Below are positions 1 through 64,000 of a stretch of DNA of 64,000 bases, in pieces. A program made the translations under genes and the position numbers. The notes under the pieces are model-generated. The model saw nothing but the letters and a program-made list of their open reading frames with translations. It ran no database searches and had not been told where the DNA came from. Source of the DNA: Octopus vulgaris (taxonomy: Eukaryota). The DNA is taken from assembly GCA_951406725.2 (NCBI GenBank), contig OX597815.1, positions 181,598,001-181,662,000 of the forward strand, given 5' to 3'. The first letter of the stretch is position 1, and the number at the start of each line of letters is the position of its first letter.

Positions 1-1115
1 TACAACTTCAATTAATTTTATTTTCTGTTTTTTGAAATTGTGCAAGATAGTGAAAATATTTTCAGTATAATTATTTTTTTAAAAAGTAATATACTACAAA
101 TGGTTTTACAAATAACTATCTATTTCTCATGATAAGAAATCTATAGAGTGAAGGGCTTTAAATAGATAAAGGTATTCTGTTTCACATATACTTTTTCTTT
201 CAGTTGTTTCAGAAAGAAATATTCGCAAGTGTTTGTAAAAAAAACACCCTTCATGAAATGGTATGTATTAAGTTACAATCAAAATTGTTCATATAATACA
301 TAAGCTGATTGAGAACGAATGTATTTTAGTCACAGTAATAATGTTTTTTTATTGCAGATCGGCTCCGATCGAACAAATTTAGCACTTAATATTCCAGTCA
401 CGATCATCACATCTTTTTCCATATGTACTGGAAATCCAGATTCAAGTTATTAAGTGTATCTTTTCCAAAACGGAAAAAAAGATTTCGTTGCTGTTTGTAG
501 CTGGTTGAGTGAAAGATAAGGTTGGACTGGTTCTAGTTCAGATATTGGAAAAGAAGCAAACCTCGTTTCCAGAACACTTCCCATTTGCGCAGTCTCACAA
601 CACCAATTTCACATTTTAAAAACCATTTTGCGTGTGATGTCTCTTTCGTAACAGGTTGTTGTTAAAATCACTTTCATTAGTCCAGACTTTCCTCCGTTGA
701 GTTCGGTCGAAAGCAGTTGAAACGCCCCACAAAGGCGTTCACCTTTTGACACTGCCCACTGTTTGGTTAGACAGATAATTAATGGAAAACTTGTTACTTA
801 ATCATGTCTTTGTTACTCATCCCAAGCAGTATATTATGATTTACTATTTTCATCATTTATCTATCTGTCTATCTATCTATCTGTCTGTCCGTCCGTCCGG
901 GCGGAGGGGAAGTGGTTGACCCTTAATTTATAGAGCAAATAAAAAAAACTGGAGAGGATACAAAAACTACAAGTACATGTGTATGTAATACATGGTTGTT
1001 ACATGTGTATGTATTCTTCTAATACATTCTAATACACTGGAATAAATAGACATACTAGAATGTATACCGGCTGATGTATGTCGTTTTTGTATCCTCTCCA
1101 TTTCCTTATTCGCCG

Positions 1116-1442
<327 letters not shown>

Positions 1443-1470
1443 AAAGGGGGTGCGTGCGTTTCGTCATATA

Positions 1471-1979
1471 ATATATTAATAAATGAAATAAAACATATGC
1501 ATATATATAAACATATATGTACGTACCTACCTCTTATCTTGTTTTTCCCTGTCCTGTCTTTTACTGTTTATATTTTTGTACTGTCGTTACTGTCCTGTTT
1601 TTTTACCATTTTTTTTTACCATATTTCACCCCTCTGCGAAAAGATCTCAGAATTTTAATTGATTTCCTTTTCGCAGGAAGGAAAGTTTCTTGTCGAAGAT
1701 ACGTCTCGCTTTTATCCTTCGAAAAGTAGAGTAGATGAAACCGTAGCGACTGAAGAAGGGGTTTTTTCTTTGTGTTAATTGTCCTGTACTCTATTTTTTT
1801 GTTGTTTTTTTAAAAAATGTCCAGTTCCTTTGGTTTGTGTCTATGTTTTCGTTTCTCATTGTGTTCGACGTCCCTTTGGTGTCCTGTGCTCATATATGCG
1901 TGTATATGTACATGTAGAGGTAGGTACGTACATATATGTTTATATATATGCATATGTTTTATTTCATTTATTAATATAT
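1471..1979. repeat. 64-bp inverted repeat (1471-1534 / 1916-1979) enclosing a pyrimidine-rich repeat fragment
   Basis: atatattaataaatg...cctacctct is the reverse complement of agaggtagg...ttaatatat. Confidence 0.9.
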
Positions 1980-2036
1980 ATATATATATATGTATATACA
2001 AAATACATACGCACATACATGACATACATATATAAA

Positions 2037-2208
2037 TGGCTGTGTGGTAAAGAGTTTGGTTTCTGTACATAGGGTTTCCGGTTCAGTTCCACTGCGTGGC
2101 ATCTAGAGAGATTGACTTTTACTACATCCCCGGCTTGTGAGTGGATTTGGTGGTCAAAAAGTGAAAGAAGCTTGTACATGTGTATGTATGTGTGTCTGTG
2201 TGTGCATG

Positions 2209-2264
<56 letters not shown>

Positions 2265-2428
2265 TGTTTGGCCCCAAGGACTGCTTGGCAACTGGTGTAA
2301 CTTAATGTTCAGTAAAACTTGGCTGATAGAAAAACCATCATGTTTAAAAAGAAGTACAGGGATCAAGCTGTTCGGCTGAACCCTTTAAGGCGGCGCTCCA
2401 GTATAGCCTCAGCCCCAGAGATAAAAGA
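2037..2428 (+). mobile_element. SINE family B (tRNA-like head, internal microsatellite), diverged copy
   Basis: tggctgtgtggtaa A-box, ggttcagttcc B-box, body shared with many copies in the window. Confidence 0.8.
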
Positions 2429-2779
2429 TCATTTGTATCTTTCTGTATTCGCTATCTCTTCCTCGTTCTTAGAACATCTATGAAGGAACAATGCCGTTTT
2501 CTATAGCTTTTGCGTTGTAAATCCTGCCATCTCCTGCTTTTGTATTTCTTAGTCGTGTTTCTCCTTTTGAATTAAACATCTATTTGCACTTCATATTCAT
2601 CATTTTCTTTACATGAAAAGGAATCCGAAAAAGAAAAGATATATTTATTTGTATTTTTGTGTCGTTATTGTTGTACTCATCAGATTCTTTTCCCAAAACG
2701 TATGACGTAGATTCTGTTCAACTTTAGTGTCGTTTGTTATTTCAAGTTCTTCTGCCTTTTCTTTATGTTTAGATACATT

Positions 2780-3220
2780 CATTTACTTCTTGTTGTTGCG
2801 ATTCCATCTCTGCTGTTGGTTATAATAAACGTCAATATTTTTCAAACCGTCAGATAACTTTCGAGCAATCCATGCTTCCATGCTTCGCTTTATAGCACTT
2901 TGGCTTCTTTCCAACAACTAATACACGAATGTCGTTGTAGTATATAACACAACACAGGCTCGCAGCTGTTAGCATATCGCCAACCTTCGATTTATCTCCA
3001 ACCGGGCAGTTTATGAATATTTCATAGAACAGCGATGAGCCATAACTCTAAGTATTAGTACAAAGATATCTGACATACAAAAGTCGATGAGATAATTTGT
3101 CTTGTCTTCTTCATCACAGAACAAAATTTATTCCGAAAGTTTTCATGAAAAACCACTTGGCGCTCTGCATTTTGTGAAACATGTTTTAGGTGACATTCTT
3201 CGAAGCCCATTTTTCTTCTT
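2780..3220 (-). mobile_element. possible decayed non-LTR ORF1 (zinc-knuckle-like) relic
   Basis: minus-strand translation contains DIRVLVVGKKPKCYKAKHGS, resembling the region preceding an L1/Tx1 ORF1 CCHC knuckle; heavily degenerate. Confidence 0.3.
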
Positions 3221-3251
3221 CCATTGACAGTTATATTGTTGGATAAATATA

Positions 3252-3573
3252 CATTTCTTTACTACCCACAAGGGGCTAAACATAGAGGGAACAAACAAGG
3301 ACAGACAAAGGGATTAAGTCGATTACATCGACCCCAGTGCGTAACTGGTACTTATTTAATCGACCCCGAAAGGATGAAAGGCAAAGTCGACCTCGGCGGA
3401 ATTTGAACTCAGAACGTAGCCTCAGACGAAATACCGCTAGGCATTTCGCCCGGCGCGCTAACGTTTCTGCCAGCTGTCCGCCTCAAAGTAGGCCTTCACG
3501 TACGCTTGGGACTCGACCTCACACCTCTTTGTTTTCGCGTCAATAATGCTACCATTACGCTAGCGTAAATCCT
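3252..3573 (-). mobile_element. SINE family A preceded by an extra tRNA-like unit, between 16-bp direct repeats
   Basis: family A body 3253-3483; direct repeat ttgttggataaatata at 3236-3251 and 3574-3589. Confidence 0.85.
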
Positions 3574-3904
3574 TTGTTGGATAAATATATACGACGGGGA
3601 ATCTTAGTGAAAGTTGATTTTGTTGGATAAAATTTCAGTTTAACAAAGATGATTTAACATGTCTGAAACGTATAAGACGATGAGCTTAGCAGCATCTCGT
3701 CCATATTTATGCTCTGGTTTCAAATTCCACCAACGTCAACTTTGCATTTCATCCTTTCGATGTTGAGCTCTGGGCGCGATCTAACTGACTTCCCACCCCA
3801 ACCCACCCTCGAAATTCCTGGGCTTATACCAAAATTTGAGACCAATGCATCTGAAACATGACACCATTTATTCTTTAAATATAAGAGGTGAATGATTATG
3901 AAGA

Positions 3905-4030
3905 TTTCTTCTTCTTCTTCTTCTTCTTCTTCTTCTTCTTCTTCTTCTTCTTCTTCTTCTTCTTCTTCTACTCCTCCTCCTCCTCCTCCTCCTCCTCATG
4001 GTGGTGATGATGATGATGGGGGTGATGGCG
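3905..4030. repeat. (TTC)n-(CTC)n-(GAT)n microsatellite
   Basis: direct reading. Confidence 0.95.
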
Positions 4031-4627
4031 GCAATGTTTAACACCTGGCCAACCTTCAGTCAGCAATACACTGGACATTGTTATTAAAATTTTGTCCTTT
4101 TTATTTATTTTATTTTCTTAAGATGGAGGCAGGCAGGCTTGAGGGACATTTAGTTGCTTGTTTCAGCAGGTGAAATGACCAGGCAAAGATTCTCTTGGCT
4201 CGTAAAGAGCTGTGAAACAGGTTTGAATTCTTGTCGGAATTACAAACAAGCTAAGCGGCAAAATACAAATGTACGTACCTGTGTTTCAGAAGTTTTGTCA
4301 CACAATTCTAAGAGGTATGTGTGTTCCTTGGATATGTTACGACATAGGTGCTGCAGGTTCCATTAAAATATTTAATAAGCTGAAGATTAAGATGGCAACA
4401 GAAGACAGATATATTGGAATCTGATCTTAGTGTATTTGACCTCACAGAATTTAACAAAGACAGAATATGACAAGCTGAGATTCATAAATAAGAGAATAAT
4501 TTAACAGCATATGTATGCCTGTGTGTGTGTGAAAGAGATACAGAGAAAGAGAGAGAGAGGTTTGAAAGGTAAATAGTGAAAAGTGTTGGCGCATCAGTAT
4601 GTTTGTAAGGTTACGCTTGGTGCGCGT

Positions 4628-4675
<48 letters not shown>

Positions 4676-4806
4676 CTTGTTTGTATTTGACTAGATAAGA
4701 CTATGAGAGTTAGATTACAATGTATACACATAAACAGGTAAGTAGGTGCAAATCAGTGCAGGAGGTTGAGGTATCAACATTCATGACAGACACATAGAAA
4801 AATAGG

Positions 4807-4831
4807 CAGACAGACAGACAGATAGACAGAC

Positions 4832-4919
<88 letters not shown>

Positions 4920-4963
4920 AAAATAGACAGATAGATACATAGATAGATAGAGAGATAGATATC

Positions 4964-5033
<70 letters not shown>

Positions 5034-5123
5034 AAATAGATATATGGATAGATAGAAAATAGATATATAGATAGACAGAGAGATAGATATATATATATAT
5101 AGATAGATAGAGAGATAGATATC

Positions 5124-5192
<69 letters not shown>

Positions 5193-5235
5193 GTAGACAG
5201 ATAGACAGATGGATAGATAGGTAAATAAACAGACA

Positions 5236-5266
<31 letters not shown>
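4807..5266. repeat. (AGAT)n microsatellite
   Basis: direct reading. Confidence 0.97.
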
Positions 5267-5271
<5 letters not shown>

Positions 5272-5976
5272 AGAAATACTAGTGTAGCATTCTTGAGTAA
5301 TTCTGTTTCTATTTTCTTGGTTCAATAAATGGTCATGCATTATAATGCGTTTCTTTGATTTAAGTAAATCTTTTTGATTCTGAGAATCTAAATTACTGCT
5401 TGGATGAAAAGTCAACGTTCTCTTTGTAGTTTATTAATTTCCATAATCTTTTAATACAAATAAATCTATTCTCATATTTCTTTGTGTACAGAGCATATAA
5501 ACTTTGATTCTTAATTTTGTTTTTTATATATCCATTTGAAAAAAAAAGTAGAGGAATTTGCTACGCTTATCATTTCAACATGAATAAATCCGCCAGGCAT
5601 GAAGCAGAAAAATAAACGAAAAAACTGCATTATCAAAGAGGTCAGGATGTAAACTGTTTCTTTTTTTTTTCCATTGAAAGTTGATTCAAGGAATCGTCCA
5701 AAGGCAAGATTGTTGCTTTGCTCTTCCATTTATAGCAGCCGTTTGTTCTTTCGTTACTCAGGATTCCCGAAGGAGACTCTTTAAACTGACAGAAAAAAAA
5801 CGGGGGGGGGGGGGAAGCCATATGGAAATAGCGATGGTTTGCGTATCTGTGTTAACTTATTTCGTCGACGATTCCTAAAACACGCGCACTCGTAATCACA
5901 TGCACACGATAAGTACATGCGAATGAGTGTGCGTCTCTATTCTGTTGCATATTCATGTTATTTTCATAAACATACG

Positions 5977-6048
<72 letters not shown>

Positions 6049-6142
6049 TAGTTGTTCGCAAAAGGAGTTCGTTTTCCGTGTTTTTGTATTTCATGTTCTC
6101 ATTTTTTTATGTTTACGGTTTTTGACGTCTTGTACCCATATA

Positions 6143-6404
6143 AAATATAAAATAAATGCGCCCTTTTAAAGCCTAGCAAGGCTCATGGGCCCGGTTTCCC
6201 GGTTTCTATGGCGTATGTGTTACCCAGCTGGACGGGATGCCAGTCCATTGCAGCGTTACTCATTTTTGCCAGCTGAGTGGACTGGAGCAACATGAAATGA
6301 AGAGTTTTGCTCAAGAACACAACACGTCACCCGGTCCAGGAATCGAAATCACTATCTTACGATCATGATACTGACACCTAACCACTAAGCCACGCGCCTT
6401 TACA
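6143..6404 (-). mobile_element. SINE, head D + tail X, with 13-bp TSD
   Basis: minus strand starts ggcgcgtggcttagtggttaggtgt, B-box tttcgattcc; TSD ttgtacccatata at 6130-6142 and 6405-6417. Confidence 0.88.
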
Positions 6405-7688
6405 TTGTACCCATATATGCATGTGTATACACACACACACACACACACACATACACACATATACATATATAGGTATGTACATGCATGTATGTATATATGC
6501 ATATATATATTATTTATATTAGTATATGATCGAACGCCACGCATCCATTTCCAAGTAAGTTTTATCTTAATTCTGATACGACACTATTCTATCACTATCT
6601 CTCTTTCTCTCTTCTTCCTTCTATATTCTTTTTTCTCTCCCAGCCTTTCTAATTCTTCTCCTCCCCTTCACCGTTCTCTACCTGTCCCTCTCTCTACGTC
6701 ACTCTTCCTCCTTGATTTCTCGTTGCTCACACGTGACCAGCGGCCATCTTTCTTCTCCCAAGTCAAATTTCTTTCTTCTCGTTCAGCTATAAGGGAAGCA
6801 TGCATTTTTGTCTGTCTCCTGTCAAAGCTTGTTTCTCCTGCATTCCCCACTTCACCTCGTTATGGCTTAACAGCCCTTACCGTTTGTTTTAACTGTCCTG
6901 TTTTTTGTTTCCAGCTTTGACCCTCTACAAACCCCAAATTTTATGTAATTTGCTTTGCGGAAACGACTGTTTTGACAAAAACCCATCTTGTCCTAACGCT
7001 CGAAATGCGGAGTAGATGAAATAGTGGACAACTGATGAAGATATTGCTCTTTATGTTGCCTGTATTGTTTTTCTTGTCGTTTCTTTCGATGTTCTCGTTT
7101 TTCATGTTTACATTTTTTGACGTCCTGTATCCATATATGCATGTGTATATACACATATATGTAGATATGTATATGTATATATATATATGTATATATATAT
7201 ATAAATATATAAATATATATATATCACTTATATTATATATATATATATCATTTATATTATCATTATATATATATATAATTAAGAGAAATAACCGCTATTA
7301 AGCAATTCAATAATGAAAAATATTATCCACACCATATAGAAAAAATTTAACATACTATAAATATTATTCAAAAAATCACTAAATTAAATAAACATTAAAT
7401 TGACTACGCGCGTTTCGTGGCTATATCTTTAAATCGATACTATTAAAAAGAGACGGACAGAACACGTACCAGTCTTAAAAAATAAGCACTGTAATCAATT
7501 CGTCTGACTGAAATTCTTCAAGGTGGTGATCCAGCATGGCTACATCTAATGACTGAAACAAGTAAAAGAATGAAAGAATACGGTGCATGTAAAAAATGTC
7601 TACACTACATCATTGTTTCGTATATCATAATGGTACATTATAAACTCCTCTGAATGTTAATTCTTTTCCTGTGTATGAAAAGACATGA

Positions 7689-8003
7689 AGGCACGTGGCG
7701 TAAGGCATTCGGCTCACGACCGTAAGGTCGTGAGTTCAACTCCTGGCGACGCGTTGTGTCCTTGAGAAAGACACTTTATTTCACGTTTCTCCAGTTCACT
7801 CAGCTGGCTAAAATTAGTAGTGTCTGTATTTCAAAGGGCCAGCCTTGTCACATACTGTGTCATGCTGAAGTTCCCAGTGAACTACATTAAGGGTACGCTT
7901 GTCTGTGGAGTGCTCAGCCACTTTCACATTAATTTCACGAGCAGGCTGTTCCGTTGATCGGATCAGCTGGAACCTTCGTCGTCGTAACCGACGGAGGGCC
8001 AGT
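7689..8003 (+). mobile_element. SINE, head D + tail Y
   Basis: gagttcaactcc B-box, tccagttcactcagctgg body as in 6143-6404, tail ending gtcgtaaccgacggag. Confidence 0.82.
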
Positions 8004-9289
8004 ATGAAAGAAAGATCTCTTTGGGAAATTAAGTTAAACAGATTTTTCGAATATTGCTGACTCTTGCCAATCCAATTTTCTCTGGTTTTTTTAGCAAGGC
8101 ATTGTAAAACAATATAGTATCTAATTTATGGCATCTGCACCTGTTTATTGTCTGGGACAGATAACAGCTAATGAAATCTCTCCACTTTACTGATTTGCGA
8201 AAAACTGGAGAAACGGTATTTTTTGGTTACCTTGTAGCAAGTATGGAAACAACAAAATGCGAAATAGAGCTCCTGGGATTAGAAGTCAACAAAGATGGCA
8301 ATATTTAACACATCATAGCAACACCTTAGTATTAGAACGAAGTAGAAACCAACTCAGAATGTCTGTTGTGTTTTCAAGACCATCGACACCCGTGCAGTAG
8401 CCTGGAAATGGCAAACACGAAATAGATTTTGAACAAATGAAAAGTTAACAACAACCAGTCGGAACTTTAACAGATCGAAACGTAGTTAGAACTGTATCTC
8501 TTACGTTAGTCTATTCATTCATCATTGATAATATTTGCATTATCATCAGAACATTTTCATTATTCTTGTCATGCTCAAAGTGATATCATTGATATAGTGT
8601 CTAATGGCTTTTCTAACAAAGAACAGAGTTTGTTTCATGTTGCATTGTTCTAGTAGCGATGTAGTCTAAAAATGACCCCCAGCAACCTTGGCCCTTTTAC
8701 TCATCATTTATGGCATCTAAGACATTCAGGCTTTTCCGTGTTGCTCGGTAACACCAATAACATCAGCGACACAAACCCCTCGCTCATGTCTGTTGTAATG
8801 CATTTATTAACACGATGCTTAAAAGATTATAAATTATTTTTACAATACCAGTAACAATTTAATATAGTCTATTTAGTAATCTTTAACATTATTACCAGCA
8901 TCCACACTGCACTCTGGAAGTAATAACAGAAAACAATTTCTTTAAGCATTATTTATTTTCAAGTTTGTTTACTTTAAGCAGTTGTTTGTTTTTTTAATTC
9001 TTTTGATATTATATTTTACGAAGCTCTCATTTTCTCATTTTATTTCACTTCTTTACCTTTTTTCCCCCAATTTCTTAATCAAATATAAATTTTGAATTTT
9101 CTCATATTTTTTCTCTTGTTGGTCGCTTTTTTATTTATTTTTTTTTTTTTCGTTTTTCATTGTTTCTTTAAATTTCAAATTTATTTTGTTTATTTCCCTT
9201 TCGATAACGAGCCAAAATTTTATTTTATTTACTCTTGATCAATGCCTTGCAAAGTGAGTATTGATTAATAATTTCCTTCGAAAATAAAT

Positions 9290-9300
9290 ATGATGACGAA

Positions 9301-9381
<81 letters not shown>

Positions 9382-9420
9382 AGTGATGATGTGATGGAGG
9401 AAAAGGATGTTGACGATGAT
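9290..9420. repeat. (GAT)n microsatellite
   Basis: direct reading; source of poly-Ser ORF 9225..9554. Confidence 0.95.
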
Positions 9421-9983
9421 AGAGATGATAAAAATAATATTAATATTACTAATACGTGAATAAATGAATAAATAAAATTAAAAAACAAAAAAAAAACCAA
9501 CCACAAAACATCCTTCTTCCTTGCAAATTGTGTAATTACGTAATCCTTTTTCATACAATAATCTTTTTTTTTTTTCCTTTCTTCATTTTACTGCACTATT
9601 TCTAATTATTTTATATTTTTATTTCCCAAATTTCATTCTCAGTCATTTTCTGAGAAATAATATGTTGAAAAAAGTTTGCAATTCATACAACATTATATTA
9701 AATTGCAACTTTTCTCTACGAGTAAATTTTTCTCTCTGTCAATAACAGATAACATCTAAGTCAACATAATCAAGATTTTTTAAAGGCAATGGAGTGGGAA
9801 CGACCATGGAGGACTGGACTAAATGTATTTGGTTTCATCCCTCGACATCTCTGATGATATGCTACCGAAATTGTCTTTGCTTTCCTCCTTCTTGGATCAA
9901 TAAGATATGTATCAGTCATATATTGATGATTAATCAATTGAAAAAAACAATCATTAAATAGAGGTGTGTGTGTGTGGAGGTGT

Positions 9984-10272
9984 GGAGGCACATGGCCTAG
10001 TGGTTAGAGCAGTGGACTCGCGGTCGAGGGATCGCGAGTTCGAATCTCATCTCAGACCGGGCGATGTTTGTGTTTATGAGCGAAATACCTAAGCTCCACG
10101 CGGCTCCGGCAGAACGTAATGGCGAAACTTCTGCTGACTCTTTCGCCACAAATTCCTCTCACTCTTTCCTCCTGCATCTTGCAGCTCACCTGCGACGGAC
10201 AGGCGTCCCGTCCAGGTAGGGAACCTATACGCCAAGGAAACCAGGCATGGCTTGAGAAGGAACAAACAAAAC
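9984..10272 (+). mobile_element. SINE, head C
   Basis: tggcctagtggttagagc A-box, gagttcgaatc B-box; homologous to 19214-19515. Confidence 0.85.
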
Positions 10273-10698
10273 AATATATATATATATATATATATATAAT
10301 TCGTTTAAGCCCTAAATTTCAAACTTTTTAAACTGTGATAATGGAAAGATAAAAATCGTGAGCACTCTTAAGTATTTTACGATAAACATGCTTTAGTGGC
10401 ACAATGATGATGATGACAACGATGACGATGATGATGATGGTGATGGTGATGATACGAAAATGAGGGAGAAAGAGGAAGAAGCAACAACTTATGCTGGAAT
10501 ATTGTTTTTCTTTATCTAGTCAGACGAAGATGGTAAAATGACAAAGTCTGTAAAGCGACAGAAGAAAGATTTGTGATATTTCTTCTGAAATTTTAGGTTC
10601 TAAATTCGCTCCTAGATCAACTTCGCGCCTTTCATCTTTCCACGATTTAGAATATAAAGTTAAACTTGTGGTCTTTTTTCAATATTAGAAATAACTGA

Positions 10699-10925
10699 AG
10701 GCAGTGAACTGGCAGAACCATTATTAGCACGCCGGGCAAAATGTTTAGCGACATTTCATCAGTTTTTACGTTTTGATTTCAAATTCCGCCGAGGTCGACT
10801 TTGCCTTTTTCCCTCTCAGGGGTCGATAAAATAAGTACCAGCTGTACACTAGAGTTTATACAATCGGCTTACCCCCTGTCTCGAAAACTGGCTGGCATTG
10901 TGCCAAAAATTTAAGGAACAAACCA
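10699..10925 (+). mobile_element. SINE family A
   Basis: ctggcagaa...ttagcacgccgggc head and gccgaggtcgactttgcc...ggggtcgataaaataagtaccag core. Confidence 0.85.
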
Positions 10926-11036
10926 ATATTAGAAATAATCATTCATATCGGCGGATTGGATGAGGGTCACTCTGTATTTTGGAAAACCATCTCGAACTGG
11001 TAGATCGGTAGAGGAATGTTTAGCCTGATCTCCTGT

Positions 11037-11296
11037 AGACTAACAGAAACAATTCCTATCATAGTAGGTGCATTAGACATGACAAAAAAATATTCAGACA
11101 AATACATAAGAAAAACACCAGGACTTACAAACACATATAACATACAGAAAATTGCACTACTGGGCACTGCACACATCCTACGCAGAACACTTTCAGTACA
11201 GTAACCATGAGTGTACCACAACAAATCACAGCACATACCCAAGGCACACAGAGCTGCGCTCGGTAGTGAAGTGAAAGCACGCAAAAAAAAATAGTT
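11037..11296 (+). mobile_element. 5'-truncated R4/Dong-like (restriction-like endonuclease) non-LTR retrotransposon 3' end
   Basis: ETIPIIVGALD...IQKIALLGTAHILRRTL* matches the C-terminal motif of R4/Dong-clade proteins; followed by a short 3' UTR, an A-run and (AAT)n. Confidence 0.75.
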
Positions 11297-11360
11297 AATG
11301 ATAATAATAATGATAATAATAATGATAATAATAATGATAATAATAATGATAATAATAATG

Positions 11361-11441
<81 letters not shown>

Positions 11442-11580
11442 TCGAAAAATACCTTAGGAATGAGAACCCAGGTTAGAATTTTCCCCAAGACACCTGATGA
11501 AGGCTGGAGAGTGTATCAGCCGAAACGTTGTGTTAACAACAAACACGAAGAGGATAAATATCTGTCAAATGTAAATAATA
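11297..11580 (+). mobile_element. tRNA-(AAT)n-hammerhead element, head missing
   Basis: (AAT)n then aacatcgaaaaataccttaggaatgagaacccagg...HHR...aaatgtaaataat, shared with other copies. Confidence 0.88.
11489..11534 (+). ncRNA. minimal type I hammerhead ribozyme (intact core)
   Basis: GACAC-CTGATGA-A-GGCTG(gagagtgtat)CAGCC-GAAA-C-GTT-GTGTT: helix I GACAC/GTGTT, helix II 5 bp, palindromic AACGTT helix III, GUU triplet. Confidence 0.85.
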
Positions 11581-11599
11581 TCTATAACCATTTGTTGTT

Positions 11600-11950
11600 C
11601 ATGTAGCATACGAAGTTTACTTCCCACGTAGATCTTGACTAGGTCCCACTGCATGGTATCTTGGGCATGTGTCTTTCTGCTATAGCCACGGCCGACCAAA
11701 GCCTTGTAAGTAGATTTGATAGAAGAAAATTAAAAGAAGCCCATCGTATACGTGCGCGCGTGTGTGTGTGTCTTTGTGTTTGTGTATTTACGCCTCCGTA
11801 ACTTGGCGGTTCGGCAATAGAGACCGCTAGAATAAGTACCTGATTTAAAAGAATAAATACTTTGTCGATTCATGCGACTAAGATTCTTCAAGGCGGTGCT
11901 CCAGCATGGCCGCAGTCTAATGACTGAAACAAGTAAAAGAATAAAAGATA
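11600..11950 (+). mobile_element. SINE family B
   Basis: gccgaccaaagccttgt...aggcggtgctccagcatggccgcagtc...aagtaaaaga. Confidence 0.82.
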
Positions 11951-12803
11951 AGGTGTGAAAGCAAGGATTTATATTGAACACTTATCTTCTCTCTCTAAAA
12001 GTCAATATTTCACCTCAACAATTTTTTTTAAAAGATAATATTTTGTTTAATTTTGTTGATTAAGTTTTATTTAGTCAGAAACTATATATATATATATAGT
12101 CAGAAACTATATATATATATCTATCATATATGCATAAATAAACTAAATCTAAGGTTATTATCAGTGTGAGGCCAATAATTTTATAACAATATAAAATAAG
12201 AACCTATAAAAGACATTAGTTGTAAACGTCAATAGGTTCCGGAATATTAATATATACGAAGAATGAAACCGCATTTTTGATATAAAACCTGAATAGACCA
12301 GTGATCTTTTTCAACGCTTCTAATAGTTTCAAAATCAAAGTTATTCCTCAAAGGTATATTAGGTATATTATTATGTCATTTTTATTTTATCGTTTATCAG
12401 AATAACCTACTTTCTATCTATAGATGAGTATCAATAGATGCAAAGGTTGTGTATGCAACAGTGAATATATTTACATCGAGTGCTAGGAATAGACTGAAGT
12501 AACTTTGGCCTTGCAACTAAATAAATACATGAAAGTCAACATTATACTTTTGTGTTTATATATTTGATGCTTTTAACTGACAAAGATTCTACTATAAATT
12601 TAGAAAAAGTAATGCCTCTTTGACTTTGAGAGAGAGCTTTTAAATATTAAAATATTGAAAGATAAGATAAAAATTTCCAGAAAACAGAATGCGTATTATT
12701 GTTCTGAAAGCGTAAGGGGCTCTGAAGAGGGGTAGTAACTTTGGCGTCTAGCAGTTGCACCTTGCCCGTCGTGGTTCGGCGGACAGGCATCACTAGTTTT
12801 CAT

Positions 12804-13411
12804 TCAACTCCTAATCTCTCGATGGCTCCAAGCGTCACACTCCAGTACCCCTCTTCAGTTGATGGACAAAATCAAGTGAGGAGATGGTGTTAACACTGCA
12901 CCGGAAGGTGAAATACTCTCAGTAGGCTTCCCGAGATGTTCCCGGCTAGGACCGAGAAACATGATCTGACCAACAGCTGAGTCTTTTGGGTCAAGGCGTG
13001 TCTCGGTTAAGAGGCATACAGCTTGTAGAAGAATGGGCTTCCCTGAGCTAACTTGTCCATAATACATTCATGATGATGACAACCAGACCAGAACTCATAA
13101 CGGATCGGTCATCACCTGGGTTGACATCAATGAGTGAACAGGGCTCAGTTTTGCCAACTCACGGAGGGCAGCCGAAGACCGATAGAGGTGGCGAAATTTG
13201 ATTGTGACGTCATCAACCAATGTCCCAAAAACCACTCAGCTTTGGTCAGATCATGTTTCTCGGTCCTAGCCGGGAACATCTCGGGAAGCCTACTGAGAAT
13301 ATTTCACCTTCCGGTGCAGTGTTAACACCATCTCCTCACTTGATTTTGTCCATCAACTGAAGAGGGGTACTGGAGTGTGACGCTAGTAGCCATCGAGAGA
13401 TTAGGAGTTGA
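12804..13411. repeat. long inverted repeat: ~187-bp arms (12804-12990 / 13224-13411) with a 233-bp spacer
   Basis: arms are near-identical reverse complements (tcaactcctaatctctcgatggc... / ...gccatcgagagattaggagttga). Confidence 0.93.
13080..13230 (+). mobile_element. RTE-like LINE ORF C-terminal relic in the IR spacer
   Basis: translation WVDINE*TGLSFANSRRAAEDR*RWRNLIVTSS resembles the RTE C-terminal W.D.I.EWTG...AEDR..WR motif. Confidence 0.6.
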
Positions 13412-13982
13412 TAGGAAGGAAGCCTCAAACTTTTAACTTTTACAGTCAAACACCCAATAAGGCTTTTTTTTTTAAGTTGTAACACAAGGATATCATTAAT
13501 AATTCAAACAACTACCTATGGAAAGCTAAATCAAGTAAATTATAAATGCAGTTTTAAAACTACTCTGTCAGTTGCAATAAAAAATATCTTCTGTTTTGGG
13601 TGAGTTAATAGTATTATTATGCAATACAACAAAGACGAAACTGAGAAAAAAGGTTTTGGAAGACAGCATTGAACAGATATAACGGATTTAATGATCGTTT
13701 AATTTTCCATAAACTATTCTCTCTCGTATTCAGTTATACTTAAAAGCACTTTATTTATCGTATTTTTCTCTATTTCAGATGTGTTGACAATGCAAAACTG
13801 AAATTCACTGTGCAAAGAGAATGTTTGACGAAAGTGCGAGATTTGAATTTTCAATTATTATCTTATTCATACATATATATATTTTTTTGTATTCATGGTT
13901 GTCCAGTAGGTAAGCGAGTTTAGGAGTAGTAACATAAAACAAAACCACAAGCGAAGGTTTCAGATCTCTGCCAGGTATTACA

Positions 13983-14213
13983 AGGCGGTGAGCTGGCAGA
14001 ATCGTTAGCACGCCGGGCGAAATGCTTAGCCGTATTTCGTCAGCCGCTACGTTGTGAGTTCTAATTCCGCCGAGGTCGACTTTGCCTTTCATCCTTTCGG
14101 GGTCGATTAAATAAGCACCAGTTACGCACTGGGGTCGATGTAATCGACTTAATACCTATGTCTGTCCTTGTTTGTCCCCTCTATGTTTAGCCCCTTGTGG
14201 GTAATAAAGAAAT
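13983..14213 (+). mobile_element. SINE family A, full length, 10-bp TSD
   Basis: TSD aggtattaca at 13973-13982 and 14214-14223; core gcctttcatcctttcggggtcga resembles the Meta-SINE central domain. Confidence 0.92.
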
Positions 14214-14252
14214 AGGTATTACATGGGATCTTGTTAAATATTTTCATTTAAC

Positions 14253-14414
14253 AGGTGCAAGTGTGGCTGTGTGGTAAGAAGCTTGCTTTCCAACCACATG
14301 ACTCAGGGTTCAGTCTCACTGCGTGGCATCTCGAGTGAGTGTCTTCTATAGCCTCGAGCCGACCAAAGCCTTGTGAGTGGATTTGGTAGATGGAAACTGA
14401 AAGAACCCCGTCGT

Positions 14415-14454
<40 letters not shown>

Positions 14455-14462
14455 GTGTGTCT
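14253..14462 (+). mobile_element. SINE family B, 5' half
   Basis: gtggctgtgtggtaagaagcttgc...ggaaactgaaagaacccc then (TA)n. Confidence 0.85.
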
Positions 14463-16921
14463 GAAAATGAGGATATAAATGCATGTATGTGTGCAAGTAT
14501 GCGTCTCTGTGATACTGCGTATAATATGTTCATTCGAGCTATTCTGATAAGGCCGTTTGTTATTTTCTGAACTGTTACAGGTTTGAACATATACGAGCGA
14601 CTGTTAATGTTTTAGTATTCATCGTATGAATGTACGGTTATCTTTCCTTTCCATGTATATCTTGGTTACCATTGATGATGGAATATTTCAGTCATTCAAA
14701 TTTATGAATTTTCTATGGGTGTCTTTTTCCTTGAATTGTTATTTTTAATTATCTTTTTGCTTCCCGTTCCATCCATTTTGTCTTGGTTTCTCTTAAACTT
14801 CTCGCCTTATTTGAAATCTTATTTGCAACACTGGCTCTTTCTACTGCCTCTAATTCATAGCTTCTCTCTATGTTCACTTCACAAGCCATCTTTCTTTCTT
14901 TCGACCTATTCCACCCCTATTTCTCTTCGTCATTAATTTAATTTTTACCATAAATCTGCTACATATATCCCAGTTGATAACATCATCTTCTTACCTTTTC
15001 TTTGAACCAAACCTCAAAAACATTACATTTTCCACTACTCACAACAACTGAACGTATTCTAGGAAACCACATTGATTAATTGTTTCCAACATATGCCATC
15101 ACATGATTCCACCTTTTCCAGATTCTATCCTGTAGTTATAAAAGCAATTTAAATTCTACCATGCTGTTAGAATTCGGGTCACTTCTATTGCGATATTATT
15201 GTCAATCATAACACAATAGTTGCTAAAAGACTGCAGTTCATATTGAAACTCTTTAGCAATACTTTTTATATAAATCTTCATTGGACAATATATCGCAGAG
15301 GAAATACTCAAGTTGAGAATTAATCCAAATCTAAATACCTTTAAGAGATGAGTTTGTCACTCTTATCTGGAGAGATCTAGAGGAGGAATTACAATCGTGT
15401 TTCGTGGTCTGCTATCACAACAGCTCCTTTATAGGATCCAGTTAGCTCAAGACATCATCAGGAGGAACCACATCCGGTTTCGGCCCCTACTCCTCTACCG
15501 TTTTGACATGGCGAGCCCCCACCTTTCGGAGGTGTCTTCAGCTCTGGTGTTGGGTGCATGTCTTCTTTCTTCTGTTCCCTGGCCTCTTCGATGTAGCGTC
15601 AGCGAGTGTCAGCGGATGACTGACTGACTTGTCAAATTTTCCCCTTTAAATCTCAATAAAATTAAGATTATAACTCACAATGGCCTTTGACACACTTCCA
15701 ACTATAAGTGAAATAGGCTCACTGTCTGTGAGTATCAAAGATATCTGAAGTTTTCCCTGATAGAATTATCAGAGTTAATCCCACAGACGGTGTCTTATCA
15801 AACTCTGTTAAATCTACTGCAGCTTGTACATCCAATCTCTGACCACGTATTACCACTGGTTCTAAGTGATTTAAACGACGCAGAGTCAGAATGTATGGAC
15901 ACAGTCAGATTGTATGGACGATACGAGTTCTTCCCATTTAAAACAAAGTCACATACCTTACTTAACATGAAATATCTCTTTGCAGTTTGGAATGTGAGAG
16001 TACTTCGAAGACATGTGATACTTAAACTTGTTCTTTTATTTTTTTTATAATCGGTTTCCAGGAATTGAATAAGGAGTAGCTGCCTCTACATATTGTATTC
16101 AGCTTTATTTGATTGTGAATTTGGAAGTTAAGGAATTAGTGGTTTAAGATTTGTGAGTTTTGACTTTGCAAGAGAAATACTTAGTGGGATAGTGTTGGTT
16201 ATCATCTCTGCTGTGTAGGATAGTTCAGATGTAAAGTGTATTCGCAGACAAGGGCAATCTTCACTGAACATGAAAAGCAAGGAACAGCTAGCACAATTGA
16301 GGGTTTGAAATAAGGTTTGAGAAGGATTAATGTCTCATTATTTCCCACGTGAAATTTAAAATAATCATCAAATATTCATTTTTTTCTATTTTAGTGTTTC
16401 TTTTTTTTTATATAGTAAATGTTTCTTAAAAACTCATGAGTTTATCTCCAATTCTGTTATTACTATTACAGTTCAATTGTTGGCGCAGTATGGTTGAATA
16501 TTAAAGAAGTTCAGTTCACAACCACGAGGGACTGCGTTTGATACAATATCGGGAGAGCATTGGCAAGTATAAATTTTTATGGCTTCGGTCAACCCATATA
16601 TCAATAATGAAATTCAGTTGATGGAAACTGTACGGAAGCCCGCTATATCAATTGTACCTGTAATTCAAATGTACAACCTTGTCATTCTATGTGACACCGT
16701 TTCTGCTATGGAATTATAGTAAGATAATTCTCAGGCAGAATTCAGAGGAATTATATGCCCCCTGAATGCTCCCTAACTTAACAGGTTAATTCAATGCGCA
16801 GCTCATTAAGTTAATTAAATAAACGAATGCTAATTGCCAACTGCCAGAGAACTCGTCTTACAATTTACTCTTGATTTCATTTGTCATTTTAACAAAAACC
16901 TTTTATTAAACATCTTCTATA

Positions 16922-17322
16922 TTTTATCTTTAACTTGTTTTCACTCATTAAATTGTGACCACGCTGGAGCACTGCCTTGAATAATTTTAGCCGAACGAAT
17001 CGACTCCAGTACTTGTTTTTGTAAAGCCTGGTATTTATTTCATCGGTCTCTTATGCTTAATCGCTAAGTTACAGAGAAGTAAACACACGAACACAGGTTG
17101 TCAAGCGGTGGGGGAGGGATAAACAGATACAAAGACACACACATACACGCACACAGACACACACGACGGGCTTCTTTCACTTTCCGTCTATGAAATCCAC
17201 TCACAAGGCTTTGGTCGGCCCGAGGCTATAGTAGAAGTCACGTGCTCAAGGTGACACGCAGTAGGATTGAACCCAGAAACATGTGGTTGGGAAGCAAACC
17301 TATTACCACATAGCTACGCCTG
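16922..17322 (-). mobile_element. SINE family B
   Basis: reverse complement of the family B head, body and tail. Confidence 0.85.
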
Positions 17323-17594
17323 CGAACATGTGAAGTTTGATATTTTTGACACCACTCCTCGACATCGGCTCAACAGATTTTTTATACCGTTTTTCGGAGA
17401 AGTTGATTGGTTTCACAACATTTGTAAAAGCGCTTGTTTTGAAGCCATCATTTCTCCTACTGTTTACTAGACACGGTAATTTCAGTTTTAAAAAGGGAGC
17501 GGGGTTTTGATAGAATTAAACTTTTTAATGGTATTATTGAAATAAAACAGAAGTCGTTCTGTGTTAATATACAAAACTGGTATATCGGGCAGAA

Positions 17595-18268
17595 TATGTA
17601 GCGGCCATTTTTTCCCGGCTCTTTACATTCTGAGTTCGAATATTGCAGTGGTCAACTTCAAAGGCGGCGAGCTGGCAGAAACGTTAGCACGCCGCGCGAA
17701 ATACTGGTATTTCGTCTGTCCTTACGTTCTGAGTTCAAATTCCGCCGAGGTCTACTTTGCCTTTCATCCTTTCGGGGTCGATAAATTAAGTACCAGTTAC
17801 GCACTGGGGGTCGATGTAATCGACTTAATCCGTTTGTCTGCCCTTGTTTGTCCTCTCTATGTTTAGCCCCTTGTGGGTAGTAAAGAAATAGGTATTTCGT
17901 CTGTCTTTATGTTCTGAGTTCAAATTCTGTCGAGGTCGACTTTGCCTTTCATCCTTTCGGGGTCGATAAATTAAGTACCAGTTACGCACTGGGGTCGATG
18001 TAATCGACTTAATCCGTTTGTCTGCCCTTGTTTGTCCCCTCTGTGTTTAGCCCCTTGTGGCCAATAAAGAAATAAGAAACGTTAGCAGGCCGGGCGAAAT
18101 ATTTACTGGTATTTCGTCTTTCCTTACGTTCTGAGTTCAAAATGCCGCCGAGGCCTACTTTGCCTCTCATCGATAAATTAAGTACCAGTTGCGTACTGGA
18201 GTCGATCTAATCGACTGGCCTCCTCCTCCAAAATTTCTGGCCGTGTGCCTAGAGTAGAAAAGAATATA
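17595..18268 (+). mobile_element. SINE family A tandem multimer
   Basis: repeated bodies joined at aaagaaata|ggtatttcg and aaagaaata|agaaacgttagc. Confidence 0.9.
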
Positions 18269-19213
18269 CAAAACTGGACAGATTCTTGACCTTCTTTATT
18301 GATTGCTTTACTGTATAATCTTGTTTCACGAATCATATAATTATACGATTTCATGAATTGTGACTTAGAAAATTCAAAGCTAGCTTCAAGCATTTACGAT
18401 GTTCTATATTACACAATACTCTTTTTTTTTTAACCATCATTTGTTAAAATTCATATAAAGCTTGTAAATCTAATAGAATATCTTAGCAATAAAACATTAA
18501 CCTCGGGCATATGAAGAAGGAAATATTTCTAAGATTTTATTCAAATCTATTTGTAATGTATCTGAAAATTTTCTTTGTTTAATGTTTGCATTTGTGTTAG
18601 TCAATTTGAAGCTGCAACTTTAAAAGCAAATAAATATCAAATATAATAAATGCTTTGAGAATTAAAATGAATGAAGTTGTTGAACAAAGACTAAGAAAGG
18701 TAAACTGAGGCAAAAATGTTTTCATATTGAATAACTTTTTGTCAATGCAGCTACATATCTGCAAGCAAAATGCCGAAAGCCTGACACTTATACTTCAATT
18801 AATAACTGTCCTAACAAGTTATTATCATCAATTTTACTCTTTCTTCCAAAAATAAAATTGCATATCAGATTCCAGTCCTCAAACAAATCATCAATTATTA
18901 CATTTCAGTTCATTTATTAAATTATCGATATCTCATCGATGCAAAATCAGTGTTCATATTTCTTTTGTTGCGTTATGGAACTAATCGTAGATTTTTGAAA
19001 TACTTAAATATATGATGTCAAGTATAAAATTAAAAGAATCTTTCCAGGCGAATAGAGTCGTTGACTTCAGAACACTTAAAAGTACTTTAAAAATCTAAAG
19101 ATGCTGTTCATTTGTTATTTGTGAGTTCAGTCAAGTTACAAATATGATTTATGAACGCAAGGAAAAGCAAATATTTGACAGAGTTTATTTCATCGGACCG
19201 TTTCTCTTACAGT

Positions 19214-19515
19214 GGAGGCGCAATGGCCCAGTCGTTAGGGCAGCGTACTCGCGGTCGGAGGATCGCAGTTTCGATTCCCTGACCGGGCGTTGTGTGTGTT
19301 TATTGAGCGAAAACACCTAAAAGCTCCACGAGGCCCCGGCAGGGGGTGGTGGCGACCCCTGTTGTACTCTTTCGTCCCAACTTTCTCCCACTCTCTCTTC
19401 CTGTTTCTTGGGTAACGCTGTGATATACTGGCGTCCCGTCCAGCTGGTAGGGGGGGACACATAAACCACAGAAACCGGGAAACCGGGCCCATGAGCCTGG
19501 CTAGGCTTGAAAAGA
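19214..19515 (+). mobile_element. SINE, head C + tail X
   Basis: ggaggcgcaatggcccagt head; tail gaaaccgggcccatgagcctggctaggctt shared with 6143-6404. Confidence 0.87.
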
Positions 19516-20587
19516 AAGGAATCAAAGAAATGAATATAAGAAGAAAACCAAGGAAGAAGTCATGAACGGAATGACTCTGATCATAAGATTGCCCAGTCAG
19601 GGATGACTCAGGGCAAAACAAGAAGTAGAAACCGAGTGTTTTCTGTGTGTTTTGACACAGTCGAAAATATGGGCTTATTATAGAGTGTGTTGAAAATCAT
19701 GAATTCCAAATTTATAATAGACATAATGTAAGAGAATCGGGACTTTATATTTTTTTGGTTCTTTTCGTTGAAATAGAGAACGCCAACAAACTATTGATTT
19801 CAAATTTTGGCACAAGGCCAGCAATTTCGAGGGAGAGGATAAGTCGATTACGTCGACCCCACTGATCAACTGGTACTTATTTTTATCGACCCCGAAAGGA
19901 TGAAAGACCAACTTATGCTAAGCAATCTTTAGTCGAATGAAAATTAATTCGATTCGACACTTAAACGATATATTTCCATAAGAAATTATGTAGAATATCA
20001 ATGAAAACTTAAATTATTGTCATTATTTTCACATCTTGCGTAACTTCGTATAAACCTAACGAGGGTTGAACTAGAATATTCTAATGTAGCGGATCAAAAA
20101 GATTATTTCTGCCGATGAAGAACCATTCAGTTCAATGTTACATCATTAGAACGATATCAAATGTCATGATCACTCGCGTAAAGGTTTCCCCTCCTATTTT
20201 CTTTAGCACCATTAATGGAGAAGACTTCAACATGTAGCACTAAAAGAGAATTATTTTATATATATAAGTATGTAGCAAAATGCTGACATTATAAAAATAA
20301 TTTTCAGGCAATATTTTCATTTGATGTATGCGTCAATAGATGTATAACCATTAATACATATTCATCATCGTTGTCATTATGGCATCGTCGTCGTCGTCGT
20401 CGTCGTTGTTGTTATTCTCATGATCACCCTCCATCCTCCCCACCAGCACCATAAGATGCGCCATAGAAATAACGTTCCCAGCGCATCAATGATTTGTTCT
20501 GTGACATAAAAACCGAATTGCTATTAGATACTTCATACATACATCCTTCTCTCTATTATCTATCTGCCTATGTCTAGCACTATCTCT

Positions 20588-21105
20588 GGTTGTGGGGTAA
20601 GAAGTTTTTGCTTCCCAACAACATGGCTTCGGGTTCAATCCCAATGTGCGGCATCTAGGGCAAGTATCTTCTATAGCCTAGGTCTCGCCATAGCTTTGTG
20701 AGTGGATCTGGTAGGCAGAAGCAAGAAGCCTGTCATTCATTCATACATACATCTGCCGCTACGTTCTGAGTTCAAATTCCGCCGAGGTCAACTTTGCCTT
20801 TCATCCTTTCGGGGTCGATTAAATAAGTACCAGTTACGCACTGGGGTCAATATAATCGGTTTAATCCGTTTGTCTGTCCTTGTTTGTCCTCTCTGAGTTT
20901 AGCCCCTTGTGGGTAGTAAAGAAACAGGTATTTCGTCTGCCGTTACGTTCAGAGTTCAAATTCCGCCGAGGTCAACTTTGCCTTTCAGCCTTTCGGGGTC
21001 AATTAAATAGGTACCAGTTATGCACTGACGTATATGTAATCATCCCTTTGTCTGTCCTTGCTTGTCCCCTCTATATTTAGTCCCTTGTGGGCAATAAAGA
21101 AATAA
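20588..21105 (+). mobile_element. SINE B 5' half followed by a headless family A dimer
   Basis: B-type head 20588-20750; two A bodies 20752-21105. Confidence 0.82.
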
Positions 21106-21732
21106 ATATTAGATTTGAATATATTGTCTTGAAATTTTCTATTACCAATGAATACAATTTTGAAATGCATAAACATAAGCTTGACATTTCGAGTTCGAAT
21201 ATTGCTCTTCCTCTAAAGAAGTTCAGTATTAAAAATATCCAAAACTAACAGTTACATCACAAATTAGGATGACAAATTCACGGTTTCGCGGAAGAATATA
21301 TGAACCTGATAAATAAACTTAAATTTGTTTTTGAAACAAAGAGGTGATCACCGATCAAGACTTTTATACAAAATTTTGAGTATAAAATGTCCACATTCGA
21401 AACAACTATCGATTTTAGAAAACAATCTCTATCTGTCAAAACTGAATAGAAAATATAACGTAAATACGTAACTTGCGAAACATGTGTATTGTGACAAAAA
21501 TAAAATCTATATATCAAATGGATATAAAATAAGTCCTTTCGTTTTATTATGAATTCGATTAGCAGAGTAAAAATAAAACAAAGCCGTGGGAGCATTTTAA
21601 GATCACGAGCCGTGGCCAGAATATATTCATAACCAGAGTATAATAATCGCATATTAGAAAATAGTTCACATTAATCCTCTCAACTGTATAAAAAAAAACA
21701 TTTTAATTTCAAAATTACGTGTTTATATATAT

Positions 21733-22071
21733 GTGGCCGATGCCAGCGCCGCCTCGACTGGATTCTGTGCCAGTGGCACGTAAAAAGCACCATCCGAACG
21801 TGGCCGATGCCAGCACCGCCTTGACTGGCTTCCGTGCCGGTGGCACGTTAAAAGCACCAACCAATCGTGGCCGCTGCCAGACTCCCCTGGCACCTGTGCC
21901 GGTGGCACGTAAAAAACACCCACTACATTTGCGGAGTGGTTGGCGTTAGGAAGGGCATCCAGCTGTAAAAACACTGCCAGATCAGACTGGAGCCTGGTGC
22001 AGCCCCTGGCTTCCCAGACCCCGGTCGAACCGTCCAACCCGTGCTAGCGCGGAAAGCGATGATGATGATGA

Positions 22072-22073
<2 letters not shown>
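21733..22073 (+). mobile_element. SINE-like family E (tandem 5' units, (GAT)n tail)
   Basis: repeated gtgccggtggcacgtaaaaagcacc units, ggcgttaggaagggcatccagc body, gatgatgat tail. Confidence 0.85.
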
Positions 22074-22146
<73 letters not shown>

Positions 22147-22184
22147 AAAAAGGAGATGTGGAACACGAGTTGTGATATATAAAA

Positions 22185-22466
<282 letters not shown>

Positions 22467-22930
22467 TAATTTATAAATCCTACGAAATTAAACATAACTA
22501 AAATCACCAAGAATGCTCTGCCTAAGATTAAGAACGTTCCCCATACGAAACAAATTCACATTTTCATTAATCATTGATTCCAATCATTTCTGAAACTCTG
22601 AAACCTTATAATTTGATATTAAGGTTTACTACGAATAAATCATAAAACCTTTATTTATGCATGCTCTAATTTAAACTGGTTTTGTTTCTAAAATCGAACC
22701 ATACGATCGACAAGCCGTTTGGGAAGGTGTCTTTCTGGCGTCTGAAGGAAAATCGTGTGATTTCAAAGATTGATAGTGACGTAGGGTAATAGAAATATAC
22801 TTTATGTTATACTGAAGTGAAGTATTGTTTTCCGAATTTATCCTATTATTAAGAACATAATTTGTATATGTGTAAGTGTGTGTGTCTGTGCGCACGTGTA
22901 TATGCATGTGTGTATGTATGTATATATATG

Positions 22931-23028
<98 letters not shown>

Positions 23029-23642
23029 TATACATATGTATTTATTGGTACATATATATACATATATACATAAACACACATATATGTGTAATAATAAGAT
23101 ACTAACGATTTGTTTTTCCTTTGCTCTGACTGATATTATCATAATGAACGGTTTTTAAAGTCATAATAATGGTATATTTGCTTCCTATTCCAAACACACA
23201 ACTTCAATTTATTATTGATCTTATGCTACAACAAAGCAAATACATTTAAACATTTGGTAAAGGCTGATTGGGAGGTTGGGCCATTTCGTGATTCTTTAGC
23301 AAAAAAGAAAAAAAAGAAACGAAATAAAACAATAAAAAATACAACACTCAAAGAGTACTTAGGAATGAATAGATCAATGCAAATGATACAAAGGCACGAA
23401 ACTTGGAAATTAAGAACCTTTGGAAATCTATCGTACAAAACTATCTCTCTACAGACAATATACTGAATGCAAAACACAAATTAAGTTGCAAATAAAGTGT
23501 TTGAGCGACAAAATTACAATGAACACAAACAATAAACAAACAAAAAATGAATGAAAAAACATTGGCACTAATATTGATTTTTCATTTAATTCATTGAAAG
23601 GGAAAACATTTTTCTCTCTTCATTGTTCTTTCTATCATGCTT

Positions 23643-23648
23643 TTATTA

Positions 23649-23707
<59 letters not shown>

Positions 23708-23769
23708 ATTATTATTATCATTATTATTATTATTAATATTATTATTATCATTATTATTATTATTATTAA

Positions 23770-23827
<58 letters not shown>
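23643..23827. repeat. (ATT)n microsatellite
   Basis: direct reading; source of poly-N/I/L ORFs. Confidence 0.97.
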
Positions 23828-23828
<1 letters not shown>

Positions 23829-25190
23829 CGATAGTTTATGAAGAAGACGAAGGTTTCTTTTTTTTCTATTTTTTTTTCAAGAAAGAAAAACGTCATAAAT
23901 GTGTCAATGTGTTAAGATAATTTCGATATCATTCTTGAGTCGTACTAGCAGAGAGATATATAAAGTTATTTCCAGAAGGAAACTCAGAAAGCAACTACGG
24001 CTACGTTTGTCTCAATAAGACGGTTTGTTTTCTATACGGTTGTAGAAGTGATTTTTATTCGAGTGTCAGCTTCTACATGAGAAATTTTGACCATGCCTGA
24101 GATGCAGTGAAAGGGACTGAAGCATAAAATTGGATGCCTTATTTTCCCAGTGCTGTTAAAAGAGTCACTTTTATGATCCAAAAACTGAGTTACTTAAGGG
24201 ATGCTTGACTTGCTGAGAAATATTAACAGTTAAATCTACTTCAATTCTCGAGCTGTTGTCCGTAAACGAAACAGAGGACATTTTGGATAATACAGCTCTA
24301 TATTTAATATTCCCCAATAAAGATGGAACAGTCAGAGCTGGAATCCATTTCATTATAGGTCCGCTTGATCTATGAAGCCCTAGGGAGGTTCAGGGAAAAG
24401 CATATGTGTGTATGTATGCATATATACATATATATACACATGCATATATACATACATTCTTATATAAATAGACAGATATCTACTTACATATGTACATACA
24501 AATTTAGATACACGCACACATCCGGTTTTAACTATAGGACTTGAAGTATATAAAGATATAAATTATAATAGTAATCGTAGGTAAAGTTTGTAATCTCACT
24601 ACTCATAAGCTGTCTGTCAAAACAATTATCATTGACCATGTTTAAACAGTCCAGAGACATCATTTCAAGTGTGTTCCTACTCAAAAATATTTTTGAGAGT
24701 CGATCATAGATCGATTCCTTGTTATCTGCCAACCTGTTGTTTTTCTTACCAACTCTTTTACTGCATATCGTACAAATCCACTTCCCAGATATCACAGAAA
24801 GTTCATAGTATCCCTTCTTATTTAATACTTCAGTCTTTGCTATGCTGATATCCAGGCCCCAGAATCCTAAATCATACTTGTCTGCTTCGAATTTTTTCTA
24901 CAACCATTCAAGAAACTTTGCTCTTTGAACCACGTCGTTAATATATGCAAGTTTTCAAAGATATTATGTCCTGAAAACGTTTTTAATAGTCTTGGGAATC
25001 GTAATCGTTAGAAGGATATCCTAGGCGGAAATTCTTAAAGATCAAAACACTAAATTTGCCTTACTGCCATATGTTTAACCATTCTAATACCATTCTACAG
25101 TTTCGAGGAATCATGCACTTACGTCGAATTCTTTTTTAGCATCTAAACGAGAAGTATGTTAGGTTTATTTCCTTTTTCCATATTTAAGAC

Positions 25191-25222
<32 letters not shown>

Positions 25223-25299
25223 AGTGTGTGTGTGTCTGTGTATTATATGTGTGGTGTGTGCATGTATGTGAAGGTAAGAAAAAGAAAATATCTTGAAAA

Positions 25300-25720
25300 T
25301 GCACTTGGTGTTTTATATTTGTTTAACCAGCTTCACAATTTAATGATGTTTTTTAATGGTAGTTTGAGACAGAAAGATCTTTCGGGTGTTTTAATAATAC
25401 AAAAAATACAAATATCCAAACCGCCATCCACAAATGGACAGATTGCCGCCATAAACCTAAGAAGACAAACATATCATTTAATCTAGTTTGAAGAATTGGC
25501 TCAAACATTTAGAATTTTATAACTTAAAACAAACACTCCAAGAATTAAAACAAATACTACTTGAAAGATTATACAAAACAAAGTTGATTGAGAGCGAAAC
25601 AGAATTTGCCAAAAGCTATAAAAATTTCAAATTACAAAGGAGAGGAAAAAAACCCTGAAATACACTAAATGCACCAATTTATATCGCAACACACACCCCA
25701 AGAAGCACAGAAACATATTT
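25300..25720 (+). mobile_element. decayed Penelope-like RT thumb region
   Basis: frameshifted peptides FNQLH / GVLII / KKTNISFNLV*RI / LQELKQILLERLYKTKLIE resemble the PLE FLD..I, NIPFNLARRI and L..L...L..R.YP..LI motifs. Confidence 0.6.
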
Positions 25721-26520
25721 CGTTTTTGGATTTGGTTTGCAAGATTCTTTATGTGAATTCGTGTGTTGAAGCATATTCTGCTGTGTCTGGGCAGAGTCAT
25801 TCTCTTTTGGTGCCTAATAATTTAACACACTCACCGGTAAAATTACCACTTATTTCTTATTTGTATTTTCCTAAAATTTTCGTTGCGTCTTGCAACCTTT
25901 TCAGTAGTTTTGACTCTGTCCTTTATTCACACTAACTTATTCACTCTGTGGGATCTTGCACAGTGTGAATAACAATTCATTTCACGAGCAGGCTGTTCCG
26001 TTGATCGGATCAATTGGAACCCTCGACGTCGTAACCGACGGAGTGCCACGACGATATGTGATACTTATTGATTCACTGATTGCTTCCTTAAATCAAAATA
26101 GGATAAAAACTCAGAGTAAATATTTATGAAGTGATATTTCTCTTTTCTAGCATGATATAACCTTTATCGTGTACTGAAATATTTCCCCCTTTTCTGTAAA
26201 TTGTGAACACATCACCTGATGACTTGATGCTCAGCTAATTGCTAAGCATTTAATGGTAATTTCACATTAATTACGTCGTACATACATCATTCGGAATCAG
26301 CTGTTTCCTAATTACATTAACAGCTAAATAACATATTCGTTCATTCAATAATCAACTTGCCTTAGGTATTTGACTTTTTGCTTATCAGTTGCAATCAACC
26401 TGTTTACATACGTCATTACTCGTGGTTCCGTTCTTCAAGTGACAGATTTCAAGAGCCGAGCGACATTTCGTCCGTTTTTATGTTCTGAGTTCAAATTTAC
26501 TTTTCATTAGATTCCAGACC

Positions 26521-26696
26521 ATTTAAGATATAAAGAACCTTATTTACATTATTTACATTTGACGGACATTTGTCCTCATCTTGTTTGCTGTTAACACATC
26601 ACTTCGGTTGATAAACCCTCCAGCCTTCATCAGGTGTCTTGGGGAAATTTCGAACCTGGGTTCTCATTCCTTAGGTATTTTTCGATGTTGTTGTTG

Positions 26697-26754
<58 letters not shown>

Positions 26755-26838
26755 CAACATCATCATTATTATTCAGGTCACTGCATGGAATCTTGGGATT
26801 AGTAGCCAGCGCTCTTAACCACTACGCCATAAGCCCGT
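26521..26838 (-). mobile_element. tRNA-(AAT)n-hammerhead element (HHR decayed, B-box deleted)
   Basis: minus strand: gggcttatggcgtagtggttaagagcgctggctactaatcccaagattcc...(AAT)n...gacacctgatgaaggctg...aaccgaagtgatgtgtt. Confidence 0.88.
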
Positions 26839-27126
26839 GGGTATATGGCGTAGTGGTTAAGAGTTTGATTCTAGGCAGTGACCTGAATAATAATAATAAT
26901 AATAATGAAGATGATGATAATAATAATAATGATGATGATGATAATAATAATGATGATGATGATAATAATGATGATGATAATAATAATAATGATGATGATA
27001 ATAATAATGATGATGATGATAATAATAATAATGATGATGATAATAATAATAATGATGATGATAATAATAATAATGATGATGATAATAATAATAATAATGA
27101 TGATGATAATAATAATAATGATGATG

Positions 27127-27186
<60 letters not shown>

Positions 27187-27303
27187 TTGAAAAATACCTG
27201 AGGAATGAGAACCCAAGTTCGAAATTTCCCCAAGACACCTGATGAGAGCTGGAAGGTATATCAGCCGAAACTTTATGCTAACAATAAACAAGATGAGGAC
27301 AAA
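26839..27303 (+). mobile_element. tRNA-(AAT/GAT)n-hammerhead element (HHR partly decayed)
   Basis: gggtatatggcgtagtggttaagag...gcagtgacctg(AAT/GAT)n...gacacctgatgagagctg...cagccgaaac. Confidence 0.88.
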
Positions 27304-27534
27304 GAGAATTGTTACCAATTTTACTCCTTTTTACAGATGTATTTCTGTTTAATTCTGATACTGTATTTAAACCATTTGAAATTATAGTTAAGAAATATGT
27401 ATAGCAGGTACGTTATGAAAGTTTGTTGCTACTGTGTTTGTACTCTTGTACTTAGAGAAATAAGAACAGTTAAGGAGAAACCTTACTTAAAAACATAACG
27501 AAATCGTAATGTAAATTTAATTTCATGATGCATC

Positions 27535-27750
27535 AAAGTGGTAAACTGAGCGAATCGTTAGCACGTCGGACAAAATGCCGAGCGACATTTCGTCCGTTTT
27601 TATGTTCTGAGTTCAAATACGGCCTGGGTCAACTTTGCTTTTCATCCTTTCGGAGTCGATAAAATAAGTACCAGTTGAACACGGGGATCGATGCAATTGG
27701 CTAATCACCTCCGCTCGAACATTCTGGCCTTGTGCCAAAATTTGAAACCA
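27535..27750 (+). mobile_element. SINE family A, diverged
   Basis: gaatcgttagcacg head and tttcatcctttcggagtcgataaaataagtaccag core. Confidence 0.8.
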
Positions 27751-27839
27751 ATTTCACGAAGCAATAATTACTTCCTTCGGAATCTGGAATAAAGACAAGA
27801 CTTGAACATTCGTCTCATAAGTCAACGTTCAATATTTTA

Positions 27840-28243
27840 CTGTTGTGTGTTAAGTAGCTTGCTTACGAACCACATGGTTCCGGGTTCAGACTCACTGCGT
27901 TGCACCTTGGGCAAGTGTCTTCTACTATAGCCTCGGGCCAACCAAAGCCTTGTGTGCAGGTTTGGTAGACGGAACCTGAAAAAAGCCCGTCGTATATATG
28001 TGTATATATGTGTGTGTGTGTGCATATGTTTATGTGTCTGTGTCTGTCCTCCCCCCAACATCGCTTGACAACCGATGCTGGTGTGTTTACGTTCCCGTTA
28101 CATTAGTGGTTCGGCAAAAGAGACTGATAGAATAAGTACTAGGCTTACAAAGAATAAGTCCTGAGGTTGATTTGCTCGACTAAAGGCTGTGCTCCAGCAT
28201 GGCCACAGTCAAATGACTGAAACAAGTAAAAGAGTAAAAGAGT
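27840..28243 (+). mobile_element. SINE family B, near full length
   Basis: head, internal (TG)n, tail aagtaaaagagtaaaagagt. Confidence 0.9.
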
Positions 28244-29480
28244 ATGTTGTGAACTTCATTTGATATACTTTAAAACTGCTCCATATTAATTTCAAGCAAT
28301 AAGTACCATACCTAAATTTATACACTTCGAATACATAAAGGAAGAATTAAAATTCACCACACGTAAAGTTGGAATTATTTTTATAGAATCAACGAGGAAA
28401 ATATTGGCTGGATTCCACCAAGGTGTCACGACATGATAAGTGAAACATTATTTGGAATGTATATTATCCACTGGAAATTAAATTTTATCTCTTGATGGAA
28501 AATAATGGTTGTATAAAAATTAAAATAATGTTTTCCAATGGAGTGTGTGAGATTGAACCTACAATCTAAGAAGTTGCTTTTAAAACAGACTGTGGAGATA
28601 AATTCAGTATCTAGTAGATCTAGATGATTTTTGATCCGGGTGTTTTGGAGTATTTAAGTATTTCTTAGATTCCGATGCGTATGCATAATTATGATTTTGT
28701 AAATAACAGTTTACGTGGTTTGAATAGAAGCAAAATGTTGAAACAGGATTGGTTGAATGACTGAAGGCTTTGGTATATATAAATTGGATATTAACGTTGC
28801 AACTTCCTTATTCAGACAAAAAACGATCGGTGGCATCTTGCGAGATTTTATTTAATTTGTCTTTACCATTTATTTCATTAACCAGAGCTTGGCAACTTAT
28901 TTCCTGTTGCACTATTCAAGCAAAACCTATTTCACAAGAATTATCCTTCGTATTTTAACGTAAAGTAATACAAAGCAGTGAAAGATTTCTCCAATAAATG
29001 CTTTCACTATCTTGATGTTATTTATATTTCAGTAAAATTCATTGCAAATTATATTCACTGAGAAAATAACCTATTGAAAATAAATTACAAGTGATTGCAC
29101 TTGCAAAGGAAATAGGTTAACTTGTAACATCAAATGTTTCTTAAATGAGTGCCATGATTTTGGTAAGGGCTAAAAGGAAGTAGTTGATAGCAATACTTTA
29201 GTTTTACGAATTAAATCATTAACATTTGATGAAATTTAGTATTTTAAGTCCACTTTCTTAATAACAGTTGAATTTGAATCCAATGATAGGATACTCCTCT
29301 CTTCTTTGCTTTGTCAAAATAAGTTATTGTTAACCACATAAACGCAATATTCAAGAGAATTTGGCAGAATGGGAAACCGCAGAAGGCTAATAAAACTTAC
29401 GCTTATCAAATGTGCACTGAATCTATCTATCTATCTATCTATCAATTTATCTAGCTATCGATATCTCTGTTTCTCTCAAG

Positions 29481-29512
<32 letters not shown>

Positions 29513-29517
29513 ATATG

Positions 29518-29579
<62 letters not shown>

Positions 29580-29603
29580 TATATACATACATATATGTAC
29601 ATA

Positions 29604-29649
<46 letters not shown>

Positions 29650-29661
29650 TATATATATATA

Positions 29662-29845
29662 TTTTCCCCTCTGTCTTCCATTCTCTGGATCTTTCCTTCT
29701 CCTATGTTTCCGACGAAGAGCTCCGCTCGAAACGTTAAACCCCCCTTCTTTCCTTCTTTCCTGAGCGTCCAATAATACTATATTTGTTCCACGTCCACGC
29801 GTTGTTGTGTTTTTTTGTGCTTTCATGCTTGGATTAACTTTATAA
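29662..29845 (+). mobile_element. short HHR-containing repeat (PLE pLTR-like) adjoining (TA)n
   Basis: homologous to 38033-38210; carries a hammerhead motif. Confidence 0.7.
29706..29740 (+). ncRNA. minimal type I hammerhead (U4C core variant)
   Basis: GTTT-CCGACGA-A-GAGC(tcc)GCTC-GAAA-C-GTT-AAAC. Confidence 0.7.
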
Positions 29846-30154
29846 ATATATATGTATATATGGGTACAGGACATCAAAAAAACGTTGAACGCAATCAGAA
29901 ACGAGAACTTAAAAACAATATTGTTTAGCCTACTAGTATTGATAGTGATTGTCTTGAAGAACCTGAAGATAAGTGTTTTCGATGCTGAGTAAGTACTTAA
30001 TGTATGTATTCTGTTTCTAAAATGAAGCAAATTTTGCGATGACTTGAAGACAAGAGGAGACGTTCTCCTTGATCGCCGCATTATCACATGCAGCTCTTAC
30101 ACTGTTTAATGCCAGTTTCGTGTGCGCACAAAGGGCTTTTATTGTATTTGAAAG

Positions 30155-30499
<345 letters not shown>

Positions 30500-31237
30500 A
30501 ATTTGCAATGATTATTTTACGTAGAAAAGCCTCCCTGGTTTTATTAAAGAATCATGTATATCATTGCATAATACAGTTTGTGTGTTCATTCGTTTAAACA
30601 ACGAAAGAAACCAACTTTAAAATAACAGTGTAGCTTTATTCCTTCTTAAAGGTGTACAGTGGATCACAGCAAGAAACACTGCAAGTTCTGTTGGTCGTTA
30701 TTCATCCATCATTTTGATAATTCAGCTTGGATCATCATTGGTTGCATGGGCTTCGTTATGTGTCAATTCTCCTATGAAAACAGTAGGATCTGAAAAACTC
30801 GCTTCGGTGAAAACTCTCCCCCGCCCTTGAATCGTCAATAATTTGACGCACCAATTTATGGAAAAAAGAGGCTCCAGGACACATACGGGTTTAGTCGTTT
30901 CAAATATATTACTCAAAACGTGATTGGACCTTCGATCTAATTGCAACGCAACTATCCACAACACAGGGTTCAATAAGCGTCCAATAACTAATTTGATGGG
31001 TATTTTAATCAATCACAACACATTAGCGTGGTGAGAACTTATACAAACCGACTTAATGCTTTTGAAATATGCAATTCTACAAATTGGTCTTGCTACAGTG
31101 AGAAATTGGTCTCGCTACAAGTGTGAGAATTTCCATGAGAAGACATGATGTGGGATACAAACCAGATTTTTAGTTGCATCACAGTCCCAACCAGTCAAGA
31201 GATCAAATGATAGTGACAATGTCCAGTAGATTCTAAC

Positions 31238-31640
31238 GGTATTCTAACGTTTCTGCCAGCTCGCCACCTTCTTAAAAATATTCGTTTCTACTCTAGGCAC
31301 AAGGCCCGAAATTTTTGTGGAGGGGGGGCCAGTTGATTAGATAAACCCCAGAATGCAACTGGCACTTATTTAATCGACCCCGAAAGGATGAAAGGCAAAG
31401 TCGACCTCGGCGGAATTTGAACTCAGAACGTAAAGACAGACAAAATACTTATTTCTTTATTACCCACAAGGGGCTAAACATAGAAGGGACAAACAAGGAC
31501 AGACATAGGTATTAAGTCGATTACATCGACCCCAGTGCATAACTGGTACTTAATTTATCGACCCCGAAAGGATGAAAGGCAAAGTCGACCTCGCTAAGGA
31601 TTTCGCTCGGTGTTCTAATGTTTCTGCCAGCTTGCCGCCT
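31238..31640 (-). mobile_element. SINE family A composite
   Basis: two bodies and two head fragments in reverse orientation. Confidence 0.85.
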
Positions 31641-31795
31641 TGACAACGCCCAGTCGATTGAAGACAAACCTGGACGAGTCGAAGAAAGGGCGCGTAGGGA
31701 ATAGTACCAGATGATTGGAGGTAAATCTCTGAGTCAGATTTACGTGAAATAAATCTCAAAGAAAGTTTCGACGAGAGAATCCAAAGAGTGAGGTG

Positions 31796-32057
31796 CAGTA
31801 ATCCCTCGACTACCGCAAGTATTACCTTGTAAAACATCCCACAGAAATAAAACCTAAAAAAATATAAATACCTATTGGCCGCAGAAGACTGTGATATACT
31901 GAGGAGTCCGCGATATAAATTTACATACATTAGTCAGAAAAATCCGTGATGTACTTAGTGCGCGATAGGTGAACCGCGATGTACCGTGTGCACGATAGGT
32001 GAACCGCGATGTACCGAGTGCGCGATAGGCGAACCGCGATATGGCGAAGCGTTACTG
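31796..32057. mobile_element. Tigger/pogo-like MITE with three internal 30-bp tandem repeats
   Basis: imperfect TIRs cagtaatccctcgactaccgc / gcgatatggcgaagcgttactg followed by TA; unit gtaccgagtgcgcgataggtgaaccgcgat x3 at 31951-32040. Confidence 0.7.
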
Positions 32058-32069
32058 TATTCCAAACTG

Positions 32070-33819
32070 GATGGTTTTCACAGCTAATGTGACAGATTCT
32101 AAGTTGTGGTTCGACCATCAAGAAATAGCAGTCAAATTTTACTCAAATTACACGCTTCCATTAAACAAAATGCAGGAGTATATTAGACCATTTAGTTCTA
32201 GATAGACAGGATAAATGCTGTTGAAATAGTTTTAACTATAGATTTCTTTATTGCCCACAAGGGGCTACACATAGAGAGGACAAACAAGGACAGACAAACA
32301 AGGACAGACAAACGGATTAAGTCGATTACATAGATCCCAGTGTGTAACTGGTACTTTATCGACCCCGAAAGGATGAAAGGCAAAGTCGACCTCGGTGGAA
32401 TTTGAACTCAGAACGTAACGGCAGACGAAATACCTATTTCTTTATTACCCAGAAGGGGCTAAACACAGAGGGGACAAACAAGGACAGATACACGGATTAA
32501 GTCGATTATATCAACCCCAGTGCGCAACTGGTACTTAAAAGGATGAAAGGCAAAGTCGACTTCGGCGGAATTTGAACTCAGAACGTAACGGCAGACGAAA
32601 TACCTATTTCTTTATTACCCACAAGGGGCTAAACACAGAGGGGACAAACAAGGACAGACATAAGTATTAAGTCGATTACATCGACTCCAGTGCGTAACTG
32701 GTACTTAATTTATCGACCCCGAAAGGATGAAAGGCAAAGTCGCCCTCGGCGGAATTTGAACCCAGAACGTAACGGCAGACGAAATACGGCTACGTATTTC
32801 GCCCGGCGTGCTAACGTTTCTGCCAGCTCGCCGCCTTAATAGTTTTAACTCTAGATCTGCTCCAAAACGATAAACAACACTAAAGCATAACAACAACAAC
32901 AATTAGTCATTTTACTATATTTTATATTGTATCCACGGAGCAAGCAAGCATCTCTATACCTAAGCCATCCTTTAATAAAGTTTGTTTTTTGCGCAGGTCA
33001 GCTTTAAAAACACAAACTTATGATCAAAATTATTCGAGTTTTTTTTCTTTTCAGGAAGAGTGTATCTGGGAATGTATTTGCAAATTGTCGGCTGAAAGTA
33101 AAAGTGCCATGGTTAAAATTTCTGAAAGCATTTTAAGAAATGAAAGACAGCCGTTAAAGGTGGGCTGTGAAAATGTAAAAGGTGGGAGGATCATCATCAT
33201 AATCATCATCACCACCAACACACACCACCACTACTTTGATCATCGTCGTCGTCGTCATCAATTGCCGTCCGGTTTCCATGGCTGCATAGGTTGAATGGAT
33301 CATCTCCAGTACAATACTCGATCATTTGTCAAGGACATATGCGGCAGACAGAGTCTCTGAGCTTCCATACCTTTCTCCTCCTAATCACCTTTGGGCCACC
33401 GAGCTTCAAACACTTTCAAATGAACAGCTGCTAACTTCAGTAGTTGCTCTATATGTTGGCCCCTACTTGGGGAAGGCTCCTTATTCTCTCACACAATCTT
33501 GTCATTCTGAAATCTGTTTCAGTAAGATTTCCCTGTCTCTTTATTTCTGACACTGGTAGTAGTAAGTGTTCTGCATCCTTTCTGCAAATACTTTCTCCTC
33601 TCAAATCACTAGTTGTTGTTATGGTTTAGTGTTGTTTATCGTTTTGGGGCAGATCTATAGTTAAAACTATTTCAACAGCATTTATCCTGTCTGCCTGTCT
33701 ACCTAGAACTATATGGTCTATTGTTTAATGGAAGCGTGTAATTTGAGTAAAATTTGACTGCTATTTCTTGACGGTCGAACAACAACTTAGAATCTGTCAC
33801 ATTAGCTGTTAAAACCATC
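32070..33819. repeat. inverted duplication (~210-230 bp); left arm 32070-32900 is split by a SINE, right arm 33612-33819
   Basis: gatggttttcacagctaatgtgacagattctaag... versus ...cttagaatctgtcacattagctgttaaaaccatc. Confidence 0.9.
32244..32837 (-). mobile_element. SINE family A trimer with 19-bp TSD
   Basis: one head + three bodies; TSD aatagttttaact(a/c)tagat at 32225-32243 and 32838-32856. Confidence 0.93.
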
Positions 33820-34322
33820 GATATTTGTAATAAATGAATGCTATCCTTTTAAAAAAATTTTTTTAGTGATACTGAAAAAAAAAATTGAAATTAGCTCAAC
33901 ATTTTAGTAAATTATGTTTTTGGGGAAAAATTTTCTGAAAACTTTCAAATATCGATCACTGTACGCAACTAATTACCAAGAAAGAGAAGATGCAAATTTG
34001 AATATCAGTTTTAAGACTTAATTGAAGGAAATTAATATGTTTGTGTTTCATTTATCTGAAAATTAAAGGCAGCAAATATACACATACATACAAGGTAAAA
34101 TATCGATATATTATCTTTTATAGCTAGTAGACATGTTTTTTTACAAAGACTAACACATATAAATGTTATGTTTTATATGAATATATCTGTGTGCATCTAT
34201 GTATCTGTGTGTGCATATATGTGCGAGTGTATGGAACAGCTGTTAATTCTTTATGCCTGAATGAGTAAGTATGTTTGTTTATTTGTTTGTGTATGCCCGA
34301 TCGCCACCACCACCACCACTAC

Positions 34323-34640
34323 CATCATCATCATCATTTAACGTCCGTTTTCCATGCTGGCAAGGGTTAGACGGTTTGACAGGAACTGGCAAAGCCAGGA
34401 GCTGCATCAGTTCCCATAGTCAGTTTTAGCTTGACCCTTACAGCTGGATTTCCTTCCTAACGCCAACCACTTTGCGGAGTGTACTGGGTGCCTTTTACGT
34501 GGCACCATTACCAGTGCTTTTTATGTGACACCATTACCAGTGCTTTTTATGTGGCACAATCACCAGTACTTTTTATGTGGCACCATTACCAGTGCTTTTT
34601 ATGTGGCACCATCACCAGGGTCTTTTTACGTGGTACAGCA
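34323..34640 (-). mobile_element. family E copy containing a 26-bp tandem array
   Basis: catcatcatttaacgtccgttttccatgc tail; unit gtggcaccattaccagtgctttttat about x5 from ~34499. Confidence 0.8.
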
Positions 34641-34991
34641 TCAGTGCCCTTCATTGTCAAACAAGTGGTTTTAGGATACCAATTCTGTTCTGGTCTTTTG
34701 AAGTGATCTGTTCATTTTGAATACAGCAGAGTGCCATATACTTGGGTCCTTTGTCATCTCCTTCGTAATGCTCGGCGTTTCAACATCAGCCTTCACTACT
34801 TCCTGGATTTCCCTCTTCTGCAACTTCCATCCATTTTAATTGATCGGTACCTTTCGATATTTTTAAATGCAGCATTTATGTGTATAAGTAGGAAAAAGAG
34901 AGAAAGAAAACCAAAAAAACAAGTGAGCAAACAAATAAACAACACATCTAAAACACTACAAAAATGTCAATGATTTATAAAAAGAAATGTC

Positions 34992-35390
34992 AGGCGCAGG
35001 AGTGGCTGTGTGGTAAGTAGCTTGCTAACCAGCCACATGGTTCCGGGTTCAGTCCCACTGTGTGGCATCTTGGGCAAGTATCTTCTACTAACTAAATCCT
35101 TGTGAGTGGATTTGGTAGACTGAAAGAAGCCTGTTGTATATATGTATATATATATATGTGTGTATGTATGTGTGTTTGTGTGTTTGTGTTTGTCTCCCTA
35201 GCATTGCTTGACCACTGATGCTGGTGTGTTTACGTCCCTGTCACTTAGCGGTTCGGCAAAAGAGACCGATAGAATAAGTACTGGGCTTACAAAGAATAAG
35301 TCCCGGGGTCGATTTGTTCGACTAAAGGCGGTGCCCCAGCATGGCCACAGTCAAATGACTGAAAAAAGTAAAAAAGAGTAAAGAGAGAGT
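34992..35390 (+). mobile_element. SINE family B
   Basis: ggcgcaggagtggctgtgtggtaagtagc head through aaagagtaaaagagagagt tail. Confidence 0.9.
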
Positions 35391-35729
35391 AATGCCTTTT
35401 CTCAAGCATTTTGTGAAAACTAGTGTCATTGAGGATTTGGGCTTTGTTAGTCTGTCTCTGGCTCATCGCACTAGAGAAAGTGACAAGAGAATGTCTATGC
35501 AACCTGAAGAGTAAATACTACAAAGAGTTTTGTTCAACAACACTAGTTTATGCATGGCTCCTTTGTAAATGTGTCTTTTACCATCACACACACACATTTC
35601 TAAAATGCATCAGGTATGAAACTTTTAAGCATGAATTTAACAAAGTGCTCAATAGAGTGAGCTTAGCCTAACTATCAACTTGAGGCTATGTCAGAAGACA
35701 TTTGCCCAAGTTGACACATATTTCTGCAT

Positions 35730-36140
35730 GTAAGCATATAGGTATGTAAATAAACAGATCAATATACAGACGGATAGGTATATAGGCTATATGAACAGAC
35801 ACATATGGAGACACGGATCCACACATATAAAGATGCACATCCATACATACAAACATGGTACAAAGTTGCATAACACACACATGCACACAGACATGCACAC
35901 ACAAGGAGACAGAGGTGCATACATATACAAACACATGCTCACACACATACATAGAAAACACACAAACACGGACATGCAAGCACATAAATATGCAGGGTAC
36001 ATACATACAGATGCACACACATACATACATATATACATATGCATACACACACATATATACATACACATGCAAACACACACATACATATATACATACAAGC
36101 ATGCATGTATAGGCACACACACATGCGCACAAACAAACAA
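35730..36140. repeat. degenerate (CA/TA)n low-complexity tract
   Basis: direct reading. Confidence 0.85.
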
Positions 36141-37239
36141 TCAAAAGGGAATGCAGTGTAAATAATGGACAGAGTCAAGACTATTGAAAAGGTTGCAAGA
36201 CGCAACGAAAATTTTAGGACAATAAAAATTAGAAAAACATGGAAATTTTACCGGTGAATGTGTTACATAATAAGGCACAAAAAGAAAATTACTCTCCCCA
36301 GACACAACAGAATAAAATACTGCAAAACTTTTGGCTCAACACAATTCCCTGCTGTATATTTGAGTATTTTTCCACAACTTCCTACAGACCAGCAGCGGTT
36401 TCAAATGCAGCGCCAGAAATTTTACTAAGACATTCATTACTAATAGCATTCTTCACAAGAGTCAGCTATACACAGTTCACAATTCCTTATTATTTAGAAA
36501 TTGGTTAACAGAGCTAATGAGAGTCATGTCAAGACACCAGACACTACACAAAGAGTATGAGATTATTTTGCATAAAAGATGCTATAAAATAATGACAGAT
36601 GTCTACTTTCTGTAATCTATTCATTCGCAGAGAACAGATAAGCATGATTTATGGCGATTTCAATGACAACGAAGCAGATGATGGTAGAAAGATAACAAAG
36701 TTTAGCATCAAAATATTATAGAAAATACCATGTAAGTATTATATAATTCAAAGAAGCAGAAACTTTACCAATTTCTCATGGTACAAAAGTTGCGAAATGT
36801 CTTGACACCTATTTTGAGTTTGAGAAAGAAATATGAAAGTAAAATTAAGATATTTAAAAACATTTGAACTGAGGTCAAACTAATTCATACACACACAAAC
36901 ACACACACTCTCAAGTACTCACACACACATACATAATAACATGCAAACCTAAACTCTCTTTCTTTTTCACACACACACACACATTTATGTCTTAAGACAA
37001 CAACTTAGTAGAATCATTAGCACATGGGACAACAATGCTTAGCACCATCTCTTCCAGCTCTTTATGCACAGAGTTCAAATTCTATCGTGGTCACTTTTGC
37101 TTTTCGTTCTTTTATGGTCAAAGTACTGGTGGTCAATGTATTCAACTAACGCAACCCCTAAAATTGCTGGCCTTGTGTCAAAAAGGAATAGATAAAAGCA
37201 TTTAATTGAAAGAAATATATATAAAAAGAAACAACAACA

Positions 37240-37297
<58 letters not shown>

Positions 37298-37349
37298 CAT
37301 GCATATGCATACATACACATGTTAATATACAGATATGCCCGCGGCTAAT

Positions 37350-37411
37350 GGAGTCTGATGAATCGTCTATAAAGCTAAGTGCTTTATGGATGTGAAACCA
37401 TTGGTCAGTCT
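37350..37411 (+). ncRNA. type I hammerhead ribozyme with long helix II
   Basis: GGAGT-CTGATGA-a-tcgtctataaagc(taagt)gctttatggatgt-GAAA-CC(att)GGTC-AGTCT; GUC triplet; one mismatch in helix I. Confidence 0.72.
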
Positions 37412-38074
37412 ATGACCGGACATGTATTTAACTTCAGGTAAATACATTACTGCTCTATCCTGTAGAGAGTGCTCCCTTTTTGTACATAGGATCCACTGAT
37501 GATATATATATATGTATATGTATATATATCTGACATAAATCAATTTATCACCACCAACAAGAACTTAACTGTCAATCCCCACTTGATTTAATTCTAAGGG
37601 CTTGTAGACTATGTGTTGCATTGAGTCTTTTGAATGTGATATTCATTTTGAAAAATGAATATCATCATTCCACTTTCTTGACCCACCATTATTTTCTTCT
37701 GCCACTCTAAACTATAATAGGCTTAAAGTATTTTTTTCCCCTTAAATTCATTCTGCCACAAAAATAGCAAAGAGATTCAATCTGATAATCTTAGTCTCTA
37801 GTACTGATGAAAAATTTACTAAGAAATATAATGGTGTACCTCGTATGTTGGAAATCTATATGGTCGTCTGCTTCCAAGGAGAGCGGTTTATTTCAAATTG
37901 ACGTAATGTTTTCATTGACTGATTAAATGAAGCTGCTTGAAACGGCCACAATGCACTGATACCTGGACATTTTACTTATTTGCTGTCTGTGTCTGTCTAT
38001 ATGTATGTATGTAACTGTGTGTGTATTATTGGTGATTTTCTTCCTCTGTCTTCCCTTCCCTTGGACTTTCCTCT

Positions 38075-38109
38075 ATTTCTGACGAAGAGCTTAGCTTGAA
38101 ACGTTAAAT
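38075..38109 (+). ncRNA. minimal type I hammerhead (intact core)
   Basis: ATTT-CTGACGA-A-GAGC(tta)GCTT-GAAA-C-GTT-AAAT; helix I covaries with the 29706 copy. Confidence 0.78.
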
Positions 38110-38313
38110 CCTCTTTCCTTCCTTTCCTGAGTGTCTGATAATACAGAACTTGTACCACGTCCTCGAGTTAGTTTTTTATTGTTTGTTCTTCTTTGTTTGG
38201 ATTCACTATATATATATATATATTGTGCTTGAGGAGACGATTCATCAGACTCGAATAGCCACGAGCATATCTGTATATTAACATGTGTATGTATGCATAT
38301 GCATGTGTATATA

Positions 38314-38359
<46 letters not shown>

Positions 38360-38394
38360 TGTTGTTGTTTCTTTTTATATATATTTCTTTTGAG

Positions 38395-38697
38395 TCAAGT
38401 ACATCAACATCAAAAAATCAAATGGAAATTGTAGTTGTGATACCAGTGCTAGTGACACGTAAAATGCACCATCCGAACATGGCTGATGCCAGCGCCGCCT
38501 TGACTGGCTTCCGTGCCGGTGGCACATAAAATGCACCAACTACACTCACGGAGTGGTTGGCGTGAGGAAAGGCATCCAGCTGTAGAAACACTGCAAGATC
38601 AAACTAGAGCCTGGTGCAGCCTCCTGGCTTCCCAGACCCCGGTCAAACCGTCCAACCCATGGTAGCATGGAAAACGGACGTTAAACAATGATGATGG
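38395..38697 (+). mobile_element. family E element
   Basis: ggcatccagctgtagaaacactgc...ggacgttaaacaatgatgatg. Confidence 0.85.
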
Positions 38698-38751
38698 TAT
38701 ATATATACATACACATATATATATATACATGTATATATATATACATATATA

Positions 38752-39190
38752 TCATCATCATCATCATCATCGTTTAACGTCCGTTCTCCATGCTAACATG
38801 GGTTGGACAGTTCGACCGGGAATCTGGGAAGCCAGAAGGCTGCACCAGGCTCCGGTCTTATCTGGCAAAGTTTCTACAGCTGGATGCCCTTCCTAATGCC
38901 AACCACTCTGTGAGTGTAGTGGGTGCTTTTTATGTGCCACCTGCACTGGTGCCAGGCCAGGCTGGTATCGGCCACGGTCGGATTGGTGCATTTTATGTGC
39001 CACCTGCACGGAAGCCAGTCGAGGTGGCACTGGCTTCGGCCACGATTCGGATAGTGTTTTTACGTGCCACCAACACGGAAGCCAGTCGAGGCGGCGCTGG
39101 CAACGGCCACGATTCAGATAGTGCTTTTTACGTATCTCCAGTCCAGGGGTCCTGGCATTTGCCGGGTGCCTGGCAACTGCCGGGTGCCTC
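38752..39190 (-). mobile_element. family E element, tail-to-tail with 38395-38697
   Basis: reverse complement copy with several 5' tandem units. Confidence 0.85.
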
Positions 39191-40336
39191 ATATATTTCT
39201 ATGTATATCTATATTTAATGCATATACATATATCCATGTATGCATGTGTGTAAAAGCATTATATGCATGTTTCTTTACCAAACACACATAAATACAACAG
39301 CACACACATATATATATATATCTCTACAACATGGCCCCTCAACATGCCCATCACTTGTGGCTGTGTGTATTGTGTATAAACATTAATCTACCAGCTCTGC
39401 AAACTTCATTTCCCTTTAAACTCATTGATTTTTCCATGCATTGGAAGTAATTGATATCACTTGAGAATTTAATTTCTTCATATTTTTCATCCTCCTTAAA
39501 AGAATGTGATAATTATAAAATGATAATATAGCTGATACTTTTATCATGATAATAATGTTGTGTGTTTACTAACAAAGGAAACTGTTTCATATTTCAATTA
39601 GAACCAAAAACAAAAATTAAAATATCTAAGAATCAAAGCGAAGAGAAATTGCATCATTATTGAATATAAATAGGAATTTACGTAAGTTTTCATAATTCCC
39701 TTTAAGTTTTTGTTTTTTAATCAAAAATTCCTTTCAACATTTCGCATTGTTTCCAAATCAATAGCTCGCTTCTTTTATTTGCTAATGATATCTATACATA
39801 CATATACGTTTTGATAATTATATAGCAGTTGATGAGTGGCAAGTTTGCAGATGCAATAATGCTAGACGAAATACCTTGCCCTGTATAAGTTTAAAGTCTG
39901 CTAGAACCAGATTTGATTTAATTCACTGTTTCTTTCCTTACATAACTTTCCATTGTGATTAGAAAAAGGGAATCAATAATTGTACATTAGTTTAGGAGGA
40001 AGGAATTGGCAGAGAAAACTAAAATGCCTGATTAAGAGTATTTTCGTATTTAGTTTCATCTTTCTATGTTCTGGGTTCTAATCACATCAAGAGTTGTTTT
40101 GACTTTCACCACACTTTGAAGTCAAATTTTGTCAATAGTGGAATGGAATAATTTTGGTGAGAGGACATATTCACATATAGCTGATAATTTTATTCTGATA
40201 GTAACATCGTGTGTTGTCTTTAATTCTCCAGCATCTGTCTGTTTGAAACCTAATCAAAGTAAATTAGTTATTATGTATTAACATAATAGCCAGTGAAGAA
40301 GCCTTTAAAAATCATTAGACCTCCAAGAAATAGAGA

Positions 40337-40581
40337 ACAAATCTTCCTCAAACCTCACTTTACCATTTTATGAAGAGAAAGGCAAACAAATCTTCCTCAA
40401 GCCTCACCTTGCCATTTTATGGAGAGGGAAGGCAAACAAATCTCCCTCAAGCCTCACCTTACCATTTTATAAAGAGGAAGGCAAACAAATCTCCCTCAAA
40501 CCTCACCTTACCATTTTATAAAGAGGAAGGCAAACAAATCTTCCTCAAATCTCACCTTACCCTTTTATGAAGAGTAAGGCA
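40337..40581. repeat. 49-50 bp minisatellite, 5 copies
   Basis: unit acaaatcttcctcaagcctcaccttaccattttataaagaggaaggcaa. Confidence 0.93.
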
Positions 40582-40917
40582 TGTTATGGATATACTGACT
40601 GAATAAAGACCACAATAATTTTGGTCTGAATGTATTTGAGCATATATTTGCTCAGTCTGGTTATCCAGAGACTAAAACAAACCAACAATAACAACAATAA
40701 ACACTGTTCTGCAATTAGCTGTTCAATATTTATCGGTATATCTATAGCACCAACATCATAATTTGTTTCAGTTTGCACTATCTTTGCTTTACTTCAAAAA
40801 TTTCGCCTGGTGGCTTACACTCTCTAAGCTAAAAATATTGTTTCTACAGTTCTATATTTAAGGGGCAACTACATTATTTACATTTAATGGATATTTGTCT
40901 TCATTTTGTTTGTTGTT

Positions 40918-40963
40918 AACACAACGTTTCAGCTGGTGTACTCTCCAGCCTTCATCAGATATC
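40918..40963 (-). ncRNA. minimal type I hammerhead (intact core, wobble helix I)
   Basis: minus: GATAT-CTGATGA-A-GGCTGG(agagtaca)CCAGCT-GAAA-C-GTT-GTGTT. Confidence 0.75.
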
Positions 40964-41068
40964 TTGGGGAAATTTCGAACCTGGGTTCTCATTCCTAAGG
41001 TATTTTTCGATGTTATTATTATAGTTCTATATTCAAGAGATGAGGAAGTATGAACATTATTTCCCTGA

Positions 41069-41114
41069 GACACCTGATGAAGGCTGGAGTGTATATCAGC
41101 TGAAACGTTGTGTT
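41069..41114 (+). ncRNA. minimal type I hammerhead (intact core)
   Basis: GACAC-CTGATGA-A-GGCTG(gagtgtatat)CAGCT-GAAA-C-GTT-GTGTT. Confidence 0.82.
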
Positions 41115-41187
41115 AATAACAAACAAGATGAGGGCAAATATCCATCAAATGTAAATAATGTCATTATTATCATTATTATCATTATCA

Positions 41188-41244
<57 letters not shown>

Positions 41245-41962
41245 TCACTGCCTGGAATCGAACTAGGAATCTTGGAGTTAATAGCCAGCTCTCTTAACCA
41301 ATACACCATATGCCCATGTTTGTTTCTTCCTTTCCTTTCTTCTTTCTTTTTCTTTTTTCCTCTCTTATTGATACTTGTCCATGCATTAGATCTTTTTAGT
41401 TTGACAGACTTATCTCAGTTTTATCCACATAGATATAGTTTTTCATGTCCATTGCAAAAACACAAGCATTTTTTGACAAAATTAATAAAGAAAACATTAT
41501 GAAACTTCAAATTTTACCATCATTTGTAATTTTAGCCACACGGGTCAACTTATTCTCAACATCCCATCCAGCAGATGATGTTATCTGTACATGTTCCCAA
41601 ACAGATGAAACCATCCTGGATCTGGCTTAGAGGTTACAAGTTATAGCTAGTGCTTGGGGCTGTGTTTAGAATTTAATTTAATTAGTTTAGTATCAGAGTT
41701 CAGGGTTTTCCCATGATATTGCCATGTCGTGTACAGAATGGATAGATCTGACTGGCTAAAACTACCAACATTTTCAATCTTTGAATATATAATATTTGAT
41801 TAATAGCAACAGAAGTGGTATTAATTCCAAAGACAATCTTTATCTTCAGCTTAATGTGGATAATCCCACTGGCCATTTGTGATGTCAGTATCTAAATGGA
41901 CAATGAAATTCTGTATATCGTTGATAGAAGAATTCAGCTGCTATGTTGCTACTAAATATCTG

Positions 41963-42002
41963 CCACTGAAGAGCCCAAGCAGGGTGAAATTATGTGATCT
42001 GG
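41963..42002 (+). ncRNA. type I hammerhead motif, separate family
   Basis: CCA-CTGAAGA-GCCC(aagca)GGGT-GAAA-TT(atgt)GATC-TGG; AUC triplet; short helix I. Confidence 0.6.
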
Positions 42003-42311
42003 AAGCTCTGGTGACTGTAGCAGATGATATTTGTCTGTAAAAACTCATGCTATCTGTCACACATATCATCCTTCATTAGTCAAAGAGAGAATGTGTAATG
42101 GTTAAGGACATTCTTTTCCTTGGAGTAAATGGTTAAAATTAAATGTCATGTTAAATGATGCTCATTCTTTTCTTCCCCAACTGCATCTCACGAATTTAAA
42201 CCTGTGTTGTTTGATGGTTTCTCTTAATAATAGTATAATATCTATCAAAATAAACTGTTTGGTAATAAACTGTTCGGTAAAAAATAAAAGTTGCTTGCAA
42301 GAAATAGTGTA

Positions 42312-42545
42312 AGGCGGCAAGCTGGCAGAAACGTTAGCATGCCGGGTGAAATGCTTACCAGTATTTTGTCTGCCTTTACGTTCTGAGTTCAAATTTCACC
42401 AAGGTCGACTTTGCCTTTCATCCTTTCGGGGTCGATAAATTAAGTACCGGTTATGCACTGGGGGGTCAATGTAATCAACTTGATCCATTTGTCTGTCCTT
42501 GTTTGTCCCCTCTGTGTGTAGCCCCTTGCGGGCAGTAAAGAAATA
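42312..42545 (+). mobile_element. SINE family A with 10-bp TSD
   Basis: gaaatagtgt at 42301-42310 and 42548-42557. Confidence 0.9.
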
Positions 42546-42574
42546 TGAAATAGTGTTCACCTCCTTAACATCAA

Positions 42575-43365
42575 GGTATGTATTCCATATAGCTTTCCGT
42601 TAGTTTCACAAGTGATCAGATGCAAAAGATACAAAAGATGTCCGTGTGACATCAGGCCAGTATTCAGAAGAAATACAACACTTTGCAAATATCTCCTCTG
42701 AGTAAAACCACCAACAGAAGAGAATATGACCAAAGACTGCGTGTACTCCATCCCATGCAGTTGTGGTAGATTATACAAAGGCAAAACATGCCACCCCTTT
42801 AAAATAAGAGTAGAGGAACATCATAAAGCTGTTACAAGAGGGGATATTGAAAAATTGGGTATAGCTGATTATGTATGGAAAAACAGAGACCACCTCCCGC
42901 TGTGGGATGAAGTTAAAATAATAGACAGAGAACACCACTGGAAAATACGAAAACTAAAAGAAGCAGCACATATGTTAGGACACAACAACCTCCTAAGCAG
43001 ATATGAGTAGAATATGGGAACTAGTATTGAGTAAAGATAAACTATTATGTTTTTTAGGCCCTAAAATTCACTCTATAATTGCCTACTAGCATATAGCACA
43101 ATAGATAAGAGTGTGGGCTACTAACCCTCGGATTCTGAGTTCAATTCCAGGCAGGGACTTGGGAAATAATCTCAATAGAAAAAATAACATCAGCAAAAAG
43201 AATACCTTAGGAATGAGAACAGAGGACCCTATTAGTCAAATAAAGGGTTGGGTTCAAAATTTCACCAGAACACCTGGTGAAGGCTGGAGAGTAAATCAGC
43301 TGAAACATTGTGGTAACAACAAACAAGGTGAGAACAAATATCCATCAATTGTAAAGAGTGTATAA
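42575..43365 (+). mobile_element. Penelope-like element 3' fragment: GIY-YIG endonuclease relic (42726-43010) followed by tRNA-like head and decayed HHR
   Basis: DCVYSIPCSCGRLYKGKT...IRVEEHHKA...WDEVKIIDRE...RKLKEA is the PLE GIY-YIG signature; head at ~43088-43162; cacctggtgaaggctg...cagctgaaacattgtg at 43269-43314. Confidence 0.88.
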
Positions 43366-43440
43366 TAAATCAATCAGATACATATAGCAACATGCTTCCA
43401 ACAGCAACTATACAATATGTTTTGATGTTAGATACATTTT

Positions 43441-43623
43441 ACAGTTTTATATTTAAGAGATGAGGAATTATGTACATTATTTACATTTGATGGATATTTG
43501 TCCTCATCTAAACGATGATGATGATGATGATGACGTTTCAGCTGATATACCCTCCAGCCTTCATCAGGTGTCTTGAAACCTGGGTTCTCATTCCTAAGGT
43601 ATTTTTCAATGTTATTATTATTA

Positions 43624-43688
<65 letters not shown>

Positions 43689-43762
43689 TCACTGCCTGGA
43701 ATCGAACTTGGAATCTTGGGGCTAGTAGCCTGCGCTCTTAACCACTATGCCATATGCCTGTG
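43441..43762 (-). mobile_element. tRNA-(AAT)n-hammerhead element, nearly complete
   Basis: minus: ggcatatggcatagtggttaagagcgcaggctactagccccaagattccaagttcgattccaggcagtgacctg(AAT)n...HHR core 43532-43572...tail cataattcctcatctcttaaatataaaactgt. Confidence 0.9.
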
Positions 43763-44804
43763 TTTTGCATATTGTGGACATCATGTTCATTGCTGACCAT
43801 ATCAATTCTATCCAATCAAGTTAAATAAAGATGAGAGCTCCCATGGTGGCATACATACATTGCTTAGTACACAGCGAAGGATGTATTTTAAAGTTTGGAG
43901 TTCATTGGATGTGAGGAAATATTTCACTTCTGAGCAAACACCTCCCATGCACAATAAAATATTGCTCAGATATGGAAACTGTTTCCATTATTGCACACAT
44001 TTAATCCGACCTAAACGAAACTCATTTGCCAGATCAATAGATCTTCACCATGTTGCCGTGGAGTGTTGTAATTGTCTTTGTAACAATGGACCTTCTTGTA
44101 TACCATTTCTTTTCCCTTCGTCCATCTTCCACTACTCTCAGCCACGAGAACTTTTCCATTTAGAACTTCTAATATCTTGGAAACTCTTCATGGAGTCATA
44201 AATATTTCTTTCCTTTATCAAAAGATCAACATTTGTCATATTAATCTCATTTAAAAATCCTTTCTAGACAAAGAAGACATAGAAAGTCCATGGACACTTT
44301 CCTTCCTCTCATACATAAGCTACAAAAGAAATCCATTATATTTCATATTCTAAAAATTGTAGGATTTTTCTTTTAAAGTTCAAACAGTAGATTTAATCGA
44401 AAAATGTTATCAACTATGAACAGAAGAGAAGTATAATTTTATACTTATAGAAAAATAAATAGTGTATAGTACTGTTTATTCTTTCACAAGCATCATTTGA
44501 AATGTAAGTGAATCCTTTTAACTGCAAATCTAAAGCACATCGTGGATTCAGTAGATTATGAATTGACCATTGTGATGTCAGCTACCATGATGCCTGTCAC
44601 CAGTAAAAGAAGACAATGTAAACAGAATATTAACATCAGCAAAGCTGTATACTGAATCAATATTTCCTGATAGGAATCCCCTAAACTACACTTGATTACA
44701 TTATAGAGTTGTATAATTTCAAAACAGGCTCCTTTCTGTCTGTTCACTGAATTTATAATTCATCAAATTATTGCAGTGTTTCATATTTATGATATATATA
44801 TTTA

Positions 44805-44844
<40 letters not shown>

Positions 44845-45265
44845 GGAATGCTCTTTGTTTTTCTATAATGTGGTCCTGATGCAGTGATACAGTCCAACTA
44901 TCTATCATTAGAATATTATCTTGTTGTAAAGATTTATCTTTATAACAAGACAAAAGAAAATGAAGAAAAATTGTCAGACTTTTGTACTGGATAATTCTTT
45001 TACTTATTTTTGTTACTTTTACGTTTCTTCACCCAGTAAGCTGTGGCCATGCTGGGTCACTGCCATCATATGAAAATAATTCTTTTTAGAAAGTGGACTT
45101 GATAATTCTTTTGTTTATAAAAGATCTTCATACTGATTTCCATTGAACAAATCTAAACCTACTTCAGTGGAGAAAAAATATAATGAATAAACGAATCCTA
45201 TTGTAATGCAGGTATTTAATTTATTGATCGACGAAGGATAAAAGATAAAAATGAACTTATTTTAA

Positions 45266-45486
45266 CCCTTTCGTTACCGTATTTATTTTGAGATGCTTTG
45301 TGTTTCTTTCAATTATTTCAAATATAACAAAGAATTTAGTAAAATAACTTAGTTATCATTAAGCTAGTGTTAGGAATATAAATTGTGACTAAGGTTTGGT
45401 GGAAGATTTGAATTCAAAACTTATGAAAACAAGACATTTATACTAAAGAGCCAGAGCCAGTTTCAGCTGGGATGGTCACGAAAGGG
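45266..45486. mobile_element. piggyBac-type MITE
   Basis: TTAA on both sides (45262-45265, 45487-45490); TIRs ccctttcgttacc / ggtcacgaaaggg. Confidence 0.88.
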
Positions 45487-45824
45487 TTAATCCTGAAATC
45501 CAAAAATATGGCTGGGAAAAGCAAACGGCTGAAATGCATTCCACTATTTCTAACTTACCTCTCTAAGCTCAAGGAGTCCTTTAAAGTGTAGCATGATCTG
45601 ATAGAAATAGTAGACAAATTTCCCTCAAATCATACCTTACTGTCGCAAAAGAACAAAAGTAAACATTACACAATGTATTTTTGGCATATACTGTTTGAGA
45701 CAAAATCTGGGACAGCCACCACTCAAACAACTTTAATCATAAGTGTGTTCATTCAAGATTGACCTGAGTGAGGACATCTCACAATTCACTGCTCAAATCT
45801 TTCTTAATATGTCTCCTTATTAAG

Positions 45825-46490
45825 GGGGCAGAATGTTAGCATACTTAGCGAAATGCTTAGTAGTATTTTGTCTGTCTTTAAATTCTGAGTTCAAATTCCG
45901 CCTAAGTCATCTTTGCTTTTCATCCTTTTGGAGTCAATAAATTAAGTACCAGTTGCATACTGGGGTCGATCTAATCAAATGGTCCCCTCTTCAAAATTTT
46001 TGGGCCTTGTGCCTAGAGTAGAAGAGAAACGTAAGCTTGCTAGGTGAAATGTTTAGCGGTATTTCATTTGTCTTTACGTTCTGAGTACAAATTCTGCAGA
46101 GGTTGACTTAGCCTTTCATCCTTTCGAGGTCAATAAATTAAGTACCAGTTGTATCCTGGGGTCGATCTAATTGATAGGCTCCTTCACCAAAATTTTCAGG
46201 CCTCATGCCTAGAGAAGAAAAGAAACTTTAGCACACTGGGTGAAATGCTTAGCAGTATTTTGTCTGTCTTTACATTCTGAGTTCAAATTCTGCTGAGGTC
46301 GACTTTGCCTTTTATCCTTTCAGGGTCATTATATTAAGTACCAGTTGCGTACTGGGGTCAATGAGGTCAGCTTAGCCTTTCATCCTTTCGAGGTCAATAA
46401 ATTAAGTACTAGATGTGTACTGGGGCTGATCTAATCGACTGGTCCCTTCCCCCAAAATTTTGGGCCTTGTGCCTAAAGTAGAGAAAAATA
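45825..46490 (+). mobile_element. SINE family A tandem multimer (alternative tail ...gggccttgtgcctagagtagaa)
   Basis: three to four consecutive bodies. Confidence 0.87.
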
Positions 46491-46649
46491 TGATTCCTCA
46501 TCACTAGACAAAAGTGATTCAGATTTACAGGTGAATAAGTTATGTGTAGTAACATTCAAGCCTCTCCCATGTATGTGATCATCAGAAATGAAACAAAGTA
46601 ACCTCTAATGGTATTCGAAACTGTGATTCATAAACATCAGCTTATAACT

Positions 46650-46840
46650 TGGTTTCAAATTCTGACACAAGACCAGCAATTTGGTGCGTGGGGAAGTAAG
46701 TTAATTACATTGACTCAGTGTTAAACTGGTACTTATTTAATCGACCCTAAAAGGACAGAAAATAAAGTCGACCTTGGTGGAATTTGAACTCAGAATATAA
46801 AGGCAGAAAGAACACGACTAAGCATTTTGCCAGCTTTCTG
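46650..46840 (-). mobile_element. SINE family A, diverged
   Basis: ctggtacttatttaatcgacc...aagtcgaccttggtggaatttgaactcagaa. Confidence 0.78.
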
Positions 46841-47337
46841 ACTTATATCAGCTTATAATTTACAATTTAATCTTCCTCAGAATAAATATTTATACTAATT
46901 TCTTGAATTATGAAAAAAAAAAAGAAAAGAACCCTGAAAAGCGATGAAATTAATGAATTATTTAATTGGTTTTATTTTTATCTGAAAACTCTAATTTCCT
47001 TCAACATCAAAAATAACTTGGTACAACTTTCTTAGTTCAATATGTTCATAGTTTTGAAACAAGGTGAAAACACTAATTGGAGAATAATCTTATTTATTAG
47101 CAATAGACATCAATTATCTTAATGATATTCCAACTAAAGAATTTGCAGAGAGTCTTAGAGGTTAATGTGTTTGTCATATTGCTTATGTCTTTTATCAGAG
47201 TTAATACTGATAAAAGGAGAAAACTAATAAATGGTAACAAGTCCTTCTCACTTATGATATATTAGAATTTAAATCTTAAGGCATGGTTTCTTCATAGCAA
47301 TATACTAAATATTCCTTTAAAACTAATTTTAGTTTAT

Positions 47338-47890
47338 ACAGTTCTATATTTGAGAGATGAGGATTTATGTACATTATTTACATTTGACGGATATTTGTTC
47401 TCAACTAGTTTGTTGTTAATGGGGTCTGGGAAGCCAGGAGGCTGCACCGGCCCCAGTCTGAATCTGGCAGTGATTCATGCACTGATATCTATATCTTAAA
47501 ATCAAGTTATTATTTTTACATACTAAAGTCTCTCTCTGGTCAAAAGGGTCAGAATAAGGAATGGTGAGCATTCAGGGTTTTGGTAGGAAATGTTTTTCTG
47601 GTGTATTAGTAATTGAATGGTGTGAATGATGTTGGATTGATTTTCGTTCAATAAAGGTATTTTAATGCTGCTAGCATTCTATTGCTGCATTGCAGAATTT
47701 TTTTGATTCTTGCGACCCTTTTACAAAGTCAATTTTGCCCTTCGGGTACTACATGGTGTAGTGGTTAAGGGCACGGGCTACTAACCCCAAGATTCTGAGT
47801 TCAATTCCGGGCAGTGACCTGAATAATAATAATAACATTGAAAAATACCTTAGGAATGAGAACCCAGGTTCAAAATTTCCCCAAGACACC
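47338..47890. mobile_element. split HHR element (tail on minus 47338-47419, head on plus 47751-47890) enclosing a 331-bp inverted copy of 51114-51444
   Basis: 47420-47750 is the reverse complement of 51114-51444 (about 12 differences by eye). Confidence 0.9.
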
Positions 47891-48212
47891 ATACAGTTTT
47901 GTTGGTTTAAGTGTATTTTACACTATTTTTCCATTATCCAACACATCCTCAAGTATATTTGGTTCACCATTATTTTTAATGAAGTGTTTCATCTAAGCTT
48001 CTCATTACGACTGAGCATTTTCAACTGATATTATCTCAGTTAAAGGGAAATGTTTACTTCAAGATTTGTGCGTTTGACTCCCACTGGTGGCTTTCAACTC
48101 TTTCTAACCAAAAAGGCTTTCTCAACCTGACATTTCCATGCTGTTCTTTATAACTTTATTTGTGCTTTGAGATCCATTTCCAAAAAAGAATATTTGTATC
48201 TTTTTTCCAAAC

Positions 48213-48460
48213 ATATACACACATATGTGCACATGCACATGCATGCACACACATACACTCAAATACATACACGCATACACGTTAACACATATGCACACAC
48301 ACATATGTACACACATACAAATACATATGACACACATATGTGCATGCACACATACATATATGTACACGTACCCACACATACACACACACGTGTATACACA
48401 AATACACACACAAACATACTCACAGATACACACACATACATATATGTACACACACACACT
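48213..48460. repeat. degenerate (CA)n tract
   Basis: direct reading. Confidence 0.88.
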
Positions 48461-48877
48461 AGGTTAGTACATATCAAATTGAGAGGATTCATTTCTGTCT
48501 CAACTTCCTGCTTAAAACCTTGCTCCATTTTTCTTATGTGTTTCATTTTGTATTCTTTCAGTTATTTCTTTTGATAGTCTTTTACCTTCATCCTTGCTTT
48601 AAGCATTTCTTTGTATGTTATTTGAAATTTTGCAGTACTTCTGTTCAATTTGCATTGAGCAATGATTTCTTCTTGTAATGATCTTCATCTTCTGTTTGCA
48701 ATTTGAAGTTGAGCTGTTTCTGCCTAACAAGATTTTTCTATATTGTGCATTTGACAAGTCACCTTTTTGTTTCATTCTTCAAACAGTCACTGCTTAACTC
48801 TTTTTATTGTTATCGAATGGACATTCACAAAATTCATTCTTCTCTGAATGTTATCATTGTTATCATCATCATTATCC

Positions 48878-49100
48878 ATTTCTTTATTACCCACAAGGGG
48901 CTAAACACAGAGGGGACAAACAAGGACAGACATAGGTATTAAGTCGATTACATCGACCCCAGTGCGTAACTGGTACTTTATTTATCGACTCCGAAAGTAT
49001 GAAAGGCAAAGTCGACCTCGGCGGAATTTGAACTCACAACGTAACAGCAGACGAAATACCGCTAAGAATTTCGCCCGGCGTGCTAAGGTTTCTGCCAGCT
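48878..49100 (-). mobile_element. SINE family A in an (ATC)n context
   Basis: reverse complement of the family A sequence. Confidence 0.9.
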
Positions 49101-49584
49101 CATCATCATAGTCGTCTTGGAGTCAGTTTCCTGTGTTTTATGAACCTTTCTGAAACCGATTTCTCTATGGCCGGATGGGTGCATTCTTTTCCTGTCCCTA
49201 ATCTCCCTTCATTTTCAAGTAAGTTACTTTCATTCTCCTGATTCTTTTAAATACTGAAACTAGTGTACAGGAGAAAGCGAACTTCATCACCGACTTTTGT
49301 TTTGGCTCAGATGAAAATGAATCCAGATTCACACACACACATACCTACACACACACACACAAGTACACACATATATGTACATTCATATGTGCTCACATAC
49401 ACATACAATGGGCTTTGGTACAGTTTCCATTTACCAATTCCACTCATGTAACACTGGAACTGAACCCGAAATTCACATGGTTTTAAAATGAACTTGTAAC
49501 CACGCATTCATGCTTCTGCGTATTACCTGTGTGTGTGTGGATGTGTGTGCATGTGTGTATGTATGATTGCAAGTTGTGGCACTA

Positions 49585-49956
49585 CATTGCTTATGACGAC
49601 GAGGGTTCCAGTTGATCCGATCAACGGAACAGACTGCTCGTGAAATTAACATGCAAGTGGCTGAGCACTCCACAGACATGTGTACCCTTAATATAGTTCT
49701 CGGGGAGATTCAGCATGACACAGAGTGTGAGAAGGCTGAGTCTTTGAAATACAGGTACAACAGAAAAAGGAAGAAAGAGTGAGAGAAAGCTGTGGTGAAC
49801 GAGTACAGCAGCGTTCACCACCATCCCCTGCTGAAGTTTCGTGGAGCTTTAAGTGTTTTCTCTCAATAAACACTCACAACACCCAGTCTGGGAATCGAAA
49901 CCACGATCCTACAACCGTGAGTCTACTGCCCTAACCACTGGGCCATTGCGCCTCCA
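49585..49956 (-). mobile_element. SINE, head C + tail Y
   Basis: minus starts ggaggcgcaatggcccagtggttagggc; tail gtctgttccgttgatcggatcaactggaaccctcgtcgtc. Confidence 0.87.
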
Positions 49957-51518
49957 CTGAGTGCAAGTAAGTATATTCTGTCAATCAAAAATTGCTTCCA
50001 CTTCTTTTCCTTTGCCAATGTCTTCCTTGCACAGAAATACTTTGATATCATTCACATTTCTTTCTCTCTTCCATTCTCTTCTGTCGTTTCCATTTTCTGC
50101 CAATCTCTATATTTATCTAATCCATCTCTATTGTCTTTTTGTTTTCTCTTCCATCTCTTTCAGCACAACCTTTTCCTTCTTTCTCTTCAAACATCTCCAT
50201 AACTTGACAGAACGTTTACATTGTTTCGGAGATACTCAATTAAGAGGGATTTTTTATGGCTATGTATACTGATGCGTTTTTCCAGTTAATGTATTACAGT
50301 ACATTTTGCTATTATTCAGCTTTGTGATCTCAGTTCATTTATAGTGTTCTGCTAGTTGGGGAATAGTGTGCTCATTGTTTGAGAAGAACAGGAGAAAACA
50401 TTGCCAACACAATGTACAAGACTGCAATGATATTTATTTGGCTGAAGTTATATAATGTTATTTGCAGTTTTTCCATTTCCCTATCAGTCGGGTGATAAAT
50501 ATTGATCTATGAGGAAAGAAGCATTCTCAAAATTCAAGATGGCGCTGAACCCACAATGGCTCATTGGCAAATCCAGGTGATGTATGTTATCTGTAGAGGG
50601 CTGTAATTTACAACTGAAAAATGTTCTCGGAAAAATAGCTGAACATATTCCCCTCGAAGGAAAACAACTTTATTTCATTTAAGGTTCAACCAGTTTATAG
50701 TTTTAAAAAAACTCGCTATGGCTATAGGATTTAAATCTTGGTGTTTGCATTTATTGGTAAACTGACAAGTATATTGAGGATATTCCCCGATGGGGCAAGA
50801 TTTCAAACTTTCCTATTGAATATTACATGAGAATAGTTACAGAGTTCGTTGCATGGGTTTTACTTTTAAAGCAATACTCTATATTACTGCATAATTGCTT
50901 TCACATTTGTCTTTCAAAAATAATTTTTTTTTGGAAAATAGTGAAACATTGCTCTTCCTCCTAGATATGAACAAATGGATGCTTTCAAAAAAGTTTCCAA
51001 AGTGCTTTTAGTTTAACCGATATATATCTTACCCAGTAACAACAATAGAAAAAGGAAGTACCTTTATCTTCCTTCCTAGAGCCATACATGCATACAGTAT
51101 TCATTTAAAATTAAGTACCCGAAGGGTAAAACTGACTTTGTAAAAGAGTCGCAAGAATCAAAAAAATTCTGCAATGCAGCAATAGAACGCTAGCAGCATT
51201 AAAATACCTTTATTGAATGAAAATCAATCCAACATCATTCACTCCATTCAATTACTAATATACCAGAAAAACATTTCCTACCAAAACCCTGAATGCTCAC
51301 CATTCCTTATTCTGACCCTTTTGACCAGAGAGAGACTTTTGTATGTAAAAATAATAACTTGATTTTAAGATATAGATATCAGCGCATGAATCACTGTCAG
51401 ATTCAGATTGGGGCTGGTGCAGCCTCCTGGCTTCCCAGACCCCAGTCAAACCATCCAACCCATGCCAGCATGGAAAACAGACGTTAAAGGATGATGATGA
51501 TGATGATGATATTGTTTA

Positions 51519-51741
51519 AGACGGCGAGCTGGCAGAATCGTTAGCACACTGGGCGAAATGCTTTGCAGTATTTCGTCTGCCGTTACGTTCTGAGTTCATA
51601 TTCCGCCGAGGTCGTCTTTGTCTTTCATCCTTTCAGGGTCGATTAAATAAGTACCAGTTACGCTCTGGGGTCGATGTAATCGACTTAATCCATTTATTTG
51701 TCCCCTCTATGTTTAACCCCTTGTGGGTAGTAAAGAAATAG
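51519..51741 (+). mobile_element. SINE family A inserted at the end of a family E (GAT)n tail, with TSD
   Basis: gatgatgatattgtt repeated at ~51502-51516 and 51742-51756. Confidence 0.88.
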
Positions 51742-51974
51742 GATGATGATATTGTTAATTACTTCTACATGCAGCCTTAGAAAGACATTTTCATTTTCAT
51801 TCAGCTACCAGGAATAACCTATCCCACAATACTAGCAACAACTGTCTTAGTTACTCAAACACTTGCAAACACCGCAATGTCAGTCAGAATTAATAATTTT
51901 TAGGTTAAAACTTTAATTGTTAGTGGAAGCACTCAAAACTTCATTCATGTTAATGGAATTTATAAATATTCACT

Positions 51975-52343
51975 GATGGAAATCGAAATCGAATTGAACC
52001 AGCCAGGATCCCTGGTCTGGTGGTACATAAAAAGCATTATCTGACTCGTGGCCGATGCCAGCGCCACCTCGACTGGCCTCCGTGCCGGTGGCATGTAAAA
52101 TACACCAATCCGACCATGGCCGTTGCCAGCCTCGCCTGGCACCTGTGCAGGTGGCACGTAAAAAGCACCCACTACACTCACGGAGTGGTTGGCGTTAGGA
52201 AGGGCATCCAGCTGCAGAAACATTGCCAGATAAGACTGGAGCCTGATGCAGCCTTCTGGCTTCCCAGATCTCCGGTCGAACCGTCCAACCCATGCTAGCA
52301 TGGAGAACGGACGTTAAACGATGATGATGATGATGATGATGAT
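51975..52343 (+). mobile_element. family E element
   Basis: tandem ggtggcacgtaaaaagcacc units, body and (GAT)n tail. Confidence 0.87.
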
Positions 52344-52399
52344 GGAACATCCAACTAACACTATAGCAATGCTTTATATCTTCACTAACCACAAAGCTG

Positions 52400-54020
52400 A
52401 AAGTACTGAGTAACTGAGGTTGAATTTGGTGTGAGAAAATATGCAGGCTTCAATTTACCGGTCCTTCTCAAGTTACGCACTGACATACCTCTCTGCTTTA
52501 GATTTCTAATCAAAACATAATTATGTCACTTTTAATTTTGAATGTGTACAACTTGCAATATGAATTTGCGGATTAAATATTCTTCACATTGACCACTTCT
52601 CATCTCTTTGTCTACTTAACACCTGATTTCCATCACATTACCACAAAATTCTGACAATATAGTTACGCAGACTTATAGTTTATTAGGCAAAATATTAACA
52701 GATTATTAAAGGAGGGAATAATAGAGCCAGGCAAATCACATTGGAGAGCTCAGGTTGTGATTACAAAGGATAAAACCCCCAAGAAGTGTCTAAGCATTGG
52801 CTATTCACAAACTGTTCATTAATTCACTCAGCTGGATGCATTCCCATTATCTTACATTGATGATAAAACAACTCAATATTCTCTATTCGTTGTCAAGGAT
52901 TTCCGCAATGCTTTCATCAAATACCAATTAAAATTAAAGGAAGGCTATACATTGCACCTGAAGAAGGCAATGGACTGTATCAATTTACCTGAGTCCCCTT
53001 TGGAGCAGCAAACATGGTTGCTTCTTTTCAGCCAGAAATTAACAAATTCGTCAAAAAAGATTTGCTGATAATCTGCCTGTATCTGCACAACATTACTATT
53101 TATGAGAAGATGACCAGTGTCATGATTACAATTTCTCTCACTTCTAGAATACAGCTGAAAGGAAAACTATTACATAAAATGACGAGAAAGTGTCTTTCTC
53201 TACAAGGAAATCATTAGCTATTCTTGGATATATTATTAAAAGACTGAAATTGGGTTTGATCCGGAATGGTTAAGATCAATTTGTGAAATTCTAATTCCAA
53301 AACATGAACAACTTAGTATACCAAAGCAAAGAAAAGGCCAAAAGGCACCTCCTTAGTTTAGTAGGGGGGGTAAGAGATAATAGCATAACGTGAGGCATCA
53401 CTTACTATTCTAAATGGATTTCGAGGTTTTCTGAATGTGTAAAGCCGTTATAAGGTATCAGGAATGCCAATGTCTGAAAAGGCCATAGAAACATTTAACT
53501 ACTTAAGAAAAGTGTTAAGGATGCAGTAACATCTGTTAATGATGTGAATATTTACTGTCAAAGTAAAAACTAATGCTTCAGATTATACTATTGCTACCTG
53601 TTAAGGCGGCGAGCTGGCAGACATGATAGTGCGCTAGGCGAAATGCTTAGCGGTATTTTGTCTGTCATTACATTCTGAGTTCAAATTCCGCCGAGGTCGA
53701 CTTTGCCTTTCATCCTTTCGGGGTCGATAAATAAAGTACCAGTTTCGCACTGGGGTCAGTGTAATCGACTTAATCCCTTTGTCTGTCCCTGTTTGTCCTC
53801 TCTGCATTTAGCCCCTCATGGGCAATAAAGAAATATATATACTATTGCTACCTGTCTAAGCCAAAGATAAAGTCCTGTTGATTTCTGCTCTTGTGCTTTA
53901 CAGAGGCCTAAACTTACATAACCATTCGTCTCTGGAAAGCAAGGTTCAAACCATCGTGGAATTCATCAGAAACTGGTTACGTCATCTTACTTGAAAACAC
54001 TTTATTCTAGGAATTGATGA
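52400..54020 (+). mobile_element. decayed Gypsy/Ty3 pol (protease-RT-RNase H) with stops and frameshifts
   Basis: peptides RLLKEGIIEPGKSHWRAQVV, YSQTVH*FTQLDAFPL, YLHNITI, LGYII, YYSKWISRFS, TNASDYTIA, IVEFIRNW occur in the Gypsy order. Confidence 0.85.
53603..53833 (+). mobile_element. SINE family A inserted in the Gypsy RNase H region, 18-bp TSD
   Basis: tatactattgctacctgt on both sides. Confidence 0.92.
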
Positions 54021-54434
54021 GAAATCAGTCACTTATATGTTGAATCAACATCATAAAGATAAGCAAAGAATGATTAAATCCTGCGTTGCAAAGTAGAGCT
54101 TTCATGTTATCTCGCATTGCTCTCGCAATAACGTTTAATCTACACAAATCTTTATATGCCATCTGGGAATAAGCAAGGTGAGTCATTTTATCGTAATCTA
54201 CCATTTTCATTGAAATAAATAAAGCAGCAAATTCTTGTCATGTTTGTTGCATGTTTAACCCATTAAAGCAATGCAGCTTTTTGAACAGCTTAATGTCGAT
54301 TTCAATGAGCCCGGGCCAAAAAGAGGTAAAGAAGGCAAAAAAGGAACGATACTGCTTAACATTATAGATTAATATTCATGGATTCATTTTGTGTTTTCAT
54401 ACCCGGATATGCCATCATCGACTGTCATTGAGAC

Positions 54435-54842
54435 TTTACTCTCTTTTACTTGTTTCAGTCATTTGACTGCGGCCATGCTGGAGCACCGCCTTTAGTCGGG
54501 CAAATCAACCCCGGGACTTATTCTTTGTAAGCCCAGTACTTATTCTATCGGTCTCTTTTGCCGAACCGCTAAGAGACAGGGACGTAAACACACCAGCATC
54601 GGTTGTCAAGCAATGCTAGGGAGACAAACACAGACACACAAACACACACACACATATATATATATATATACATATATACGACAGGCTTCTTTCAGTTTCC
54701 GTCTACCAAATCCACTCACAAGGCATTGGTCGGCCCGGGGCTATAGCAGAAGACACTTGCCCAAGATGCCACGCAGTGGGACTGAACCCGGAACCATGTG
54801 GTTGGTTAGCAAGCTACTTACCACACATCCACTCCTGCGCCT
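54435..54842 (-). mobile_element. SINE family B, full length
   Basis: reverse complement of family B; nearly identical to 55336-55761. Confidence 0.92.
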
Positions 54843-55124
54843 TTATGAAGTTTTTACTCTGTTTGGTTCACACACCTATCTGATTCTGATAGTGGACATC
54901 ATTTATGAGTCAGCAGCTGCGATAATTCACATGTGGGAAAAGTTTTTACGAGTCTTGCAACAAATTATAATTCAAAAGTAAATGGTCAGGATAAAAATAT
55001 AATTAGGAGAGTATTGTAGTTTGCTTGAAGCATTGTGTATTGTTTGTAAAATATAGCGTGTCTTGAATGGTGCAACAATGCAGAGTGGACTATAATAACT
55101 GTTATAATTTAATTATCCATAGCC

Positions 55125-55174
55125 TGATATAATAATAATATTTCGGAATACAAAAATTCCTTCTTCAGATATCA
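55125..55174 (-). ncRNA. type I hammerhead ribozyme with all three helices
   Basis: minus: TGATAT-CTGAAGA-A-GGAAT(ttttgt)ATTCC-GAAA-TA(ttat)TATT-ATATCA; 6-bp helix I, 5-bp helix II, AUU triplet. Confidence 0.82.
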
Positions 55175-55335
55175 CTAAGAATTAATTGAGTCACTGCTAT
55201 AATCGGTTTTAAACCGGTTAATGATTTTTTTTCCGGTAGTGTCTCTGCAGCGGTTTTACAAAGCTCCTTCTGGAATTCCTCATGAGAAGGGCATGAAGGT
55301 GGCCATGTCTCAAGCTGCTTCTAAGTTATGTATTG

Positions 55336-55556
55336 TACTCTCACTCTCTTTTTTACTCTTTTACATGTTTCAGTCATTTGACTGCGGCCATGCTGAAGCA
55401 CCGCCTTTAGTCGAGCAAATCGACCCCGGGACTTATTCTTTGTAAGCCCAGTACTTATTCTATCGGTCTCTTTTGCCGAACTGCTAAGAGACAGGGACGT
55501 AAACACACCAGCATCGGTTGTCAAGCAATGCTAGGGAGACAAACACAGACACACAA

Positions 55557-55587
<31 letters not shown>

Positions 55588-55761
55588 CATATATACGACA
55601 GGCTTCTTTCAGTTTCCGTCTACCAAATCCACTCACAAGGCATTGGTCGGCACGGGGCTATAGCAGAAGACACTTGCCGAAGATGCCACGCAGTGGGACG
55701 GAACCCGGAACCATGTGGTTGTGGTTAGCAAGCTACTTACCACACAGCCACTCCTGTGCCT
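55336..55761 (-). mobile_element. SINE family B, full length
   Basis: reverse complement of family B. Confidence 0.92.
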
Positions 55762-55859
55762 ATCATACGTGCAGTTTCTATATTTTTTTTCATAATACAT
55801 GAGCATGTCATCAAAAATGAACCTACACTCATCCAGATGTAGCAAAATGATATATTGAT

Positions 55860-56160
55860 TGCCAACCTCCAGACTGTTGTTAATTTGGGGCCATAGTCTG
55901 TCAATGAAGATAACTTCCTTAATTCTTAGATTTCCCAAATTTCTTTCATTGGCTTCAATTGTGATTGTTATGGTTTTGTCGGTGTTCCGTCATCTGTTTA
56001 GATGTTTTCTGAGGATGGAGGATCTCGTGTTCAGATGTTCTTTGATGCAAATGTGTAACGGTCTTGTTGTGCTACCCACATAGAACATGTTGCATTTGTT
56101 ACATTGTATTCTATACACATCATGTACTCCTTGGCATAAATCTGTGTCGCAATGCAGCAT
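55860..56160 (-). mobile_element. second Penelope-like GIY-YIG endonuclease relic
   Basis: DVYRIQCNKCNMFYVGSTTRPLHICIKEHL...NLRIKEVIFIDRLWPQINN. Confidence 0.87.
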
Positions 56161-56184
56161 ATAATATAATATGAAAAATATAAT

Positions 56185-56420
56185 TGTTATTTCTTTACTA
56201 CCCACAAGGGGCTAAACACAGAGAGGACAAACAAGGACAGACAAACATATTTAGTCGATTACATCGATCTCAGTGCGTAACTGGTACTTCTTTAATCGAC
56301 TCTGAAAGGATGAAAGGCAAAGTCGACCTCGGCGGAATTTGAACTCAGAACGCAGCGGCAGACAAAATACTGCTAAGCATTTCGCCCGGCGTGCTAACGT
56401 TTCTGCCAGCTCGCCACCTT
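56185..56420 (-). mobile_element. SINE family A with TSD
   Basis: aaaaatataattgt on both sides. Confidence 0.9.
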
Positions 56421-56719
56421 AATATAAAAATATAATTGTATTGTGTGAAAATGTGTAACAATGACTTTAAAATCCCATAATATATTTTCCAAAGAATGAC
56501 TGATGGTACATTTGGATGTTTTATATTCTATTAGTTCTCTTCAGGAAGTACAACCAACACAGCACCAGATGACCACCTATTTGCCTTTACCAGACTTTTT
56601 CAGCCATGGATATCTCAATCCCTTGGCGACTAATAATGCTTGTTATTGTATTTATACATCACATGAGTGATTTGCATGTGAGCAAGAAGGCTCCCTTCAG
56701 TGAAAGACTTGAACTTGTG

Positions 56720-56757
<38 letters not shown>

Positions 56758-57230
56758 ATATGTATATATATATATATACATACATACATACCAAAGTAGT
56801 TTCATGACATCAGCTAGAAAGAAGGGGAGATAATAAAACAGTGGTGATAAAGGAAGTGTGGAAAGAGGGCATTCAGATGGTGATGAAGGTGGAGGAGGAA
56901 AGGTTTGTAATCGGGCATGATTGAAAGATGAGAAAGAGAAAGAAAGGAGAAAAAGAGAGAAAGGGAGGGGAGAAAGGCAAATAAAGACGTGAGGAGGGAA
57001 AATTCAAAAGGTGTGTCCAAACTTGATCAAATGCATTTCTTTCAATATTTACTTTTATTTGCAATAGTCAGTTCTTTTGGTCAAACTATCGTATCTCCAA
57101 TTGCTTCAGTTGCCAAGATATCAAAAATTGTCAAGGTGTAGTATAATGGTTATGCTATGGAATGGTGAAATAATTTTTTTGTTTTCTGAAACAAGCAGCG
57201 TTTTGAACTTATGACACTTTTGCATAATAG

Positions 57231-57300
<70 letters not shown>

Positions 57301-57319
57301 CATTCATATATATATATTG

Positions 57320-57830
57320 TGACCCCCCTCGGTCATGAATGACCATGGGATTGCACCTAGAAAGTTACCCTCCAAGGCACAAGTCTGGGCAAGGTTGTTT
57401 ATGGAAGACCAGCAGTCGCCCATGCATACCAGACTCCCCTCTCCACGCCCCTGATGTTATCCAAGGGAAAGGCAAAGGCCGATACAGCTTGGCACCAGTG
57501 ACGTCGCAGCTCATTTATTAACGTGCAAGTGGCTGAGCACTCCACAGACACGTGTACCCTTAACGTACTTCTCGAGGAGATTCAGCGTGACACAGAGTGT
57601 GACAAGGCTGGCCCTGTGAAATACAGGTACAACAGAAACATGAAGAAAGAGTGAGAGGAAGTTGTGGTGAAAGAGTACAGCAAGGTTTGCCACCACCCAC
57701 TGCCAGAGCCTCATGGAGCTTTTTAAGTGTTTTTTGCTCAATAAACACTCACAATGCCCAGTCTGAGAATCGAAACCGTGAGCCAACGACTGTGAGCCTG
57801 CTGCCCTGACCACTGGGCCATTGCGCCTCC
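57320..57830 (-). mobile_element. SINE, head C + partial tail Y + additional 3' module Z
   Basis: head at 57830 on minus; Y truncated near 57520; 57320-57515 is an unrelated GC-richer repeat module. Confidence 0.78.
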
Positions 57831-59244
57831 AAAGAAAATAGAGATTCAAATAATGGTTTCAAACCTCATTAAGGGATAGCAAATTCCTATGAAAGTACTG
57901 GTTAGTTTCCTATACAAAGAATGCTGAACATTACAGTTAATATTCCAAGTGATACATGTGCATACGCACATGTTCATGTATGTATACATGTATAGATGTG
58001 TGTGTAAATTTACCAAAATAAAAATAATTACTTCTTTTGCACTGTATGTATTTCATTGCATGATGTTTTTTTATTATGCAACTAAATCTGTTGTTTATTT
58101 TGTTGATTTATTTTTATTAACAACAAAAGAAAAAAAAAAAAGAAAAAAGAAATGATATTAGCTGTTTGAGCTATTTGTCTAATGCTCTCCTCTTCTAAGG
58201 TATCTCTTTCACATAATACTATCTGCTGGCCTTGGGTGAAGACCAACAATTCTAACAAACATTTTGTTGTATTTGTCGATATCCGCACTTCATCCACAAA
58301 ATCGTTTAACAAGGTATAACAAAAGTCTTCAAAAGGAGATTTGTTTAATCTTTTGCCAAAATATTTTCCCAATTCTTTTATTTATTGTTTTTACTTTCAT
58401 GTATTTATAAGTGCACAAGCCCTCTTTCCGCATGAACAGACATGTACACATCTCAATATGCACAGACAACTATAGATTTATGAATGCATATGTGTTTTTC
58501 TCTAAGTATCTGTGTATGCATATTTCAGTGAAAGGGACAGAGACTGTATTCGTGTACTTCAGTCGATGTTTTCCTATTAGCTATTTCCGGGATTCATTTT
58601 CTCTTGTCAAATTCTGTTTCACTTGAATGAATAGAACTTCGTTTTGTTACTGATAAAAGCAAAATATTTCTATATGTTATGAACAAATATATAATTGGGA
58701 GCAGATATCACTGGCAGAATGAAAGAAGCAAAATCTCACTTTCATTCACTGACTTGAAATATAATAAAATCATTCTTTCATTTAGGCATCTTTTTATTTA
58801 GCTTTAAAAGAACATGTCGAATGAATTTATGAGTCATAAGTTAGTCATCTGAAGATGATCAGGGTTTCTATCTTGTCTTCCTCAGGAAAGCAACAGTTTA
58901 TTGAATTTTCCAGCCCAGTTGGTTGAAGATACAAATTCTTCTTATAGTTCAAGAGATACTGATCAAGTGGCCCAGAATTCCAATAACTTTTTAGCATAAA
59001 GAAAAATTCACTTTTTCGATTACTTAAATAAAAAATACCAGTTCCTGTTTGTAGCTGCACTTTTTTTTCTCTCAACAGTACCATCTTTCACCTGATGATC
59101 TGAATTTGGGCGAACTTTCAGGACTCACCTCTGGTGCTGATTTCACCCAATCAGTGATGGAGATTTCCCTACATAACTGTCTTGACAGATTTTGTACAGA
59201 ACCTTCAGACCAAATTGAAGACATTTTCACTCTCTGTAGTATTG

Positions 59245-59626
59245 ACTTTTACTCTTTTACTTGTTTCAGTCATTTTGACTTTGGCCATGCTGGAGCACCG
59301 CCTTTAGTTGAGCAAATTGACTCCAGGATTTATTTTTTGTAAGCTTGGTACTTGTTCTATTGGTCTCTTTTGCTGAAACGCTAAGTTACGGGGACGTAGA
59401 CACAACAACATTGGTTTTCAAGCGATGATGGGGGGACAAACACAGACACACACACATATATACGACGGGCTTCTTTCAGATTCCATCTACCATATCCATT
59501 CACAAGGCTTTGGTTGGCCCGAGGCTATTGTAGAAGACACTTGTCCAAGGTGCCACGCAGTGGGACTGAACCCGGAAATATGTGGTTAGTAAGCAAGCTA
59601 CTTATCACACGCCCACTCCTGCGCCT
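59245..59626 (-). mobile_element. SINE family B
   Basis: reverse complement of family B. Confidence 0.9.
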
Positions 59627-59849
59627 TTGTAAAAATTTTGTTTATACTTCTTGCACTGACGAGTACATTGACATATAATTAATTTAATTAATTCAGTTCA
59701 ACCATGAATTTGCATGATCTTTATATCTCTGTACGAAACGACCATCTGCATGAATTAAAATTCTCATCTATTTTAGCATCTTTTCTCCATTTTTAACAAA
59801 ACTGTTGAGTTTTATGGGATTTCTTTCTATAAATCCATAACACATCATA

Positions 59850-59896
<47 letters not shown>

Positions 59897-60117
59897 ATTT
59901 GATCCTCTTTCCAAGAAATCTAATGCCTGTGGCTTAGTTTTTCATTGGGGCTGGCCGGTTCGGAGTGATATCGAGATTAAACAGACGAAATTGCTAAGAT
60001 GATCCGGTTCCGACTGAAGATTAGAGGCTTCAGTGACCTGTCTGTTTTTTTTGTGTCGTCTCTTTGTGTGTTTTGCGTTCTTGTCCCACTTTGTAATTTA
60101 TATTTTATATTTAATTT

Positions 60118-60169
<52 letters not shown>

Positions 60170-60287
60170 GTATATATATATATATATATAGGGAGAGTTT
60201 ACAAAAAAATATAAATACACGAAGACAGGTGGTTACAAAACAAAAACGAAGACAGATGGTATACAAAACGCTCAAGAATAGAAAAAG

Positions 60288-60324
60288 TCTTTTACACTTT
60301 GAGCCTACGCTCTTCTACAGAAAG
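60288..60324 (-). ncRNA. decayed minimal hammerhead-like relic
   Basis: minus: CTTT-CTGTAGA-A-GAGC(gtag)GCTC-aaagt-GTA-AAAG; helices I and II intact, core mutated. Confidence 0.4.
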
Positions 60325-60414
60325 GGACACAGAAAACAAGGAGAGAAAAAAAATGTGTGTAGTGGCTAGCGAACTATCATGGCGACTGACCATATATATA
60401 TATATATATATATA

Positions 60415-61084
60415 TATGTTTGTGTGTCTGTGTTTGTCTCCCATCACCACCATTGCTTGACAACCGATGCTGGTGTGTTTATGTCCCCCGTAATCTAGCG
60501 GTTCAGCAAAAAGAGACTGATAGAATAAATACAAAGCTTGCAAAGAATAAGTCTTGCGGGAGGGGTCGATTTGTTCAACTAAAAGCAATGCTCTAGCATG
60601 GCCGCTGCCAAATGACTGAAACAAATAAAAGAATAAAAATATGAATATGGATGTAAATTTTTTGCAATAAATAAATAGGAGTGGCTGTGTGGTAAGTAGC
60701 TTGCTAACCAACCACATGGTTCCAGGTTCAGTCCCACTGCGTGGCATCTTGGGCAAGTGTCTTCTGCTATAGACCTGGGCCGACCAATGCCTTGTGAGTG
60801 GAATTTGGTAGACGGAAACTGAAAGAAGCCTGTCGTATATATATATATATATATATATATGTGTTTGTGTGTGTCTGTGTTTGTCCCCCTAGCATTGCTT
60901 GACAACCGATGCTGGTGTGTTTACGTCCCCGTCACTTTGCGGCTCGGCAAAAGAGACCGATAGAATAAGTACTGGGCTTACAAAGAATAAGTCCCGGGGT
61001 TGATTTGCTCGACTAAAGGCGGTGCTCCAGCATGGCCGCAGTCAAATGACTGAAGCAAGTAAAAGAGTAAAAGAGTAAAGAGAG
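60415..61084 (+). mobile_element. SINE family B: 3' half (60415-60637) plus full copy (60677-61084)
   Basis: family B sequence. Confidence 0.9.
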
Positions 61085-61436
61085 TTGTGAGCATTCACAT
61101 TTAAACATATAAGAACTCTATTTCATATGAAGAATTGTAGTTGCAAATATTTCTATAATTTGTCTGCATTTCCATACACACACATACAAACACAAACACG
61201 CGCACCACACACACGCACGGATAATGCATATTTATTGTGATTATTTCATTCACTGACATAAATTACATTGGAAAATATTAGTTCAACCATTAGATGTAAC
61301 ACACACTTCACATACGATCTGTGTGGCACTGAGTGGAATGATAGAGAATCCATTAGGCTTTATGATAATATTTAATGCATTTTGTAGCTTCAGTATTCCA
61401 CATATATTAACATATTTCTAACACGTGCTTCTACGT

Positions 61437-61679
61437 ACTATATACGTATATACATATATATACATATATATATACACAAATATATACACATATATATACA
61501 CACATATGCACACATATACAAACATACACACACATACATACACACACACATACACACACACATACATACACACATACATACACACACACATACATACACA
61601 CACATACACACACACACACACACACACATACATACACACACATACATACACACACACATACACACATACACACACACAC

Positions 61680-61715
<36 letters not shown>

Positions 61716-61820
61716 ACATACACACACACATACACACATATATACATACACACACACACACACACATACATACATACATACATACATATACACACACATA
61801 CATACACACACATACATACA

Positions 61821-61866
<46 letters not shown>

Positions 61867-61892
61867 TACACACATACATACATACATACATA

Positions 61893-61924
<32 letters not shown>

Positions 61925-61950
61925 TACATACATATATATATATATATACA
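61437..61950. repeat. long (CA)n/(CATA)n microsatellite
   Basis: direct reading; source of the longest ORFs in this region. Confidence 0.97.
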
Positions 61951-62244
61951 GGTTGAAATGCATATGGCAATTATGCTCATCAAGCATCGTAATATCTACT
62001 TTTGGCTAAATTATATATGAAATTTTATGCATTAAATTTGTGTCTTAAAAATGTATTGGAAATCATTTTACTTTTCAGCTGTAACAAGTGATATTTATAG
62101 TTTTTTTGTCTGGGTAGGCTCTTTTATGTTTGTTTACCAGGCAAACATGCCTCACACACACACATGCAAACATATCCATACACACACAAATATATATACA
62201 TATATAGATATGGATATATATGCAAATATACATATGGACGTAAA

Positions 62245-62370
62245 CGATGGTTGGCGTTAGGAAGGGCATCCAGCTGTAGAAACACTGCCAGATCAGACTG
62301 GAGCCTGGGGCAGCACCTGGTTCCCCAGACTCCGGTCGAACCGTCCAACCCATGCTAGCACGGAAAACAG
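62245..62370 (+). mobile_element. family E fragment
   Basis: ggttggcgttaggaagggcatccagc...catgctagcacggaaaac. Confidence 0.85.
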
Positions 62371-62633
62371 TATGAGAAATGCTCATGCAAAAGTTCTAAG
62401 TAGAGTGTGTGGCTTGCATGTTAGCACAATGTCTCTTACTTGCAATACCAAGAAGCCAAGAGACATGCAAAGTGCAAGACATCCAGCTCAGTAGAACATC
62501 AGGTTTCATATATATGAGTTAGCCTTCCCCTGGAGGAGGAGATGTCACCATCAACTGTTGGTAGCTGTTCCTTGGGGTCACTTTCAAAGCCCTCAGTGAC
62601 ACAAGGTCTGCCTATATTTTATCAGTCTTGTTA

Positions 62634-63045
62634 GCCAGCTGGCAGAACCGTTAGCACGCCGGGTGAAATGCTTAGCGGTATTTCATCTGCCACTACGTTC
62701 TGAGTTCAAATTCCGCTGAGGTTGGCTTTGCTTTTCATCCTTTCGGGGTTGATTAAATAAGTACCAGTTATGCACTGGAGTCGATGTAATCGACTTAATC
62801 CGTTTGTCTATCCTTGTTTGTCCACTCTATATTTAGCTCCTTGTAGGTAGTAAAGAAATGGGTATTTCGTCTGCCGTTACATTCTGAGTTCAAATTCCGC
62901 CGAGCTCGGCTTTGCTTTTCATCCTTTCGGGGTTGATTAAATAAGTACCAGTTATACACTGGGGTTGATGTAATCGACTGAATCCGTTTATCTGTCCTTG
63001 TTTGTTCACTCTGTGTTTAGCCCCTTGTGGGTAGTAAAGAAATAG
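62634..63045 (+). mobile_element. SINE family A dimer
   Basis: one head, two bodies joined at aaagaaatg|ggtatttcg. Confidence 0.9.
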
Positions 63046-63709
63046 GTTAGTGTGAGACCTGAGGAAGGACATTATAACTGATGAGAGCAGAGTAGACAAC
63101 TATATAGAGTGGCAATGGATGGTGGTCATATGGAATTAACTAGATTTGTGTGATAGAACCCTTGTTGTTCGTATAGGATAGGAAAAAGCAGGAGACATCA
63201 CATATACAGACTGACTCTTCCATCACCTTAAGGCTTTCAAGACATGGAACAGTAAATTAGATCACCATAAAGAAACATCTGTATGTCATTGGATTATAGT
63301 GATGAACACTTGTATGACACGAGTACCATTCTCTGAGTTTCTGTGAGTAATTCCTAGTGACAGGCCAAAACAAGATGACCCTTAAAACCACAGTTTTTAC
63401 ATCAGAGTGTCCCTCTCCAAGAACGATGCTTTGACAACAGTTTGGGGTCCATCACTCCCAGTGGTTTTTTCCAAGTAACTTGATACCAGCCAAGGGTATT
63501 TCTCTGTCCCTGCTCAGGTGAAATGTCCTCTCACATGCTATTAACCAGTGGCTGAGACCCTGACAGGTGATACTACACCAGATCAGTGTTGACCCAGGAA
63601 CAAAAGTGGTTAAAATGTGGTTCCAAATGCCACAAAACACTGGAACTCTTGAACTATAACTCCACTAATATATGCAATTTAAAGTCACACCCAGGACAGA
63701 AAGACACAC

Positions 63710-63740
<31 letters not shown>

Positions 63741-63747
63741 CATACAA

Positions 63748-63910
63748 GGTACAGGAGTGGCTGTGTCGTAAGTAGCTCGCTTACCAACTACATGGTTCTG
63801 GGTTCAGTCTCACTGTATGGCACCTTAGACAAGTGTCTTCTCCTATAGCCTCAGGCTGACCAAAGTCTTGTGAATGGATTTGGTAGATGGAAATTGAAAG
63901 AAGCCCGTCG

Positions 63911-63941
<31 letters not shown>

Positions 63942-64000
63942 TCATCATCATCATCATCATTTAACGTCCGCTTTCCATGCTAGCATGGGTTGGACGGTTC
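63748..64000. mobile_element. SINE B 5' half (+) followed by a family E tail (-) running off the window
   Basis: ggagtggctgtgtcgtaagtagc head; catcatcatttaacgtccgc tail. Confidence 0.85.

Follow-up and report, generated by a model that had tools for sequence, protein, structure and literature searches.

A tRNA-headed, hammerhead-bearing repeat of Octopus vulgaris as the probable terminal repeat of a decayed Penelope/Poseidon-type element

Introduction

The autonomous partners of SINEs are LINEs in the literature surveyed here, and Pol III promoters within terminal repeats occur there only in non-autonomous LTR elements. The octopus SINEs OK, OR1 and OR2 were reportedly described by Ohshima and Okada in 1994, and the SMalpha repeat of Schistosoma is tRNA-like. 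OR2 has been named a CORE SINE (PMC4758252), and the autonomous partners of the TRIMp3 elements have been argued to require Pol II (PMC10886601).

For Penelope-type elements (PLEs), an inverted arm combined with a one-sided tail of 30-40 nt has been described (PMC8557442). The PAc element of Anolis nicks ATT on both strands and initiates reverse transcription internally at two adjacent sites, and its hammerhead is dispensable for insertion in vitro (PMC11167929). The minimal hammerheads of animal PLEs showed no activity as monomers and low activity as dimers (PMC4209133). Non-LTR retrozymes are described as derivatives of PLEs (10.64898/2026.07.22.740005; PMC7761336).

We analysed 64 kb of Octopus vulgaris DNA (hereafter the window). 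The repeat at 43441-43762 is probably the terminal repeat (pLTR) of a decayed protein-coding Penelope/Poseidon element with a tRNA-derived head, an element which was likely read by Pol III and likely shed thousands of short SINE-like copies. No paper on a tRNA-headed PLE pLTR or on a PLE-mobilised SINE was found in the full-text literature, a body of text with few subscription papers and with Repbase and Dfam outside its scope. The available text of a 2026 octopus repeat annotation (PMC13282606), whose repeat library and supplements were outside the scope, holds no description of the family.

Results

Copies of the repeat in the window

A preliminary description of the window had counted at least seven full or partial copies of one repeat and listed seven stretches. 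All seven stretches contain pieces of a single family. They are not, however, seven collinear units: headless, paired, nested and split copies occur among them. Both the existence of the family and its modular make-up were confirmed. Genome-wide, the 29-nt tail motif has 2,895 exact matches and the 22-nt head motif has 4,356, with none for the reversed control of either.

The focal copy (43441-43762) lies on the minus strand. Its tRNA-Arg-like head (43685-43758) matches a genomic head at 91%, has its best matches, out of 35 genomic tRNA sequences, with tRNA-Arg, and contains the A box at 43752-43742 and the B box at 43708-43698. The (AAT)n tract (43612-43684), which is the 5' untranslated part of the pLTR, is followed by a linker (43573-43610) with a 10-bp deletion and with the predicted ORF start codon at 43591-43589. 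The minimal type I hammerhead (43530-43572) keeps its core CTGATGA...GAAAC (43567-43535). The 3' strand of helix I is replaced by a (CAT)n run, and the focal copy therefore has no complete hammerhead. The tail (43441-43529) reaches the long 3' end, including a Penelope-type extension of about 32 nt, and is coding in the parent element.

Also in the window, alignment to the family identified a 5'-truncated Penelope/Poseidon element with the end of a GIY-YIG endonuclease (42624-43362, plus strand). It consists of an open piece at 42702-43010, a short 3' UTR, a diverged head from 43089, a broken hammerhead and the short 3' end. The supposed copy at 43088-43362 is the terminus of this longer element. 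Pfam at E 0.05 left the endonuclease piece unmatched, and its identity rests on the alignment to the family. The element matches the family majority at 81% and probably belongs to an older subfamily. The stretch 43089-43362 and locus L148 represent a diverged variant with additional linker bases, in which the window copy has no clean AAT tract; this variant is probably an older subfamily that was already equipped with the head.

The remaining copies are differently arranged. Two pLTR arms are joined head to head at the palindromic leader at 26521-27303 (26521-26851, minus strand; 26839-27303, plus strand). At 11297-11587 (plus strand) a headless arm consists of (AAT)n, linker, an intact hammerhead core (11494-11525) and the short 3' end. 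The full copy at 40845-41318 (minus strand) extends from head to long tail; nested within it is an inverted piece (41059-41168, plus strand) with a hammerhead core at 41074-41105. The stretch 47329-47890 is composed of a minus-strand long tail fragment (47329-47419) and a plus-strand head with short (AAT)n and linker (47753-47890), the latter broken off ahead of the hammerhead core, with about 330 bp between them. Elsewhere in the window, the stretches 32293-32787, 45850-46425 and 62677-63047 are tandem pieces, with periods of 170-196, of another abundant SINE-like repeat.

Sixty 10-kb stretches sampled at fixed positions of the 2.8-Gb genome contained six insertion loci, which scales very roughly to 28,000 insertions in total (Poisson range about 10,000-61,000, calculated by hand). 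The copies diverge by about 5.5-6% from the majority sequence, which the rate given in the available text of PMC13282606 converts to roughly 15-18 million years.

Linkage to a Penelope/Poseidon reading frame

Three of the 30 loci chosen solely on the tail (L178, L179 and L198) have the terminal part of a GIY-YIG ORF immediately ahead of the head. Of 28 loci chosen on the RT region, 22 (two duplicates) have a head in the same orientation at a distance of 400-500 nt downstream, and of 30 chosen on the 5' part of the ORF, 12 have the tail leading directly into the ORF. Genome-wide there are 70 exact tail-to-ORF junctions. Four loci (L390, L394, L395 and L396) each span the upstream pLTR, the ORF and the downstream pLTR.

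The majority of 66 fragments is a unit of 2,658 nt that comprises the head, the AAT tract and one ORF of 835 codons for RT and GIY-YIG endonuclease. The ORF opens with an ATG inside the linker, and 29 nt separate its stop from the next head. The endonuclease is C-terminal to the RT; the ORF has a DKG motif and no Zn-finger linker. Real pieces of it are found at L231 and in the window at 42702-43010. The 835-aa majority protein is 56% identical over 829 aa to the protein P0010, in which the hammerhead-coded N-terminal peptide is kept (pairwise E 1e-5). It clusters with Poseidon-type proteins, apart from the Neptune- and Hydra-type elements of this genome, where the clade names are assigned by motif rather than by a labelled reference and Hydra is a long, unsure branch. 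It should be noted that this protein is a consensus derived from decayed copies. None of the best 150 of 4,840 candidates has an intact ORF, the longest frame being 569 aa, and the family appears to be dead in this genome.

Two other PLEs were tried as partners of the repeat and rejected. Neither the Neptune-type PLE (781-aa ORF) nor the Hydra-type PLE shares the 3' end, and both were kept as controls. The Neptune-type PLE (L061-L064) is young, with many near-identical ORFs, an upstream ORF, (TA)n ends and a degenerate hammerhead-like motif in its pLTR. The Hydra-type PLE (L101-L110, L066) is abundant, with 14,179 first-look candidates, and a long Asn-rich insertion separates its RT from its endonuclease. 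A fragment at L121 (9329-9900, minus strand) belongs to a further PLE type, the endonuclease of which is unlike those of the three families studied.

The preliminary description had regarded the repeat as a separate non-autonomous SINE/retrozyme. This view is not supported: the unit forms the terminal repeat of a Poseidon-type element, its short copies show no sequence lineage of their own, and its linker, hammerhead and tail together encode the first 52 residues of the ORF product. An independent non-autonomous SINE or retrozyme could still have borrowed a PLE end and spread by self-cleaved or circular RNA, and the ORF is indeed absent upstream in about three quarters of the head-bearing copies. 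However, short and ORF-linked copies agree in sequence and are equally diverged. No diagnostic positions were found between 54 short and 34 ORF-linked heads, or between 45 short and 32 ORF-linked bodies. As judged from these alignments, the short copies are without a sequence lineage of their own and are indistinguishable from the ORF-linked ones. We also tried a free SINE consisting of head and (AAT)n. The body is absent at 8 of 70 head loci, several of them beside an inverted arm or another repeat, and no separate family was shown.

The hammerhead

The majority motif folds with a helix I of 5 bp, a helix II of 6 bp and an extra A after A9. Its helix III region is self-complementary, and the predicted cut after GUU falls at ORF codon 23-24. 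The minimal type I hammerhead of the preliminary description is thus a fold of the PLE kind in the family majority, but it does not hold for the focal copy, in which helix I is incomplete.

Borrowing by an independent retrozyme would agree with the pattern of minimal hammerheads, since the extra base after A9 and the palindromic helix III fit that pattern (PMC4209133), and with the subfamily-like variation at the free core position N7, which is A in 59 of 258 copies. The preferential conservation of the core that had been looked for was not seen, however. In 300 distinct alignments the core changed at 4.0% and other non-CpG sites at 4.8%, and the core is intact in 110 of 247 spanning copies. 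The hammerhead cores decay neutrally in dispersed copies. Nor were head-to-tail arrays of the short unit seen in the window; only locus L025 has a small tandem, with hammerhead-region units of about 75 bp in an inverted arm, which is a possible seed of a retrozyme-like array. Together with the placement of the 3' ends described below, these facts make the independent SINE or retrozyme improbable.

There is another possible interpretation of the motif, namely that it is coding sequence only and was never part of a cleaved RNA. The motif is part of the ORF, codon 23 being the site of the predicted cut, it decays neutrally in the copies, and GUU is a less common hammerhead cut triplet. Nevertheless, the motif is found at the equal position in many metagenome Poseidon-type relatives, and the PAc hammerhead, which overlaps the ORF start too, cleaves with the protein present (PMC11167929). 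We consider a purely coding role very improbable. As a monomer the predicted hammerhead probably has no activity, and insertion probably does not require it.

The tRNA-like head and the start of copies

The majority head has an intact A box at position 8 and an intact B box at position 52. The head was aligned to 35 tRNA sequences collected from the genome with RF00005, which represent seven isotypes; tRNA-Arg gave 49-51 identities of about 75, and the six other isotypes gave 36-47. The resemblance to tRNA-Arg noticed earlier is therefore confirmed as the best alignment among the seven isotypes. No head or hammerhead was called in the window by Rfam (gathering threshold) or ARAGORN, and Rfam at E<=10 gave no tRNA or hammerhead match on 12 loci; the head is judged tRNA-like from its two boxes and from how it aligns with tRNAs of the same genome. 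At L360 there is a tRNA-Cys cluster, some variants of which were called Cys(aca) and Ser(act) by ARAGORN.

The 5' ends of copies were analyzed in the first 70 of the 4,356 head-motif matches, all on one contig (C1) and including two or three near-duplicates. Homology to the parent element stops at -7 to +3 of the head start in 55 of the 70 (hereafter the start wall). It ends at -8 to -25 in none, and in the other 15 it continues for 26 to more than 800 nt upstream into the ORF. From the upstream truncation rate, about 1.8 ends of 68 would be expected in a window of the size of the wall. As a replicate, we used loci not chosen on the head. There, 36 of 66 head-bearing arms reach the head start and 27 of the 36 stop at it (five of the 27 read -14 to -19 as the alignment overshoots the junction), while 9 extend at least 66 nt upstream. 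Among the tail-to-ORF loci, 50 of 70 were checked; five reach the head and all five end at the wall. The copy at L263/L385 also stops at the wall and continues about 900 nt beyond the tail. Counter to the wall, the ORF-linked upstream repeat of L271 goes past the head into the 3' UTR.

The start wall admits a second explanation. The head might be a passenger, that is, a tRNA pseudogene or a simple (AAT)n-tailed SINE that inserted into the UTR of a Penelope driven by Pol II. The short copies would then be ordinary 5'-truncated PLE ends, piling up at the head through a Pol II start or through a palindrome joint or RT stop. An internal promoter without a TATA box is present in the pLTR of the D. 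virilis Penelope (PMC2377424), and a Pol II start in the pLTR of this kind would equally yield the wall. Solo pLTR ends with minimal hammerheads are also common in animal genomes (PMC4209133). An inverted arm is present in 38 of the 55 wall copies, several of them joined at the palindrome at -7 to +5, which could attract junctions by itself. In addition, the summed contig depth on L223 showed no step at the head start, where summed depth is not equivalent to copy number and the L223 head is mutated and adjoins a skipped repeat. Contigs of presumed RNA runs cover head, body and ORF, and starts, ends and strand are unreadable from contigs.

Other observations weigh against a passenger head. The remaining 17 of the 55 wall copies have no detected long inverted arm, and the wall is therefore not solely an effect of inversion. 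An intact A box follows the wall at a distance of about 15 nt, which is the spacing of a tRNA-gene leader. Both boxes are intact in the majority, and the unit has no other non-coding sequence for a promoter. A passenger head thus seems unlikely to us. The Pol III transcription proposed in the preliminary description is probably supported by the start wall. Taken with the lack of T4 runs described below, the wall suggests that the element was likely transcribed by Pol III. In 31 other Poseidon-type loci with sufficient downstream DNA, no pair of A and B boxes was found downstream of the ORF. Relaxed ARAGORN matches downstream of metagenome Poseidon ORFs were treated as noise.

Insertion anatomy

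The 3' ends were examined in 137 cases from loci not chosen on the tail. Short ends (66) and long ends, about 32 nt further (49), predominate; 4 lie between them, 8 earlier and 10 later. Instead of the single tail of about 70 nt assumed previously, there are two lengths, about 53 or 85 nt past the predicted cut. Except for the 8 scattered ends, no pile-up was found from the cut site to the short end. The cut site is therefore not a marker of copy ends, which stands against spreading by self-cleaved RNA.

Among 38 head-to-head arm pairs (some loci double-counted), 22 combine a long with a short end and none combines two long ends. The target duplication score is at least 9 in 24 of the 38 pairs and in 18 of 300 mismatched controls, with a median duplication of 13 bp. 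Mobilisation by Penelope machinery, as had been supposed, is supported by the one-sided tail, the inverted arms and the target site duplication of about 13 bp. The long end is followed by A in 26 of 30, T in 21 of 30 and T in 18 of 30 cases. Since the ORF continues past the long end with the same letters (A, T, T), target preference and microhomology are indistinguishable here. A quasi-palindrome spans the leader and the beginning of the head and is a frequent joint of the inverted arms.

Some copies have other structures. Headless copies (11297-11440; L004, L196, L253 and L484) often begin where another repeat ends in an (AAT)n tail, a pattern that would arise if the AAT tract annealed to a resident AAT microsatellite at insertion. 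At L017 the flanks of an inverted pair are inverted over about 28 bp rather than directly duplicated.

Runs of T in the unit

The sense strand of the 2,658-nt unit has 14 T3 runs and no run of T4 or longer. The numbers of T4+ runs expected in the ORF are 3.0 by synonymous shuffle (P 0.034), 3.2 by codon shuffle (P 0.019), 2.4 by a first-order Markov model (P 0.09) and 1.8 by a second-order one (P 0.17). In seven PLE ORF stretches of the same genome, used as controls, the number of such runs is 2-15. In the metagenome controls (the 46 of 79 loci with at least 1.2 kb of Poseidon-type sequence) there are 293 T4+ runs, compared with 215 expected, and three short stretches have zero. By fits to controls, the absence of T4 gives P 0.002-0.007. 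For the T3:T4 ratio, P is 0.011, rising to 0.045 when the controls are T-poor. Seven real near-full copies have 10 T4 runs against about 38 expected, but all derive from one source. The unit also has 13 G3 runs and no G4 run. Since G4 runs are equally absent, zero T4 is possible without a terminator argument, and the absence of T4 may be taken as a weak hint of Pol III reading of the whole element.

It is conceivable that the entire 2.66-kb protein-coding unit was a Pol III transcript, that is, that an autonomous retrotransposon ran on a captured tRNA promoter and was kept T4-free. Such a transcript would be possible because the PLE RT would start inside the RNA and no defined 3' end would be needed. 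Besides the T4-free sense strand, copies starting at the head extend up to 900 nt beyond the tail into the ORF. On the other hand, the missing G4 runs, the P of 0.17 in the second-order Markov model and the unexplained translation of an uncapped RNA speak against it. We therefore put the whole-unit transcript forward tentatively and regard it as rather doubtful.

Discussion

We favor the explanation that the repeat is the pLTR of a decayed Poseidon-type element whose tRNA-derived head probably served Pol III. Pol III would start about 7-10 nt ahead of the tRNA-like 5' end and, without a T4 terminator, would run on into the ORF or the flank. The element protein, if it acts like that of PAc, would nick AT-rich DNA on both strands, and reverse transcription would begin inside the RNA at two tail sites. 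As the RT would initiate internally at these sites, the RNA would not need a defined 3' end, and any RNA with the two tail sites could become a template. Two cDNAs would join end to end, often via the quasi-palindrome at the junction of leader and head. The short SINE-like copies would stem from transcripts of solo or downstream pLTRs, and the longer 5'-truncated ones from transcripts covering the ORF.

If this is true, a PLE with a tRNA-headed terminal repeat could give rise to SINE-like progeny directly, and a distinct SINE lineage would not be required. Annotation pipelines would also easily divide a family of very roughly 28,000 insertions into 'SINE' and 'Penelope'. If Pol III did read the whole ORF, this would contradict the usual view that protein-coding retrotransposons are read by Pol II (or by Pol I read-through). 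It would also provide a simple system for the role of the PLE hammerhead and for the translation of an uncapped retroelement RNA. Direct tests are limited because the family is apparently dead in this genome.

The octopus element resembles the Penelope/Poseidon PLEs (available text of PMC11167929, PMC2377424 and PMC8557442) in its single ORF with RT, C-terminal GIY-YIG endonuclease and DKG motif, in its partial-tandem pLTR, in the hammerhead overlapping the ORF start and in the promoter position in the pLTR. The inverted 5' arm, the one-sided tail of 30-40 nt and the ATT-rich target are also alike. It differs from them in that its pLTR opens with a tRNA-derived A/B-box segment and (AAT)n, where most copies begin. 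The Penelope promoter is LINE-like and TATA-less, with an intron (PMC2377424), whereas the octopus element needs no intron.

With the tRNA-derived SINEs (SINE2) the repeat shares the A/B-box tRNA head, 5' ends at this head, a 3' end in common with an autonomous partner, and high copy number. In contrast to them, it is paired with a PLE instead of a LINE, the short unit lies wholly within this partner, and no poly(A) or repeat tail is present at the 3' end. The short form is set beside the octopus SINEs OK, OR1 and OR2, also of SINE2, by description rather than by sequence. The TRIMp3 elements Cassandra, Helenus and Ajax (PMC10886601) likewise have a small-RNA-derived Pol III promoter within a retrotransposon terminal repeat. 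They are, however, short non-autonomous LTR elements with PBS and PPT, while the octopus tRNA head belongs to a protein-coding PLE.

Schistosoma SMalpha (PMC8490949) is SINE-like and has a hammerhead, as the octopus repeat does. Short repeats with a type I hammerhead and a relationship to PLE pLTRs are also found among the non-LTR retrozymes (PMC7761336; 10.64898/2026.07.22.740005). As described in the available text, the retrozymes are tandem and promoter-less and make circular RNA. The octopus family consists of dispersed single or head-to-head copies rather than the hammerhead-bearing tandem units that mark a retrozyme, and these copies have a promoter-like head and ends that lie off the predicted cut site.
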